55,314 nucleotides of DNA from a virus (Duplodnaviria; Caudoviricetes): IMG/VR virus record IMGVR_UViG_3300049009_000899, positions 1 to 55,314 of that record, one strand, 5' to 3'. This document shows, one piece after another, positions 1-55,314 of this stretch. Every line of letters starts with the position of its first letter. Position 1 is the first letter of the stretch. Under the pieces are notes generated by a model. It did not search any database. It saw nothing but the letters and a program-made list of their open reading frames with translations, and had not been told where the DNA came from. The position numbers and the translations under genes are program-made.

Positions 1-150
1 GGACCTACTGGATCGACCGGACCTACCGCCGGACCTACTGGATCGACCGGACCTACCGCCGGACCTACTGGATCGACCGGACCTACCGCCGGACCTACTG
101 GATCGACCGGACCTACCGCCGGACCTACTGGATCGACCGGACCTACCGCC
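1..150 (+). repeat. Perfect 30-bp tandem repeat, at least 5 copies (ggacctactggatcgaccggacctaccgcc)
   Basis: Directly visible; unit is a multiple of 3 and encodes [10 protein letters not shown]; runs off the window edge. Confidence 0.95.
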
Positions 151-1038
151 GGACCGGCGGGAGATGATGACGACGATGATGACGATGATGAAATAACAAA
201 GAGAGCAAAGGATTTGCAGGTCGATCTGGACAAAGCCAAAAATGACGGAATGCCAGTACCTCTTCATTCATCCCTATCGAAAAGGCTGGAGGAGATATTG
301 AATGGTAAGGTTCTTGGGGTTGGCGATTCGGCGACCCTTGGGTCGGTTGACTACAAGAAAGAACTAGACGATATAGAAAGGATAATATCAAGAACGAATT
401 CCCCCGACACAACGAGCGCGGAAGATGACGAAAGAAAAAGATTAAAGGATGAAGAGGACGAAAGAATAAGAAAACAGAGATTAAAGGATGAAGAGGACGA
501 AAGGAAGGCAGACGATTCTGCCGAGGAAGAAAACAAAAACGTACACACTACTGGGTTTGTCGAAGACTCCGATGGAGAGAAGCTTGGCGGAAACAATGAA
601 TATCCGTACAACATAATCGACAATATAGAATTCGGAAAAGGAAGCCCTAGAATGAGAACGAACGGCAAGGGTTTCGACAAGATATCCGATGAATTTCATG
701 ACAAAATGACACAAGAAGATTTCGACAAGCTGCCAAACCACACGCAAAAGCATTTCTTGGACACAGATAAGGATATAAGGAAAAAGTACAAGGAAATTCA
801 ATCCGAAGTGTCTCTTGACAAGGATTACTTGAGAAGCGATGAAGGCAAGAAAAAAACAGATGAGATAAAAAAACTGCTGGCTCACTACAGGAAACTCGTA
901 AAGAGAATGACCGAGAAATACGAGGATGATGGCGGAACCGATGATTTCTCCGAATGGACAAGTTCCCTGCAATCGATGACATTCGGAGAGAAGATATCAT
1001 ACATCAAGAAAATGATCAGAGGTCAATCATGCCATTGA
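1..1038 (+). CDS. 5'-truncated protein with collagen-like ([10 protein letters not shown])n repeat, poly-Asp tract and charged region
   Basis: Frame of ORF 214..1038 is open back to base 1: ([10 protein letters not shown])x5-GPAG-D9[12 protein letters not shown]; internal RLKDEEDER duplication at about 436-504. Confidence 0.75.
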
Positions 1039-1232
1039 AAAGCCAGGCTCAATGGAAGGCTTGTTTCGCAAGCAAGGGCTTCGGCGGCAGAGTCGACTGC
1101 GGCGAATGGGCTAAGATATCCAAGGGATACAAAGACCTTCCCAAGAAGATAAAGAAGAAGAAAAATAAAAAGAAATCCAAGGGCATCATTTCCTTCAAGG
1201 AATGGATCGAGAAAAAAGACCAGACAGCCTAG
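1029..1232 (+). CDS. Small basic hypothetical protein ([12 protein letters not shown]...)
   Basis: ATG at 1029 overlaps the end of the upstream gene; Lys-rich; C-terminal ISFKEWIE motif. Confidence 0.65.
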
Positions 1233-1843
1233 TTGTCCCTTCCGGTTATCTTCGGGGGAAGCTTGAACGGCGGAAGCTCGTAGAACCTGAAAACCTGCTC
1301 CTGGCTCAGGCTTCCTCCGTTGGACTTCCCGCTGTGCTTTCCGTTTTCCCCACCTTCGTTCGACCCATCACCTCCAGATCCCTTTTCGCCGATGAGGGTC
1401 TTGCCTTTCATCAGCTCCTGCATCGCTTTGGCTGACTTCTCGTGCAAATCCTCAGAGTAAGGAAGCCTGTAAGCCCTCGGCTCGGTTTCGTTCTTCTTGG
1501 ACGAGAACGGTCTGAGCAGGAGGAGGCTCACCTTGCGAATGATTTCGTTGTTTTCGTCTATCTCCGTAGCCCAGAAGAATATGTTGCCTTGGTCACGGGC
1601 GTTGGACTTCGATGGTTCGGAAACCAATATCCAATGAATTATGGACTTTTTAGGCATCGGGCTGTCCGTGCACCAACCGCTCAAGTCGCTCAGCGAATGC
1701 CACATCAGGAAGCTGAAATAAAGGCATATCGATATGAAAGCCAACTTGATGTGCCAAGACCCCTTGGCGTACAGGATGAGCCAAAGACCCATAGAGCAAA
1801 GAACGAGAAACGTGAGTGGTATGCCAACTGCGTTTAGATCCAT
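1229..1843 (-). CDS. Membrane protein (two N-terminal TM helices), last gene of ExbB/ExbD-like operon
   Basis: Hydrophobic segments IPLTFLVLCSMGLWLILY and LAFISICLYFSFLMW; 6 bp downstream of the ExbD-like gene. Confidence 0.75.
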   Translation of the reverse strand: MDLNAVGIPLTFLVLCSMGLWLILYAKGSWHIKLAFISICLYFSFLMWHSLSDLSGWCTDSPMPKKSIIHWILVSEPSKSNARDQGNIFFWATEIDENNEIIRKVSLLLLRPFSSKKNETEPRAYRLPYSEDLHEKSAKAMQELMKGKTLIGEKGSGGDGSNEGGENGKHSGKSNGGSLSQEQVFRFYELPPFKLPPKITGRDN

Positions 1844-1849
1844 GTGACC

Positions 1850-2491
1850 TCAAGGTATTTCTGGTGGTATTACTGGTATGCTGGCTGGCTGACCCTGCTT
1901 TTCCTTCCTTCCAAGGAGTTTCTTCTCTATCTGAGATACTCCGGATATGTCGCCTTTGGAGTTGACCTTGAACCTGAAGCATGTCTTCTCGTCACCGTTC
2001 TTGAGCAGCGTGACCTTCCTCTGCACCACGACGGAATAGTTGGGGCTGATCTTCTCGAGCTGGACTACGACCTCCGTCGGCTTGTCGTGGTTGAAGTTAT
2101 AGGCATGGACATTGACGCAATATTCGCCTTGGACCGTGCCCCTCAACGTGATTATCTCCCTGTTCTCCGAATACGTTATTTTCCCGAATTTGGTCTCGAC
2201 CGTGTCGTTCTTGTGTCCAAGGTCGTCCCTGTCCAGATGCATGAGACCATCTTCCCTCCTTCCGAAGAAGACAATGTTTCCCTCGGGATCCTCGACATAG
2301 GCGTCGACGTCATTGTCCAGATCTTTCGACCACGTGAACGTTATGAGGTACGCAGCCTTCACGTCCGGTGTTTTCTTGTTCTGGTTCATTAGGGCGAAAG
2401 CCAGCACGAAAAGGCAGGCGAAAGCCAAAAGCATGTTGAAAAGGAGGTCGAGGAAAGAGGTGTTGCAGCTGTAGTTTTTTCTTATTCTCAT
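1850..2491 (-). CDS. ExbD/TolR/MotB-like single-TM protein with beta-rich extracytoplasmic domain
   Basis: N-terminal SFLDLLFNMLLAFACLFVLAF carries the intramembrane Asp typical of ExbD/TolR/MotB; TFTWSKDLDNDVDAYVEDPEG resembles YfaP/DUF2135-type domains; 4-bp overlap with the ExbB-like gene. Confidence 0.7.
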   Translation of the reverse strand: MRIRKNYSCNTSFLDLLFNMLLAFACLFVLAFALMNQNKKTPDVKAAYLITFTWSKDLDNDVDAYVEDPEGNIVFFGRREDGLMHLDRDDLGHKNDTVETKFGKITYSENREIITLRGTVQGEYCVNVHAYNFNHDKPTEVVVQLEKISPNYSVVVQRKVTLLKNGDEKTCFRFKVNSKGDISGVSQIEKKLLGRKEKQGQPASIPVIPPEIP

Positions 2492-3006
2492 TGATCTCGT
2501 TCTTGTTTGTCGTTTTCTATCGAGTCGAGCTTAAGCGACACGATGAAGAACTGGAGCTTCAGCGCGCTCCCGCATACAAGACCCACTATGGTCGTGTACA
2601 AAGCCGTAGCCATGCTTGATCCTAGCTGCGACAAGAGAGCTTGCACGGTCTGGATGTTCTGTATGTCGAGGGTGTTGAATCCGTTCAGCATCATTATGAA
2701 CCCAACTATAGTTCCTATCATACCTAGGGTGAGACAAAGTTCGCTGACAAACCAGCCGACCTCGGTTTTCCCGACGAGCTCGTTCATCTTCTTCTGGTTG
2801 GACGATTTTGTGTTTTTGCACATCTCGTAGCTTATCCCGCCACAGTAGATGCTGCAAACCATGAATATGGCATAGGTGGCATAGCTGATGAAGCTGCTGT
2901 CCTTTACCCATATCTCTTTTGCGAATCCGGTGTAGTAGGTGAAGAGAGACATGACGCATATCACGGTGAATATCAACCACCACTGCAAGAAAAGTAGGTA
3001 TTTCAT
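2488..3006 (-). CDS. MotA/TolQ/ExbB proton-channel family protein
   Basis: LTLGMIGTIVGFIMML...MATALYTTIVGLVCG matches the LGxxGTxxG...ALxTTxxGL channel signature; 4 hydrophobic segments. Confidence 0.85.
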   Translation of the reverse strand: MKYLLFLQWWLIFTVICVMSLFTYYTGFAKEIWVKDSSFISYATYAIFMVCSIYCGGISYEMCKNTKSSNQKKMNELVGKTEVGWFVSELCLTLGMIGTIVGFIMMLNGFNTLDIQNIQTVQALLSQLGSSMATALYTTIVGLVCGSALKLQFFIVSLKLDSIENDKQERDQ

Positions 3007-3380
3007 GATTTTCCTTTGCTGTCAGCCAATGCCGAAAGTTCATCAATATTTATGAGTGTTTCGTCATTTGTTTTAGCTTTTTCCTGATCGATTTTCTTGT
3101 TTTTCATCTGTTCGATGATCGACTTGTGCTCCGGCTTGTCGTCGTACAGGACCTGCTCCTCGATTATGCCTGCCACCATGCCCATCATGTAGTAGTTCTT
3201 GCAGCCCGTTATTGTGTGGGTCATCAATACGCCGTCCTCGTCGATCTCGTCTATCGATCCGGTGAAGAAGTCGGCGAACTGGCTTTCTGTGAAATCGTTC
3301 CTCGAAAGCTGCGTCATGATGACGGTGCAGATCTTGCCCACGAACCGTTCCTGCATCTTTTTTATGGTTGATTGTTTCAT
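3003..3380 (-). CDS. Hypothetical protein, possibly Sm/LSm-like beta fold
   Basis: Start/stop overlap with the ExbB-like gene; pattern FVGKICTV...FTGSIDEIDEDGVLM...VAGI loosely resembles Sm folds (inference). Confidence 0.6.
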   Translation of the reverse strand: MKQSTIKKMQERFVGKICTVIMTQLSRNDFTESQFADFFTGSIDEIDEDGVLMTHTITGCKNYYMMGMVAGIIEEQVLYDDKPEHKSIIEQMKNKKIDQEKAKTNDETLINIDELSALADSKGKS

Positions 3381-3400
3381 GAACTAAAATAGTTACCCCA

Positions 3401-3413
3401 GGCATAAATAAGG
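3401..3413 (+). promoter_or_regulatory. Candidate T4-type late promoter (CATAAATA)
   Basis: ggcataaataagg just upstream of GGAGG RBS and gene 3427; identical 13-mer on the minus strand at 13953-13965; resembles T4 late consensus TATAAATA. Confidence 0.55.
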
Positions 3414-3426
3414 TTGGAGGCGATGA

Positions 3427-3753
3427 ATGGCAGTCTACAAACCAACGAACATAAGCAAAAAATCACTGTTAGCCCTGTTGTATTCCGAAATAGACCAGAA
3501 GAACGTAAGGGTCGCGTCCACCGGCGAGATAATCAGCAACCCAAAAGTCCAAAACGACCTCCTGAAGGGAATCAAGAACGGCACTTACGAATACGTAGAG
3601 CTTATGTTCCCAAAAAGCGCGCTCGAGAGAACAGACAACTGGGATATAGACGGTATCGACCTAGACCAAAAGACAGCGCTCGTGACCATTTCCACGCCAT
3701 CGACAAAAATCCACATTTCCTGCGAACTCAACATCATCGACAAAAAGGAATAG
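3427..3753 (+). CDS. Hypothetical protein
   Basis: GGAGG RBS upstream; 108-aa ORF filling the gap. Confidence 0.65.
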   Translation: MAVYKPTNISKKSLLALLYSEIDQKNVRVASTGEIISNPKVQNDLLKGIKNGTYEYVELMFPKSALERTDNWDIDGIDLDQKTALVTISTPSTKIHISCELNIIDKKE

Positions 3754-3754
3754 C

Positions 3755-4804
3755 CTACAAATAACCTATCGCGTCGCCAGCCATTCCATTCGGAGCCTGA
3801 AAATCGACCGGCTTCTTCCTGGTCTGTATCCACCTGTTTACGACAGCCGGTCCAGCGTCGACATACATCTCGTTCCAGTCGTTGAATTGCTCTGGAGGTC
3901 TGACGAACACGAGCTTGTCGTTGGCGTCAAGACGCTTGCTGAGCGATAGCATGTTGAGCATTTTCATCGTGCCCTGCGTCCCAGCCTTGTCCCTGTCCAG
4001 ACAAACCACGACCCTGTAGTCCGACAAGGATATGGCTTGTTTCTCGCTCATGTTCTTGCCGCCGCAGGCTGCAGCCCGGAGATCAGATAGATGCAGGCTC
4101 TTGGCGTTGAACTCACCCTCGCACAAGTGAAGCACGCTTCCACGGCTCGGCCACCCGGAAGCCATGTAGATGACATCTTCCTTCCCGACGCCGCACTCCT
4201 TCGGCGGTCCGAGATACCTTAGCCTAGCCTTAGGGTTCATGTGGCGGGAATTCCAATATATAACCTCTCCGTCCCTGCCGTAGTAAGGTATCACTATCCT
4301 TGACTTGTAGGGCGCCTCCATGCAGACGTAATACCCGTCTATGGGTATCTTCCTGTTCAGGAGGTAATCCTCCGACTTCCTGCGATACCAGTTGTTGGTT
4401 CCAAGTTCGGATATGAGAACGCATCCTGACGGGAGCGGTATTTTCGAAGCCACCGGAACATGTTCGATCTGGTCGGTCTCTTCTTGCTTGTTCAGAAATT
4501 CGTCTAGCCTTTTTTCCAGTTGTGAGATAGTATCGTATCCGAGAAGAGTCGACATCGCGTCGTCTTTGGAGCATTTGTCAACAAGGCAAACCAGACCAAG
4601 CAAGCTTCCCTTCTTGTCGGTCTTGAAGCAATGGTATACGCCGAAATCCCTCCCTTTCTTGCCACCGGAAGGGGAACACCAGAGGTGATGGTTGTCATCG
4701 CTACCTGCGAAAATGCTGTTCAGACGGATTTCATCACCCTTTATGATGACGTCATCGAATCTGGACTCAGCCCATTCCCTGAATTTTTCGAAATTTATCG
4801 TCAT
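3755..4804 (-). CDS. DNA primase (Toprim domain)
   Basis: YLLNRKI, RIVIPYY, RYLGP, LCEGEFNA, CLDRDKAG, FNDWNE are DnaG/gp61-like motifs; start moved to MTINFEKF (4804) to avoid overlap with the divergent gene. Confidence 0.85.
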   Translation of the reverse strand: MTINFEKFREWAESRFDDVIIKGDEIRLNSIFAGSDDNHHLWCSPSGGKKGRDFGVYHCFKTDKKGSLLGLVCLVDKCSKDDAMSTLLGYDTISQLEKRLDEFLNKQEETDQIEHVPVASKIPLPSGCVLISELGTNNWYRRKSEDYLLNRKIPIDGYYVCMEAPYKSRIVIPYYGRDGEVIYWNSRHMNPKARLRYLGPPKECGVGKEDVIYMASGWPSRGSVLHLCEGEFNAKSLHLSDLRAAACGGKNMSEKQAISLSDYRVVVCLDRDKAGTQGTMKMLNMLSLSKRLDANDKLVFVRPPEQFNDWNEMYVDAGPAVVNRWIQTRKKPVDFQAPNGMAGDAIGYL

Positions 4805-4845
4805 GACGAATCTCACACGCTTAAAATTAAGCCAAGGACAAAAAA

Positions 4846-5631
4846 ATGAACATTGAACACATATCGGTTTCGAGGAAACAGTGCTTTGATTCTTGCCAGG
4901 CGCAATACAAGTACCGCTACCATTTAAAGATTTTATCACAAGAGCCAACCGCTGACCACTTCACTTACGGAAAAATGGTCCACAAGGTTGCCGAGCATTA
5001 CGTCATGGAGAAAGGGAAGAGGAACATCGAGGACATAGCTTCTGACCTGATCAACGGGAAGATAATGCTTGAGGGGAACAGTACTTGCCCCCCATTGCCA
5101 CCCGCCTACAAGAACAAGTTCCCGGCTCACCTGAAAAACCTCAAGACGATAACTGACAGGATAGGTTACGATGGACACCTCGAGTGGGAATTCAACCATG
5201 ACTTGGATATGCCCAACGGCAAGATGATCAAGGGATTCATAGACCGCCTCATAATCCGAGGCGAAAAGTTCTACATCCTCGACTACAAGACGACAAAAAA
5301 AGGAATATGGAGAAAGAACAAGGGGAACATAGGAAAGGATCTCCAGCTCCGTTGCTACGGGAGGATCGTGCAGAAGCACTTCGGGGCAAAGCCAGAAAAC
5401 ATCAAGGCTGCTCTTTTCTATCTGGAGGGAGCCGAACTGGTGGCGACCGGATTCACCCAGGAATCGCTCGACTCGGCGCAAGCTGAGCTGACCGAGACCT
5501 ATGACAGGATAAAAACGGCAAATCCAGATTTGGTCATGGGTACGACCGGCACCCATTGCAGGTTCTGCGACTACAGGAAAACTTGTCCGTTCTACAAATC
5601 CAAGTTCGACATGAACCTTGACTACCTTTAA
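4846..5631 (+). CDS. PD-(D/E)XK nuclease, Cas4/RecB/AddB-like, with probable Fe-S cysteines
   Basis: IKGFIDRL, ILDYKT, QLRCY motifs; N-terminal Cys (SCQAQY) plus C-terminal CRFCDYRKTC. Confidence 0.88.
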   Translation: MNIEHISVSRKQCFDSCQAQYKYRYHLKILSQEPTADHFTYGKMVHKVAEHYVMEKGKRNIEDIASDLINGKIMLEGNSTCPPLPPAYKNKFPAHLKNLKTITDRIGYDGHLEWEFNHDLDMPNGKMIKGFIDRLIIRGEKFYILDYKTTKKGIWRKNKGNIGKDLQLRCYGRIVQKHFGAKPENIKAALFYLEGAELVATGFTQESLDSAQAELTETYDRIKTANPDLVMGTTGTHCRFCDYRKTCPFYKSKFDMNLDYL

Positions 5632-6506
5632 TTGGGAAGCAAGATGTAGTCCTCGTCATATGTCTTCTGCCTTTCGCTTTTGTCGACGATCTTTATCTTT
5701 TTGGCTAGGACGCCATTGGGCTTTATGTTCAAGAGAAAACCATACCCGTTGTTGCTCCACACTTCATGTATTGACTCTATGGGCGTGAAGTATCCCTCGC
5801 CAACACCCTTGTATATGGATGTAGCCCAGCACGTGGCTACATACATGTTGTCGTTCATCAAACCGCCGCCAGACCTTCCCGGTCTAGGGCTGTTCCTTAT
5901 GGTCGTCAGGCTTTCTCCGATAATGCCGACCACCTCGACCTCGTAGTGAGCCACCTCGTCGCCTCCATCGCAGCCAAGGCTGTGCAATATGTTTCCCTTT
6001 ATGTACTTGTAATTCTTCGGGGCTATGGGGAAGTAATCCGGCACCCAGTCCGGCTGGAAGGTCACAAGGCTTGTGTCGTGACCAGAAACATTGCTGTAGA
6101 AAATGACCTTGGCATTATAGGTTTTCGGTTCCGCGAGCTTCTCGCTGTTGTGGTACCACGTTATTATCTTGCACGTCATTTGCCTCTTGAGGCATTCCGA
6201 GGCGCTCATGGTTCCCTCCCACAGGTGTCCGCAGGAAGCCACGTAAGCCATGTTTTTAACGCGGTCGTAATACACTATGGTTCCCGATCCCGAGCCATCA
6301 GAAACGGCTATCTTGACAGATGGAGCTAGCCACCTCCTGAACTCCGCCCCGCGCTGCTCGACGGGGGCTGCCCCGTAGAAGCCTGTTTTCGGCTTGACCA
6401 ACGGCATTCTGTCGATTATTTTTGGATCTATATCCTGAGCATGGACGAAATTCGTCGCGAATAAACCGAAGAAAAATAAGGCTATGCTAAATGACAATTT
6501 ATTCAT
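5628..6506 (-). CDS. Secreted trypsin-like (S1) serine protease
   Basis: Signal peptide (ends VHA-QD); GSGTIV, ASCGHLW (His), HDTSLV (Asp), PGRSGGGL (Ser). Confidence 0.82.
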   Translation of the reverse strand: MNKLSFSIALFFFGLFATNFVHAQDIDPKIIDRMPLVKPKTGFYGAAPVEQRGAEFRRWLAPSVKIAVSDGSGSGTIVYYDRVKNMAYVASCGHLWEGTMSASECLKRQMTCKIITWYHNSEKLAEPKTYNAKVIFYSNVSGHDTSLVTFQPDWVPDYFPIAPKNYKYIKGNILHSLGCDGGDEVAHYEVEVVGIIGESLTTIRNSPRPGRSGGGLMNDNMYVATCWATSIYKGVGEGYFTPIESIHEVWSNNGYGFLLNIKPNGVLAKKIKIVDKSERQKTYDEDYILLPN

Positions 6507-6551
6507 GACATCGTTCCTCTATTAGTTCGTTACAACTATATAGGCTAAAAT

Positions 6552-6962
6552 ATGCTAACTCTCAATGTGTCTCACCATATCTTTTTGACCAAAGAACAAA
6601 GGTATGAAATCGGCTTGAACAGGAACGAGGTCGAGGTAGTCGGCGTCTCCGTTCCAATATGGCTTCATGCCGGCAGGACAAACGAGCCGGGCAAGGAGGT
6701 GTTCTGCAAATACAGGATAAAGATAACGAGGGAAGCCATATCCGTGCAAATCCACGAGGAAGGATATATCATAAACCTGCCGGAATACCTGCAGGACGTG
6801 GAGGATTCGGTAGGTCTGATGCTACTGGACAGCGAGGATGGAGGAAGGGAGTCAGTCAGCTACAAGGAAATGAGCGTCATGAACGAAAACGGAGACAAGT
6901 ACACGATGGTCAATGTCGTGGAGATATCCGACTACAACAACCTGATTGACTCCATATTCTAG
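6552..6962 (+). CDS. Hypothetical protein
   Basis: 136-aa ORF filling a divergent/convergent slot. Confidence 0.6.
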   Translation: MLTLNVSHHIFLTKEQRYEIGLNRNEVEVVGVSVPIWLHAGRTNEPGKEVFCKYRIKITREAISVQIHEEGYIINLPEYLQDVEDSVGLMLLDSEDGGRESVSYKEMSVMNENGDKYTMVNVVEISDYNNLIDSIF

Positions 6963-7474
6963 GGGCAGTCGCGCAACGAAAGTGTCATTCTCAAGTTAAG
7001 GACGTCGCCCGGGCTCAAAGTCGCCGGAGCCGACAAAGCAACGCTGGACACCAAGAACCCGGAATCATCGCTCTCGGTAGTCAGGAAAAGGTTGCGCACC
7101 GGACCGTACGAACCAGTCGCGTTGAAGGAAACTATGTTCGAAACAGCCTTGTGGAGACCAGCCCCGGTCGATATGGACCATCCCCCGCCAACGGAAGACG
7201 ACTTGAGCGTCTGCCTTGAGTATCCGCTAGCCACAGGCTCGTCGACGATGTCGATCATGGCGTCCGAATAGGACACCGAAACCCTTGAGTCGAGACCGAG
7301 GTAATAGTATTCCGGGGGGAATGTCCCGTCGTTGTGGAACAAGGACTGCAATATGAAATTTTCCCCTTCCGAATGAAGTATGTTGTACAAGCCTCCGTCG
7401 CTCCAGATGATTTCGCCGCCACGCACGTGGCTGATTTCGGTGATCTTCATTATCCCATTCCATTTTTCGCGCAT
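6959..7474 (-). CDS. Putative virion structural (tail/baseplate-associated) protein
   Basis: Beta-rich; YYLGL...SGYSRQ...VSFNAT...LSPGDVL pattern resembles small phage tail proteins. Confidence 0.55.
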   Translation of the reverse strand: MREKWNGIMKITEISHVRGGEIIWSDGGLYNILHSEGENFILQSLFHNDGTFPPEYYYLGLDSRVSVSYSDAMIDIVDEPVASGYSRQTLKSSSVGGGWSISTGAGLHKAVSNIVSFNATGSYGPVRNLFLTTESDDSGFLVSSVALSAPATLSPGDVLNLRMTLSLRDCP

Positions 7475-7485
7475 CTGCCCCCCTG

Positions 7486-7821
7486 CTAGTCTATAAGTGT
7501 CTGTGGTTCAAGGTTTTCTTCCTGACTGTTTGGTCGAGACATCTTCTTGATTTTCTCGCTCTCCATCTCTATGAGCTTGTCTATGCTCGCCACCGCCCTC
7601 GCCGCGTCCTTTGGATGCATCAGGTTTCCGTTGCTCAGCACCCAATTGTTGTCATGCCCCTCATGTGGCTTCGCTTTCTTCAGTTCCCTTTGCTCCTTCT
7701 CCTCGATTTTCGAAAGGGCTATCTTCAAATAGAAATTGAGCTCGGACATGTCATGCTTGCCGGAAGTCTCTGACAAAGCCAACTGTATGCAGCCTTTAAC
7801 CTTTTTAAAGTCCAGCTTCAT
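7486..7821 (-). CDS. Hypothetical protein
   Basis: 111-aa ORF in run downstream of terminase. Confidence 0.6.
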   Translation of the reverse strand: MKLDFKKVKGCIQLALSETSGKHDMSELNFYLKIALSKIEEKEQRELKKAKPHEGHDNNWVLSNGNLMHPKDAARAVASIDKLIEMESEKIKKMSRPNSQEENLEPQTLID

Positions 7822-8728
7822 CGTCTTCGACCTCCATCTTTATCTGTCTTAAGTCCTGGGTGTGCTCTTTGATCCTGTAGTTCCCGTTGCGGACAAGAAC
7901 CTGGTTTTCCCTGACCTTTATCGACCACACGTCGAATCCGGGCTCGCTTTCGGGCTTGCTCGCGGTCAACTCGTAATCAAATCTGGTGAAGTTCTGTTTC
8001 ATGTAAGTCTTTCTGACCATTTCCGAAACGACATCCCTATTCCTCGAGTTCTCCCTGAAATAGAGGGTTATCCACCTTCCGCCCCCGAAAGAAAGGCACT
8101 CGTGGATCATCGCGTGGTCGCTGTTAGCCGCCTGATCCGAGGTCTTCTTCTCGAACGTGAACGAAGTGCCATTTTCCGAAAAACCGCACCTTATCTCGTT
8201 CTCGTTTATTCTGACGAAAGCCTCGCTCTTCCCGAACATGCCGACAACCAGCTTTGATCCCATGTATGAATCCAACTTGATGTTTCCTTTTATGATCGAC
8301 TTTACCTGCTCGACCATGTCTCTGGCTTCTGACATTTTCATTTCGACCACATTGTTGATGTCGACCATGGAGACATCCTCGTTGATGAAGTACATGGACC
8401 TGAGGTTCGTTATGACATCCTCGAGCCTGTTTTTGTTCGGGACTTTACGCCTTGAAGACCAGGCGATGAATTTCCTGTACTCCCCGGAGAAATTGTCGTT
8501 TTCCGGAGAATTCAGGTGTATGACGAGCCTGTTGGCGTTCGGGTACCCGATGGACTCGAGGTCCTCGAGTATCTTCCTGCTGTCCAACGACGCCCAGTAA
8601 AGTTCTCGCCTGTTTTTCTTGTCCATCAATCCGTCACGCAAATTCGATTCGTAATCGGAAAGATCGACCTTTATGTCGACATCCTTTGCCTTTCTATCGA
8701 TGTATTCCGCCAATGACATTTTCACCAT
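7805..8728 (-). CDS. Hypothetical protein
   Basis: 307-aa ORF overlapping the terminase stop. Confidence 0.7.
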   Translation of the reverse strand: MVKMSLAEYIDRKAKDVDIKVDLSDYESNLRDGLMDKKNRRELYWASLDSRKILEDLESIGYPNANRLVIHLNSPENDNFSGEYRKFIAWSSRRKVPNKNRLEDVITNLRSMYFINEDVSMVDINNVVEMKMSEARDMVEQVKSIIKGNIKLDSYMGSKLVVGMFGKSEAFVRINENEIRCGFSENGTSFTFEKKTSDQAANSDHAMIHECLSFGGGRWITLYFRENSRNRDVVSEMVRKTYMKQNFTRFDYELTASKPESEPGFDVWSIKVRENQVLVRNGNYRIKEHTQDLRQIKMEVEDDEAGL

Positions 8729-10530
8729 CCGAACTCCCTTAGAAGACCTTCGTATTTCCTTCTGAACTGAAACGATTCCGAATCCACCACGTCATCCTCG
8801 AAAAGCTTTGTGGACGATATCTCCAGGATGTCCTCTGGCTTCCCCTCCATGAGTTCCCTCTTTATCTCCTCATAGACGTCATTGCTTATCTTGCTCAAAT
8901 TGGAAATGTCAACCTGGGCGCCTATGGGTATGTCCCTTGACATCGAATCCCGAACGAGAAGAGCCAGGCACATCGACATGATCGCGTCATCGTGCTTTCC
9001 CTTCTGAGCCTGCGCCTTTTTCGTGGTGACATTGTACTCGAATGTCCCCAGTTCGTTGGAGAACCGCGCGCTGTTGACCCTCATCGAGTTCGTCATAAGC
9101 TTGTTCTGAAGACTTTCCAAGAACAACGGTCTGTTGACCTGACCGATCTTGACCCCAGCCTTGTTGATCTTTGTCGAGTCGAAATACAAGTTGTCATAAT
9201 AGAGCTGGTTTTGCAGAGAATTCAAAACGGCAACCCCCGGACCCATGTTCTCGACAACAACCAGCGCGTTGTTGTAGAAGATCCCGACCTCCTTGACTAT
9301 CTGGGAGAAGACGTGAGGCGGAACGGTGTTGGAGTAGAACTCGCCAACCTGCTCTAGTGTCACGAAATCCAAGACCTGGAAGCAGCTGTTGTCGTTGTTC
9401 TCCCCCTGACCCTCGGCGCAGTCGACGCCCATTATGTACTCCCTGCCCACGACCGGCTCCTTCCAGACCCACAAAGCCCCCCTGTTCGATTCGGACTCTA
9501 TGTTGGCTACGTAGCCCATGGTGTTAGCCCATTTGGCGAAAAGCTTCCTGATGGGGAAGTTGTTTATGGTCTGCTCGGTCAGCTCGCGGACTATCTTCGA
9601 CGAGAAATAAGTCTCGCCCGTACCAAGGAACTCGCGAAGAACTTCCTGGAGGAAACCCTTGTCGCCAAGCTGCGACTTCTGCTCGGCAGCCCATTTCGGA
9701 TCGTTGTAGTCCGGGTGTTCCCAGTAGTCAAGATCTATGATGTTGAAAAGGTTGCGTTTCTCCCTGGCTTCGATATAGGTCTGGTGGTACCAATTGCCTA
9801 TGCCGTTGACCGTACTGACCAAGGCGCAACTACCACCGGTCGACAGAACTGGCCACATGGCTTTCCAGTGCTTTTCCATGTCATCTATAAACGCCACTTC
9901 GTCGATGATGAGGAAGGTCACGGACTTACCGCGGGCAGCCTGCGGACTATAGAACTTGACCGAACTCCCGGTGTCAGTGAACATCTTCAAGTGATCGTTC
10001 CATTTGCCGTCCTTCTTCGGAGACAGCCAAAGCGGAAGATTCGAGACAGCCCTGTCCACCATCATCCCTATATCCGTGGCTTCCCTGTCGGTTTTCGAGA
10101 GAAGCATGATCTGCTGGTCAGTCTGGAACATGCATTTCCACATGCCCAAAAGCAGGGTGACCGTGGTAAGACCGCCTTGCCTAAACTTGGATATAATGTT
10201 AAAACGGTGTTTCTCGTATTTCTCGACAACGTCGTGCTGGTACTTGAACAGTATGAAAGGTATGAGACCCTTGGTCGGATGGAGAATCTTGATGTACTTG
10301 TGACAGAAATAATCGAAACTATGGCAACACTTGATGATCTCTAGCTGCCTTCTGTTCGCGTCATAGCCCTCGACATGATCGAAACTCTCATCTGGGTCTA
10401 TTTCCAGCTGGTACTTGTCGAAGAAGAAGTACTTCTGGTCATATTCACCGGCGTAGTAGTCCTTGAGACTCTTGTATTTGGTCCGCCATATTGAATCAGA
10501 CAATTTTTTGAGATACGGTGGTAATGACAT
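8722..10530 (-). CDS. terL: Terminase large subunit (T4 gp17-like)
   Basis: LFKYQ (adenine-binding), KFRQGGLTT (Walker A variant), FLIIDEVAF (Walker B), VSTVNG, GVDCAEG and HDDAIMS nuclease motifs. Confidence 0.93.
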   Translation of the reverse strand: MSLPPYLKKLSDSIWRTKYKSLKDYYAGEYDQKYFFFDKYQLEIDPDESFDHVEGYDANRRQLEIIKCCHSFDYFCHKYIKILHPTKGLIPFILFKYQHDVVEKYEKHRFNIISKFRQGGLTTVTLLLGMWKCMFQTDQQIMLLSKTDREATDIGMMVDRAVSNLPLWLSPKKDGKWNDHLKMFTDTGSSVKFYSPQAARGKSVTFLIIDEVAFIDDMEKHWKAMWPVLSTGGSCALVSTVNGIGNWYHQTYIEAREKRNLFNIIDLDYWEHPDYNDPKWAAEQKSQLGDKGFLQEVLREFLGTGETYFSSKIVRELTEQTINNFPIRKLFAKWANTMGYVANIESESNRGALWVWKEPVVGREYIMGVDCAEGQGENNDNSCFQVLDFVTLEQVGEFYSNTVPPHVFSQIVKEVGIFYNNALVVVENMGPGVAVLNSLQNQLYYDNLYFDSTKINKAGVKIGQVNRPLFLESLQNKLMTNSMRVNSARFSNELGTFEYNVTTKKAQAQKGKHDDAIMSMCLALLVRDSMSRDIPIGAQVDISNLSKISNDVYEEIKRELMEGKPEDILEISSTKLFEDDVVDSESFQFRRKYEGLLREFGW

Positions 10531-10616
10531 CGAATTAAGTGAATTTCCTCGCGCTTAAAACTAACTTAAAATATATAGGACGCTTAATTTTTATTTGGGA
10601 GAAGCAGTTGAAAATC

Positions 10617-11717
10617 ATGAAGAAATTACAGCTGGTAATCGTCGCTCTGTGGATCATGACGATCGCGGTGTATATATCGAAAACCACACGAATTCCAGAC
10701 CCGGAACGCAATTCCGAAATGGAAAGACCCGGAAAGAGGCTGGACACCTTAGAGGAAGCCCTTGGCAAGATAACTTCGGATTCATCCAAATCGACGGTCT
10801 TCTACCTCTCCTCCCAAGAACTCGAGGGGAGAATGTCCGGCAAAAAGGGGAACGAAGCCGCCGCCGAATTCATCAAGGGGAATCTGGAAAAGCTCGGATA
10901 CCAGACAAGATACCAGAAATTCAACATAGAGAGGATGAACCCCGGTCCGAAAAAGGAAACGGGCGAGAACTTCACGAGCAACGTCTGCGCCTGGTCGACG
11001 GGATCCGACGACGACCTAAGGAAAGAGGTGGTCGTGGTGGGAGCCCACTTCGACCACATAGGTTATGGTCCGAGGATGAGCATGCAGCCAGGGAAGGCTA
11101 GGGTTCATCCCGGCGCAGACGACAACGCCTCCGGCACAGCCGCGCTGCTGGAGATAGCCAAGGCTCTGTCCAACGTGGAGAAGAAAAGGACATTGCTGTT
11201 CATAGCTTTCTCGGCAGAGGAGATGGGTCTTCTCGGAAGCAGGCACTATGTCGAAAACCCGTTGCTGCCAGAGAACGAACCTAATATAGCCAACCATGTG
11301 TTCATGCTGAACATGGACATGGTCGGGCACCTGAAAAACGCGAAGAGACCGACGTCTTACTCTGATGTTTCCATAGACATCAACAGGCACATAGGCGAGC
11401 TTGGCGAAAAATACCCTTTCGCCAAGCTCATAACCTCAAGGACGAGCGGCGGCAGCGACCATGCAAGCTTCTACAACAAGAGAGTACCGGTGGCTTTCCT
11501 CCACACCGGAGGTCACGAGTACTACCACACGCCCCAGGATACCCCGGAAAGCCTAAACTATGAAGGGTTGGAGAAAGTATCGAAATACGCGGCGGAACTC
11601 ACGTTGCGCGTCTGCAACGACCGAAAGAAGCCAGCTTTCAACCACAACAACTTCAAGAAGATGTCAAGCGACCACGACCACGGCATAACCAAATTCCAAC
11701 AAGGAGAAGAAAAATGA
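10617..11717 (+). CDS. M28 family metallo-aminopeptidase with N-terminal membrane anchor/signal
   Basis: VGAHFDHIG, PGADDNASG, FSAEEMGLLGS, LNMDMVG, SDHASF, YHTPQD; start moved to MKKLQLV. Confidence 0.92.
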   Translation: MKKLQLVIVALWIMTIAVYISKTTRIPDPERNSEMERPGKRLDTLEEALGKITSDSSKSTVFYLSSQELEGRMSGKKGNEAAAEFIKGNLEKLGYQTRYQKFNIERMNPGPKKETGENFTSNVCAWSTGSDDDLRKEVVVVGAHFDHIGYGPRMSMQPGKARVHPGADDNASGTAALLEIAKALSNVEKKRTLLFIAFSAEEMGLLGSRHYVENPLLPENEPNIANHVFMLNMDMVGHLKNAKRPTSYSDVSIDINRHIGELGEKYPFAKLITSRTSGGSDHASFYNKRVPVAFLHTGGHEYYHTPQDTPESLNYEGLEKVSKYAAELTLRVCNDRKKPAFNHNNFKKMSSDHDHGITKFQQGEEK

Positions 11718-12160
11718 CCATAGAAGAACTCATAGAGAAGCTGAAAAAAGACTTGCGCAACGAGTGGACACACATGACCTTCTACCTGCAGAGCGCCTCG
11801 CTCGTCCAGGGACTGCACGCCAAGGAGTACAAGGAGTTTCTTCTGGAGGAGGCATCCAAGGAAATGGGTCACGTGTCGGAGTTCTCCGACATGCTCGTCG
11901 GTCTCGGATCCGACATAACGAATTCTCCGAACCAAGAAAAGCTGCCTTTCCTGCACAACCCGAAGGACATACTGGAACACGCCCTAGCCCTCGAGGAGGA
12001 GGTTGTTTCCAACTACTGCCAAAGAATGCACGAGGCGGAATCGCTGGGTTCGGTCGATGGCGACTGGGTGCACATATTCCTTGAGAAGCAAATCGAAGAC
12101 AGCCGAAAGGACGTCGACGAGCTCAAGCAGATAATCCGAGGAATAAGGGCTGGACACTGA
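11714..12160 (+). CDS. Ferritin-like (bacterioferritin/Dps-type) protein
   Basis: NEW...Y, EEASKEMGH, LALEEEVV..Y, EDSRKD di-iron four-helix-bundle pattern. Confidence 0.8.
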   Translation: MTIEELIEKLKKDLRNEWTHMTFYLQSASLVQGLHAKEYKEFLLEEASKEMGHVSEFSDMLVGLGSDITNSPNQEKLPFLHNPKDILEHALALEEEVVSNYCQRMHEAESLGSVDGDWVHIFLEKQIEDSRKDVDELKQIIRGIRAGH

Positions 12161-12327
12161 TGAACTCCCTGAAAATGGTTGAATCCATCGAAAACATTAA
12201 ACATTTCGGTAAATTCTCCGTAAAACTGGAATGCGGACATAAATACATTTTCGACCACAACATGACGAAAATGGTAAGTTTGCCCAAGCGCCTTCCATGC
12301 AAGATTTGCTTCGGCCAGCATAAATAA
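12160..12327 (+). CDS. Small zinc-binding protein (55 aa), absent from the ORF track
   Basis: TGATG-coupled start; MNSLKMVESIENIKHFGKFSVKLECGHKYIFDHNMTKMVSLPKRLPCKICFGQHK with LECGH...CKIC. Confidence 0.6.
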   Translation: MNSLKMVESIENIKHFGKFSVKLECGHKYIFDHNMTKMVSLPKRLPCKICFGQHK

Positions 12328-12357
12328 CTTTGATCGTTCTTCACAAAAAGAGGTAAA

Positions 12358-13188
12358 ATGGCATTCTTTCAAAACGTCTTCTCCCAGGAATATCAAGGGT
12401 ATCTTAATACAGGAAACGACAGGCAGTACAGCCTTACCTTTAAGATCGCGGCAAACCAGAACATGCAGGACTACACGTTCGCGTGGATCCCACACCCTTA
12501 CGACCTTTCTTCCGAAAGCGTTCTGACCATAAATTACGCGTGGGATGTCGACTACAAGAATTGGTCATCCATATCCATAGATGTGGCTGGGGAAGACCCA
12601 TCGGCGACCACGGCTTACGAGGTCGTCACGGCTCTCAACTCAAATGCTACTTTCGCCAGCATGTATGTCGCAAAAGTCGTGACCAACAAGACCGACAAGC
12701 ATGTCCTCATAATTTCCAAAACCGGTCGAGCCAAGCAGATCATCAAGATGTATATTTCGAACGGGGGAGCGGAGACCGTCATCAAATTCAACAAGAAAGC
12801 CAATGTAGCCGAACTTCCAAGCTACTTCGAGAGAGACACGATAGCGAACCGTTTCAATTACGAGCCGGCGAACAACCATCTCATCAAGCTCGATCCGGAA
12901 GATGAAGTAGACGCGGCAATCATCACGGCAGCAGGATTAAATCCAACCAGCCCGAAGGAAGATTGGGAATTGTTGCGTGGTCGCGCTTCTGGCATATATA
13001 CATTCAAGAAACAAACTATAGATGGGTCCGGAAGAGTTGTCGAGATAATCGAATATCCAGCAGGCGCATTGGTTGGCGATCTAGCCAGAAAGACCATCTA
13101 TACTTTCACCAGTACAAATACCGAACCTGACGAAATATTCCAGATACCACATGTTCTTGTAGGTGATGATCTGATCACTCCAAGCTAA
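12358..13188 (+). CDS. Putative virion structural protein
   Basis: GAGGT RBS, upstream CATAAATA; Thr/Ala/Ser-rich beta-type composition. Confidence 0.55.
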   Translation: MAFFQNVFSQEYQGYLNTGNDRQYSLTFKIAANQNMQDYTFAWIPHPYDLSSESVLTINYAWDVDYKNWSSISIDVAGEDPSATTAYEVVTALNSNATFASMYVAKVVTNKTDKHVLIISKTGRAKQIIKMYISNGGAETVIKFNKKANVAELPSYFERDTIANRFNYEPANNHLIKLDPEDEVDAAIITAAGLNPTSPKEDWELLRGRASGIYTFKKQTIDGSGRVVEIIEYPAGALVGDLARKTIYTFTSTNTEPDEIFQIPHVLVGDDLITPS

Positions 13189-13334
13189 TGTGTCATTGTT
13201 TTTCATTGGTATATTTCAAACCAGAAAGGCGTAGATTGAAGTCTCCGATAGACCAGTTTTCCGCTGATCGCCTGTCCGTCAATTGCGTGCGTGTTTCTTT
13301 TTTTTTCAGAGATTTGACTACTTCAATGTGATAT

Positions 13335-13359
13335 GAGGGGAAATTGTGCGTTTCCCCCC
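13335..13359. terminator. Hairpin (gaggggaaa-ttgtgcg-tttcccccc) between convergent genes
   Basis: Inverted repeat just downstream of the 13377 stop. Confidence 0.45.
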
Positions 13360-13376
13360 AATCGACTTTTGACTCG

Positions 13377-13922
13377 TTACATTGCAAACAACAAATACCC
13401 CAAACCAGCGGTAAGAACGACGATGATTCCAACAAGCACGTTGTTTACGGTCTTGTTGCTTTTCTCCTCGCCGTCAACCTTTTCCTCTATCTGGTCAGCT
13501 AGACCGAGGCTGTTGATCTTGTGGCACTCATTCACTCTGGACGAAGCAAGCGCGTCACGCACCACCTCGAACACGTCATCTTTCGTAAGCGATTTCTTGC
13601 AAGCGGTCTTGCAGTGCGACTGGGCTCCGACATTGGCGACACCAATGTGCTCCACGACCTGCATCTTCACCTGTGGCTCGGAAGCCTCGACCTTGACTTC
13701 CACAACATTGCCGTGGGCGTCGATGGTCTCTATTTTACGCTCGCAGATGACCGGCTTGGTCTTCTCTGTGATCCTCTGCTTAAGCTTCAGAGGTCTTTCG
13801 TCCTCCATGTGCAACTCCACGATCTTTTCGCTCGTGAGTTCGCTCTGGTTTACATTTTCGACAATACGCTTCTCGGCTTTCCTGCCGTCTTCTAATGTCC
13901 ATTTTTCTACGTGATCGCTCAT
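13377..13922 (-). CDS. Hypothetical protein with C-terminal TM anchor
   Basis: C-terminal VLVGIIVVLTAGLGYLLFAM; CATAAATA upstream. Confidence 0.7.
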   Translation of the reverse strand: MSDHVEKWTLEDGRKAEKRIVENVNQSELTSEKIVELHMEDERPLKLKQRITEKTKPVICERKIETIDAHGNVVEVKVEASEPQVKMQVVEHIGVANVGAQSHCKTACKKSLTKDDVFEVVRDALASSRVNECHKINSLGLADQIEEKVDGEEKSNKTVNNVLVGIIVVLTAGLGYLLFAM

Positions 13923-13972
13923 GTTACCCCTTAGATGTAAAAATATGACTTACCTTATTTATGCCACCAGCG

Positions 13973-14305
13973 TCAATTTTGATGCCGTATTTTCACTTCA
14001 GACACACTGGCGTCCTTGTTGCCGAGCAGACCGCTCTTTTCCAGAGCCATCACCTCAGCCTCAGCCTCATCCTTGGCGCATATTCCCGGAACGGTCAGGT
14101 ATTCCACACCCAGACCTTTGTCATACCTTATGATAGCCTTGAAAGGTTTTTTTTCATAGGAAATAATAACCTTAGCCTCGGCAAACGCGTCGTCCAAATC
14201 GTCGAAATCCCTCGTATTGCCAATCACGGCAAGGTCTTGAGACTTAACCCTGCACAGCCTGAAATTGTCACCGAATTTGCAAATAAAAACGCCTTCTTCC
14301 TCCAT
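13973..14305 (-). CDS. Hypothetical protein
   Basis: 110-aa ORF in minus-strand run. Confidence 0.6.
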   Translation of the reverse strand: MEEEGVFICKFGDNFRLCRVKSQDLAVIGNTRDFDDLDDAFAEAKVIISYEKKPFKAIIRYDKGLGVEYLTVPGICAKDEAEAEVMALEKSGLLGNKDASVSEVKIRHQN

Positions 14306-14308
14306 CGA

Positions 14309-14827
14309 TCAAACCCCCCATTTGTCCTTGAGCCTTTTCAGGATCTCGTTCTTCTTGGCGTCCGACCTCTTCACGAGATCCTGCCTCACCGATTTCTTCT
14401 TTGACTTGTCGTTTTTCAAGACCCTGGAATAGATCGCCTCGATCTTCACTTCCCACAACTCGTTCGGCACAAAGCATTCTAGGTCGCCAGCCACCTCCTT
14501 GTAAACCATATTCCCCTCGAACGTCACCTTTATCTCCGCGTTGGCGAGATTCAGGTTCACGATGAGATCGTCTCCGTTCTTGTAGCCGTCGTAGTTGTAC
14601 CCGAGATGGTGTATCACCTCATCCTCGTCCATGGTCGGTATTTCCTCCTCCTCACCCCATTCGTAGAAATCATCTATGAAAGTCTGGTGGAAAGCGCCGG
14701 AACCCTGCTGCACGACGTCGAATCCGAACTTGCGGGCTATCTGGGCGAATTTGCCCTCATAGCCCATATACCCCTTTTTCATGGCTTCTATCGTTCGCTG
14801 CTCTTGTACTATTTTTTCTGTATTCAT
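14309..14827 (-). CDS. Hypothetical protein
   Basis: 172-aa ORF in minus-strand run. Confidence 0.65.
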   Translation of the reverse strand: MNTEKIVQEQRTIEAMKKGYMGYEGKFAQIARKFGFDVVQQGSGAFHQTFIDDFYEWGEEEEIPTMDEDEVIHHLGYNYDGYKNGDDLIVNLNLANAEIKVTFEGNMVYKEVAGDLECFVPNELWEVKIEAIYSRVLKNDKSKKKSVRQDLVKRSDAKKNEILKRLKDKWGV

Positions 14828-14923
14828 GAGTTTGGTGACAAATTAGTGTTTTATGGAATCCCATCAAATATATATATCGACGGTCTCAAGTTTCGAAAAC
14901 CATTTTACATCAAGGAGGTCTAT

Positions 14924-16651
14924 ATGTTTAATTGGATAAAGAAATTGTTCGCCTTCAACAAAAAAAACAAGAAAACAAACAACAAGAAGATCATGGCTGC
15001 GGTCGCCGAAAAAGACGCCAATGCAGACTTGGACTCACTGGTTTTAAAACCTGTCGCCAAGATACAATACCTGCTGAACGATCCGACCACTTCCGACCAG
15101 ATAATCAGCATGGTTCCCCCGACCCCGAGCACTCTCAAGATGAACATAAACGGGTACAAGGGCGGCGGCTTCGGAATCGAAACACTCCAGGGTCAGGCTG
15201 CCGGATGCTACGTGACCATAACGAACACCGCCAAGTTCCTCATATCGAAAATCAAGACCAAAACAACCTTCGGGAAATGGGCTGCCGTAAGCATACTGAA
15301 CGTCAACCCGAGGGCTGGCAAGGATTTCAACGCCTACTATGACAGGTCAAGCCTCAAGTTCTTCTACGAAATGAATAAGGTAACGAAGAAGATGGTCTAC
15401 ACCTGCCAGTCGGCGGATGTGGTCGCCCACGAGTTCGGTCACGCCTTCCTTGACATAATAAGACCGGACCTCTGGAGCGCCCAGCACTACGAGGCTTGGG
15501 CTTTCCACGAATCGTTCGGCGACATAGTGGCAATATTGAACATCATGCAGTACGACCAAGTGCTCCAGAAGGCTTTGAGGGACACGGGAAACGACATGTC
15601 GAAGTCCAACATCGTGTCGAGGCTGGCTGAGGAACTTGGGAAAGCCATAGGTGACGTCACTGGCGACACATCCTATTCGCTGTCACTGAGAGACGCAGCT
15701 AACAATTTCAATTGGGTCGACCCGAAGACGCTTCCTGACAACGCCCCCAACGCGTCTCTCTCGAACGAGTGCCATAGCTTCAGCAGGGTTTGGACCGGGG
15801 CTTGGTACGAATGCATGGTGGAGATGTACAAGAAGAACGTGGCTGACAGAATGGCGCCTCTGGAAGCTCTCAAGCTAGCCAGGGACACCGCCGCGACATA
15901 CATACTGCACGCAGCCCAATACGCCAACACGATCAAGTTCTTCGAGTCTCTTGCCAGCCAGATGATAAATTACGACATGAAGAAAAACGGATCAAAATAC
16001 CTATCCGTACTCAATTCCGTTTTCTCCAAGAGGAACATCATCAAGCCGGTCATCAAGATTCTCGGGGAGGAAAGCTACAAGTCGATCATGAAAAAGAGCA
16101 AGAGCATGAGCGTGACCGAAGAGCAAATTGACGGCGGATTCGTCTGCAAGGTCAAGAGCAAGAAGATCGCGAAGAAAAAGAACAACATCTTCTCCCTCTC
16201 GAACAAAAAAGACGAGTTCAGCGTGGATCTGCCAGACAACAGCCTGTACCTGTTCGACAGCGAAAAGAATCTGGTCCACTCCATCGAAACATCGGACGAT
16301 GATGTCGACGAGATGACCAAGTTCTGCGTTTCCATGCTGGAGAGGAAAGGTCATATAGGCAGCGAAGACTCGAAAATGTTCGAGATCAAGAATCGAAAAC
16401 TGGTCAGGAAGAAAATAGCTGGGTGCAAATGCATGCAGAACAACGCATGTGACCCAAACGCCCCAGAATACGGTAAGGCGTGGAAAGGGGAAAACAATGC
16501 CGGATGCGGTAGCAAGGGAGTAACCGTTGACTGCGAATGCAAGGGTCAGGAACAGCCGGCGCCGGTAAAGTCGGGATGCTTCATCACGACGAACGCTTGC
16601 GACTCGATTTCCAAAACCGTTTGCTCGACAGTATCAAGAAGGGTTTGCTAG
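14924..16651 (+). CDS. Zinc metalloprotease, thermolysin/fungalysin (M4/M36)-like, with Cys-rich C-terminus
   Basis: FNAYY, DVVAHEFGHAF (HExxH), AFHESFGD (third ligand), ECHSFS; AGGAGG RBS before MFNWIKK. Confidence 0.88.
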   Translation: MFNWIKKLFAFNKKNKKTNNKKIMAAVAEKDANADLDSLVLKPVAKIQYLLNDPTTSDQIISMVPPTPSTLKMNINGYKGGGFGIETLQGQAAGCYVTITNTAKFLISKIKTKTTFGKWAAVSILNVNPRAGKDFNAYYDRSSLKFFYEMNKVTKKMVYTCQSADVVAHEFGHAFLDIIRPDLWSAQHYEAWAFHESFGDIVAILNIMQYDQVLQKALRDTGNDMSKSNIVSRLAEELGKAIGDVTGDTSYSLSLRDAANNFNWVDPKTLPDNAPNASLSNECHSFSRVWTGAWYECMVEMYKKNVADRMAPLEALKLARDTAATYILHAAQYANTIKFFESLASQMINYDMKKNGSKYLSVLNSVFSKRNIIKPVIKILGEESYKSIMKKSKSMSVTEEQIDGGFVCKVKSKKIAKKKNNIFSLSNKKDEFSVDLPDNSLYLFDSEKNLVHSIETSDDDVDEMTKFCVSMLERKGHIGSEDSKMFEIKNRKLVRKKIAGCKCMQNNACDPNAPEYGKAWKGENNAGCGSKGVTVDCECKGQEQPAPVKSGCFITTNACDSISKTVCSTVSRRVC

Positions 16652-17053
16652 TTTCACTGGCATCCCTTCCTTGTCGTAGTTTATGATCTCAATGTTGGAA
16701 TCAACCTTTTGGAAGAAAAGCTCCGAATAGGGCTTGTTCCCGAAAGTGTTGATTCTGACACTGAGGCATGTCGTGTCCCTCCCTACTTTCGTTATCACAA
16801 CCGAAAAGCTGTCGTGACCGACCCCTTGTATGGAATATCCTCCTCTTGACTTCTGGTCTTTCGTGATCTTGATATTGAGGTCAAAAAACGACTTTCTGAC
16901 AGACCTTTTGATCACCTCTTGGTCTATGTCGTAATACTTGTTCGCCTTGCCATCTTTGTAAATTATGATGCCCGTAATTATAGGGCTGGCAAAAGGCACG
17001 AACGCGCATCCTGTAAAAAAAGAAAAAATCAAAAAAATCAGTATTTTTTTCAT
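16634..17053 (-). CDS. Lipoprotein, DUF3568-like
   Basis: Lipobox FFTG-C after a short signal; TTCLSVRINTFGNK resembles the DUF3568 motif. Confidence 0.6.
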   Translation of the reverse strand: MKKILIFLIFSFFTGCAFVPFASPIITGIIIYKDGKANKYYDIDQEVIKRSVRKSFFDLNIKITKDQKSRGGYSIQGVGHDSFSVVITKVGRDTTCLSVRINTFGNKPYSELFFQKVDSNIEIINYDKEGMPVKLANPS

Positions 17054-17104
17054 GGGTATCTCCTTATATTATGTATCAAAGGTAACCATAAAAGGATGTG
17101 ACTC

Positions 17105-17464
<360 letters not shown>

Positions 17465-17519
17465 CTTCAATGTGAATTGATTTTAGAAAGAAGATAATTG
17501 ATCTTCCTCAAACAAAGAT

Positions 17520-17546
17520 AAAAACGGCGCTTCATGCGCCGTTTTT
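17520..17546. terminator. Intrinsic terminator (aaaaacggcgc-ttcat-gcgccgttttt)
   Basis: Perfect inverted repeat flanked by A and T runs. Confidence 0.75.
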
Positions 17547-17636
17547 CATTTTCAAGCCATAAGCAAGAATATTATCGAAACCGCAAATGTTGTGCGGATA
17601 TAGAACTATATAATTGCAAACAGTTCAAGGAGGAAC

Positions 17637-18347
17637 ATGAAACCCAAAAATGCGTTTCTGCAATTTTCCATGTCTTGTGCCTTGCTGTCTGCATTCCTCT
17701 GTCTTTTTTCCTATGGGATAAAAGTCCAAGAGGCGACCTATCCAAGCAAAAATTCCGACCGCGCGAATCCAGTCGCCCTTTTCGAGGGCGAAGCCGACGA
17801 CGACCTGTCTGGGGTCATGGTTCCGATACCAATGAAAGACAGGGTTTTCAACAAAACCGGCATTCAATGCGTGTGGGCTTCCCTTGAGTGCATCGGTCGT
17901 TACGCCGAGGAAAAGAAATTGATCGGGCTGACGAGAGACAAGGAATGCCAAAGCTACAGCAGCCCAACCGGGGCATCAAGAAAGCTAAACCAGCTCAACG
18001 TGAGATTCGAGCAGACCACAAGCAAAAGAGACAAGAGCCTGATCTATAAGGCTGTGGTCGAAGAGAAGAGGGGAGTGCTTTTCGGAATACCGGGGCACGC
18101 CATGGTGATGGTTCACTACGACGAGAATAACGGCATCATGAAGTACGTGAACAACAGCGACGCCGACCTTAAGATAAGAACATGGAAAATCGAGGACTTT
18201 GAACAAAGATGGGATGGTTGGGTGTGCGCCATATATGCCGACAACGACATAATACGACTGAAGTTCATGGCTTCCAAGATAACGGTTGTGGACAAGAACG
18301 ACCTGGAATTCGTCGCCCCGAAAGGATACATCCTATTTCCCCAATGA
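17637..18347 (+). CDS. Secreted papain-fold (C39-like) cysteine protease
   Basis: N-terminal hydrophobic signal; QCVWAS (Cys), PGHAMV (His), VNNSD (Asn). Confidence 0.65.
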   Translation: MKPKNAFLQFSMSCALLSAFLCLFSYGIKVQEATYPSKNSDRANPVALFEGEADDDLSGVMVPIPMKDRVFNKTGIQCVWASLECIGRYAEEKKLIGLTRDKECQSYSSPTGASRKLNQLNVRFEQTTSKRDKSLIYKAVVEEKRGVLFGIPGHAMVMVHYDENNGIMKYVNNSDADLKIRTWKIEDFEQRWDGWVCAIYADNDIIRLKFMASKITVVDKNDLEFVAPKGYILFPQ

Positions 18348-18350
18348 CAT

Positions 18351-18581
18351 TCATTTCCCGCAGTTGCAGTTTTTCTTTCGTGACATGATCCTTTTTCTCT
18401 TGTTGCCTGGCGTTGGAGGAAGATCCTTTCCTCCAACGGAGAAGGTGTTGAACGCCCCCGGGCTTTCCCCTCCAATCTCGTCCGGAACCATGTCATGGGA
18501 GTCGGGACCGATGTCGGATATGCCAACCCTGGCAGCGCCGCCGTTCTCGTCTCTCCTTTTTAGCCATTCGCTGTATTTCAT
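18351..18581 (-). CDS. Small hypothetical protein with CTS-like N-terminus
   Basis: MKYSEWLKRRDE start; TAAATA just upstream. Confidence 0.6.
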   Translation of the reverse strand: MKYSEWLKRRDENGGAARVGISDIGPDSHDMVPDEIGGESPGAFNTFSVGGKDLPPTPGNKRKRIMSRKKNCNCGK

Positions 18582-18585
18582 AGTA

Positions 18586-19179
18586 CTATTTAACGCTCGA
18601 ACATTCGATATTGCTCACGAAATAGAGATATTTCTCGTAAGCCTCGGAAAGCGAGTCGTACTCGCCCATCTGAAGCTGGTTTTTCATCTTTTCCTCGTCG
18701 ACCCAATTTATTCTCGGTATGGAGTCCTTCAGGTTGAGCTGCCTCTGTATGAGGTCTAGACCCTTGCCGTCCCGAAGGTTGGCGTGCGTGAGAAACGTGG
18801 ACCCTGGAGTCCTCTTAGCCAGCTCGCATATCCTCCTGATCCTGTACAGGTAATATCTCTTGGCGTGATCCCTGCTGTAGGCTCCGGATCCTATCAAGTA
18901 GTCGATTGAAGCCTCTGGCTCGCGGACAACATACACGAAATTGCAGCACGAGAGGATCGACCTGTCCGAAATCTGGTAGTTGTAGAGCAGGTGGTCCATG
19001 TATATTCTGGAGTTGTTCATCAACTTGTGCTTGTTTCCGGTAAGAGACATGAGCCTGATGCTGCTCGAGTAAACATTGTTGGAGAAGAATCCCTGTATCT
19101 TGGGATGCGCGTTGAGGGATTCATAGAGCGAACCGCTTCCCGAACCAAGATGGCTGACCAAAAACAAAACTTTTTTCAT
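18586..19179 (-). CDS. Sulfotransferase-like P-loop protein
   Basis: FLVSHLGSGSGSLYESLNAHPKI (5'-PSB-like loop followed by HP) and YVVREPEASI (3'-PB-like). Confidence 0.6.
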   Translation of the reverse strand: MKKVLFLVSHLGSGSGSLYESLNAHPKIQGFFSNNVYSSSIRLMSLTGNKHKLMNNSRIYMDHLLYNYQISDRSILSCCNFVYVVREPEASIDYLIGSGAYSRDHAKRYYLYRIRRICELAKRTPGSTFLTHANLRDGKGLDLIQRQLNLKDSIPRINWVDEEKMKNQLQMGEYDSLSEAYEKYLYFVSNIECSSVK

Positions 19180-19247
19180 TTGTAACCCAAAAAAGTCAAA
19201 AAAATAGATATCTATTGAACTTATACTAAGTTAAATAGAGGAACACT

Positions 19248-21776
19248 ATGACACTTTGGTCAGATTTTTTTAAGCTATTTACATATGCCAACGAGAAAGA
19301 TCCGCTAACAAAGACGAAAGACGCTTCCAAATTCTCGGGAGCGGGCATATCTCAGGCTGACGCACTCCAGACCGGCGGCGAGCTTGTCGCTGGACAGGGT
19401 CCGAGCAATTACGTAAATCTGCGCCAGACCTACGACATGATCGACACCACGACCCTTGGTAACCGATCCATGCGGTACAAGGAGTACGAGAGGCTTCGGA
19501 ACCTGCCGGAGATAGAGATGGCGATGACCGTTTTCGCCGACGAGGCTTGCGTCGCCGGAGACACCAAGATAGCGACGCCGTTCGGATTCCAGACCATAGA
19601 GTCGCTTGTCAGGGACAAGGCGGACGAGAGGTTCCTTGTCTACTGCTATGACTTCGAGAAAAGCGACTACACCCTTGGATGGGCTTACGCGCCAAGGCTG
19701 GTAAGGAAAGCCAAGACCGTCAATATAGTACTGGACAACGGCAAGACAATAACAGCCACGCACGACCACAGGATACTGAAAAGGAACGGCGAGTGGACGA
19801 CATGCGGCGAACTCAGGTTCGGCGACGAGCTAATGCCTTTCTACAGGATACCCGCGAACCAGAACCACAACGACCTCAAATCCAACCTCTTCCCGAGACT
19901 GTACAGCTTCGAGAAGGGATGGGTGCACGAGCGGCAGTTCATCGACGACTGGAAAAACGGGAAGACAAGCCCGGAATACGAGAAGGTCAACAGGGCTGCG
20001 AGGCTGATATGCGGCGACATCTCGGTGAGGCAGATAGCCAAGATCATGGACCGCGACTGGAACACGGTCGAGAACTGGATGCACAAGAACGGCTTCACCC
20101 TCAAGGAACTGCGGCACCTGGCGAAAAACAAGACCGTGCGGAAGGTCGTCGGCGTGTCGGACGGACCGGAGACGGAAGTCTACGACATATCCGTGGAGAA
20201 ACACAAGTGCTTCGCCACCGACTCGGTGATACTGCACAACTGCCAGAAGAACGATGACGGGAACGTACTCAAGATAGACTGCAAGAACGACGATATCCGC
20301 AAGGAGCTCGAGTTCCTGCTCCTGAACCGCAAGATGCTCAACATAAACAGGTACGCCTATGTCTACTTCAAGGACCTGATAGTGCACGGCGACAAGTTCT
20401 TCGAGGTCGTGATAAACCCGGATAACCCGTCCGAGGGCATATACAAGATTGTTCCCCTGCCGGTCGACACCATGTACAGGATCGAGACCATCAAGGGAAG
20501 GCTCGTGGAGTTCCAGCAATCCAAGGAAGGTCCGGACTACCAGTCGATAGCCCGTGGCGACGTGTCGCAGATGAGCGACGCCGAACTGGCTCAGTCCACA
20601 GCCATACGGTTCGCCCCCACCCAGGTTCTCCATATAAGGATAGGAGACGACAGGAAGAACTTCTACCCGTACGGTCAGTCCCTCATAGAGCCGGCTAGGG
20701 GTCCAGCCCACCAACTGAGGCTGATGGAGGACGCCATGGTCGTATACAGATTGGTAAGGGCTCCCGAGCGAAGGGTGTTCTACATAGATGTCGGTCAGCT
20801 TCCGCCGTTCAAGGCTGAGGCTTTCATAGAGAGGCTCAAGGACCAGTTCCGCAAGAGGAAGACCGCGAACAACCGAGGCTCGGTCGGAGCAAACATGGTC
20901 GAGGAGCGTTGGCAGCCACCGGCGCAGGACGAGGACTTCTGGATCCCCACGAGACCGAACGCGAACAGCAGGATCGAGACCCTTCCCGGAGCGCAGAACC
21001 TCGGCGAGATAGACGACGCCCTCTATTTCAGGAACAAGCTGTTCATAGCCCTGAACTTCCCGAAGAACTACTTCTCCAGCGAGGACGTCAACGCCACGAG
21101 GATAACGCTTTCGGCTCAGGACGTGAAATTCGCCAGGATGATCGAGAGGTTGCAGTCGAACTTCGAGGACGCCATGATAGACCTGTGCGAGAGGCATCTC
21201 GAACTGCGCGGCTATCCGCAGGAGATGTACCATGACCTGAAGGTCAAGATGACGCCTCCGTCAGACTGGAGGGAACTGTCAAGGGCTGAGGTGAGGACCG
21301 CGAGGTTCACGAACGCCGGCGCGCTCAAGAGCGGCATCCTGATGTCCGACTACGACATATACACGAAGATACTCATGTATTCCGACGAGGACACCTCGAT
21401 GATGCTCAGCAGGCTCAAGCTCCAGAAACTGGAGGACCTGAAGATACAGATCATGTCGCAGAACCCGCAGCTCCTCGGGGTCGGTGTTCCAAACCAGCAG
21501 TCGCCGGACACGGAAGTCGGAGCCGAAGCCGGCGGTCCGACGCCGGAACTCGCAGCCGGGGGAGCACCACCGGAAGGCGTACCTCCAGAAGGAGCCCCGG
21601 AAGGAGCACCGCCAGGAGCACCGCCGGAGGATACGGACGAGAAGTCCAAGCCGGGAGACTCGGCTTCGGAAGTACCGATACCGTCCGAGGACGACATCAA
21701 GAAGTACAACATGGAGATCAAGGACTACAGGACGGACATGGACTACGAGGACAAGGACACCAGCTACTTGAGCTGA
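19248..21776 (+). CDS. gp20: Portal protein (T4 gp20-like), intein-containing
   Basis: PYGQSLIEPAR, LRLMEDAMVVYRLVRAPERRVFYIDVG, EDFWIP, IETLPGAQNL are gp20 family signatures. Confidence 0.93.
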   Translation: MTLWSDFFKLFTYANEKDPLTKTKDASKFSGAGISQADALQTGGELVAGQGPSNYVNLRQTYDMIDTTTLGNRSMRYKEYERLRNLPEIEMAMTVFADEACVAGDTKIATPFGFQTIESLVRDKADERFLVYCYDFEKSDYTLGWAYAPRLVRKAKTVNIVLDNGKTITATHDHRILKRNGEWTTCGELRFGDELMPFYRIPANQNHNDLKSNLFPRLYSFEKGWVHERQFIDDWKNGKTSPEYEKVNRAARLICGDISVRQIAKIMDRDWNTVENWMHKNGFTLKELRHLAKNKTVRKVVGVSDGPETEVYDISVEKHKCFATDSVILHNCQKNDDGNVLKIDCKNDDIRKELEFLLLNRKMLNINRYAYVYFKDLIVHGDKFFEVVINPDNPSEGIYKIVPLPVDTMYRIETIKGRLVEFQQSKEGPDYQSIARGDVSQMSDAELAQSTAIRFAPTQVLHIRIGDDRKNFYPYGQSLIEPARGPAHQLRLMEDAMVVYRLVRAPERRVFYIDVGQLPPFKAEAFIERLKDQFRKRKTANNRGSVGANMVEERWQPPAQDEDFWIPTRPNANSRIETLPGAQNLGEIDDALYFRNKLFIALNFPKNYFSSEDVNATRITLSAQDVKFARMIERLQSNFEDAMIDLCERHLELRGYPQEMYHDLKVKMTPPSDWRELSRAEVRTARFTNAGALKSGILMSDYDIYTKILMYSDEDTSMMLSRLKLQKLEDLKIQIMSQNPQLLGVGVPNQQSPDTEVGAEAGGPTPELAAGGAPPEGVPPEGAPEGAPPGAPPEDTDEKSKPGDSASEVPIPSEDDIKKYNMEIKDYRTDMDYEDKDTSYLS
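19548..20240 (+). mobile_element. Intein (231 aa) in portal protein
   Basis: Starts C-VAGDTKI (block A), ATHDHRIL (block B TxxH), VYDISVE (block F), ends ILHN followed by +1 Cys. Confidence 0.92.
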
Positions 21777-21789
21777 TGCATATGAGGTA

Positions 21790-22050
21790 TTGAAAATGAT
21801 GACGGAAAACCAGTTGGCTCAATTGAGCTTCAAGAACAAAAGCCTGCAGGCTATATCGAAGAACGCCGGATGCTACCACTGCGTGAAGTCGTTCTCCGCC
21901 TCGGACATAAAGGAGTACACGGACTCCGGGGAGACCGCGCTGTGTCCGCTGTGCAAGGTTGACGCCGTGGCTTTCGACTGCACCGGTTACGACCTTGGCG
22001 AGGCTAGCCTAGCCAAGGCGAACAGGTACTGGTTCGGCAAGACGAAGTGA
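21790..22050 (+). CDS. Small Cys-rich zinc-binding protein
   Basis: GCYHC...TALCPLCKVDAV. Confidence 0.7.
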   Translation: MKMMTENQLAQLSFKNKSLQAISKNAGCYHCVKSFSASDIKEYTDSGETALCPLCKVDAVAFDCTGYDLGEASLAKANRYWFGKTK

Positions 22051-22350
22051 CTACATTCCCTCTGGAGGAGCTCCAGCCGAAGCATCTTCGCCTTCGGAAG
22101 ACTTGTTCGCCATGGCGGTTTTAAGTTTGGCAATCATAGGTCTTAATTCCGTTTCCGTTTCCGAAGCCGAGTCTATGATGTTGACGATCTTGTTCAGGAT
22201 GGATGGGTTCTCGGCGACGGCTTGCTCAAGCGCGTTGAAGAACTTGTTCATGACGCCCTTCTGCATTGTAGTGAGACCTTCTCCCTGATCCTTGCCGAAT
22301 TGCTGGTCTGACATACCCATGTCTTCCATGAATTGAAAAAACGTTTTCAT
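22051..22350 (-). CDS. Small protein with CTS-like N-terminus (possible internal head protein)
   Basis: MKTFFQFMED resembles T4 CTS MKTYQEFIAE; GAGGT RBS. Confidence 0.65.
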   Translation of the reverse strand: MKTFFQFMEDMGMSDQQFGKDQGEGLTTMQKGVMNKFFNALEQAVAENPSILNKIVNIIDSASETETELRPMIAKLKTAMANKSSEGEDASAGAPPEGM

Positions 22351-22574
22351 TTTTACCTCTGTAATATATTTGAAACTATGCTCTATATAGTAAGCACGAC
22401 TTTTTTTTTGCCATCATGACGCGTTGTGGGCATGGCTGTTTTCGGAGCCATTCCACATTTTGTTATTTTAACAAGAAAATATTTGGGATAGTGCAATATA
22501 TAACTCAATGAAACGGCATATGTAAATAGTGCTGGATAAATCAAGTAACCTAAAGCACAGGGAGTTGATCAGAC

Positions 22575-24413
22575 ATGAAAAGAAAACTTATAAGCTTCGA
22601 AGCGTTCAGGAAACTGGAAGAGAATTCACTTACCAGGGCGGAAAAAGAACTAATACAAGCCGAAGACGTACTCGGCAAGGCTCTCGGAATCGACGTTGAG
22701 CTTCACTGCTTCAACGAGAGCGAAGCCACATACAAGACCGCGGATGACAACTTCATCCACGCAGTCTACAAGATAGAGAACGACCACGTACTGTTCGAGA
22801 ACATGCAGGAACTCGTCATCGACGAGGAATCCAGCAAGAAAAGCGCCCGCCAAGCCATTTCGGAAATGGTCGACGCAATCATAGACAGCAAGGAAGCGGT
22901 AGCCGACGAGAAATTCGACGAGTATTTCTCCATGCCCAACGTCCGCAAGGAACTCAACGAGGGCAAGAGACTGATCTTCAAGCTTTCCAAGCCAAAAGGA
23001 CGCTCCCCGCTCAAAAACAAAGTACAAACATCAAAAACAATAGCCGCCAGAAAGTTAGGCATGAAGAAAGCCAGACGACTGAGGACTGGAAGCCAGAAAA
23101 AAGCTCGCGCGCTGCTTCTCGCGAAGGCGCACAAGGCGCTCGGCAAGCAAAGCAAGGGCTCGCGCAAGAGGGTATACATCCGGACGGCAGCCGCCATGAA
23201 GGAATGGTCCAACCTGTGCGAGAACGTGTACGGGTACATAGAATTCAAGAACTTCGGTCACGTGGTCAAGGAATCAACGATCGTGCCGGACTCCAACGGA
23301 AACATCATTGGAATCGCCATTCCAACCATGAAGAAGAGGAACGAGGGCAAGATACTTTCCCTCGGATACAAGACACCAGACACCGAACTCAAGATCCTGC
23401 GCGGCACCGCCAAGAAGATCAACGAGGACCAGTCCTTCGTGAGGGCGATAGCGGAACTCAAGAGATACAACAACGTGTCCGACAACTCGGCTCTGGAGGA
23501 AACCCTGGAAAACGTAGTCAGCAAGTGGCCGTCCGTGCTGTGCCTGACGCAAGGGGAACTCACTTCCACCGTGGCTGAGGCTCTCGAGATAGCGAACGTG
23601 AGAAACTATGACGACAGCACCTGCCAGTTCATAGCGGAAGCCATCCTCCGAACGGCGCACAGCGCCTACACCGACAGGGTGAGGAAGATCGGCAACATGG
23701 CTGGATCAAGGACCGACATAACAGCGGAATGCAAGACATGCAAGGACTCCTACGCCGAGTTCCAGAAGGTAGCCTTCGGCTTCTTCTCGAAGCTCGACGA
23801 GAACGACAACATAGACATGAAGGTCTTCTCGGACCTCTACAAGGCTCTCCACGAGATCCACAAGAGCGCATCCGTGGCGAAAGACGAGGTCACGAGAGTC
23901 GAGACCGCAAGCCTCATGTCCGATTGCGAATCAGTGCTGAACAGGGCTTCCCAGCCATCGCTGGAACTAGCCGAGGCGATTTCCGACTACATCTCCGATA
24001 TCCTCGAGGGCAACCTCGACAACTCCGGCGAATGGTCGGACTCCGAAGTACACACGTCCGTGGGCGGCGAACACCCTAGAACCAGCTGGAACGCGAAGCA
24101 GACCGACGCGGTGCCAAGCAAGTTCAACGGCAACGACGAATACGGCGTCAACAGGGCTCCGGTGAGCGACGGCAAAGACTTCGGCGGCGAGGAGGAGATG
24201 ATGCACCAGGCATTCTCCAACATCGGCGGCGAGGACGTGTGGCCGTCCCTCAGCAACCCATACATACCAAGCCCGCTCGAATTCACGATGAAGGGCGAAA
24301 AGGGAGCGGACAAGGACAACGACGACCTGGGCACCAACCAGTCGGACGACACTTGGCCGAACCTCTCGAACCCGATGCACCCTAAGAGAGAAACACCCTC
24401 TGAAGTAAAATAA
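22575..24413 (+). CDS. Large head-assembly/prohead core-associated protein
   Basis: Immediately upstream of protease-scaffold-capsid; basic central segment; acidic tail with duplicated WPxLSNP. Confidence 0.65.
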   Translation: MKRKLISFEAFRKLEENSLTRAEKELIQAEDVLGKALGIDVELHCFNESEATYKTADDNFIHAVYKIENDHVLFENMQELVIDEESSKKSARQAISEMVDAIIDSKEAVADEKFDEYFSMPNVRKELNEGKRLIFKLSKPKGRSPLKNKVQTSKTIAARKLGMKKARRLRTGSQKKARALLLAKAHKALGKQSKGSRKRVYIRTAAAMKEWSNLCENVYGYIEFKNFGHVVKESTIVPDSNGNIIGIAIPTMKKRNEGKILSLGYKTPDTELKILRGTAKKINEDQSFVRAIAELKRYNNVSDNSALEETLENVVSKWPSVLCLTQGELTSTVAEALEIANVRNYDDSTCQFIAEAILRTAHSAYTDRVRKIGNMAGSRTDITAECKTCKDSYAEFQKVAFGFFSKLDENDNIDMKVFSDLYKALHEIHKSASVAKDEVTRVETASLMSDCESVLNRASQPSLELAEAISDYISDILEGNLDNSGEWSDSEVHTSVGGEHPRTSWNAKQTDAVPSKFNGNDEYGVNRAPVSDGKDFGGEEEMMHQAFSNIGGEDVWPSLSNPYIPSPLEFTMKGEKGADKDNDDLGTNQSDDTWPNLSNPMHPKRETPSEVK

Positions 24414-24421
24414 GGAGAATC

Positions 24422-25108
24422 ATGAGCGATAGCAACATGTTACTTGTAGACTCCTGCAACAACGGCGGATTTTTCCTGAACCTAAGCGAGTCGACCGACA
24501 AGGGTCTCGTCAAGTTCAAGGGCAAGTTCCAGGAAGCCGAAGCCGTGAACAAGAACAAGAGGATGTACCCATACTCTGTGCTTGACGAGAACGTGAAGAA
24601 GCTGATACCGATAGTGAAGGCTAGGGGTCTGGTCGGGGAACTAGACCACCCGACCGACTCCATCATCCACTTCGAACACGCCTCCCACGTCATCACGAAA
24701 CTGTGGTGGGACGGGAACAACCTTATGGGCGAGGGAGAGATCCTGAACACTCCATACGGGAAAATACTCAAGGCTCTCATCAACGACGGCGTCCGGGTCG
24801 GAATATCCAGCCGCGGCGTCGGGAACGGGAAAGTGGACGAGAACGGCATCCTTGTCATCGGCGAGAGCTACAAGCTCCTCACCTTCGACGCCGTAGCCGA
24901 CCCAAGCACCAACGCAGCCTTCCAGGAGAAGGTCGTCAGTTCAGGGGGAAGCAAGAGGGAGAGTTACGTTCCATCGAATAATTGTGTGGAATCTTCTGCT
25001 AAAAACGAAAGCAGGAGCATACATAGAGTTAGCAAAGAAGCGTTAATTGCTTGCTTGGGTGGAATAATCGAGGATCAAACAAAGAACATTAAGTCGAGAA
25101 TTGTTTGA
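24422..25108 (+). CDS. gp21: Prohead core protease (T4 gp21-like)
   Basis: NKNKRMYP, GELDHP, GISSRGVG, TFDAVADPS. Confidence 0.93.
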   Translation: MSDSNMLLVDSCNNGGFFLNLSESTDKGLVKFKGKFQEAEAVNKNKRMYPYSVLDENVKKLIPIVKARGLVGELDHPTDSIIHFEHASHVITKLWWDGNNLMGEGEILNTPYGKILKALINDGVRVGISSRGVGNGKVDENGILVIGESYKLLTFDAVADPSTNAAFQEKVVSSGGSKRESYVPSNNCVESSAKNESRSIHRVSKEALIACLGGIIEDQTKNIKSRIV

Positions 25109-25151
25109 TTATTTCTTATAACGAAAAACTAGCAAAAGTGAGGTTAGGCTA

Positions 25152-26051
25152 ATGGAAAAGATAATGGAAGCAATCAAGAAACTTTTACCAGAATCCGACG
25201 TGAAGGAAGTATCCTCTGCCATCGGCGAGATGCTCGAACAGGCTAAAACCAATCTCGAGAAAGAATACAACGAGAAGCTGGAAGAAGCCTACACCGAACT
25301 TTCTGGTGAGTTGAAGGGTGCGGAAAAAACAGCGGAGAAAGGCTACGAAGAGGCTTACGCCATCATCGCGGACCTTCGCAACAGACTTGAGGTTCAGGGA
25401 GAGGAATACAAGCAAGCCCTCGAAGAGGGTTATGAGGAAGCCTACCAGATGCTCAAGACCGAAAGATCAAAGAACAACGGTATCGAAGTGGAACTCTACG
25501 AGGAATACGACAAGAAGCTACTCGAGATGAAGGAATACATCGTCGACAAGGTCGACCAGTTCCTCCAAGTCAAGGGTCATGAGATCTACGAGCAGGCTCG
25601 CAAGGACATCCTCAGCGACCCACGCCTCGCGGAACACAAGGTCGTACTCGACAGAATCGTCGACATCACCAGCAACTACATGTCCGACGACGACATGAAC
25701 AACGTCTCCTCAGCCAAGCTCGAGGAAGTCAACAAGAATCTTGATGAACTCAAGGGTCAGCTCCGAATCATGGAAGCGAGAAACATACGTTTGTCGACCG
25801 AGAACACCAAGCTAAACGAAAACATGCGCCATGCTACAAATTTGGTTACAGAGCATAGAAAGGCTAATGTATCGAGCAGGAAGTCTGAAGTAATCACAGA
25901 ACAGAAAGAAAGATCAGAAAAGGCACAGAACGTAACGGGGAGAGGACAAAAGATAGTTGAGAGGGAAGTTGTCATTGCGGAAAATGCCAGCTCCTCCAAC
26001 AGTGACTTAGACCAAATTTTGGTTCTTTCTGGTGTTAAGAAAGCCCAATAG
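25152..26051 (+). CDS. gp22: Prohead scaffold/core protein (T4 gp22-like)
   Basis: Glu-rich coiled coil located between protease and capsid genes. Confidence 0.75.
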   Translation: MEKIMEAIKKLLPESDVKEVSSAIGEMLEQAKTNLEKEYNEKLEEAYTELSGELKGAEKTAEKGYEEAYAIIADLRNRLEVQGEEYKQALEEGYEEAYQMLKTERSKNNGIEVELYEEYDKKLLEMKEYIVDKVDQFLQVKGHEIYEQARKDILSDPRLAEHKVVLDRIVDITSNYMSDDDMNNVSSAKLEEVNKNLDELKGQLRIMEARNIRLSTENTKLNENMRHATNLVTEHRKANVSSRKSEVITEQKERSEKAQNVTGRGQKIVEREVVIAENASSSNSDLDQILVLSGVKKAQ

Positions 26052-26079
26052 AGCCTGTATCTAACCTAAAGGAAAAAAA

Positions 26080-27516
26080 ATGAACGCAAACTCAAGATTT
26101 TTGAATGAAGCTAAGGAGTTAGAAACTCGCTGGGGCAAGACTGGTCTCCTCGAAGGTATCGAAGACCGCTATGTTCGCGCCGCCACCGCAGTTCTACTCG
26201 AAAACCAACGCCTTGTGAACGAAGTGTCAACCGACACCGCCGACATCGCACAATTCAAACGAATCTCCATACCATTGGTTCGTAGGATTTACCCGCAATT
26301 GATCGCAAACAAGATCGTATCCGTCCAGCCATTGCTCGGACCAACCGGTCTCGTTTACTATCTCCGATTCCGTTATTCATCCAACAAGGGTGCGACCCGA
26401 GGCGCCGACAACAATGGCGGCTTCCCAGGCGATGACGCGAATTCCCTCATGCAGAAGGCTGACGGTACCGCCAACCTAGACATCTTCTACTCCCACCAGT
26501 TCGTCCAGAACGAGAGAAGTAGCATTGATGCCGGCGCGGACACAACCTCAGTGTTCAGCCCATTGGAACACACCCCTATCCTAGCTGGAACCGTGACCGG
26601 AACCATCTACAAGGGCGCAACCGCGGTACAGACATTCAGCGTGAGCAGCGGCGGCGCGTTCAGCTTCACCCCGATCGGCAGCCCAACCGATTTCGTGCAG
26701 GCTGGATCAGTCGACGTGACTTCAGGCGAGATCACCTTGACCTGGAACAACGCTCCTGGCACCAACAACCTTGTTCTGAGCTACGAGGCAAACCTCGAGT
26801 GCTCGCAAGACCTCCCAGAAATCAATCTAGTCATTGAATCTGAGGACATCACTGCCAAAACCCGAAAGTTGAAAGCAGTCTGGTCTTATGAAGCCCAACA
26901 GGACCTTCGCAGCCAACACAACCTGGACGCCGAAGCTGAATTGACAGCTGTATTGGCACAGGAAATCAACCTCGAGATCGACCGAGAAGTACTCACCGAT
27001 CTTCGACAGAACGCCGGTACCGTCACAGCTTGGGACTTCAACACCAGCTTGGGTGATACCATCAAGGAAAAATACGAATCACTGTACGTGAAGATCGTCG
27101 AAATCTCATCCGTTATCCATCGTAAGACTCTGCGCGGCGGCGCCAACTTCATCGTGACCTCACCTGAAGTCGCTTCGATCTTCGAAACCGCTACCGCAGG
27201 CTTTGCCCCAGCTCCTAGCGAGACATTCACAAGCTCCCTCGGCATCCAGTATGTCGGGACCGTGAACAATCGTTGGAGACTGTACAAAGACCCATTGTTC
27301 CCAAGCAACCAGTTGCTCATGGGTTACAAGGGCGATTCCTACCTTGACTCCGGATACTTCTACTGTCCTTACGTGCCATTGACCCAGACTCCAGTCGTTC
27401 TCGATCCAGAGAGCTTCTGCCCGAGAAAAGGTATTTTGACTCGCTACGGGAAGAAACTTCTACGTGAGGGCGCCAAATTCTACGCCCGCATGTCAATCGC
27501 AAATTTCGTGATTTAG
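26080..27516 (+). CDS. gp23: Major capsid protein (T4 gp23-like)
   Basis: AVLLENQ, VSVQPLLGPTGLVYYLR, AKTRKLKA.WS.E..QDL, EINLEIDRE, YCPYVPL, TRYG. Confidence 0.96.
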   Translation: MNANSRFLNEAKELETRWGKTGLLEGIEDRYVRAATAVLLENQRLVNEVSTDTADIAQFKRISIPLVRRIYPQLIANKIVSVQPLLGPTGLVYYLRFRYSSNKGATRGADNNGGFPGDDANSLMQKADGTANLDIFYSHQFVQNERSSIDAGADTTSVFSPLEHTPILAGTVTGTIYKGATAVQTFSVSSGGAFSFTPIGSPTDFVQAGSVDVTSGEITLTWNNAPGTNNLVLSYEANLECSQDLPEINLVIESEDITAKTRKLKAVWSYEAQQDLRSQHNLDAEAELTAVLAQEINLEIDREVLTDLRQNAGTVTAWDFNTSLGDTIKEKYESLYVKIVEISSVIHRKTLRGGANFIVTSPEVASIFETATAGFAPAPSETFTSSLGIQYVGTVNNRWRLYKDPLFPSNQLLMGYKGDSYLDSGYFYCPYVPLTQTPVVLDPESFCPRKGILTRYGKKLLREGAKFYARMSIANFVI

Positions 27517-27538
27517 TCATAAAATTGCAAACAACATA

Positions 27539-27575
27539 ATAAAAGCCCCAAATTTATTTGGGGCTTTTATTTTTT
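27539..27575 (+). terminator. Intrinsic terminator after the capsid gene
   Basis: ataaaagccccaaat-tt-atttggggcttttat followed by a T run. Confidence 0.85.
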
Positions 27576-27654
27576 ACCACAATAAACCCATTGAATCAAA
27601 AGACGATTAACGTTACCATATATAGAACAAAACCTTTTCAAGGGCAGAATATAT

Positions 27655-29202
27655 ATGGAAGATATTGTTTTAATCATTTTGGATGAGATCAAACACGAAA
27701 AGAATTGGCTGGTAGACTATCTCAAGGAAAAAAGACAGACCTGCCATCGAACATTCGTCTTCTTTCCGCATGAGTGGTCTAAAAAAAAAGAACAAATAAA
27801 CAGCCATTTGAAGTCCTACAGAAGTTCGGCGACAACATACTTTGCCAGAAAGTGTACGGTGAAGCAAATAGACAAAAAGATCATGCGTGTGTTTTGCGAC
27901 GCTTACCACATACAAGGATCCAACACACTTGCCGTAGTATGCTTCGGAATATTTCATAAGGATGAATTGTTAGGAGTTCTTTCTCTTGGCAGGCATCATC
28001 GAAACAAAGATGAGACTATACTCGACAGAATGTGTTTCAAATCAGACATCCGTGTGGTTGGTGGATCCAGCAAGATGTTCGCCTCGGCTGTTGCGTGGGC
28101 TGAAGAAAATCTTGTAGAAAGAATAACCAGCTACAGCGATAACAGATATAGTCTTGGAACGGTATACGAAAAGCTCAAATTCAAACTAGAAAGAGAACTT
28201 CCTCCAGACTACTTCTATGTTCACAAAGACGACATCAACAAGGTTCACAGTAAACAAAGCCAAAAGAAAGACAATGTGAACTGTCCGAGCCACATGACAG
28301 AGAAACAGTGGGCTTCAGAAAGAGGATTGCTTCAGGTTTTTGACGCCGGAAAGAAAAGATGGGCATATGAATTGAAATCCAGATCGAAAATAAAACTGAT
28401 AAGCAGAAGAAAGGGATACTACAAAACAGTCAAATCCATTCCCAATGTGATTTACTACCAGTCAAGTTACGAATTGAGAGCAGCCACGTTGTTAGACAAT
28501 GACGACAATGTCGACTACTACAAAACCCAAGTCAGATTCAATGTCGATGGGAGAGAAAGAATACTTGACTTCATGGTGACATACATCGGCGGACAAAGAT
28601 GCATAATAGAGGTAAAGCCGACCAGAAGGCTCCATGAGTTCAGAGAGCAAATAGAAGACAACAGAGTGATGGCAAAAAAGAACAATTGTGATTTTTTAAT
28701 CTGGACTGAATTTGAACTTGGCTTCAAATCGGAATATTTTGCAACAAAGTGGGCTGACGAATACATTGGCAGCCTTCAGTCGATTGATTTCGTTCAAGAA
28801 AGAAAAGAAAACAATCTATCCAAAGCTAAAAAATATTATCACAAAAACATAGCCAACGACAAGGTGACCGTGTTCTGCTCCTTCTGCCAGATGGACCACG
28901 CCCCGCTTCGGCTCACGCACGACAAGAACATCGCGAGGAACGGTCGCTACATATGCGAGCGAGAGGGCGGTCACATGGCGGGAAGCAGACCGAAGCCGCA
29001 CCTGCAGAAGGACAACCCGCACCTCGCCGACGGGAAGAAGGAGTGCCTGAAATGCAAGTTCATACTTGACCTGGCGGAGTTCGGCGTTGACAAGGGAAGA
29101 CGCGACGGATTCTCCAGCAGGTGCAAGAAATGCAGGGCTGCCTCGGCTACATCGAAATACCAATCCAAAACCAGAAAAGAAAATGAGGACAACAATATAT
29201 AG
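27655..29202 (+). CDS. Composite putative homing endonuclease: Hef/Mom-like GNAT-type domain + TnsA-like PD-(D/E)XK domain + C-terminal Zn finger
   Basis: FARKC...HIQG...VVGGSSKM...SYSDNRYS.G..Y; YQSSYE...DFMV...IIEVKP; CLKC...DGFSSRCKKC. Confidence 0.7.
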   Translation: MEDIVLIILDEIKHEKNWLVDYLKEKRQTCHRTFVFFPHEWSKKKEQINSHLKSYRSSATTYFARKCTVKQIDKKIMRVFCDAYHIQGSNTLAVVCFGIFHKDELLGVLSLGRHHRNKDETILDRMCFKSDIRVVGGSSKMFASAVAWAEENLVERITSYSDNRYSLGTVYEKLKFKLERELPPDYFYVHKDDINKVHSKQSQKKDNVNCPSHMTEKQWASERGLLQVFDAGKKRWAYELKSRSKIKLISRRKGYYKTVKSIPNVIYYQSSYELRAATLLDNDDNVDYYKTQVRFNVDGRERILDFMVTYIGGQRCIIEVKPTRRLHEFREQIEDNRVMAKKNNCDFLIWTEFELGFKSEYFATKWADEYIGSLQSIDFVQERKENNLSKAKKYYHKNIANDKVTVFCSFCQMDHAPLRLTHDKNIARNGRYICEREGGHMAGSRPKPHLQKDNPHLADGKKECLKCKFILDLAEFGVDKGRRDGFSSRCKKCRAASATSKYQSKTRKENEDNNI

Positions 29203-29228
29203 GAAAGGAAACAACAACAGGAGACACG

Positions 29229-29987
29229 ATGGATTTCAAGAAATGGATGGTGAAGCTCGAGCAGCTGGGATCCCCGGCTCCACAGACGGCGCAGGCGCAG
29301 CCGATGACCGCATATGCCCCCCAGGTGAACCCAGCCACCATCGGCACGGAACTGATGGACGAGAGAGCTATAGACGCCGTCTACGACAAGGCTAAATACT
29401 CCGTCAGGCTCGCCCAGATGTACGACAGGACCAAGAGCGACAAGGACAAGCTACTCCTCAACATAAGCACGATAGCGACCCTGGACCAGGGCGTGTACGG
29501 TCTCTACAACTCGGCTGAGAACAAGAAGGTCATAGACCAGTCGACCCTGGGGAGGCTGAGGATGGTCTTCGGCGACGACGTCGTGTCCAACCACAAGCTC
29601 GACTCCCTTCCCATGAGCGTAGTGAGGCAGGTGATAAAGCAGCGAGCCCCGGACCTGGACGTCAGGAAGATAAAGGTGGCGAACCCGATACACGTCAACG
29701 TGAGGCAGCACCTGGCGAAGCATGGCGACACACTGGAAGCCGTCCTCGAGCTGGCTTCGACCATAATCCACGAGGCTAGGCACGACTGGGAGAGGCAGAA
29801 CTACGGGAAGACCGACGAGTCCGGTCCGAAGATGGAGGAGGGAAAGTTCATGAGCTGGTGGAACAAGAACAGGGATTCCATAACGCGCCAGATGCCGCCG
29901 CAGTTCGCCGCTCTCAAGAGTTCGAGTTCCATGCTGGCTACTCCCGGGATGCCTGTGGCGGCACCCGGATTGGCTCAGCCGACCTAA
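29229..29987 (+). CDS. HExxH-containing putative metalloprotease with CTS-like N-terminus
   Basis: ASTIIHEARHD followed by E; starts MDFKKWMVKLE. Confidence 0.6.
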   Translation: MDFKKWMVKLEQLGSPAPQTAQAQPMTAYAPQVNPATIGTELMDERAIDAVYDKAKYSVRLAQMYDRTKSDKDKLLLNISTIATLDQGVYGLYNSAENKKVIDQSTLGRLRMVFGDDVVSNHKLDSLPMSVVRQVIKQRAPDLDVRKIKVANPIHVNVRQHLAKHGDTLEAVLELASTIIHEARHDWERQNYGKTDESGPKMEEGKFMSWWNKNRDSITRQMPPQFAALKSSSSMLATPGMPVAAPGLAQPT

Positions 29988-29988
29988 G

Positions 29989-30348
29989 TCAGTTTGCGCT
30001 TTTCTTCTCCTGGACTTCCTTGTTCAGAACCTTCACGTACAGCACATAGACGAACACGCTGGTTATCACGAACTCCAGCGAAGTTCCGACGATCTTTCCT
30101 ACCTCGAACTCCATGTTGTCGACGGGTACGAAAACGAGGCTTCTCCAGTTCCCGCCGGTCTCGTTGACCAGGTAGTTTATGAACGGCATGAGGAGCGACT
30201 CGGATATGGACGAGACGAGCCTCTGCGCGGTGTTCGCGAACAGTAGGGTCAGAGCCATCGCCATGAAGTTTCCGGAGAACGCGAATTTGGCGTAGGAGTC
30301 GAACTCCCGCTTCACGTGTTCCTTGCTGATGAAATTTTTTTCTTCCAT
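29989..30348 (-). CDS. mscL: MscL-like large-conductance mechanosensitive channel
   Basis: EFDSYAKFAFSGNFMAMALTLLFANTAQRLVSSISESLLMPFI resembles MscL TM1 (F..RGN...LA.......LV.S....IIMP); second TM GKIVGTSLEFVITSVFVY. Confidence 0.7.
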   Translation of the reverse strand: MEEKNFISKEHVKREFDSYAKFAFSGNFMAMALTLLFANTAQRLVSSISESLLMPFINYLVNETGGNWRSLVFVPVDNMEFEVGKIVGTSLEFVITSVFVYVLYVKVLNKEVQEKKSAN

Positions 30349-30413
30349 GTCAATATCCGAGACAGAGTACATATATACATAAAATAGTGTCGATGACAAA
30401 GTATGGAGGTGAA

Positions 30414-30773
30414 ATGAGAAAAATGATTTTTGTTGTTTTCGCGTCAACCCTGCTTGCCGTCGGTTGCGGCAGGCTCAGGGAAGGGTCGGTCGACAGGGAG
30501 TACAGTGGATTCCCAAGAACCGCGTCCAAGGAAAAGACCGGTATGTTCTTCAACACGAGCCTGTGCGTGACGACCGACGAGGTCCTCAAAATCAAGCCGT
30601 GCGCCATGACCACGAAGGTCAGCGAGAGCTTCTACAGGGGATACCAGGACAGCATCTACGGAAGGAAGGTGAAGCTGTTCGGCAAGGACACCGAATACCA
30701 GTCGGGCTACGAGCTTGGCGAGGACGACAAGAAAAGCAAGTCCTCGGCGAGGAAGATAGAGGTATCGAGATGA
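30414..30773 (+). CDS. Lipoprotein
   Basis: GGAGGT RBS; MRKMIFVVFASTLLAVG-C lipobox. Confidence 0.7.
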   Translation: MRKMIFVVFASTLLAVGCGRLREGSVDREYSGFPRTASKEKTGMFFNTSLCVTTDEVLKIKPCAMTTKVSESFYRGYQDSIYGRKVKLFGKDTEYQSGYELGEDDKKSKSSARKIEVSR

Positions 30774-31180
30774 CGGGATTCGCGGAATGGCTTGAGATGA
30801 GCGAGGGGAAGGACGCCTGCTACCACAAGGTCAAGTCGAGATACAAGAAATGGCCGAGCGCTTACGCGTCCGGCGCGCTGGTGAAGTGCAGGAAGGTAGG
30901 CGCCGGGAATTGGGGCGAGTCGGATTCGGTGTCGGAAGGCACGTTCGGTCTCGAGAACGAGCGCGGTCTCCGCGGCTGGTTCGACAGGAACAGGGGAAAG
31001 GGCTGGATAGACTGCAAGGCGAGCAAGAAGGGAAAGCTTGTCCCGTGCGGGAGGGAAAAGGCTGGCAAGGGCTCGGAAAGGGCTTACCCGGCTTGCAGAC
31101 CGACATTGGGCGCGTGCACGAAGGTCGGGGTGAAAAGGAAGAAAGGAAAGAAAAATATCTCTTGGAAAAAGGAAAAATAA
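30770..31180 (+). CDS. Basic Cys-containing phage protein with CTS-like N-terminus
   Basis: ATGA overlap; MTGFAEWLEMSE; KDACYHKVKSRY..WPSAYASGALVKCRK and PCGR...YPACRP motifs of a type seen in aquatic T4-like phages. Confidence 0.7.
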   Translation: MTGFAEWLEMSEGKDACYHKVKSRYKKWPSAYASGALVKCRKVGAGNWGESDSVSEGTFGLENERGLRGWFDRNRGKGWIDCKASKKGKLVPCGREKAGKGSERAYPACRPTLGACTKVGVKRKKGKKNISWKKEK

Positions 31181-31181
31181 A

Positions 31182-31559
31182 ATGTTTGACAAAAAAAACC
31201 CGAACTACAAGCTTTACCTCGCCGGGGTCATCAGCGAGAGCCAGTACATGGACCTGTGTGAACTCGGGCAAGTCGATCCGTTCAGTAAAGCCATGAACCC
31301 GACAACAAAAGCACTCGAGACGCAGCCTCCAGGCGTCATCACCGGGGATGATCCTGAGGTAGACGAGAAAAAAGAACAATTGCGCTTAGGAGCTGCAAAA
31401 ACCGGCTACGACATGTTCCTCAAGAATCTGCGTGATATGTCAGCCAAAAGTTCAATCGCACTCCTTAATGATTTTCTGCCACAATTCCTTTCGCACACGA
31501 AAGTACAAGACGGAACAATCAAAACAATGATGTTAACAGCCTTGACGCAAAGAAAATAA
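31182..31559 (+). CDS. Hypothetical protein (paralogous N-terminus with the next gene)
   Basis: NYKLYLAGVISESQY. Confidence 0.65.
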   Translation: MFDKKNPNYKLYLAGVISESQYMDLCELGQVDPFSKAMNPTTKALETQPPGVITGDDPEVDEKKEQLRLGAAKTGYDMFLKNLRDMSAKSSIALLNDFLPQFLSHTKVQDGTIKTMMLTALTQRK

Positions 31560-31584
31560 CTATAACCACAACAGGAAAACTACG

Positions 31585-32202
31585 ATGCTGAACAAGAATA
31601 GCGACAGTTACAAGCTCTACCTTGCTGGGATCATAACGGAGAACCAGTACTACGACATCATGGACCCGAAGCCCAAGGTGGAGGTTTCCGACGACGGCAA
31701 CGACATGCTGAAGCGCAACCTGAAGGACATAAAGGAATACGCCGAACTCATCCTGTCTATGATGGACGAGCATGACCAGCTGGAAGAATGGATGGAGAAC
31801 AAGATATCGGTATGCAGATCAAACATATCCGACGTGGCGCACGCGTTCAAGCACGACAAGGAGGAGGATGCCGAGGACGCGGCTTCATCGTGCGGAGGCG
31901 GAGGCGGTAGCGTGAGGGTCATCTCGATGGAGTCCACCGAGCATGGCGAAGGCGAAGACAAGTGGGACAGGGAGGGGCGACTGATGGACGCAGCCAACTC
32001 CGTGATGTCCAAGGTTGGCGAGAGGATCGACAGCGGCGAGTTCGAGCATCCCGAGTGGACCGATTCGGGAAGCCTGCCGGAGTTCCTGCGCCATCACGGC
32101 GAGGGAGACCCGGAAGGCATGAAGAGCCACCTCGAGGACATAGCCGGGGAAATCCCTTCCGACCTCGGCAAGGAACTTCTGGAGAAGATCAGGGACATCT
32201 GA
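31585..32202 (+). CDS. Acidic hypothetical protein (paralogous N-terminus with the previous gene)
   Basis: SYKLYLAGIITENQY; LEEWMENKIS motif. Confidence 0.7.
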   Translation: MLNKNSDSYKLYLAGIITENQYYDIMDPKPKVEVSDDGNDMLKRNLKDIKEYAELILSMMDEHDQLEEWMENKISVCRSNISDVAHAFKHDKEEDAEDAASSCGGGGGSVRVISMESTEHGEGEDKWDREGRLMDAANSVMSKVGERIDSGEFEHPEWTDSGSLPEFLRHHGEGDPEGMKSHLEDIAGEIPSDLGKELLEKIRDI

Positions 32203-32203
32203 C

Positions 32204-32542
32204 TCATATCTCCCTGTTGAACTCGAGATAGACCTTCTGCTTGATCTTGCCGGAGACGAATACCTTTTTGGCGTTGTTGTTGTAGACCACCATTCCGTCC
32301 ACCTTTCCCTCGATGCCCTCGTGGACTTCGCATATGATCTTGAGGATCGAGCTCTTGTCCCTGCATATCTCGCTGTCCCACGCCACGTCGTTCTTGCCGC
32401 ATTTCGTGGTCACGATGACGGACTGGATGGTAGCCTGCGGCTCTGGCATCTTCCTTGTCTTCTTGTAGATGTACAGGATGAACACCTTGGAGACGTTGAG
32501 CCTGTCAAGAAGTTCCCAAACCTTTTCGATATTGTCGATCAT
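32204..32542 (-). CDS. Hypothetical protein
   Basis: 112-aa ORF with GGGGGTG RBS-like element. Confidence 0.55.
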   Translation of the reverse strand: MIDNIEKVWELLDRLNVSKVFILYIYKKTRKMPEPQATIQSVIVTTKCGKNDVAWDSEICRDKSSILKIICEVHEGIEGKVDGMVVYNNNAKKVFVSGKIKQKVYLEFNREI

Positions 32543-32575
32543 GTTATCACCCCCGCAAGTATCTATTGAAACGGA

Positions 32576-32821
32576 ATGGTTTCCTGGTTACAATCGCGGG
32601 ATGTCGATGGAATTTTTGTGACTTTAAAGGATGAAGCCATGACGGAAAACGAAGCGATCAACCGAAAAACCAGGAAATGCGATATCCACGGGAATTTCTC
32701 GGGATGGGGATGCAGGTCGTGCGAGAGGGATCTGGTGAGGCGGATCAGGGAGGAATACGAGAGGAAGCTGAGCGAGAAGGAGAGGGCTGATATCGAAGCC
32801 ATATGGCGGACGGCGCTTTGA
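32576..32821 (+). CDS. Small hypothetical protein (CxxH...CxxC)
   Basis: KCDIHG...GCRSC; start uncertain (may be 32639). Confidence 0.5.
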   Translation: MVSWLQSRDVDGIFVTLKDEAMTENEAINRKTRKCDIHGNFSGWGCRSCERDLVRRIREEYERKLSEKERADIEAIWRTAL

Positions 32822-32823
32822 CG

Positions 32824-33261
32824 CTATTTACCCAGCAGGTCTTCCAGACCGAAGTGTACGGTGGACACCCTTGCCGACCTTATCTCCTCCACCATGGACT
32901 TGATCTCGTCGCGCCTTTTGACGTAGAAGTCGAACCCGTTGCTGACCTGGACATCGTTGGGGAGGTTGTGGTCGCCGAACACGAACATGCCGCACAGGCG
33001 GTATATGCTGTTGTTTCCGGACATCCTCTCTTCGACCTTTGCCCTGCAGTAGGACATTATCTGGTCGTTCGTTATGACCGACTGCGATTCCAGGGACTCG
33101 AGGTCTATGGACTTCGACATCTTCGCCAAATCCACGACCTTGAGCTTGATGTCGATGTCGACTTGGTCCGAATTTATCTCGAGGTGGATGCTCTCGCCCT
33201 TGAACATCTCGTGGTAGAGGTGGAGTTTATCGCTGTAATATAGGCTGGATTTCGTGCTCAT
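32824..33261 (-). CDS. Hypothetical protein
   Basis: 145-aa ORF coupled to the upstream gene. Confidence 0.6.
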   Translation of the reverse strand: MSTKSSLYYSDKLHLYHEMFKGESIHLEINSDQVDIDIKLKVVDLAKMSKSIDLESLESQSVITNDQIMSYCRAKVEERMSGNNSIYRLCGMFVFGDHNLPNDVQVSNGFDFYVKRRDEIKSMVEEIRSARVSTVHFGLEDLLGK

Positions 33262-33518
33262 CAGCTGGCTTCCTCCTGGTCGTACAGGCTTTCCGGGACT
33301 ATCGGTTCGGCATCCTCGACTATGAGTTTGACACCGTTTCCCTCGGCGTCCGAGAGCATCATCCTTATCGAGCCGACGACCTCCTCGGGGGAGTCTCCGA
33401 CGACTATGGGGCTGTTCCCGTAGGAAGTCTCCCCGCCGACGTCATAGACCTCATGTAGCGCGTAGTAGTCGCGACTGCTGTTCCTGTGGAATATTATGCC
33501 GTATTTCCAAGTGCCCAT
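33261..33518 (-). CDS. Hypothetical phage protein (TWKYGII...YALHEVY)
   Basis: Start moved to MGTWKY to avoid overlap with the LAGLIDADG-like gene. Confidence 0.6.
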   Translation of the reverse strand: MGTWKYGIIFHRNSSRDYYALHEVYDVGGETSYGNSPIVVGDSPEEVVGSIRMMLSDAEGNGVKLIVEDAEPIVPESLYDQEEAS

Positions 33519-33534
33519 TTTAACGCCCATCCTG

Positions 33535-34101
33535 TCAGTCTTTTGCCAAGAAGTTCGGGATCCTGTGCGCGAATGTTTTAAGATACTCTTGCGCGCCCTT
33601 GTTGTCAAACACTATCTCGAATCTTTCCTTCTGCTTTTTTATGGAGCAGGTGCAGTCGAGTGAGTTGAAGTAGTCGGCTATGATCTGCGTGCCTTCCTCG
33701 CCGAATTTCTGGGTCCTCAGGTACACCTTCCTCTTGCTCTTCCTGCCGGAGTCCACGTACCAAACCATCCAGGCTAGGTCGTTGAGCGACTCCAGTATCT
33801 CCTTCGTGATGATCTTCTTGCCGTCCTTGTAGAACTTCCTGTATATGGAGTTGAAGCACGGGTAGGCTATGGAATAGCACCTGTACGTGTTCTTGTCCTT
33901 CTTCACCGTGTTGCTGTCCATCTTGAACATGTCCTGGAGCTCGTTTATCTTGTAGGAAAGCCAGTTCAGGTCGCTGTCCCGCATGGCTAGGTAGCAGTTC
34001 CTGCCGTAGGTCGGGTTGACGATCGACGATCCTCCTATAATTGTTCCGTACAGTATTTGCGTCTGGAACGACTTGATCTCAGGGCTGTTTTCATAGGTCA
34101 T
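33535..34101 (-). CDS. LAGLIDADG_2-like protein with degenerate catalytic motifs
   Basis: ILYGTIIGGSSI (vs LLGDG), WLSYK, YKDGKKII, LAWMVWYVDSG (vs WYMDDG), LRTQKF (vs LxTxxF); start moved to MTYENS. Confidence 0.75.
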   Translation of the reverse strand: MTYENSPEIKSFQTQILYGTIIGGSSIVNPTYGRNCYLAMRDSDLNWLSYKINELQDMFKMDSNTVKKDKNTYRCYSIAYPCFNSIYRKFYKDGKKIITKEILESLNDLAWMVWYVDSGRKSKRKVYLRTQKFGEEGTQIIADYFNSLDCTCSIKKQKERFEIVFDNKGAQEYLKTFAHRIPNFLAKD

Positions 34102-34209
34102 GAAGGTATATATATTTTTCGCAATATTTATTCCGTTGGATTGCAACAAAAAGATCCACGAATCGTATCTATATCGGTTAAATTTCACCTTAATTCCAAG
34201 GAGGCTATT

Positions 34210-34608
34210 ATGGGTGCTACTAGCGTAACGGGCGTAGGTCAAGGTTCCGCGAGCAAAGTTGGACCGGCAATAAAGAACATCACCATCAACGATCCATATA
34301 TCATCATGTCCGGTAATTGTGACACTTCCGTTGATATAGGCAGTGGTAACTGGCAAGCGTTGATACAATTTCCAGAATTGCCACTCGGACCAGAACATTA
34401 TTCTGTTTTCGTAATTCAATCCGATGATGGCAACGATGATGGTCGTGGGAATGGTTCGCCACACATCGAAAAGCTCGATTCAGAAGGCAACAACAAAGAC
34501 GATGGTTTCGAGACTGGATTTGGTGGCTTCATACTTCATACAGCCGATGAAGATGAACGCACATTCATGTACATGGTCGTTAAAAACGGCATGAACGTAA
34601 GAAAGTAA
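34210..34608 (+). CDS. MGA-motif protein 1 (putative virion decoration/fibre-like)
   Basis: AGGAGG RBS; starts MGATSVTGVGQGSA. Confidence 0.7.
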   Translation: MGATSVTGVGQGSASKVGPAIKNITINDPYIIMSGNCDTSVDIGSGNWQALIQFPELPLGPEHYSVFVIQSDDGNDDGRGNGSPHIEKLDSEGNNKDDGFETGFGGFILHTADEDERTFMYMVVKNGMNVRK

Positions 34609-34618
34609 TTTGACCTTT

Positions 34619-34652
34619 AATTCCCAGCGTGGAGTTATCCACGCTGGGAATT
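34619..34652. terminator. Perfect 15-bp stem hairpin
   Basis: aattcccagcgtgga-gtta-tccacgctgggaatt; no clear U-tail. Confidence 0.6.
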
Positions 34653-34736
34653 CCCATATACGCAAGATAACTTAGTCTTTATGTTAAGCTAAGTTTATTG
34701 TGGTTGGTTTTTTTTACATACAAAAAGGAGATTATT

Positions 34737-35300
34737 ATGGGAGCTACATCAACAGAAGGAAGGGGACAAGGTTCTGCGTCAAACATCAAGCCATTGGTTC
34801 TTAATGGTTCTGTGAAAACAGTGAACATTGAGCCAAACGCTGTGACCGCAGCGAAGCTCGATAACAACGCATTGTCAAAAGCGCCATTCGTTCTTGATAT
34901 TGCGACAATAACTCTTGATTCTAGCAAAGCTGGAATTCCTTTGGTTTTCACTAGAGCAGCAGGTGTTGTCGTTACTCTTCCAGCAGCTACTGGAACTGGC
35001 GACATTTATAAGTTTTATGTCAACACCACTGTAACCAGCAACAGCTACAAGATTCAAGTAGCCAATGCAACGGACATTATTTCTGGTTTGGCTCTTGCCG
35101 ATGATGGAGATGGCGAGCCAGCAAATGGTTGGGCAACTACTTCAAGTACTGATACCATTACAATGGATGGATCTACTCAAGGCGGCGTCAAAGGCGACAG
35201 TCTTGAGATAGTAGACATCGCTTCTGGTCAGTTCTGCGTAAAGGCATTCCTTACGAATAGCGGTACTGAAGCGACTCCTTTCAGCGCGGCAGTTTCTTAA
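34737..35300 (+). CDS. MGA-motif protein 2 (putative virion decoration/fibre-like)
   Basis: AAGGAG RBS; starts MGATSTEGRGQGSA; AVTAAKLD and VTLPAATGTG..Y.F motifs typical of phage fibre/decoration proteins. Confidence 0.75.
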   Translation: MGATSTEGRGQGSASNIKPLVLNGSVKTVNIEPNAVTAAKLDNNALSKAPFVLDIATITLDSSKAGIPLVFTRAAGVVVTLPAATGTGDIYKFYVNTTVTSNSYKIQVANATDIISGLALADDGDGEPANGWATTSSTDTITMDGSTQGGVKGDSLEIVDIASGQFCVKAFLTNSGTEATPFSAAVS

Positions 35301-35309
35301 TTTCAATTA

Positions 35310-35351
35310 GGTCTGCGTCTTGGCTTCCGTCAAGACGCAGACCGTTTTTTT
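35310..35351 (+). terminator. Intrinsic terminator
   Basis: ggtctgcgtcttg-gcttccgt-caagacgcagacc followed by a T run. Confidence 0.85.
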
Positions 35352-35434
35352 ATGATTCAAAAAAAAGACAATGCAGCTTTTGATGCATTGTCTTTTTTTT
35401 GTCCATATGGTCTACATACCATAGAGGTGAAAAA

Positions 35435-35770
35435 ATGGGAGCTTCAAGCGTTACTGGAATAGGGAATGGTTCTGCGCTCAAGGGAAACATGGAGATGTCC
35501 AAGGTCCCATTGAGCATAACGAACCTGGTCGGACCCAAAATAGCCGCTGCCGGAAAAGAATCCATGAGTGAGAGCGAAATTGCCGTCGAGTTTCCGGCGC
35601 CTTCGGGGAACATCAGGGAATATGCCGTGTTCCTCCAATCGAGCGACGCCGGAGGGGCTCACCTGTCCAGGGATCTCGGCATGGTCGATGGCTCGAACTG
35701 GGGGTTCTCCATCTTTTCCGCCAAAAAGTCCTCAGTCAGCTGGATGGTGGTGAAGCTAGGTCTGGCTTAA
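35435..35770 (+). CDS. MGA-motif protein 3
   Basis: GAGGTG RBS; starts MGASSVTGIGNGSA; C-terminal WMVVK parallels YMVVK of protein 1. Confidence 0.7.
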   Translation: MGASSVTGIGNGSALKGNMEMSKVPLSITNLVGPKIAAAGKESMSESEIAVEFPAPSGNIREYAVFLQSSDAGGAHLSRDLGMVDGSNWGFSIFSAKKSSVSWMVVKLGLA

Positions 35771-36318
35771 TCGTCCTTGTCCTTGAACTTGAGATGCTTG
35801 TCGGACCATTCTATCGCCATGTGCAGACCCCTTGCCAGCAGACCAACCAGATGCGTCGGGTTTCCGTTGCCCTCTATCGATATGTTGTCCTTGCTGTTGT
35901 CTTCCATCCACACGAAGGCGAAGGTGAGGTTCTTCCTTTTCTTCAGTTCCTTCGAGATCTGCTTTATGGTTACCAGCGAAAGGTCCGGTATGCCGGAACT
36001 GTCGTATTTCGGCATCTTGCTCAGTTCGACGTATTTCCTTATCTTCGCCGAGAATATCTTTATTTGTTTTTCCTTCTGGTCATGGAAGACAAGCTGGTAA
36101 GCCGTCTTTTCCTGGTCGATGGGATGCGTCATCGGCATCATCTTGACTATGCTGTCGTTCGATATCTCGTCGACGAGAGCGGTCATGAACGCCACCGAAT
36201 GCTCGGAGTCGCACGAGAACAAAACCCAGGTCGTAGGTTCTGATTCGCTCTGTATTACGGATAATCCGTCCAACCCGGAAATCTCGTCTATGAAAGACTG
36301 GAAATTGTTTTTCATCAT
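35767..36318 (-). CDS. Hypothetical protein
   Basis: 183-aa ORF coupled to the SWIM gene. Confidence 0.65.
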   Translation of the reverse strand: MMKNNFQSFIDEISGLDGLSVIQSESEPTTWVLFSCDSEHSVAFMTALVDEISNDSIVKMMPMTHPIDQEKTAYQLVFHDQKEKQIKIFSAKIRKYVELSKMPKYDSSGIPDLSLVTIKQISKELKKRKNLTFAFVWMEDNSKDNISIEGNGNPTHLVGLLARGLHMAIEWSDKHLKFKDKDD

Positions 36319-36851
36319 ACCTCCATGATTTTAGAGTCTCCTATTTCCCTGATCATTTTGATCAGGTGCTTGCACATCCCTTCGGACTTGCTCGCGTTCG
36401 CCACTCTTCCGATTCCTTTCGATTCATACTTTCTTCTTTTCCTCCCGTACAGGCTCTTGTCGACATGGTCGTAGAAGTTGAACCTCCAGTTGAAGTCTGG
36501 ACATTCGCACCTGACCAGAATCTCGCTCGACCACAGGCTTATCCTCTCCAGAAGGTATTTGTTCATGTCGCTTGCCACCAACTCCACCGAGGTTCCGCTT
36601 TTCGACTTGAGGTACTTCACCCCCTTGAAAAGCACGCTTGCCTTGTACTCGTTCTGGTTTCCCATGTTCTTCGCCAGAGCCTTGACATACAGGGTTTTCA
36701 TGCCCACGAACGGTATCCACCCCATTTCGGCTATCCTTATCATATCTGTGGAATTCTGTCTTTTTCCCGTTCCGGGAAATGCCTCAACTGTACTCTTATA
36801 AAGTTCGATTGCCGTAGATTCTTCAATTTTTACGAAATCATGAAACCCCAT
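36315..36851 (-). CDS. SWIM zinc-finger protein
   Basis: VRCECPDF...MCKHL (CxC...CxH); CATAAATA upstream. Confidence 0.75.
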   Translation of the reverse strand: MGFHDFVKIEESTAIELYKSTVEAFPGTGKRQNSTDMIRIAEMGWIPFVGMKTLYVKALAKNMGNQNEYKASVLFKGVKYLKSKSGTSVELVASDMNKYLLERISLWSSEILVRCECPDFNWRFNFYDHVDKSLYGRKRRKYESKGIGRVANASKSEGMCKHLIKMIREIGDSKIMEV

Positions 36852-36870
36852 AACTTATTTATGTGTAAGG

Positions 36871-37185
36871 GTGCGTTGTATGAAAGAAAATTCTGGGGAA
36901 ATGGAAATAAATAAACCGATTCCGGAAGGGAAGAAGCGGTTCGAGATGAGAATGCATCCCGGGAAGAACGGGAGCGTGAAGCAAGGCGTGTTCATAGACG
37001 GCGAGCTTCTCGACTGGTCCGTTGAGGTCGCAGACATATTCGAGGCTCGCAAGATGGGTCCGAAGTTCATGCAAAGCGTAAAGATGGACATAGTGAGGCA
37101 TTTCCTTCAGTCCGTATCGGAATTTTTGAACAGGAAGATTTCGGTTGAAGAGTTGAACGAAGCGAAGAAAAACGGATACATTTGA
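36871..37185 (+). CDS. Hypothetical protein
   Basis: About 100-aa ORF; start uncertain. Confidence 0.6.
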   Translation: MRCMKENSGEMEINKPIPEGKKRFEMRMHPGKNGSVKQGVFIDGELLDWSVEVADIFEARKMGPKFMQSVKMDIVRHFLQSVSEFLNRKISVEELNEAKKNGYI

Positions 37186-37188
37186 TCC

Positions 37189-37275
37189 AATCGGGATTGG
37201 CGGCTGCTTTTAGATGCTCCCGTAATAAAGGGGGGTGATTTCACTTCTGAGGAGTACCGAGCCGCCAAACCGGTT
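37189..37275 (+). ncRNA. Candidate structured RNA (nested, bulged long hairpin)
   Basis: aatcgg/ccggtt, ttggcggct/agccgccaa, gcttttaga/tctgaggagt and gctccc/gggggt pair in nested fashion, with G-U pairs favouring the + strand. Confidence 0.4.
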
Positions 37276-37281
37276 GCAGTT

Positions 37282-38772
37282 CTAGAAAAACCATCCAGAC
37301 CTTAACTTTTTACCGAACAGCCTCGCCATCGCCGACTCGTTGGCGTCCTGTTCCTTGTGGCTGAACATTCTGAGGAATTTAGCGAAATGAAGGTGGTCAG
37401 CCGCCTTCTTCGAGAAGTGCTTCATGAAATAGTCCTTGGCTTCCGCGGGCTTGTCGAAACCGCTGAAATCCCCGTCGCTCCCGTCTCCAGCCTTCCCGTA
37501 CACCACCGATTGCAGCCTGTCCAGGGCTTTCTGCGCCACCGGCTTCTTCTGGTGCTGCTCCTTTGCGTATGCCCCGAGAGCACCCATGTCCATGCTCGGC
37601 TTCGCTTCCTCATCGGGAACCTCGACTCCTCCTTCCTCCGATCCTTGTTCTGGCTGTTCCGGTTGCGGGGAAGCTGGCGTTTTCGAGTTCACGAGCATGG
37701 TTGAGAGTGATTCTATGTCGTTGCTCAAATTGTCCAGTTCCGTGCCTCCGAGATGCTGTGATAGCTGGTTGAGGTCCTTGACTGCCGCGTCTATGGACTT
37801 CAAGTCGTATTGGCGGTATTTGTCGGAGCTGGAGGATCTGTATCCGCTCTGGAAAGCGTCTCCCCACGAGCCCTCCCCTCCTCCGAAAGCCCTTTTAGCC
37901 ATGGACCCGAGACCGCCCCAAATGCCGCTCAGCCCAGCCGAGATGCCCTCGCTCTCGTTCAGGTAGGATCCCTCGGATATGTACCAGTCGACGAACTTGG
38001 ACGGGTCCACGCCAGATTCATGCAAAAGTTCGCAGAACTCGCGGATCCTGGTTTCCATCAGTCTTTTCCCGATATGGTTGACGGAACCCCATTCCGCGGA
38101 GCCGACGTCTGGTCCGGCGGAAGCCCTGGCTTTACTGTCCGCAGCCCTCCTTTGCGCCTCGGCTGCAGCCGGATCCAATGGCAGTCCAGGAGAGAATGGG
38201 GCGGGGCGAGCCGGTTGGGCTGGCTGGGCGACCTTGGGTTGCGCCACCTTGAGCTGAGCCTCGTACTGGTTGAGCTTTTGTATCAAGCCGCTGAGGGCGT
38301 CCTGTATGCCCTTGTCTCCGAGTATGCCTCCCCTGGAACCCCTCTTGAAGAGGTCCTCGAGCGACTTCTTCACCTTTACGCTCAGTCCGTGAATGCTCTG
38401 CTCTGGTCGGGTGGCTGTCTCTGCCGTCGCGGGATTCGGTTGCGGGTTGGGCTGAGGGGTCATGGCGGTTCTCGCGTTCTGTATTCCGGTCCCTATCGCC
38501 TGACCGGCTCTCTGAGCCATGCCCGCCACGGCTTGCCCTGCTTTCCTTAACCCAGCCCCCATGTTGTAGGCGAAACCAGCCTCGTTCAGGCTCATCTCGA
38601 TTTCGAGCCAAGAGGATGATTCGGAGACGACGTCTTCGGAATTGATCCCGAACGTGAAAAGCCACTCGACGAAGTTTTCCGTGCATATGTCGTTGCGTTC
38701 CATGATGACGAAGCATTGCTCGGCAAGTTTCATGGTTCTGTCTCGTGAAGAGAAGTCTCTGTAGTTTATCAT
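37282..38772 (-). CDS. Large Ala/Gly/Pro/Gln-rich protein with two-fold internal repeat (possible internal head protein)
   Basis: Repeat CFVIMERNDICTENFVEWL...SLNEAG vs FCELLHESGVDPSKFVDWY...YLNESEG; start moved to MINYRDF. Confidence 0.7.
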   Translation of the reverse strand: MINYRDFSSRDRTMKLAEQCFVIMERNDICTENFVEWLFTFGINSEDVVSESSSWLEIEMSLNEAGFAYNMGAGLRKAGQAVAGMAQRAGQAIGTGIQNARTAMTPQPNPQPNPATAETATRPEQSIHGLSVKVKKSLEDLFKRGSRGGILGDKGIQDALSGLIQKLNQYEAQLKVAQPKVAQPAQPARPAPFSPGLPLDPAAAEAQRRAADSKARASAGPDVGSAEWGSVNHIGKRLMETRIREFCELLHESGVDPSKFVDWYISEGSYLNESEGISAGLSGIWGGLGSMAKRAFGGGEGSWGDAFQSGYRSSSSDKYRQYDLKSIDAAVKDLNQLSQHLGGTELDNLSNDIESLSTMLVNSKTPASPQPEQPEQGSEEGGVEVPDEEAKPSMDMGALGAYAKEQHQKKPVAQKALDRLQSVVYGKAGDGSDGDFSGFDKPAEAKDYFMKHFSKKAADHLHFAKFLRMFSHKEQDANESAMARLFGKKLRSGWFF

Positions 38773-39593
38773 TGTCTTGTTCCCTTTATTTCGAATTCCC
38801 TGAGCCACAGCTGGTATATCAGCGTCTGTGGCGTTTTGCTTTCCTTATATATGAACGAAAGCGATCCTTTGGTGTCCTCGTCCCAAGATTTAAGCCAATT
38901 AATTGGACTGAAGTAGGATTGGTTGTTGAGGAACATGCTTTCGGAGCCCCTTATGGAACTGGTTATGCCTATCACCTTGTGGTTCTCCCTCGTGAAAAGC
39001 GGACCGCCGGAATCGCCGAATATGGTGTAGCAATTGCTTCTCATGAAGCCCTTGAGTTTCTGCGGCTGCCTGGTCTCGACGGAAGTTATCTGCCCGTCAT
39101 CCATGCGGACGTCATCGCCCAGACCATATCCTATCTTGAACACGTTGGTGCCGAAGTAAACGTCTCCGTCCATGTCCATGTCCACGCACGGCATGGCGCG
39201 GTCGGAAAGGAATATGAGGACGGCCATGTCGCGGGAAGGGCTGACGCCGTACACCATGGCTTGATAAACCTGGAAGTCCTTGAGGCGAGACCATTTTTCG
39301 TAGGTCCCGACGCTTACGTTTACGGACGAGGACACGTTCTCGACGTTGTGCGATGCCGTGACGACGGCATTGAGGAACTTGTCGCCCATGTTTTTCGAAG
39401 GGTGTCTCCATGATTTGACTATGAAACCGCTCGCCACAGCCTGACCCGGGGTCTTTTTGCAGTCGTCGCAGTCACAGGATGATTTCTCGTAGCTTATCTT
39501 GACTGTCGGATACAAACTTTTATCGTGTAGTTTTTTGTCTGGCTGGGCACTAAATACCATGAAAGGCAGAAGGAACAACATAAGGCTTTTCAT
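38769..39593 (-). CDS. Secreted trypsin-like (S1) serine protease
   Basis: Signal peptide; ASGFIV, VTASHNV (His), RDMAVL (Asp), FGDSGGPL (Ser). Confidence 0.88.
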   Translation of the reverse strand: MKSLMLFLLPFMVFSAQPDKKLHDKSLYPTVKISYEKSSCDCDDCKKTPGQAVASGFIVKSWRHPSKNMGDKFLNAVVTASHNVENVSSSVNVSVGTYEKWSRLKDFQVYQAMVYGVSPSRDMAVLIFLSDRAMPCVDMDMDGDVYFGTNVFKIGYGLGDDVRMDDGQITSVETRQPQKLKGFMRSNCYTIFGDSGGPLFTRENHKVIGITSSIRGSESMFLNNQSYFSPINWLKSWDEDTKGSLSFIYKESKTPQTLIYQLWLREFEIKGTRQ

Positions 39594-39614
39594 TTTTTAT
39601 CCTTTGGAGGTATC

Positions 39615-39920
39615 ATGGACAGGAGTTTCCTATACGGTATCATAGTGTTGCTGGCGCTTACCGACTCGATAATATATATACAAAAGACAGATCCAAGTTT
39701 GATAGCCAATTTGCTTCCCTTCAAGGAAGGCGAAGACGGCTGGAAATCCAATGATCCCGGCTGGGAAGCCAAGCCCGGGGACGAGAAGAAAGACAAGAAG
39801 CCAGAACAGGAGAAGCCGGCGCCGGACAAGAAGAACGAACTTCCCCCTTGGGAGGGAAAAACCGACGACAACGGCAACAAATGCCACCCGTTCAGGTTCT
39901 GGAAGAAGTCCAGGAACTGA
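39615..39920 (+). CDS. Small membrane-anchored protein
   Basis: GGAGGT RBS; N-terminal TM; Pro/Lys/Glu-rich tail. Confidence 0.65.
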   Translation: MDRSFLYGIIVLLALTDSIIYIQKTDPSLIANLLPFKEGEDGWKSNDPGWEAKPGDEKKDKKPEQEKPAPDKKNELPPWEGKTDDNGNKCHPFRFWKKSRN

Positions 39921-39942
39921 GGCGAGTGAGGATTTTGAATCC

Positions 39943-39970
39943 AAAGCCCCCGGTCGGGGGCTTTTTTTTT
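39943..39970 (+). terminator. Intrinsic terminator
   Basis: aaagccccc-ggtc-gggggcttt followed by a T run. Confidence 0.85.
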
Positions 39971-39991
39971 GGTCTTGTTCTCTATTATGTC

Positions 39992-40207
39992 ATGGAAAAC
40001 TGCTACTTCTACATAGACGGCGATGATGACAACAAGCGCGTGCGCGTGATGTGTGTCGGGTGCCACGATAGCAAGCACAAGGTCGGATGGTTTTATGACG
40101 CGGAAAGGCAAGGATATGGTCCTTTCGATTACATTTGCAGCAAGTGTGAAAGGACGATACACTCGCAGCCGAAAGAGAAACATGAAAATAAACAAGTCGC
40201 TACTTAA
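39992..40207 (+). CDS. Small zinc-ribbon protein
   Basis: MCVGC...ICSKC; start moved to MENCYF downstream of the terminator. Confidence 0.6.
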   Translation: MENCYFYIDGDDDNKRVRVMCVGCHDSKHKVGWFYDAERQGYGPFDYICSKCERTIHSQPKEKHENKQVAT

Positions 40208-40898
40208 GCCTTCGAGAGACAACGATTACCTTGTCGAGTGGATCATAGACGAGCTCCCGGAAGACTATCCTTCGCTCATATATGTCGATGCGTTCTGCGG
40301 CAACATCAACGTGTTGCTGCACAAGAAGAAGTCGAGGATAGAGGTCGTAAACGACACGGACGAAGGCATGACGCAGATATACAGGGCTATAAGGGACGAG
40401 AACAAGGATTTCTCGAAAAGGCTCAATTCGGTCAAGTGCAACAACGAGACCTTCCAGAAGTTCTTCGCGAACAAGGACAAGAAATACGAGGACTACCTCG
40501 AGAAAGCCATCAACGAGTTCGTGCTGAGGAAGCTCAGCAAGGGCGAGGAAAAGAAGATGTTCTCGAACAAGAAGATAGACTGGAAGAAGATAGCGAAGGA
40601 AATAATCCTGCTCAGGGGAAGGCTTCAGGAGACTTTCATCATGAACAAGGACCCGCTGGAGATCATCGGCAAGTTCAACCACTACGACGCTGTCATGTAC
40701 TGCGACCTTCCGAAGAACCTCAAGGAGCAGCAGTACACGAAGATGTCCAGCATGCTTTCGAACTTCTGCGGCAAGGTTCTGGTAAGCTGTTCCGAGCACA
40801 AAATATACAAAACCTACTTCCAGGCATGGAACCTCAGGAGAAAAATGTTTCCAGGCATAAATAAGATGAAGCTGGAGTACATCTGGAAAAACTATTGA
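40182..40898 (+). CDS. Dam (D12-class) adenine methyltransferase homologue with degenerate catalytic motif
   Basis: YVDAFCG, EVVND, MYCDLPK (DPPY expected), GKVLVS, EYIWKNY. Confidence 0.8.
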   Translation: MKINKSLLKPSRDNDYLVEWIIDELPEDYPSLIYVDAFCGNINVLLHKKKSRIEVVNDTDEGMTQIYRAIRDENKDFSKRLNSVKCNNETFQKFFANKDKKYEDYLEKAINEFVLRKLSKGEEKKMFSNKKIDWKKIAKEIILLRGRLQETFIMNKDPLEIIGKFNHYDAVMYCDLPKNLKEQQYTKMSSMLSNFCGKVLVSCSEHKIYKTYFQAWNLRRKMFPGINKMKLEYIWKNY

Positions 40899-40905
40899 GG
40901 TAAAC

Positions 40906-41130
40906 ATGAAGTGCCAATTCGAAGACTGCGACAAGGAAGCCCGCAAATGCGTTCGAAAAGACAAAATAAGCAGCGGCTACACCAGGAAAAATGATTTCTG
41001 GCATTGCGGCGAACACAACGAGGACGAATTGAGTTCCATACTTGAGAGCGAACAGCTTTCCATGCAGATCAAAAACCCGTTCGTCGACGCCAAATGCCGA
41101 TCCAAAATGAAGCCGAAGACCGATAGATAG
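40906..41130 (+). CDS. Small Cys/His protein
   Basis: GAGGT RBS; CQFEDC...HCGEH. Confidence 0.6.
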   Translation: MKCQFEDCDKEARKCVRKDKISSGYTRKNDFWHCGEHNEDELSSILESEQLSMQIKNPFVDAKCRSKMKPKTDR

Positions 41131-41133
41131 GTC

Positions 41134-41361
41134 ATGGACATGATATCTTTCAAAGACTGGATTTATGGTGAGGCTCTGGACACGGAACAGCCAGCCGGCA
41201 TCGTTCCCGGATTGACCGGGGACAACACGGATATAGGAATCAGGAGCAAGAGCTCGACGGACCAGATGCCCGCGGTCAAAGAACCGGACATAGATCCGAA
41301 CAAGATGTTCAAGCCCAAAGAAATTAAAAGCAAAAAATACTATTCAAAAAAAGGACGATAA
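41134..41361 (+). CDS. Small protein with CTS-like N-terminus
   Basis: MISFKDWIYGE. Confidence 0.6.
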   Translation: MDMISFKDWIYGEALDTEQPAGIVPGLTGDNTDIGIRSKSSTDQMPAVKEPDIDPNKMFKPKEIKSKKYYSKKGR

Positions 41362-41636
41362 TGGTTTCTTTCTGCAAGCTTATGGAAAACATGGAAAGGA
41401 ACTCAAGGGACGAGGAGGACAAGGCTGCATTGACCATAGAGAAGGGTCTTGAGGCTGACGGTGACTTCTGGGAGAAGTTCAAGGGGATGCTTCACAACAC
41501 GTCTGGTCTTTCTTCCCTGCTCGGGGTTTCGGAAGACAAGATAGCGACCTGGCACAAGAAGATCCAGGAGGCGGAGGACCGAAACAACGCCAAAAAGAAC
41601 AAGATAGAAGTAGGCAAGAACAAGAAAATAATCTGA
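41361..41636 (+). CDS. Small protein with CTS-like N-terminus
   Basis: MVSFCKLMENME; TAATG coupling. Confidence 0.6.
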   Translation: MVSFCKLMENMERNSRDEEDKAALTIEKGLEADGDFWEKFKGMLHNTSGLSSLLGVSEDKIATWHKKIQEAEDRNNAKKNKIEVGKNKKII

Positions 41637-41646
41637 AGGCGGAAAA

Positions 41647-41976
41647 ATGTCACTTAAGAAATTCTCGGAATGGGCTAAAATCATGGAGGACTTGATTTCT
41701 GGACAAACTGTTCCAAGCAATCCAGTTCCCGGGGTTCCGCCGGTGAACGACAAGAACAACGCCGCCGTCAATGCCGCGCTAGATCAGCTGTACAAACTTC
41801 TCGGATCCGAGACTTCCCTTTGGAACGTGGCTATGGACAGCATCAACAAAGCCCACAGCAATGCGATGATATCGGCGCAGAAGGCAATTAGGTCGAGCCA
41901 GGCTAGACCGGGGATGGCAAGCGGGGGCGAAAATGGCGCAAACGTCCCGTTCCATGGCGGCGCGCCGCAAGGATAA
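41647..41976 (+). CDS. Small protein with CTS-like N-terminus
   Basis: MSLKKFSEWAKIME. Confidence 0.6.
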   Translation: MSLKKFSEWAKIMEDLISGQTVPSNPVPGVPPVNDKNNAAVNAALDQLYKLLGSETSLWNVAMDSINKAHSNAMISAQKAIRSSQARPGMASGGENGANVPFHGGAPQG

Positions 41977-41980
41977 ACAA

Positions 41981-43780
41981 ATGCAAAACGAGCATCCCAG
42001 AAAGACGAAAGAAAGAATTGAAATCGAAAAGAAGATAAAACAGTCTTTGTCCAGAAGCAAAAACACGCACACGTTTTCAATCAATTCAGAAAACATAAAA
42101 GCCATGACGCCCGGCTCGAAAAAAATAGTCCTTGGGAAGACAAGGAACAAGTTCAACAACCATCCCATAAGGATGGGTCAAATATTTGCGACATCGTACC
42201 AGGCTCCGCCTTTCAAGGAATTCAAGACCCCGGAATGGTTCGAATCAGACGGGCAGGAAGACATCGAAGTGTCAATCATAGTTCCATGCCACAAGAGCAG
42301 GGACTATGTCAGGAAGCAGATAGAGGGATGGCAGATCGATGACGGCATAAAAAAAGAGATAATATATGTCGATGACTGCTGTCCGCAAAAGTCTCACCTT
42401 GAGATAGTCAAGTCATGGAGCGCGAGGAAAGGAAACCTGAAAGAAAAAATAGGAAGGATAATTCTAGTGGGAGGAAGGAACGGCGGGTTTTCCAACGCCT
42501 GTAACCTTGGGGCTAAGTTTGCCAGTGGCAAATATCTCATCTTCCTCAACGCGGACACCATAGTCAAGGACGGATGGATAAAGCCAATGGAGGAATGCTT
42601 CAGGCAGATGGAAAACGTGGGTATAGTGGGAAACCTTCATCTGAGAGAGAACGAAGTCATAGACTCCTGTGGCTCAGAGTGGGACTGGAAAACCCTTTCC
42701 TTCCTCCACACGGGCAAGCACATATACCAAGGAAAAAAGATAGACAGAGCCTTCAACCTTCAGAATGCCCCAAAGGACATGCTCACGAGAAGGGAGGTGG
42801 AGATGGTGACCGGGGCGTGCTTCATGATAGAGAAAGAAACGTTCAAGGAGGTCGGAGGTTTCGACACAGCCTATGAGATCGGGTATTGGGAGGATGCCGA
42901 CCTTTGCATGAAGATCAAGGCTCTTGGTCGGAAAATAGTATTCACTCCGGACTCCTCCATATACCATTCTGGAGGTCACAGCAACGCGGTAGCGAATTTC
43001 AACAAGAACAAAGCCATATTCCAGAACAAATGGGTAAGGTCGAACATACTTCGCGGCTACATCGACAACAAGCCGAAAGATGGAAACGAAATCAATTCGA
43101 ATCCAGCCGATATAGCGGTCTACACCGCCATATCGAACATGACGAACAATTACGACAACCTCAAGGAGCAAAAGAGGCACGGAGACGGAGTCGAGTATGT
43201 CGCGTTCCTGGAAGAAAATGAAACCAGCAAAACCTGGGATTTCAGAAAGATGCACGATGAGTTCGCCGACCCAAACAGGAACGCCAAGATACACAAGATA
43301 TTATCGCACAGGTTCTTCCCCGATAAAGAATACACCCTTTGGGTAGACGGTTCGGTAAAGATGGCTTTTCCTTTCAGCGTCAAGAGGCTGGTGGACATAT
43401 ACCTCCAGGATTGCGACATGGTCGTCTTCAAGCATCCGGAAAGAAACTGCATATACGAGGAAGCCAACGTGTGCATTCAGAGGAAGCTTGATGACGAAAG
43501 CACCATAAGGAAACAGATAAAAAGGTACACGAGTGAAGGATACCCATCCAATATAGGTCTTGCGGAATGCACCGTAATTCTGAGACGGCATTCGCCGAAA
43601 ATCATAGATTTCAACGAGGCTTGGTGGGATGAGATAAAAAACGGATCTAAGAGAGACCAACTGAGCTTCAATTACGTGGCAAGGAAAACCATGACAAAGA
43701 TAAAGTTTTTCCCCGGGCACGTCGGTTTCGAAAATTACTTGTTCCACAGGTTGAACCACAACAAAAAAAAGAAATCATGA
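41981..43780 (+). CDS. Two-domain glycosyltransferase: GT2 + DUF616 (TOD1/MUCI70)-like
   Basis: VSIIVP, IIYVDD, NGGFSNACN.GA, FLNAD, GYWEDADLC; second domain VYTAI...YD.L, LWVDG, FKHPERNCIYEE, RDQLSFNY. Confidence 0.88.
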   Translation: MQNEHPRKTKERIEIEKKIKQSLSRSKNTHTFSINSENIKAMTPGSKKIVLGKTRNKFNNHPIRMGQIFATSYQAPPFKEFKTPEWFESDGQEDIEVSIIVPCHKSRDYVRKQIEGWQIDDGIKKEIIYVDDCCPQKSHLEIVKSWSARKGNLKEKIGRIILVGGRNGGFSNACNLGAKFASGKYLIFLNADTIVKDGWIKPMEECFRQMENVGIVGNLHLRENEVIDSCGSEWDWKTLSFLHTGKHIYQGKKIDRAFNLQNAPKDMLTRREVEMVTGACFMIEKETFKEVGGFDTAYEIGYWEDADLCMKIKALGRKIVFTPDSSIYHSGGHSNAVANFNKNKAIFQNKWVRSNILRGYIDNKPKDGNEINSNPADIAVYTAISNMTNNYDNLKEQKRHGDGVEYVAFLEENETSKTWDFRKMHDEFADPNRNAKIHKILSHRFFPDKEYTLWVDGSVKMAFPFSVKRLVDIYLQDCDMVVFKHPERNCIYEEANVCIQRKLDDESTIRKQIKRYTSEGYPSNIGLAECTVILRRHSPKIIDFNEAWWDEIKNGSKRDQLSFNYVARKTMTKIKFFPGHVGFENYLFHRLNHNKKKKS

Positions 43781-44721
43781 ATACGTTAGCAATAGGACCA
43801 GAGATGAACTCTCCGTCGTGGAACTGGGTCGGTTTCGACGCCTCAAGGTTTCTTTCAAAATATTACAACATATTGACTTTCCAAAAGAATGAGAAAATAC
43901 CGAAATGCGATTGCGTCCTTCTCGTCAAGCATCCAGCGCAGGCTAGGGCATTCACGGATAAAAGAAAGGTGGTGTATTGCCCTATAGACCATTACCAGAG
44001 CATGGAAGATATAGTCAGAGACCGAGACCTCATATCGTCTTGCGGTCACATAGCGGTTCATTGCGAAAGGCTAATTCCGATAATGCTCCAGATCAACAAG
44101 AATGTCTCGTATATTGAGCACAACGGAAAATACACTCTGGAAAATCCTTCGGAATACAAGAAAGAGGGTTTTGTTCTTTGGGTCGGAGGATTCCAGTACG
44201 TGCCATATCTGGTGGATTTCATGAGCAAAAGACAAGCCGCATTCGAGTTGAGAATACTCAGCGACTCATCGAACCAAAGGGCTGTTTCTGAAGCAAATAT
44301 TAGATCCAAGCATCTTGGTATCAAAATGAAGATATCCGAGGAGAAAAAAACAGTCAATGGGTTTAAGCTTTTCGATTGGTCCGAGAAGAATCAGTTCGAG
44401 ATGATGTCAGAGTCAAAGGCAGCAATTGACGTCAAGTATGTCAAGCATTTCAGCCAAAAATTCAAGCCTCCAACAAAAGCCCAGAAATACGTCTCTTCGT
44501 CCATACCTTTCGCCACCAACAAGGAAAGCTACAGTTTCGAGTATTTCAGCAAAAGGGGCTTCACTTTGGCGGAACCCCACGACACCAAGAGGTGGTTTTC
44601 CGAAAGATATTGGGAAGAGACAAATCAATTTGCGAAAAATCTAAGGCAAAACATATCAATACAGAATGTCGGTCTCTCCTATAAAAGGATGATAGACGAT
44701 TGCATATATGGGGGTTCATAA
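43777..44721 (+). CDS. Putative glycosyltransferase (GT-B-like)
   Basis: Coupled within the GT operon; VLWVG, KFKPPTKAQKYVSSSIP resembles the GT-B K...Y...G.P region. Confidence 0.55.
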   Translation: MNTLAIGPEMNSPSWNWVGFDASRFLSKYYNILTFQKNEKIPKCDCVLLVKHPAQARAFTDKRKVVYCPIDHYQSMEDIVRDRDLISSCGHIAVHCERLIPIMLQINKNVSYIEHNGKYTLENPSEYKKEGFVLWVGGFQYVPYLVDFMSKRQAAFELRILSDSSNQRAVSEANIRSKHLGIKMKISEEKKTVNGFKLFDWSEKNQFEMMSESKAAIDVKYVKHFSQKFKPPTKAQKYVSSSIPFATNKESYSFEYFSKRGFTLAEPHDTKRWFSERYWEETNQFAKNLRQNISIQNVGLSYKRMIDDCIYGGS

Positions 44722-45375
44722 GTGGAAAACAGCCTTACGGTCATAATGCCAACATGCAACAGGTATGAGGTAGCCCTGCAAAACCTTAAAAACCTGCGGG
44801 AGCAAAAGTACGAAAACCTTCAAATAATAGTGTGCGACGACAGCGACTCAGCCTATTACAAGAAAGGGCGTGATGGATTCAAGAAAAGCCTGGTAGACCT
44901 CAAGGCTTCGTATATCTACTGCGCCAGGTTCGACCTTGACGGCAAAAAGGACTATGGTCTGGCAAGATGCAGGAACATGGGAATCATAGAGTCCAACACC
45001 GAACTGGTCGCATTCATGGACGACAGGATAACAACCGACAACCTCGACTCCCTCAAGAATCTATCATTTCCAGTAGCGAAAACCAAGGATAAGCTTTGGG
45101 CGTTCGGGGACAAGGGGGCGCAAAAAAAGTCGTTCGTGGAGAACTTCTCCGTAGTGAGGAGGTCGCACATCGCGAACGCCGGAATGTTCCTTGAGCGGAT
45201 AGACAAGTATGGGGGCATGACAAGGGAGATATTCAACAGGTGCAAAAGTCAAGGGTTCAAGTTCTTGTATGTTCCAGAGGCGAAAGCCAAACAGGTATGC
45301 AAGAGCAGCGGGTGGGACTACAAACCGTCGCACATAGAGGAAATGAAAAACCTTCTGAGGAAGATATGGAGATGA
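44722..45375 (+). CDS. Glycosyltransferase family 2
   Basis: TVIMPTCNR, IIVCDDS, ARCRNMGI, AFMDD. Confidence 0.85.
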   Translation: MENSLTVIMPTCNRYEVALQNLKNLREQKYENLQIIVCDDSDSAYYKKGRDGFKKSLVDLKASYIYCARFDLDGKKDYGLARCRNMGIIESNTELVAFMDDRITTDNLDSLKNLSFPVAKTKDKLWAFGDKGAQKKSFVENFSVVRRSHIANAGMFLERIDKYGGMTREIFNRCKSQGFKFLYVPEAKAKQVCKSSGWDYKPSHIEEMKNLLRKIWR

Positions 45376-45379
45376 AAAT

Positions 45380-46246
45380 TTGAAAAAAGTATACATTGCC
45401 AACAAAAGCAAGCAGAAGCTGGGCGGGGGATTCGTCTTCATAGACAATCTGATTAAGGCTTCCAACAAAAACATTTCTTTCGTTTCCGACTGGAAATCCT
45501 GCAGCACGTACTTCATACCATCCGTAACCATGGCGGAAAGAGCCGAGGTTTCAGAAGCCAAGTCGGAAGGCAAGAAGATCGTCCTGCGCATCGACAACAT
45601 GCCGAAGGACAGCAAGAACAGGGGAACTTCGTTCAGCAGGATGAAGGACTACGCGTCATGGGCTGATGTCATAGTGTTCCAAAGCCTCTGGGCTAGGGAA
45701 TATGTCGGAGGTCATCTTGGATCTCGCGGGATCGACATAAGCAAATCGGTGGTCATATACAACGGGGTGGACACAAGGTTCTTCAACCACTCCGACAAAC
45801 CAGAAAAAAGAGGGGAGACGTATTTGTTCACCACGTTCAACACAGATGAGAACAAGAGGTTCCCGGAGGCAGCCTACGACTTCCATGTAAGGCACATGTC
45901 CGCAGTATCCGAAAACAGACCGAAACCTTCCCTCAGAATCGTAGGCAACTTCGCCAAGGAGGTCGTGGCATACAACTTCGACTTTTTCAGCGGCGAAAAA
46001 ATCTCCTACAAGCCGCCAGTCGAAAGCAGAAAGGAGATGGGAGAGATATACCGCTCATGCCAATATCTCTATTTCCCCGCTTTCGCGGACGCATCGCCGA
46101 ACACAGTGGGAGAGGCTATAGCCTGCGGCTGCAAGGTGCTGTTGTCCAACGAGATAGGAGGAACAAGGGAAGTGATGGAGCAATTCTCGAAGAAAACAAT
46201 ATCCATAGAAGAAATGTCAGTTAAATACGAGGAGACATTCCGATGA
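45380..46246 (+). CDS. Glycosyltransferase family 4 (GT-B)
   Basis: GGGF, VIYNGVDT, FPAFADASPNTVGEAIACG. Confidence 0.85.
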   Translation: MKKVYIANKSKQKLGGGFVFIDNLIKASNKNISFVSDWKSCSTYFIPSVTMAERAEVSEAKSEGKKIVLRIDNMPKDSKNRGTSFSRMKDYASWADVIVFQSLWAREYVGGHLGSRGIDISKSVVIYNGVDTRFFNHSDKPEKRGETYLFTTFNTDENKRFPEAAYDFHVRHMSAVSENRPKPSLRIVGNFAKEVVAYNFDFFSGEKISYKPPVESRKEMGEIYRSCQYLYFPAFADASPNTVGEAIACGCKVLLSNEIGGTREVMEQFSKKTISIEEMSVKYEETFR

Positions 46247-46911
46247 AACTAATCACTTCTTGGGACGATGGTTGCCGCAAGGATTTAAGGTTGGCCAAGA
46301 TGCTTTACGAAGAGGGCGTCGACGCCACATTCTACTGGCCGTGCGCCCTGGAAAAGTCAAAAAACCTGGACAGAGTAAAGCAGTTTCTTACCATGAACGA
46401 CTGCAAGGAGATCGCCAACTTCTTCAATGTCGGCTCGCATGGTTACAACCACATGATACTGAAGCCAGGCGAGGAATCCAAGAAATACCCATTCGCCTGC
46501 TCCACCATGAGGCGAGTGAACTGGGAGATCGTAAGTTCAAGGATGTTTTGGCAGGACGCGACAGGTCAAGACGTCGATTCGTTCTCCTACCCGTCCGGCA
46601 AGTTCACTGGCGCGGTGAAAAAACTTGTCGAGAAAGCTGGGTACAAGAACGCCAGATCTACCGAAGTTGGATCTCTGGACGGCGGCTCGGACCCCTATGA
46701 AACCCCAACCACCGTGCATGTCGGTTTCGACAGGTCACAGTACGGCGATTTGCCATGGGAGAAATTCGCAGAAAAGATGGTCGAAAAGTCAAAGTCCATG
46801 CCTGACGCCGTATTCCACCTATTCGGACATTCCTGGGAGATCGACATATCCAATAGCTGGAATGATCTTAGGTCACTTCTTAAGACATTGAAAGCTCTAT
46901 CTTCCGATTAG
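46243..46911 (+). CDS. Polysaccharide deacetylase (CE4/NodB)
   Basis: TSWDDG, ATFY, GSHGYNH, FSYPSG, HLFGHSWE. Confidence 0.88.
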   Translation: MKLITSWDDGCRKDLRLAKMLYEEGVDATFYWPCALEKSKNLDRVKQFLTMNDCKEIANFFNVGSHGYNHMILKPGEESKKYPFACSTMRRVNWEIVSSRMFWQDATGQDVDSFSYPSGKFTGAVKKLVEKAGYKNARSTEVGSLDGGSDPYETPTTVHVGFDRSQYGDLPWEKFAEKMVEKSKSMPDAVFHLFGHSWEIDISNSWNDLRSLLKTLKALSSD

Positions 46912-47844
46912 GCTCTTGTATATCCTCAGATATTCTTCAGCGCGCCACGACGAAGTCCTGTGCTTTATCGAATCCCTGGCGATCTCTCGCATTTTCAACC
47001 TTCGGCTTTCGTCCTCCATCAATTCGCTGAGAATTATTTTCAGGCTTTCCTTGTCCGATTTGTCAGCCTTGTTCAGGCAGATGTTGTGTCCGTTGTAGAT
47101 GTCCGGGACATGACCGACCAACCTGCTCAATACCGGGGTCCCGCAAGCCATAGCCTCCAGCATAGGAAGAGTTCCAGCCTCGAATTGGTCTTTCGAATTG
47201 CAGACATGGATGGACGAATCGTAGTACGACTGCCTTACAGCTTGGTCGGAAACGCTGCTCTTGAAATTAAGTGTTGGATTACCCTCTTTTATTACGGTGC
47301 TCATGTAATTACCATCTGAGACCCTTCCGACCAAGTTGAATTTATAGCCAAGTTCTCGACAGGCGATCGCGACCTCCAGGACTCCCTTGTTTCCCTCTAT
47401 CCTGTTGACCACCATGTTGACGCTCTTGTCGTTTGCGTATGAATTACCGAACTTGAAGAAATCCATGTCGATGCACAACGGCACCAGTCTCGAATTCGGA
47501 AGTTCGGATTTCTGGTAATTGTTGACGACAATCACCTCCTTGTAATCATTCCATTTTTCTTCATGGAGGTTGTAGGGATTGTGATGCGTCAAAATCTTTG
47601 GTTTAGTGTCCCACAGTTTTTTGTACAGCTCCTTGACCTTAGATCCAGATTTCCAATACTGGACGTCGATCAAGTCAGCCCAACCCCAACTCTTGCGGAG
47701 CATCGAAATCTCGGAAGCCGAAGGCTTTTTCGGGTGAAATGTCAGAATCTTGATGTCGCACTTTCCCTTGTTGTGGTTCATTATGTTTATCGCCAGAGAG
47801 GTTATCGCCGTATTCTCCGCTGGAACTATCTGCAATACTTTCAT
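46897..47844 (-). CDS. Glycosyltransferase family 4 (GT-B)
   Basis: NRIEGNKG, FEAGTLPMLEAMACGTPVLS. Confidence 0.85.
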   Translation of the reverse strand: MKVLQIVPAENTAITSLAINIMNHNKGKCDIKILTFHPKKPSASEISMLRKSWGWADLIDVQYWKSGSKVKELYKKLWDTKPKILTHHNPYNLHEEKWNDYKEVIVVNNYQKSELPNSRLVPLCIDMDFFKFGNSYANDKSVNMVVNRIEGNKGVLEVAIACRELGYKFNLVGRVSDGNYMSTVIKEGNPTLNFKSSVSDQAVRQSYYDSSIHVCNSKDQFEAGTLPMLEAMACGTPVLSRLVGHVPDIYNGHNICLNKADKSDKESLKIILSELMEDESRRLKMREIARDSIKHRTSSWRAEEYLRIYKSLIGR

Positions 47845-48677
47845 TTCGTTTTCCTTTTTTTTCTGTTGTTGCCGATTTTTTTGTTGATCTCGATTACGCC
47901 TTTAAGCAACTTGGGGTCGTATCCGAGCTTGTCGATGGAATACCTTCTCAGAGCCTCTATGTCCTTTGGCAGGCACTTTCCAGAGAAAGGCATGTCGTTG
48001 GCGCTGAAAACGGCGGTGTGCATGGGGTTGATCCTTGGGTCCATGAGCCAAAGTTCCCTGACGGAGTTGTAGTCTATCCCAGCCTTGACGCATATCTCGG
48101 CAATCTCGTAGCAGAAGAGTATTTTTGTGGCGTAGAAGCTGTTCTCCATATACTTCGCCATCTCTGCCGCGGAGGCTGTCGTCTGGACATATTTCTTGAC
48201 CGGTCCGGCTACCATGGCGTAGAAGTCAACAGCCATCGATGTGTGCTCGCTCTTTCCCCCGAATATGAAGAACGGCATCTCCTTCACGTCCCTGTCCCAA
48301 AGGTAGGGCGACCAGTACCTTGATTCGCCGCAATACTCGGGGGAGAAAACTATCGGCTTTGAGGTTTCCAGAGACAGTCTGTCCGTGGTTCCTATTTCGA
48401 CGGTGGACTTCAATATCACGAGAGGCGTGTCAATCCAGCTCACGACCTCGTCCACCATGGAGACATCGCAAGTTCCGTCTTCCTTGGATGGAGTCGGCAC
48501 ACAGATGAGGGAAAGGTCGCATCCGTTTATCTCGTCACGTCCCACGAAGTTCGCCAGCCCCTTGTCTTCATCCCTCACGGCGACATCGTTGACGAGGACT
48601 TCATAATGGTTTCCGAAGAACCTGTGCATCGCCCTTCCGACATAGCCATAGCCAACAATGCCAACTTTTTTCCTCAT
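47841..48677 (-). CDS. UDP-glucose/GDP-mannose dehydrogenase family (short form lacking the C-terminal domain)
   Basis: GIVGYGYVG, ICVPTP, KSTV..GTT, FSPE, AEMAKY.EN, GKCLPKD. Confidence 0.9.
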   Translation of the reverse strand: MRKKVGIVGYGYVGRAMHRFFGNHYEVLVNDVAVRDEDKGLANFVGRDEINGCDLSLICVPTPSKEDGTCDVSMVDEVVSWIDTPLVILKSTVEIGTTDRLSLETSKPIVFSPEYCGESRYWSPYLWDRDVKEMPFFIFGGKSEHTSMAVDFYAMVAGPVKKYVQTTASAAEMAKYMENSFYATKILFCYEIAEICVKAGIDYNSVRELWLMDPRINPMHTAVFSANDMPFSGKCLPKDIEALRRYSIDKLGYDPKLLKGVIEINKKIGNNRKKRKTK

Positions 48678-49531
48678 TTTCCACCTATGCCTTTAAGGAA
48701 GCCGTCAACGTAATCAGGGAGGTTCACCTTTGGCTCCCAGCGAAGCCTCGACTTGGAGAACGATATGTCAGCCAGAGTAGACTTAGCCTCGCCAGCCCTA
48801 GCAGGCAAGTATTCCATTCCGACAGGCTCGAACATGGCTGCGACCTCGTTGATGGAATAATTGTGGCTTCTTCCTAGGTTGAAAACCTCGCCGTTCCAGC
48901 GGGAATCACCCATCAGCATCAAACCGGAGCATATGTCGTCCACGTGCGTGAAGTCCCTGAGTTGCTCGCCATTGCCAGTTATTGTGAGTGGAACGTTTCG
49001 AATCTTCTGGTCCTCGAATATGCCGAGAACATTGGCGTTAGACCCGGTCCTGACGTGCCTTGGTCCGTAGACGTTGAAAAACCTCGCTATGGCTGCGGAA
49101 ACCCCATAGACCTTGTTGTACATCCTGCAGTGTTCCTCGCCTATCCATTTCGAGTGAGAGTACGGGCTGGCGTGCGGGTCGAAATAGAATGACGAGGATC
49201 CGGCGTAAACCAGCCTGCACCTTTTAGCCACCGCGTAGTCGAGAACCCTGACAGTGCCCTGGCAGTTGGCGCTGATTGTCTCGTGTGGTCTGCCGAAGCT
49301 TGGCTGTATCCTGGCGAGGGCGGCTATGTGGTATATCAAATCCGGCTCGAAGTCTATGGACGACCATTCGCCGCGTATGTCGAATTCGACAAATTCCGCG
49401 GCTTTGTTTATGTTTTCCATTTTGCCGGTAGACAGGTTGTCCACCACGCACACCTTGTCGCCCCGCGCGACAAGCTTGTCGACCAGATTGCTCCCAACGA
49501 AGCCAGCACCGCCAGTTACAATAATTTTCAT
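48674..49531 (-). CDS. NAD-dependent nucleotide-sugar epimerase/dehydratase
   Basis: VTGGAGFVGS, DNLSTG, PYSHSK (YxxxK), RFFNVYGP, RDFTHVDD. Confidence 0.92.
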   Translation of the reverse strand: MKIIVTGGAGFVGSNLVDKLVARGDKVCVVDNLSTGKMENINKAAEFVEFDIRGEWSSIDFEPDLIYHIAALARIQPSFGRPHETISANCQGTVRVLDYAVAKRCRLVYAGSSSFYFDPHASPYSHSKWIGEEHCRMYNKVYGVSAAIARFFNVYGPRHVRTGSNANVLGIFEDQKIRNVPLTITGNGEQLRDFTHVDDICSGLMLMGDSRWNGEVFNLGRSHNYSINEVAAMFEPVGMEYLPARAGEAKSTLADISFSKSRLRWEPKVNLPDYVDGFLKGIGGK

Positions 49532-49595
49532 TTTTTTGCTCCCCATTAAATTAGTTTGAAGGCAACTATATATCTTGTCCAATCATGGAGAAAAA

Positions 49596-50018
49596 ATGAA
49601 AAAGCAACTTACGACAGACGATGTTAGGAAAATCATACTTGACGTGGAAAACTACCTGTCCGACCTCAAAAAAAGGTGGGACGCTGAAAAACCGCAAACA
49701 TCCGGATGGGTCAGCATTCCGAAGGACGTGATAGTCAAGGGCACCATGTTTCTGTTGAGCTCAACAGATGAAATGATACAGTTCGTTGAGGGGTTGATAC
49801 CGGAAGGTAAAGACAAGAAGGAAACGGTCATGCTGGTCAGCGGAAAGCTGTTCGACTATATAATCATAGCGAACCTTCCTATGGTCATGAAACCTTTCTC
49901 CAGGATAGCCAAGAAAATAGTGGTGGATGTCATTGTCAGCCAAATGATTGATTTCATGGTTCAGAAATACAGGAGCGGATACTGGAAAATGGAGGCTAAT
50001 GAAGAAGGAAAATCATAA
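49596..50018 (+). CDS. Hypothetical protein
   Basis: GGAG RBS; overlaps the subtilase start. Confidence 0.65.
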   Translation: MKKQLTTDDVRKIILDVENYLSDLKKRWDAEKPQTSGWVSIPKDVIVKGTMFLLSSTDEMIQFVEGLIPEGKDKKETVMLVSGKLFDYIIIANLPMVMKPFSRIAKKIVVDVIVSQMIDFMVQKYRSGYWKMEANEEGKS

Positions 50019-50940
50019 ATGCAACCTCCTACCCTTCAGGAGGAAGGAAGTTGTCTCCATACAGTCGTCCAAGCAGAAACACGGATGGGGAATAACGGCA
50101 TTCAACCTGCCGGAGGCTTGGGGCGAAACCCAAGGCGAGGGCGTCAAAATAGCCGTGATAGACACCGGCGTCGACCTTGACCACCCGGACCTGAAGGAGA
50201 ACCTTCTTCCGGGAATGAATTTCGTAAACAAGAAAAAGCCGCCACACGACGATGCGGGTCACGGAACGCATGTCGCCGGAATAATATGCGCCATGAACAA
50301 CGAAATAGGAATGGTTGGGGTAGCCCCGAAATCCAAGGTAGTTCCGATAAAAGTACTGGATTCCAAGGGGTCAGGCGATCTCATCACGGTCTCGGAAGGA
50401 ATCAGGTGGGCTGTCGAACAGGGAGTAGACTTCATAACCTTGAGCCTCGGGTCTCCGAATCCGGTCCAGCAAGTGAGGAAGGCGATACAACTGGCTGAAT
50501 CCAAAGGTATAATAACCTTCTGCGCAGCCGGGAACGCAGGCAAGACAAGGCAGATATTCTATCCGGCAAACTATCCGGAAACGATAGGGATAGGATCGAT
50601 AGACGAGGACATGGACAGGTCTAACTTCAGCTGCACGGGTCAAGACCTTGATTTCCTTGCTCCTGGAAATGAAATATTCAGCACCGTTCCCGAATCATGG
50701 TACGCGATACTCTCGGGAACATCCATGGCGAACCCATTTGCGGTGGGGGTGGCGGCGCTTCTTCTCTCATACAACAGGTCCAAGGGCAACAAGATAAAGC
50801 TCGAGTGTTCGGACGACTACAGGAAGGTCTTCAAGAAGAACACCATACCGGTGAGCAATCCAAAATTCGCAAAAGACAAGTTCTTCGAGGGTTTCGGGAT
50901 CATCAATCCTTCGGATATTGACTCATGGCTCTCCGAATGA
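49999..50940 (+). CDS. Subtilisin-like (S8) serine protease
   Basis: AVIDTG (Asp), HGTHVAG (His), AAGN, SGTSMA (Ser); GGAGG RBS. Confidence 0.95.
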   Translation: MKKENHKCNLLPFRRKEVVSIQSSKQKHGWGITAFNLPEAWGETQGEGVKIAVIDTGVDLDHPDLKENLLPGMNFVNKKKPPHDDAGHGTHVAGIICAMNNEIGMVGVAPKSKVVPIKVLDSKGSGDLITVSEGIRWAVEQGVDFITLSLGSPNPVQQVRKAIQLAESKGIITFCAAGNAGKTRQIFYPANYPETIGIGSIDEDMDRSNFSCTGQDLDFLAPGNEIFSTVPESWYAILSGTSMANPFAVGVAALLLSYNRSKGNKIKLECSDDYRKVFKKNTIPVSNPKFAKDKFFEGFGIINPSDIDSWLSE

Positions 50941-51331
50941 TTATCTTCTTGCACCTGTCCGCGAGCTCGTAGTCCTCGGCAAATATGGCTTTGTCCATCT
51001 TTTGCACAATCTGGATTATGTCGAGCGAATCGAGGACATCGGGCGTCTTGCCGGTGTGCTTGAGAGAAGTCTGGCAAATCGAAAAAAATGATTTCGCGAC
51101 CTCATTGAATTTATCATAGCACTTGGGGCAGCCGAATTTCTTCGTCCTCTGTATTTCCATGTAACATGTGCCGCAAAGTTCGCAGGTCAAAAAAAGGAGA
51201 TCCTTGAATATAAAGAAATAAGGGCAATTCTGGCATATGTTGTGCGAGACTAAATCCTCGCCCTGAGAAAACGTGTACTGGAGATTCTTCGAGTTGCTGC
51301 AGGGCTGGTTCGACAGAGGGCAATTTTCCAT
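50903..51331 (-). CDS. mcsA: McsA-like protein (CxxC motifs + UVR domain)
   Basis: ICQNC, TCELCG, FGCPKCY..F, HTGKTP, AIFAEDYELA match the McsA architecture. Confidence 0.78.
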   Translation of the reverse strand: MENCPLSNQPCSNSKNLQYTFSQGEDLVSHNICQNCPYFFIFKDLLFLTCELCGTCYMEIQRTKKFGCPKCYDKFNEVAKSFFSICQTSLKHTGKTPDVLDSLDIIQIVQKMDKAIFAEDYELADRCKKIIIRRAMSQYPKD

Positions 51332-51338
51332 GAATGAC

Positions 51339-51854
51339 CTATTTCGAGTTTGATATCTTGTTATTATAACTCATGATGTCTTCCCGCGTAAGCTCATCTG
51401 CGTACTTAGCGAAGAAATACCTGCTGAAAGTCTCGAATTCCGAGGCAAAAGACTTTCTGACGGAAACAATCTTCTCCAGATACGCGTTGACCTCGGATTT
51501 GACGGCTGGTCTGGAGTCGGAAGAACCGACAAGCTTGTGGTTCGGGCTTTCGAACTTCTTCAGTTCCTCGACCCAGAATTCCTCTATCTTCATCAGGGAA
51601 CTAAGAGTCCTGTTGCCGACGACGAAGCAGAAAACGTCCTTGTCATGCTGGTCGAGTTCCGACCAAGGCGTCTCCACGCCATCAGACTTCCTCTTGAGGA
51701 TTATCTTCTCCCAGGTCTTGTGCGAAAAAACGCCAATCGCCATTTTCTTCGATTGCTCCACCTTGCTTTCGTAGTCGGCAACGGTCGGAGAATACTGCCG
51801 ATGCTCTCCAGCCAAGAGGGCAAACAAGAAAATAAAGCCAAATATGCGAATCAT
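51339..51854 (-). CDS. Hypothetical exported protein
   Basis: Signal-like MIRIFGFIFLFALLAG; ATGA coupling. Confidence 0.6.
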   Translation of the reverse strand: MIRIFGFIFLFALLAGEHRQYSPTVADYESKVEQSKKMAIGVFSHKTWEKIILKRKSDGVETPWSELDQHDKDVFCFVVGNRTLSSLMKIEEFWVEELKKFESPNHKLVGSSDSRPAVKSEVNAYLEKIVSVRKSFASEFETFSRYFFAKYADELTREDIMSYNNKISNSK

Positions 51855-52693
51855 ATGGTGCCACCCTTGATCTTGATCCTGAAACCGTCGTTCTCCATCG
51901 GGGCGACGCCCGCGACGACCACTCTTCTCACCCATACTGCGAAAAACTCCCCAGCCTTGAACTCGCCCACGTTTATCGGCGACGAGGAGGAAGTCGGAAG
52001 GAATGATATGTTGGCTGGAAGCGTCGTCTCGCTGCTTATCTCCTCGGCAACCTTCAGTTTGGGGGCTCCCTTGAAAACATCGATGACGGACAGCGAACTC
52101 CCGACATCGAGAAACGACTGGGAAAGGCTCACGAGATTCATGGACTCGTAGTATCTTTTGCCGGAGGCGGCTCCTCCAAACAAGACATTGAACTGCGCCG
52201 TCGTCCCATAGTACGAGGCATTGACCGTTACCGTCTCCAATCCCGGTACCGATCTTATCGCGGTCTGGAAATTGGAAGCCCAGACAGATATGTTCGAATC
52301 CATGACCACGGTGAAATTGACATCGGAATCCGTGAAGAAGTCGTAATGGCTCAGGGTGAAAGAGCCGCTGGACACGGACGTGGCTTTCGTGACGTAAATG
52401 TCCTGCCTTTCGTCCAATGACTCCACACCTATGGTGATATCAGCCCCCAACTCAGTCTGGCTCTCTATGTAGACCAAGGAATCGTACAGGGAAGAATCCC
52501 CACTTATGTTGTTGAAGTACACGCACCTGTAGTCCACGTTGCCCGCAGCCGCCTGCGCTGAAGTAACAAGGTCGAAAATCCTGGTGCTGGTCAGTGGAAT
52601 GTTCGATATATCGCCTCCGAGGCTAGCGTCCGGGTCGTTGTTGCCGACGCCGCCGGAGTAAAACAGTTTTATGTCGCCATCAGATAGAGCCAT
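51851..52693 (-). CDS. Putative virion structural protein
   Basis: SLGG.IS...IFD.V......G.VDYRC.Y..N and GE..AVWVRR patterns seen in phage tail-region proteins. Confidence 0.6.
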   Translation of the reverse strand: MALSDGDIKLFYSGGVGNNDPDASLGGDISNIPLTSTRIFDLVTSAQAAAGNVDYRCVYFNNISGDSSLYDSLVYIESQTELGADITIGVESLDERQDIYVTKATSVSSGSFTLSHYDFFTDSDVNFTVVMDSNISVWASNFQTAIRSVPGLETVTVNASYYGTTAQFNVLFGGAASGKRYYESMNLVSLSQSFLDVGSSLSVIDVFKGAPKLKVAEEISSETTLPANISFLPTSSSSPINVGEFKAGEFFAVWVRRVVVAGVAPMENDGFRIKIKGGTI

Positions 52694-52979
52694 GTTCCCT
52701 CTTAATTATGTAACGAACGTTCCTAGTAGAGTATCCGGTCATGGAGGATATCTCGCGAATTCCCCACCCAAGCCTAGAAAGGCTCCTTACCTTCTCGTGG
52801 TGGACTCCCTTCCTGTTCGGATTGATGCTGTTAGCCCTTAGAATCCTATATACGTCCGTTTCTGATTTGCCATAGTTCGCCCCTATGTCGGACACGGAGA
52901 CGCCGCCGCCATTCAGATACATGTGTATTATTTCTGAGTCGACATTGTTATTTTCAAAAAATTGGGTGAAACCTTTCAT
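52680..52979 (-). CDS. Tandem helix-turn-helix DNA-binding protein
   Basis: SVSDIGANYGKSETDVYRIL and GIREISSMTGYSTRNVRYII. Confidence 0.75.
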   Translation of the reverse strand: MKGFTQFFENNNVDSEIIHMYLNGGGVSVSDIGANYGKSETDVYRILRANSINPNRKGVHHEKVRSLSRLGWGIREISSMTGYSTRNVRYIIKREHGSI

Positions 52980-53036
52980 AAATTATATATTGAACTGGCT
53001 TTACGAATTACCTTATAATTTGAAGTAACAGGACCG

Positions 53037-53792
53037 ATGATGGAAAATTGTTCTCGTAGAATCAAGTGGTATGAATCAAAGAGAAGAAATTTGAACATAC
53101 TTCAAATATACAAGAAAGGTCTGGAGTTCTCGTTCGTTTCCGACGAATACGAGCAATGCCACGAATTTTTGTTCTGCAAGGATTTCCTCCAGACCATAAT
53201 TTTCTCCAACATACGCAACAAGCCGATAAACATATTCAACTTCATGTACCACCCGGAAAAGAATCCGAGGATACACACGGATGAGCTCCGCATCCTTTTC
53301 AGGAGCAACAACGACGCTAACTTCGACCGAAACCTAGAGAACTCCATCCTGTTCATCAACGAGATAGAGAAAATGTTGGGGATGAGAAAGAGCAAGACCA
53401 GAAAGTGCGAAAACGGTTGCTGGATGGTCAAGGGTTCAAAAAGGTGGCTGAAAGCCCCGCCGATGATATCCCTGTTCGTTCTCCTCGTAAGGGTGGGGAT
53501 GACGCACAAGCCAGAAAACTCGTTCCAAAAGACCGTGAACGACATCATATCCGAAAGGACAAAGCCGTACCAGAACAAGGACTCCACGCTCCTCAGGGAC
53601 TCGTTCCTCGGCATGGAAAAGATCATCAAGATGGGCGACGGGAAGATATTCTACAAAAAGATGGAAAAGAACTACCCAAATCTGACCGCAGACTGCATCC
53701 ATAATGATACGGGCATACTGTCATATACTAACGAAATTAGAAAGAAAATAGCTGGTTCAAGTGTGGTTGTACCAAGGTGGCACCTTTTCTAG
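53037..53792 (+). CDS. Hypothetical protein upstream of the COOH-NH2 ligase
   Basis: 251-aa ORF in the same operon. Confidence 0.7.
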   Translation: MMENCSRRIKWYESKRRNLNILQIYKKGLEFSFVSDEYEQCHEFLFCKDFLQTIIFSNIRNKPINIFNFMYHPEKNPRIHTDELRILFRSNNDANFDRNLENSILFINEIEKMLGMRKSKTRKCENGCWMVKGSKRWLKAPPMISLFVLLVRVGMTHKPENSFQKTVNDIISERTKPYQNKDSTLLRDSFLGMEKIIKMGDGKIFYKKMEKNYPNLTADCIHNDTGILSYTNEIRKKIAGSSVVVPRWHLF

Positions 53793-53800
53793 GAGGTCTC

Positions 53801-54727
53801 ATGTTCTCTTTCGGTTCAGACCCAGAAGTATTTGTTTCCAACAATGGCAATCTAAGGAGCGCCATACGGTTGCTTCCAAGCAAAGAAAAAAGAAAAACCA
53901 TGAATGGGGCATCCGTGTACTACGACAACGTTCTTGCGGAAATGCAGGTCAAGCCAAGCTACAGCAAGATAGATGCCGTCGACAACTTCAGGGACGCCAT
54001 AGACCTACTCAACGAGGAGTTGCGCGAATACGAGATAAAGGTCGAGTCGTCCAACTGGTTCCCGGACAGCGAACTCACCGAAAGGGAGGCAAGGATAGCC
54101 GGCTGCAACCCGGAGTACTGCGCGTACACCCTCGAGCAAGTCCTTCCTCCCCAAGAGATCATAGAGACAACCGGATTCAGGACAGCTGGGGGTCACATCC
54201 ATATCGGCGAAAACGAACTTCTCAACGATGGCATGGAGATGCTCAACGTAATAAGGATGATGGACTTGTTCATAGGTCTTCCCTCAGTCCTCCTGGACCA
54301 TGACGCCACACAGGTATTCCGCAGGAACGTGTACGGTCACGCGGGAAGCCACAGGATTCCCGAACACGGATTGGAGTACAGATGCCTAGGGAATTTCTGG
54401 GTCAAAAGCCCTAAACTTCTCGAATTGGTTTACGACCTTACGAAGTTCACCATAGGTTTCGTGGAGGATGGCGGTCACAAGAAGTTCTGGTCGGTGGACG
54501 ACTCACTCCTCGACAACGACGATGTCTCGAAGGCTCACTCCTGTTTCGGGTACGATATAGACCTTCTTCGGCAATGCATAAACTCCTGCGACCGCAAAAA
54601 GGCGAGCAACTTCATGCACATAGTCGAAGGACACCTGCCGCACAATCTGATATCACAGATATATGAGATGCAGGACAAGAAATTCGACTTCTACAAGGAG
54701 TGGAACATCAAATGTTCAGTTTCCTGA
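53801..54727 (+). CDS. phiEco32-like COOH-NH2 ligase (type 2)
   Basis: FGSDPEVF, DNVLAE, GCNPE, FRTAGGHIHIG, RR..YG.AG.HR, GLEYR.L.NFW; AGGAGGT RBS. Confidence 0.85.
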   Translation: MFSFGSDPEVFVSNNGNLRSAIRLLPSKEKRKTMNGASVYYDNVLAEMQVKPSYSKIDAVDNFRDAIDLLNEELREYEIKVESSNWFPDSELTEREARIAGCNPEYCAYTLEQVLPPQEIIETTGFRTAGGHIHIGENELLNDGMEMLNVIRMMDLFIGLPSVLLDHDATQVFRRNVYGHAGSHRIPEHGLEYRCLGNFWVKSPKLLELVYDLTKFTIGFVEDGGHKKFWSVDDSLLDNDDVSKAHSCFGYDIDLLRQCINSCDRKKASNFMHIVEGHLPHNLISQIYEMQDKKFDFYKEWNIKCSVS

Positions 54728-55314
54728 AAAGAAAAAATCCAAAAAAAGAAAAGACGATAGTCATATTCCCGGGAAGGGATCAAGATCCGGAAGAACTCAT
54801 GAGCCTCTATCGAGACAACAAGAGAATAGAACAATCATTCAACTTGATAGTGATGAGTCCAGAAACCGAGTGGTATCCCAAGCCGAACGGACTTCTGAAG
54901 CAGTCCGAAGCCGTGTCCGGCATATGCAGGTCGGTGAAAAACATCAACGAATTCGTGAACAGGCTGTCGTCAGACGAAAACGTCGACCCGCTCAAGACGA
55001 TACTTTCGGGATATTCAGCCGGAGGGGTGATGGCGCTGGAGGTATCCATGTCGAACCGGTTCATGGCTGCCGTGTGCCACAGCGGATGCATCCTAGACGT
55101 TTCGAGAGTCAAGAAAAATCAACACAAGACCCCATGCCTTATGATCCACGCGCGGGACGACAACACGTTCGGCTACGGGGAGAGGTTCATGCCGACCAAA
55201 AACGCCCTTCTCAGTGAAGGTCATTTGATCACCACGATAGAGAAGCAAAATGGCGGTCACTCGATAACCGCGGTAGACGTGGAATACGCGGCTTCATTCC
55301 TTTGCGGTCTGTGA
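54712..55314 (+). CDS. Alpha/beta hydrolase (phospholipase/carboxylesterase-like)
   Basis: GYSAGG nucleophile elbow, HARDD (Asp), GGHSI (His). Confidence 0.85.
   Translation: MFSFLKRKNPKKEKTIVIFPGRDQDPEELMSLYRDNKRIEQSFNLIVMSPETEWYPKPNGLLKQSEAVSGICRSVKNINEFVNRLSSDENVDPLKTILSGYSAGGVMALEVSMSNRFMAAVCHSGCILDVSRVKKNQHKTPCLMIHARDDNTFGYGERFMPTKNALLSEGHLITTIEKQNGGHSITAVDVEYAASFLCGL

Follow-up and report, generated by a model that had tools for sequence, protein, structure and literature searches.

What is encoded by four tightly coupled genes in the DNA of a large phage, one of which resembles the channel subunit of ion-driven motors, and which of the four belong together? The window analyzed here, a stretch of 55,314 nucleotides taken as a whole, comes from a giant freshwater phage and makes up approximately 11% of the phage genome. 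The phage origin claimed for it was borne out by the presence of genes for a large terminase, a portal protein, a major capsid protein, and a primase. An earlier note had described the four genes as an ExbB/ExbD-like operon with two extra genes. All four were found in the list of open reading frames, coupled and on the minus strand, as follows:

gA, positions 3003 to 3380, minus strand: a protein of 125 residues with no hydrophobic segment

gB, positions 2488 to 3006, minus strand: a protein of 172 residues, the MotA/TolQ/ExbB-type channel subunit

gC, positions 1850 to 2491, minus strand: a protein of 213 residues with one hydrophobic segment (residues 16–34) just after the motif SFLDLLF

gD, positions 1229 to 1843, minus strand: a protein of 204 residues with hydrophobic segments at residues 6–24 and 34–52

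By the same list, gA overlaps gB by 4 nt, gB overlaps gC by 4 nt, and a gap of 6 nt separates gC from gD. Scanning for promoters and terminators gave fewer sites than were found in shuffled sequences. The hydrophobic segments agree with the earlier descriptions of gA as a soluble protein of 125 residues and of gD as a protein with two transmembrane segments.

The assignment of gB to the channel subunits was upheld. It contains the strings LGMIGTIVG and ALYTTIVGL, and its residues 72–146 matched the Pfam MotA_ExbB family (PF01618) with 35.7 bits against a cut-off of 22.9 (E 8.3e-9; 35.5 bits in the genome search). The protein has four hydrophobic segments, a basic loop of 24 residues between segments 2 and 3, and a tail of 14 residues. 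Nine residues (G95, G98, G102, A135, L136, T138, T139, G142, and L143) were invariant in 53 of 53 homologues, and the conserved Thr and Gly residues fall in both channel helices. The best profile E-values against relatives of solved structure were 0.016 for MotA, 0.037 for PomA, 0.12 for TolQ, and 0.17 for ExbB; at the level of sequence, gB is remote from all of them. Both a large cytoplasmic domain and a Zorya tail are missing from gB. Scores with the NCBIfam ZorA, MotP, and PomA models were far below every cut-off.

The partner protein gC fits its earlier description as a single-pass protein with an Asp-bearing FLDLLF helix. SFLDLLF lies ahead of the only hydrophobic segment, which places Asp15 at the N-terminal end of the membrane helix. 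When the conservation of this Asp was checked, as had been proposed, D15 proved invariant in all 61 aligned homologues, together with F13, L17, F18, and N19. An acidic cluster consisting of D61, D63, D89, D90, D96, E112, and E123 was likewise invariant (61/61). The outer part of gC had been described as beta-rich and not of the OmpA type. Because the AlphaFold2 model (pLDDT 82.3) consists of a helix at residues 8–35 followed by ten strands, gC is indeed predicted to be beta-rich, and no OmpA match was found with Pfam.

A comparison of the outer domain (approximately residues 46–195) by VIA-align gave TerD as the best match (2qz7_B; Z 9.4, rmsd 3.2, 123 residues aligned), with a second TerD structure (2kxt) at Z 8.6 and the next match at Z 6.3. 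Identity between gC and TerD is approximately 10–11%, and there was no Pfam TerD match. The nearest Atlas cluster to gC was YfaP, of the DUF2135 family (score 0.98), and DUF2135 also appears in the UniRef and Atlas names of gC relatives. Pfam DUF2135 (PF09906) gave weak, sub-significant matches in 9 of the 61 gC homologues (best E 0.0046) and none with gC of the window. Foldseek found nothing at E ≤ 0.001 for gC. The modeled outer domain looks like an acidic beta-sandwich of the TerD/DUF2135 kind. By analogy it would lie on the periplasmic side; both flanks of the membrane helix carry three Lys/Arg residues. TerD itself is cytoplasmic.

The same protein gave no sign of being an ExbD. The ExbD domain (PF02472) was absent from gC, from the 61 gC homologues, and from the whole window in the Pfam search. 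No ExbD, TolR, or MotB sequence in the PDB matched gC at E ≤ 10, and the sequence profiles of gC and gD against the PDB yielded nothing meaningful. A direct alignment of gC with ExbD by hhalign had a probability of 2% and covered the membrane helix only; it put Asp on Asp, though without statistical weight. Judged by its sequence, gC is not ExbD, TolR, or MotB.

The third protein, gD, was modeled by AlphaFold2 with a pLDDT of 77. Its outer part is modeled as a compact domain (approximately 130 residues) with the order b1-b2-b3-helix-b4-b5, which is OB-like, followed by a variable, disordered stretch of approximately 25 residues rich in Gly, Ser, and Asn and then by a conserved Pro-rich C-terminal motif. 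This C-terminal domain is probably on the periplasmic side; its side, like the placement of the gB loops, follows from the charge distribution. Seven residues (K33, G56, W57, P77, R123, G147, and K198) were invariant in 60 of 60 homologues. A wide VIA search was dominated by matches to the helical hairpin, and a second one gave weak OB-fold matches with Z no higher than 6.1, the best being the C-domain of eIF5A (Z 6.1). Foldseek returned nothing at E ≤ 0.001, no Pfam, PHROG, PADLOC, or NCBIfam family was found, and the Atlas search yielded unnamed clusters only.

Whether these genes occur together elsewhere was examined in 164 related loci, 80 bacterial and 84 viral. As the earlier note had proposed to check, gB, gC, and gD proved to be collinear and tightly spaced in 148 of them; because the same order recurs so often, the arrangement is not due to chance. 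Two of the conditions under which the earlier reading was to be given up, a variable Asp and genes that do not travel together, were therefore not borne out. For gC and gD alone, collinearity was found in 154 of the 164. A homologue of gA was present in only 13 of these loci, all viral, and in 3 of the 13 it was on the opposite strand. In the nearest complete phage (LR756511.1, 595 kb), a gA homologue (33% identity, E 9e-17) adjoins the primase gene, and gB, gC, and gD were not found there. No family scored above any cut-off for gA in Pfam, PHROG, PADLOC, or NCBIfam. We conclude that gA is a phage-backbone neighbor outside the conserved module, and that gD is conserved as an integral part of a trio, its third member. 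The description as an ExbB/ExbD-like operon with two extra genes therefore holds for gB, which belongs to the MotA/TolQ/ExbB family, and fails for the rest: gC is not ExbD, gA is outside the unit, and gD is part of it.

The trio of the window belongs to a phage-like subfamily, type 1, which is defined by collinear genes and by a gC with an LDLLFN-type helix and a GLMHLDRDD loop, these motifs being invariant or nearly so. A paralogous type 2 trio also exists. The membrane Asp of its gC is kept in 8 of 8 sequences, and the 79 type 2 loci showed no conserved neighbor outside the trio itself. Counted through gD at E ≤ 0.001, the family comprises 1942 representative clusters, almost all with a length of 170–240 residues, and at least 124 viral contigs carry the module. 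A local search found no natural fusion of trio genes among 486 matching open reading frames. The only plasmid-type replicons with matches to the trio were Azospirillum chromids (35% identity). In the source databases the relatives are named "hypothetical," "DUF2135," or by a generic family label; two further names are evident misannotations.

The module is widely distributed among Proteobacteria as well as among large phages of aquatic origin or of Rhizobium. In a tree of 138 gC sequences the label changed between viral and bacterial only 3 times, and one clade held 56 viral sequences, among them gC of the window, which lies inside this main viral clade. The phage copies are thus old and mostly form a single clade. 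Its nearest bacterial neighbor is a clade of Desulfobacterales, a placement with weak support (86). Cultured T4-like phages of Rhizobium also carry the trio, among them RHph_N34 (EVC06_145 to EVC06_147) and phages of the P10VF type. The phage settings of the trio are varied; the cassette is found among early and replication genes (primase, exonuclease, and gyrase). The possibility that the trio is a passenger or is decaying was rejected on the strength of unbroken reading frames, invariance at the key positions, and the depth of the viral clade.

The bacterial loci gave the module a functional setting. Within the phage-like subfamily, 46 of 80 bacterial loci had genes of the PQQ system within 6 kb. 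These were concentrated in three groups (8 of 10 Pelagibacterales-like loci, 12 of 15 in SAR86/Pseudomonadales, and 26 of 31 in Burkholderiales) and were missing from the Geminicoccaceae-like (0/12), Desulfobacterales-group (0/9), and other alphaproteobacterial loci (0/3). At the level of whole genomes, 41 of 301 sampled genomes in the class to which genome G001 belongs matched the gC profile, 20 of them with the phage-like subfamily. A PQQ-dependent alcohol dehydrogenase (PQQ-ADH) at E ≤ 1e-60 was present in all 20 genomes with a high-scoring gC, compared with 56 of the 281 others; in 18 of the 20 carriers the enzyme was past the family cut-off. In the class of G002, approximately 300 sampled genomes included 32 with a phage-like gC, and PQQ-ADH was found in 24 of these 32 carriers and in 26 of 269 others, leaving 8 carriers without the enzyme. 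The corresponding Fisher p-values, 1e-13 for the class of G001 and 3e-15 for that of G002, overstate independence because the sampled genomes are related.

Single genomes point both ways: a streamlined Pelagibacteraceae genome of 1.1 Mb has the trio 12 kb from PQQ-ADH, whereas a complete Desulfobacterales chromosome of 7 Mb has the trio and no PQQ-ADH. We conclude that the trio is linked to PQQ-ADH clusters in three proteobacterial lineages and that this link is not universal. Bacterial loci of the subfamily lie in PedA1A2BC-like clusters as well as in PQQ-ADH clusters; according to PMC12997753, P. putida imports lanthanides through PedA1A2BC. Culturable bacteria with the trio inside a PQQ cluster include Sphaerotilus mobilis, Azohydromonas lata, Ideonella livida, and Polynucleobacter. 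On the phage side, the search for PQQ-ADH came up empty in the window and in five further viral records, of which one is 100% complete.

The literature searched yielded nothing on the trio. Nothing was found on DUF2135, either alone or in combination with MotA, and no title or abstract among the listed phage papers on ExbB and MotA concerned the gB-gC-gD module. The phrase "MotA TolQ ExbB" was not found in the PQQ papers listed, and MotA, ExbB, and TolQ go unmentioned in PMC11996626; the lists of genes in lanthanide transposon and transcriptome studies could include trio genes. PMC7391723 describes two uncharacterized genes of M. extorquens, orf6 and orf7, which lie beside pqq and are needed for lanthanide-dependent growth. 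No Methylorubrum locus occurred among the related type 1 or type 2 loci.

From these results we consider it probable, with some reserve, that gB-gC-gD is the phage copy of an unnamed inner-membrane ion-motor module that is tied in bacteria to the PQQ-ADH system. A gB ring of the MotA/ExbB type would enclose the membrane helices of gC, in a ratio of five gB to two gC if solved relatives are a guide. Protons or another ion would pass by way of the invariant Asp15 of gC, and the resulting movement or conformational change would be carried to the outer face of the membrane. Because the linker has only approximately 10 residues, the TerD-like domains of gC, which are acidic and in the model probably bind Ca2+ or lanthanide, would sit almost directly atop the ring. 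gD would be a third fixed partner, consisting of a membrane hairpin and a small OB-like outer domain. A prediction of the 1:1:1 gB, gC, and gD complex from our own alignments scored 0.02 against a mark of 0.32, a result that is neutral on binding. The output of the module probably stays at the inner membrane and in the periplasm, since a large cytoplasmic domain, a peptidoglycan-binding domain, and an arm like that of TonB are all missing. Its cellular job is probably tied to the periplasmic, metal-dependent PQQ-ADH system, since the same subfamily is built into those clusters in three proteobacterial lineages. The phage lineage would have acquired the cassette long ago and retained it, and its presumed site of action is the envelope of the infected host.

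A more ambitious version of this proposal, which we regard as speculative and rather unlikely, makes the trio a third envelope energizer beside Ton and Tol, a minimal ion-driven motor in which metal-binding TerD-like heads and the OB-like partner serve periplasmic PQQ-quinoproteins and phages use the same node. Alcohol dehydrogenases might then be loaded by the trio with Ca2+ or lanthanide (or PQQ), or the trio might drive a TonB-independent route that brings these metals to the periplasm. Large phages would have long carried a copy in order to take over a periplasmic metal and energy node of infected cells.

It is doubtful that the trio is itself a Ton- or Tol-like energizer, with gB and gC powering gD as a TonB- or TolA-like protein that carries energy to an outer-membrane protein, in line with the earlier suggestion that the 2-TM protein could be the energized partner. 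Just as doubtful are the targets such a device might have: a receptor for a lanthanide chelate or for PQQ in bacteria, and uptake, DNA entry, or release in phages. Gene order speaks for it, in that the gene for the B-type subunit invariably has one for a third membrane protein directly behind it, the order known from exbB-exbD-tonB and tolQ-tolR-tolA, and so does the Pro-rich motif at the end of gD beyond a disordered stretch. Two sources (preprint 10.64898/2026.09.08.750064; PMC7391723) add that lanthanide uptake uses receptors driven by TonB-ExbBD and that a redundant outer-membrane route in P. putida and M. extorquens is still unidentified. However, gD has two membrane helices rather than one, its outer part is compact with weak OB-like matches, and the disordered stretch of approximately 25 residues is short for spanning the periplasm. 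The TonB_C domain (PF03544) was not found by Pfam in the 55-kb window, which covers about 11% of the genome; this agrees with the earlier statement that no TonB gene was recognizable. Furthermore, canonical ExbD/TolR genes were retained in 5 of 5 carrier genomes (1 to 8 in each), and no TonB-dependent receptor was among the conserved neighbors of the trio.

We think it quite improbable that the trio is a gated ion leak that controls membrane potential, in which the gB/gC channel would turn nothing but would open when the acidic gC domain gains or loses a metal ion. Phage or cell could then adjust the proton-motive force, perhaps for the timing of lysis or to keep other phages from entering. 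Such a leak would fit the lack of a recognizable output arm or cytoplasmic rotor-binding loop in the module, the location of the phage cassette among early and replication genes, and the mounting of the gC domain on a short linker with an invariant acidic cluster that, in the model, resembles the Ca2+-binding TerD fold. A plain leak would, however, leave both the strictly conserved gD and the tie to PQQ-ADH clusters unexplained.

Zorya-like defense or superinfection exclusion, in which a ZorAB-type sensor-motor on the phage blocks competitors, is very improbable, because although the best matches of gB in the defense libraries were ZorA models (PADLOC ZorA2, E 9e-9; NCBIfam ZorA_4, E 2e-7), they were limited to the shared membrane core (30.2 bits against an NCBIfam cut-off of 500), the long ZorA tail is missing from gB as judged by its 172 residues against profiles of 461–683 positions, gC and gD (like gA) had no PADLOC match, gC has no peptidoglycan-binding domain, and the bacterial homologues are in PQQ-ADH, ABC-transporter, or trehalose gene clusters. 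The earlier suggestions of superinfection exclusion or of interference with host Zorya or Tol systems drew support from none of the results, the bacterial relatives being in metabolic rather than defense clusters.

To our knowledge, 5:2 ion-driven motors power only a handful of processes, namely flagella, Ton, Tol, gliding, and Zorya. If it is a motor, the trio would extend this set by a compact family whose output domain and third partner are both new. Through its tie to PQQ-ADH and PedA1A2BC-like clusters, the orphan module gains a hypothesis that can be tested, in a field, that of lanthanide and calcium quinoproteins, in which preprint 10.64898/2026.09.08.750064 acknowledges gaps in outer-membrane and periplasmic metal handling. 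Because the trio is present in a Pelagibacteraceae genome of 1.1 Mb and in cultured Rhizobium phages, it has ecological relevance and laboratory models are at hand.

Among known systems, ExbB-ExbD-TonB and TolQ-TolR-TolA share the gene plan of the trio: a MotA/ExbB-family gene, an overlapping gene for a single-pass Asp protein, and a third membrane protein next to it. They also share the lack of a large cytoplasmic domain, which probably directs the output toward the periplasm. Where gB has four hydrophobic segments, ExbB and TolQ have three; gC carries, on a linker of very few residues, a predicted TerD-like beta-sandwich in place of an ExbD/TolR domain; and gD, unlike TonB, has two helices and no TonB_C domain. 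The four segments of gB, with the last two as the conserved helices, and the Asp-bearing single-pass gC are features of MotAB and PomAB. In contrast to those motors, gC has no OmpA-like peptidoglycan-binding domain, and gB, with a loop of only 24 residues and a tail of 14, has no rotor-binding domain. The membrane core of gB fits ZorA profiles best among the defense models, but the trio differs from ZorAB in having no long ZorA tail, no ZorB-like partner (the PADLOC scan covered gA, gB, gC, and gD), and a metabolic context in bacteria. Finally, the modeled fold of gC residues 46–195 matches TerD, with loops rich in Asp, and it is by the names of relatives that gC touches the YfaP-type DUF2135 proteins; what sets gC apart from both is that this domain is joined to a membrane helix with an Asp and is encoded beside a MotA-type gene.

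Four minus-strand genes had been described at positions 1229–3380 of the window, and this observation proved correct in all the details that we checked:

3003–3380, minus strand: gA, soluble protein, 125 aa
2488–3006, minus strand: gB, MotA/ExbB-type channel protein, 172 aa
1850–2491, minus strand: gC, single-pass protein with a membrane Asp, 213 aa
1229–1843, minus strand: gD, two-pass protein, 204 aa

The gA/gB and gB/gC pairs overlap by 4 nt each, and gC and gD are separated by 6 nt. The gene content of 164 loci encoding gC relatives (80 bacterial and 84 viral) was determined by searching them with the four window proteins (tblastn). The bacterial loci were the best 80 of at least 557 confirmed among 600 pattern matches; for the viral loci, 124 of 179 matches were confirmed, the best 80 were kept, and 4 further loci were added. 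The genes gB, gC, and gD were present in the same order in 148 of the 164 loci, bacterial and viral, which confirmed that they co-occur elsewhere. Of the other 16 loci, many of them cut by contig ends, ten had gB and gC without gD and six had gC and gD without gB. The results showed that a MotA/ExbB-family protein, an Asp-bearing single-pass protein, and a fixed third membrane protein (the trio) are inherited together.

The four-gene operon proposed in the earlier note did not hold. The gA gene was found in only 13 of the 164 loci, all of them close viral relatives, and was on the opposite strand in 3 of the 13. In the uncultured phage LR756511.1 (595,163 bp), a gA homolog (33% identity, E 9e-17) lies together with exonuclease and primase genes; gB, gC, and gD were all absent within 6 kb of it, and the whole record contained no gC relative at E ≤ 0.001. 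Because gA is next to primase and exonuclease there without the trio, we conclude that gA belongs to the phage backbone and that the trio is a cassette. Profile searches gave no family for gA.

Assignment of gB to the MotA/TolQ/ExbB type was upheld by a Pfam MotA_ExbB score of 35.7 bits (cut-off, 22.9). The protein has four hydrophobic segments, a basic loop of 24 residues between segments 2 and 3, a loop of 32 residues without Lys or Arg between segments 3 and 4, and a tail of 14 residues; the segments, loop charges, and short tail indicate a MotA-like topology without any cytoplasmic domain. Matches to the ZorA, MotP, and PomA models were confined to the membrane core and fell far under the curated cut-offs, and a 53-sequence gB profile searched against solved structures gave best E values of only 0.016 (MotA), 0.12 (TolQ), and 0.17 (ExbB).

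The gC protein has a single membrane helix with Asp15 ahead of it. This Asp was conserved, being invariant in 61/61 homologs, as was the surrounding F-L-D-L-L-F-N motif (61/61). The description of gC as a single-TM protein with a beta-rich, non-OmpA outer domain was also borne out: in an AlphaFold2 model (pLDDT 82) a beta-sandwich starts about 10 residues past the helix, and neither ExbD nor OmpA Pfam domains were found in gC, its 61 homologs, or elsewhere in the window. When the model was searched against 48,161 solved chains, the top two matches were TerD proteins (Z 9.4 and 8.6), and the next had a Z of 6.3. Seven invariant acidic residues (D61, D63, D89, D90, D96, E112, and E123) suggest a predicted metal site. 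A profile-profile comparison with 15 ExbD proteins from trio-bearing genomes gave no significant relation of gC to ExbD; the alignment spanned the membrane helix only, Asp on Asp, with a probability of 2%, which argues for a likeness of design and not of demonstrable descent.

As described earlier, gD is a 2-TM protein, with a membrane hairpin and a C-terminal domain whose strand order in the model is b1-b2-b3-helix-b4-b5. Its structure matches were weak and to OB-folds only (Z ≤ 6.1), and family and profile searches gave no named family. Representative clusters of the gD family numbered 1942 (E ≤ 0.001), almost all of them stand-alone proteins of 170–240 aa. Its best match in the representative library, P0166 (374 aa), had two matched stretches and appears to consist of two gD units, duplicated in tandem or fused.

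Among 301 genomes from the class of genome G001 (which holds locus L024, titled alphaproteobacterium), 41 matched the gC profile, with bimodal scores: 20 genomes scored at least 240 bits (type 1, the phage-like subfamily) and 21 only 20–115 bits. The low-scoring group carries a paralogous type-2 trio; of eight loci fetched, eight had gB and gC and seven had gD, in the same order and with the Asp kept. Type 2, with its VFRDV helix and NLLRDDLG loop, is widespread in Geminicoccaceae, Azospirillum (chromids included), and other Alphaproteobacteria (at least 566 stretches confirmed), and no conserved neighbor was found in 79 further loci. G001 itself carries one type-1 and two type-2 copies. In the class of G002, to which L071 (Sphaerotilus) belongs, 32/300 genomes had type 1. 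At six Geminicoccaceae-like loci (L026, L028, L031, L035, L036, and L039), a gene lying 3–6 kb upstream from the trio encodes a 336-aa protein matching Volactin (Pfam, E 2.5e-71); members of this protein's cluster were also present in nine viral loci.

Relatives of gC were found in 28 cultured phage records (26 Rhizobium and 2 Sinorhizobium). The T4-like Rhizobium phage RHph_N34 has, between gyrase and the late sigma factor, three adjacent genes annotated as "hypothetical" that matched the profiles of gB (E 2e-15), gC (E 4e-53), and gD (E 1.9e-5). A quick LG+G4 tree of gC was made with 145 rows (69 bacterial, 69 viral with the window among them, and 7 of type 2 as outgroup), leaving out duplicates, rows with stops or X, and rows outside 185–260 aa. 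It required only three changes between viral and bacterial labels. The window fell in a clade of 56 viral rows (support 94), whose nearest bacterial neighbor was a Desulfobacterales group, with a weak support of 86. Neighbors of the viral trios were ordinary phage genes that differed by lineage (protease, terminase, primase, epimerase, and nucleases). The few label changes, the viral clade, and the varied phage neighbors indicate that the module entered phages long ago and has been retained.

The window is an entire IMG/VR record of 55,314 bases, with an estimated completeness of 11%, and encodes a large terminase, portal, major capsid protein, primase, and exonuclease. Because its capsid protein shares 80% identity with that of the 595,163-bp LR756511.1, the window is a piece of a very large phage; the primases are 49% identical. 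The record is labeled "provirus", whereas its capsid and primase resemble those of this 595-kb uncultured phage, and it resembles part of a free megaphage more than a prophage. Metagenomes of freshwater, lakes, estuaries, runoff, and drinking water yielded near-identical copies of 1229–3380 (11 studies, 20 rows; the source sample may be among them). An open-ended plus-strand ORF at 1–1038 starts with at least five collagen-like ten-residue repeats, after which come nine consecutive Asp and a domain rich in Lys, Glu, and Asp; its repeat DNA gave the only catalogued-phage match in the first 8 kb, with about 75% identity to collagen-like genes of Bacillus phages. Directly 3' of the major capsid gene is a plus-strand ORF of 515 aa (27655–29202) whose PHROG matches are of HNH/homing-endonuclease, Mom-like, head-closure-like, and endonuclease VII-like kinds, which may mean that a mobile endonuclease has inserted next to a structural gene or become fused with one.

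For the bacterial neighbors, all locus ORFs were clustered and one representative per cluster was annotated. The recurrent neighbors were a PQQ-dependent dehydrogenase of the methanol/ethanol family (TIGR03075), a substrate-binding protein (TIGR03863), a beta-propeller (TIGR03866), an ABC ATPase, and PqqB. Of these, TIGR03866 and the substrate-binding protein are the counterparts of PedA2 and PedA1, respectively, in the P. putida lanthanide importer PedA1A2BC (PMC12997753). At least one of these PQQ-linked genes was within 6 kb of the trio in 46 of the 80 bacterial loci (the best 80 of at least 557), distributed as follows.

PQQ-linked neighbors of the trio by bacterial group
Pelagibacterales-like: 8/10, PedA1/A2 upstream
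SAR86 / K189A / Pseudomonadales: 12/15, dehydrogenase directly downstream, convergent
Burkholderiales and unclassified Pseudomonadota: 26/31
Geminicoccaceae-like: 0/12, trehalose genes instead
Desulfobacterales group: 0/9
Other alphaproteobacterial: 0/3

Genome samples from the two classes agreed with this locus-level link. In the G001 class, a PQQ-dependent alcohol dehydrogenase (PQQ-ADH) was found at E ≤ 1e-60 in 20/20 type-1 genomes (18/20 above the curated cut-off) vs 56/281 others; type-2-only genomes showed no enrichment (5/21). In the G002 class it was found in 24/32 type-1 genomes (22 above the cut-off) vs 26/269 others; four of these 26 genomes (G347, G425, G570, and G580) carry an unpublished flag. 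Fisher tests gave p values of 1e-13 and 3e-15, respectively, which overstate independence because the genomes are related.

An invariant W-D in the neighbor PQQ dehydrogenases was taken, by fit, as the putative catalytic site. The residue two after the catalytic Asp is described as diagnostic of the metal, Asp in lanthanide enzymes and Ser/Thr or Ala in calcium enzymes (10.1101/2020.02.25.964783). Among 18 full-length neighbor enzymes (of 22 in the cluster), it was Asp in 7, all from the Burkholderiales group, and Thr in 11, all from the gammaproteobacterial group; both calcium and lanthanide types are thus predicted. The SAR86/Pseudomonadales-type enzymes adjoining the trio (735–752 aa) have a C-terminal fused cytochrome c550 PedF-like domain (gammaproteobacterial loci L050, L054, L061, L069, L079, L081, L082, L088, L090, and others). 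On contig C20 of G003, a streamlined 1.1-Mb Pelagibacteraceae MAG, the trio is about 12 kb from the only PQQ-dependent dehydrogenase gene of the genome, and PedA1/PedA2-like genes lie in between. In M. extorquens AM1, orf6 and orf7, beside pqq, are described as function-unknown genes needed for lanthanide-dependent methanol growth (PMC7391723).

No PQQ-ADH was found in a complete 7-Mb Desulfobacterales chromosome carrying the trio, in 8/32 sampled carriers of the G002 class, or in the window and five other viral records (one 100% complete, 527 kb). Because of these carriers and viral records, we regard the link as a property of several bacterial lineages and not a proven requirement.

The ExbBD, TolQR, MotAB, and ZorAB assemblies are solved and ion-driven, and provide the template for gB and gC. 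By analogy with them, gB would form a ring around two gC, with movement driven by ions flowing through the gC Asp. From the anatomy of the proteins, the working end would consist of gD plus the two acidic TerD-like gC domains on the outer face of the membrane, because there is no cytoplasmic domain, no peptidoglycan anchor, and only a very short linker. Gene context suggests that the bacterial process served would be linked to periplasmic PQQ quinoproteins and their Ca2+/lanthanide supply; according to a statement in one source, there is no complete published account of how the metal gets to the periplasm (10.64898/2026.09.08.750064). We infer that the PQQ link may carry over to the phage. The phage trio is presumably a module for envelope energy or metal that the phage retains to use in infected cells, and a direct role in PQQ-enzyme support seems unlikely.

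No published description of the trio was found in the literature searched, supplementary files being outside the search. The trio is real, widespread, and open to experiment; this analysis contributes its gene set, the TerD-like fold, two subfamilies, a deep phage clade, cultured-phage models, and the PQQ-dehydrogenase link. In its mode of working, the trio is most likely comparable to a Ton/Tol-type energizer. Its features separate it from ExbBD-TonB, TolQRA, MotAB, and Zorya, each of which it fails to match in the tests for membership, and it is best filed within the MotA/ExbB motor kind, apart from all four.
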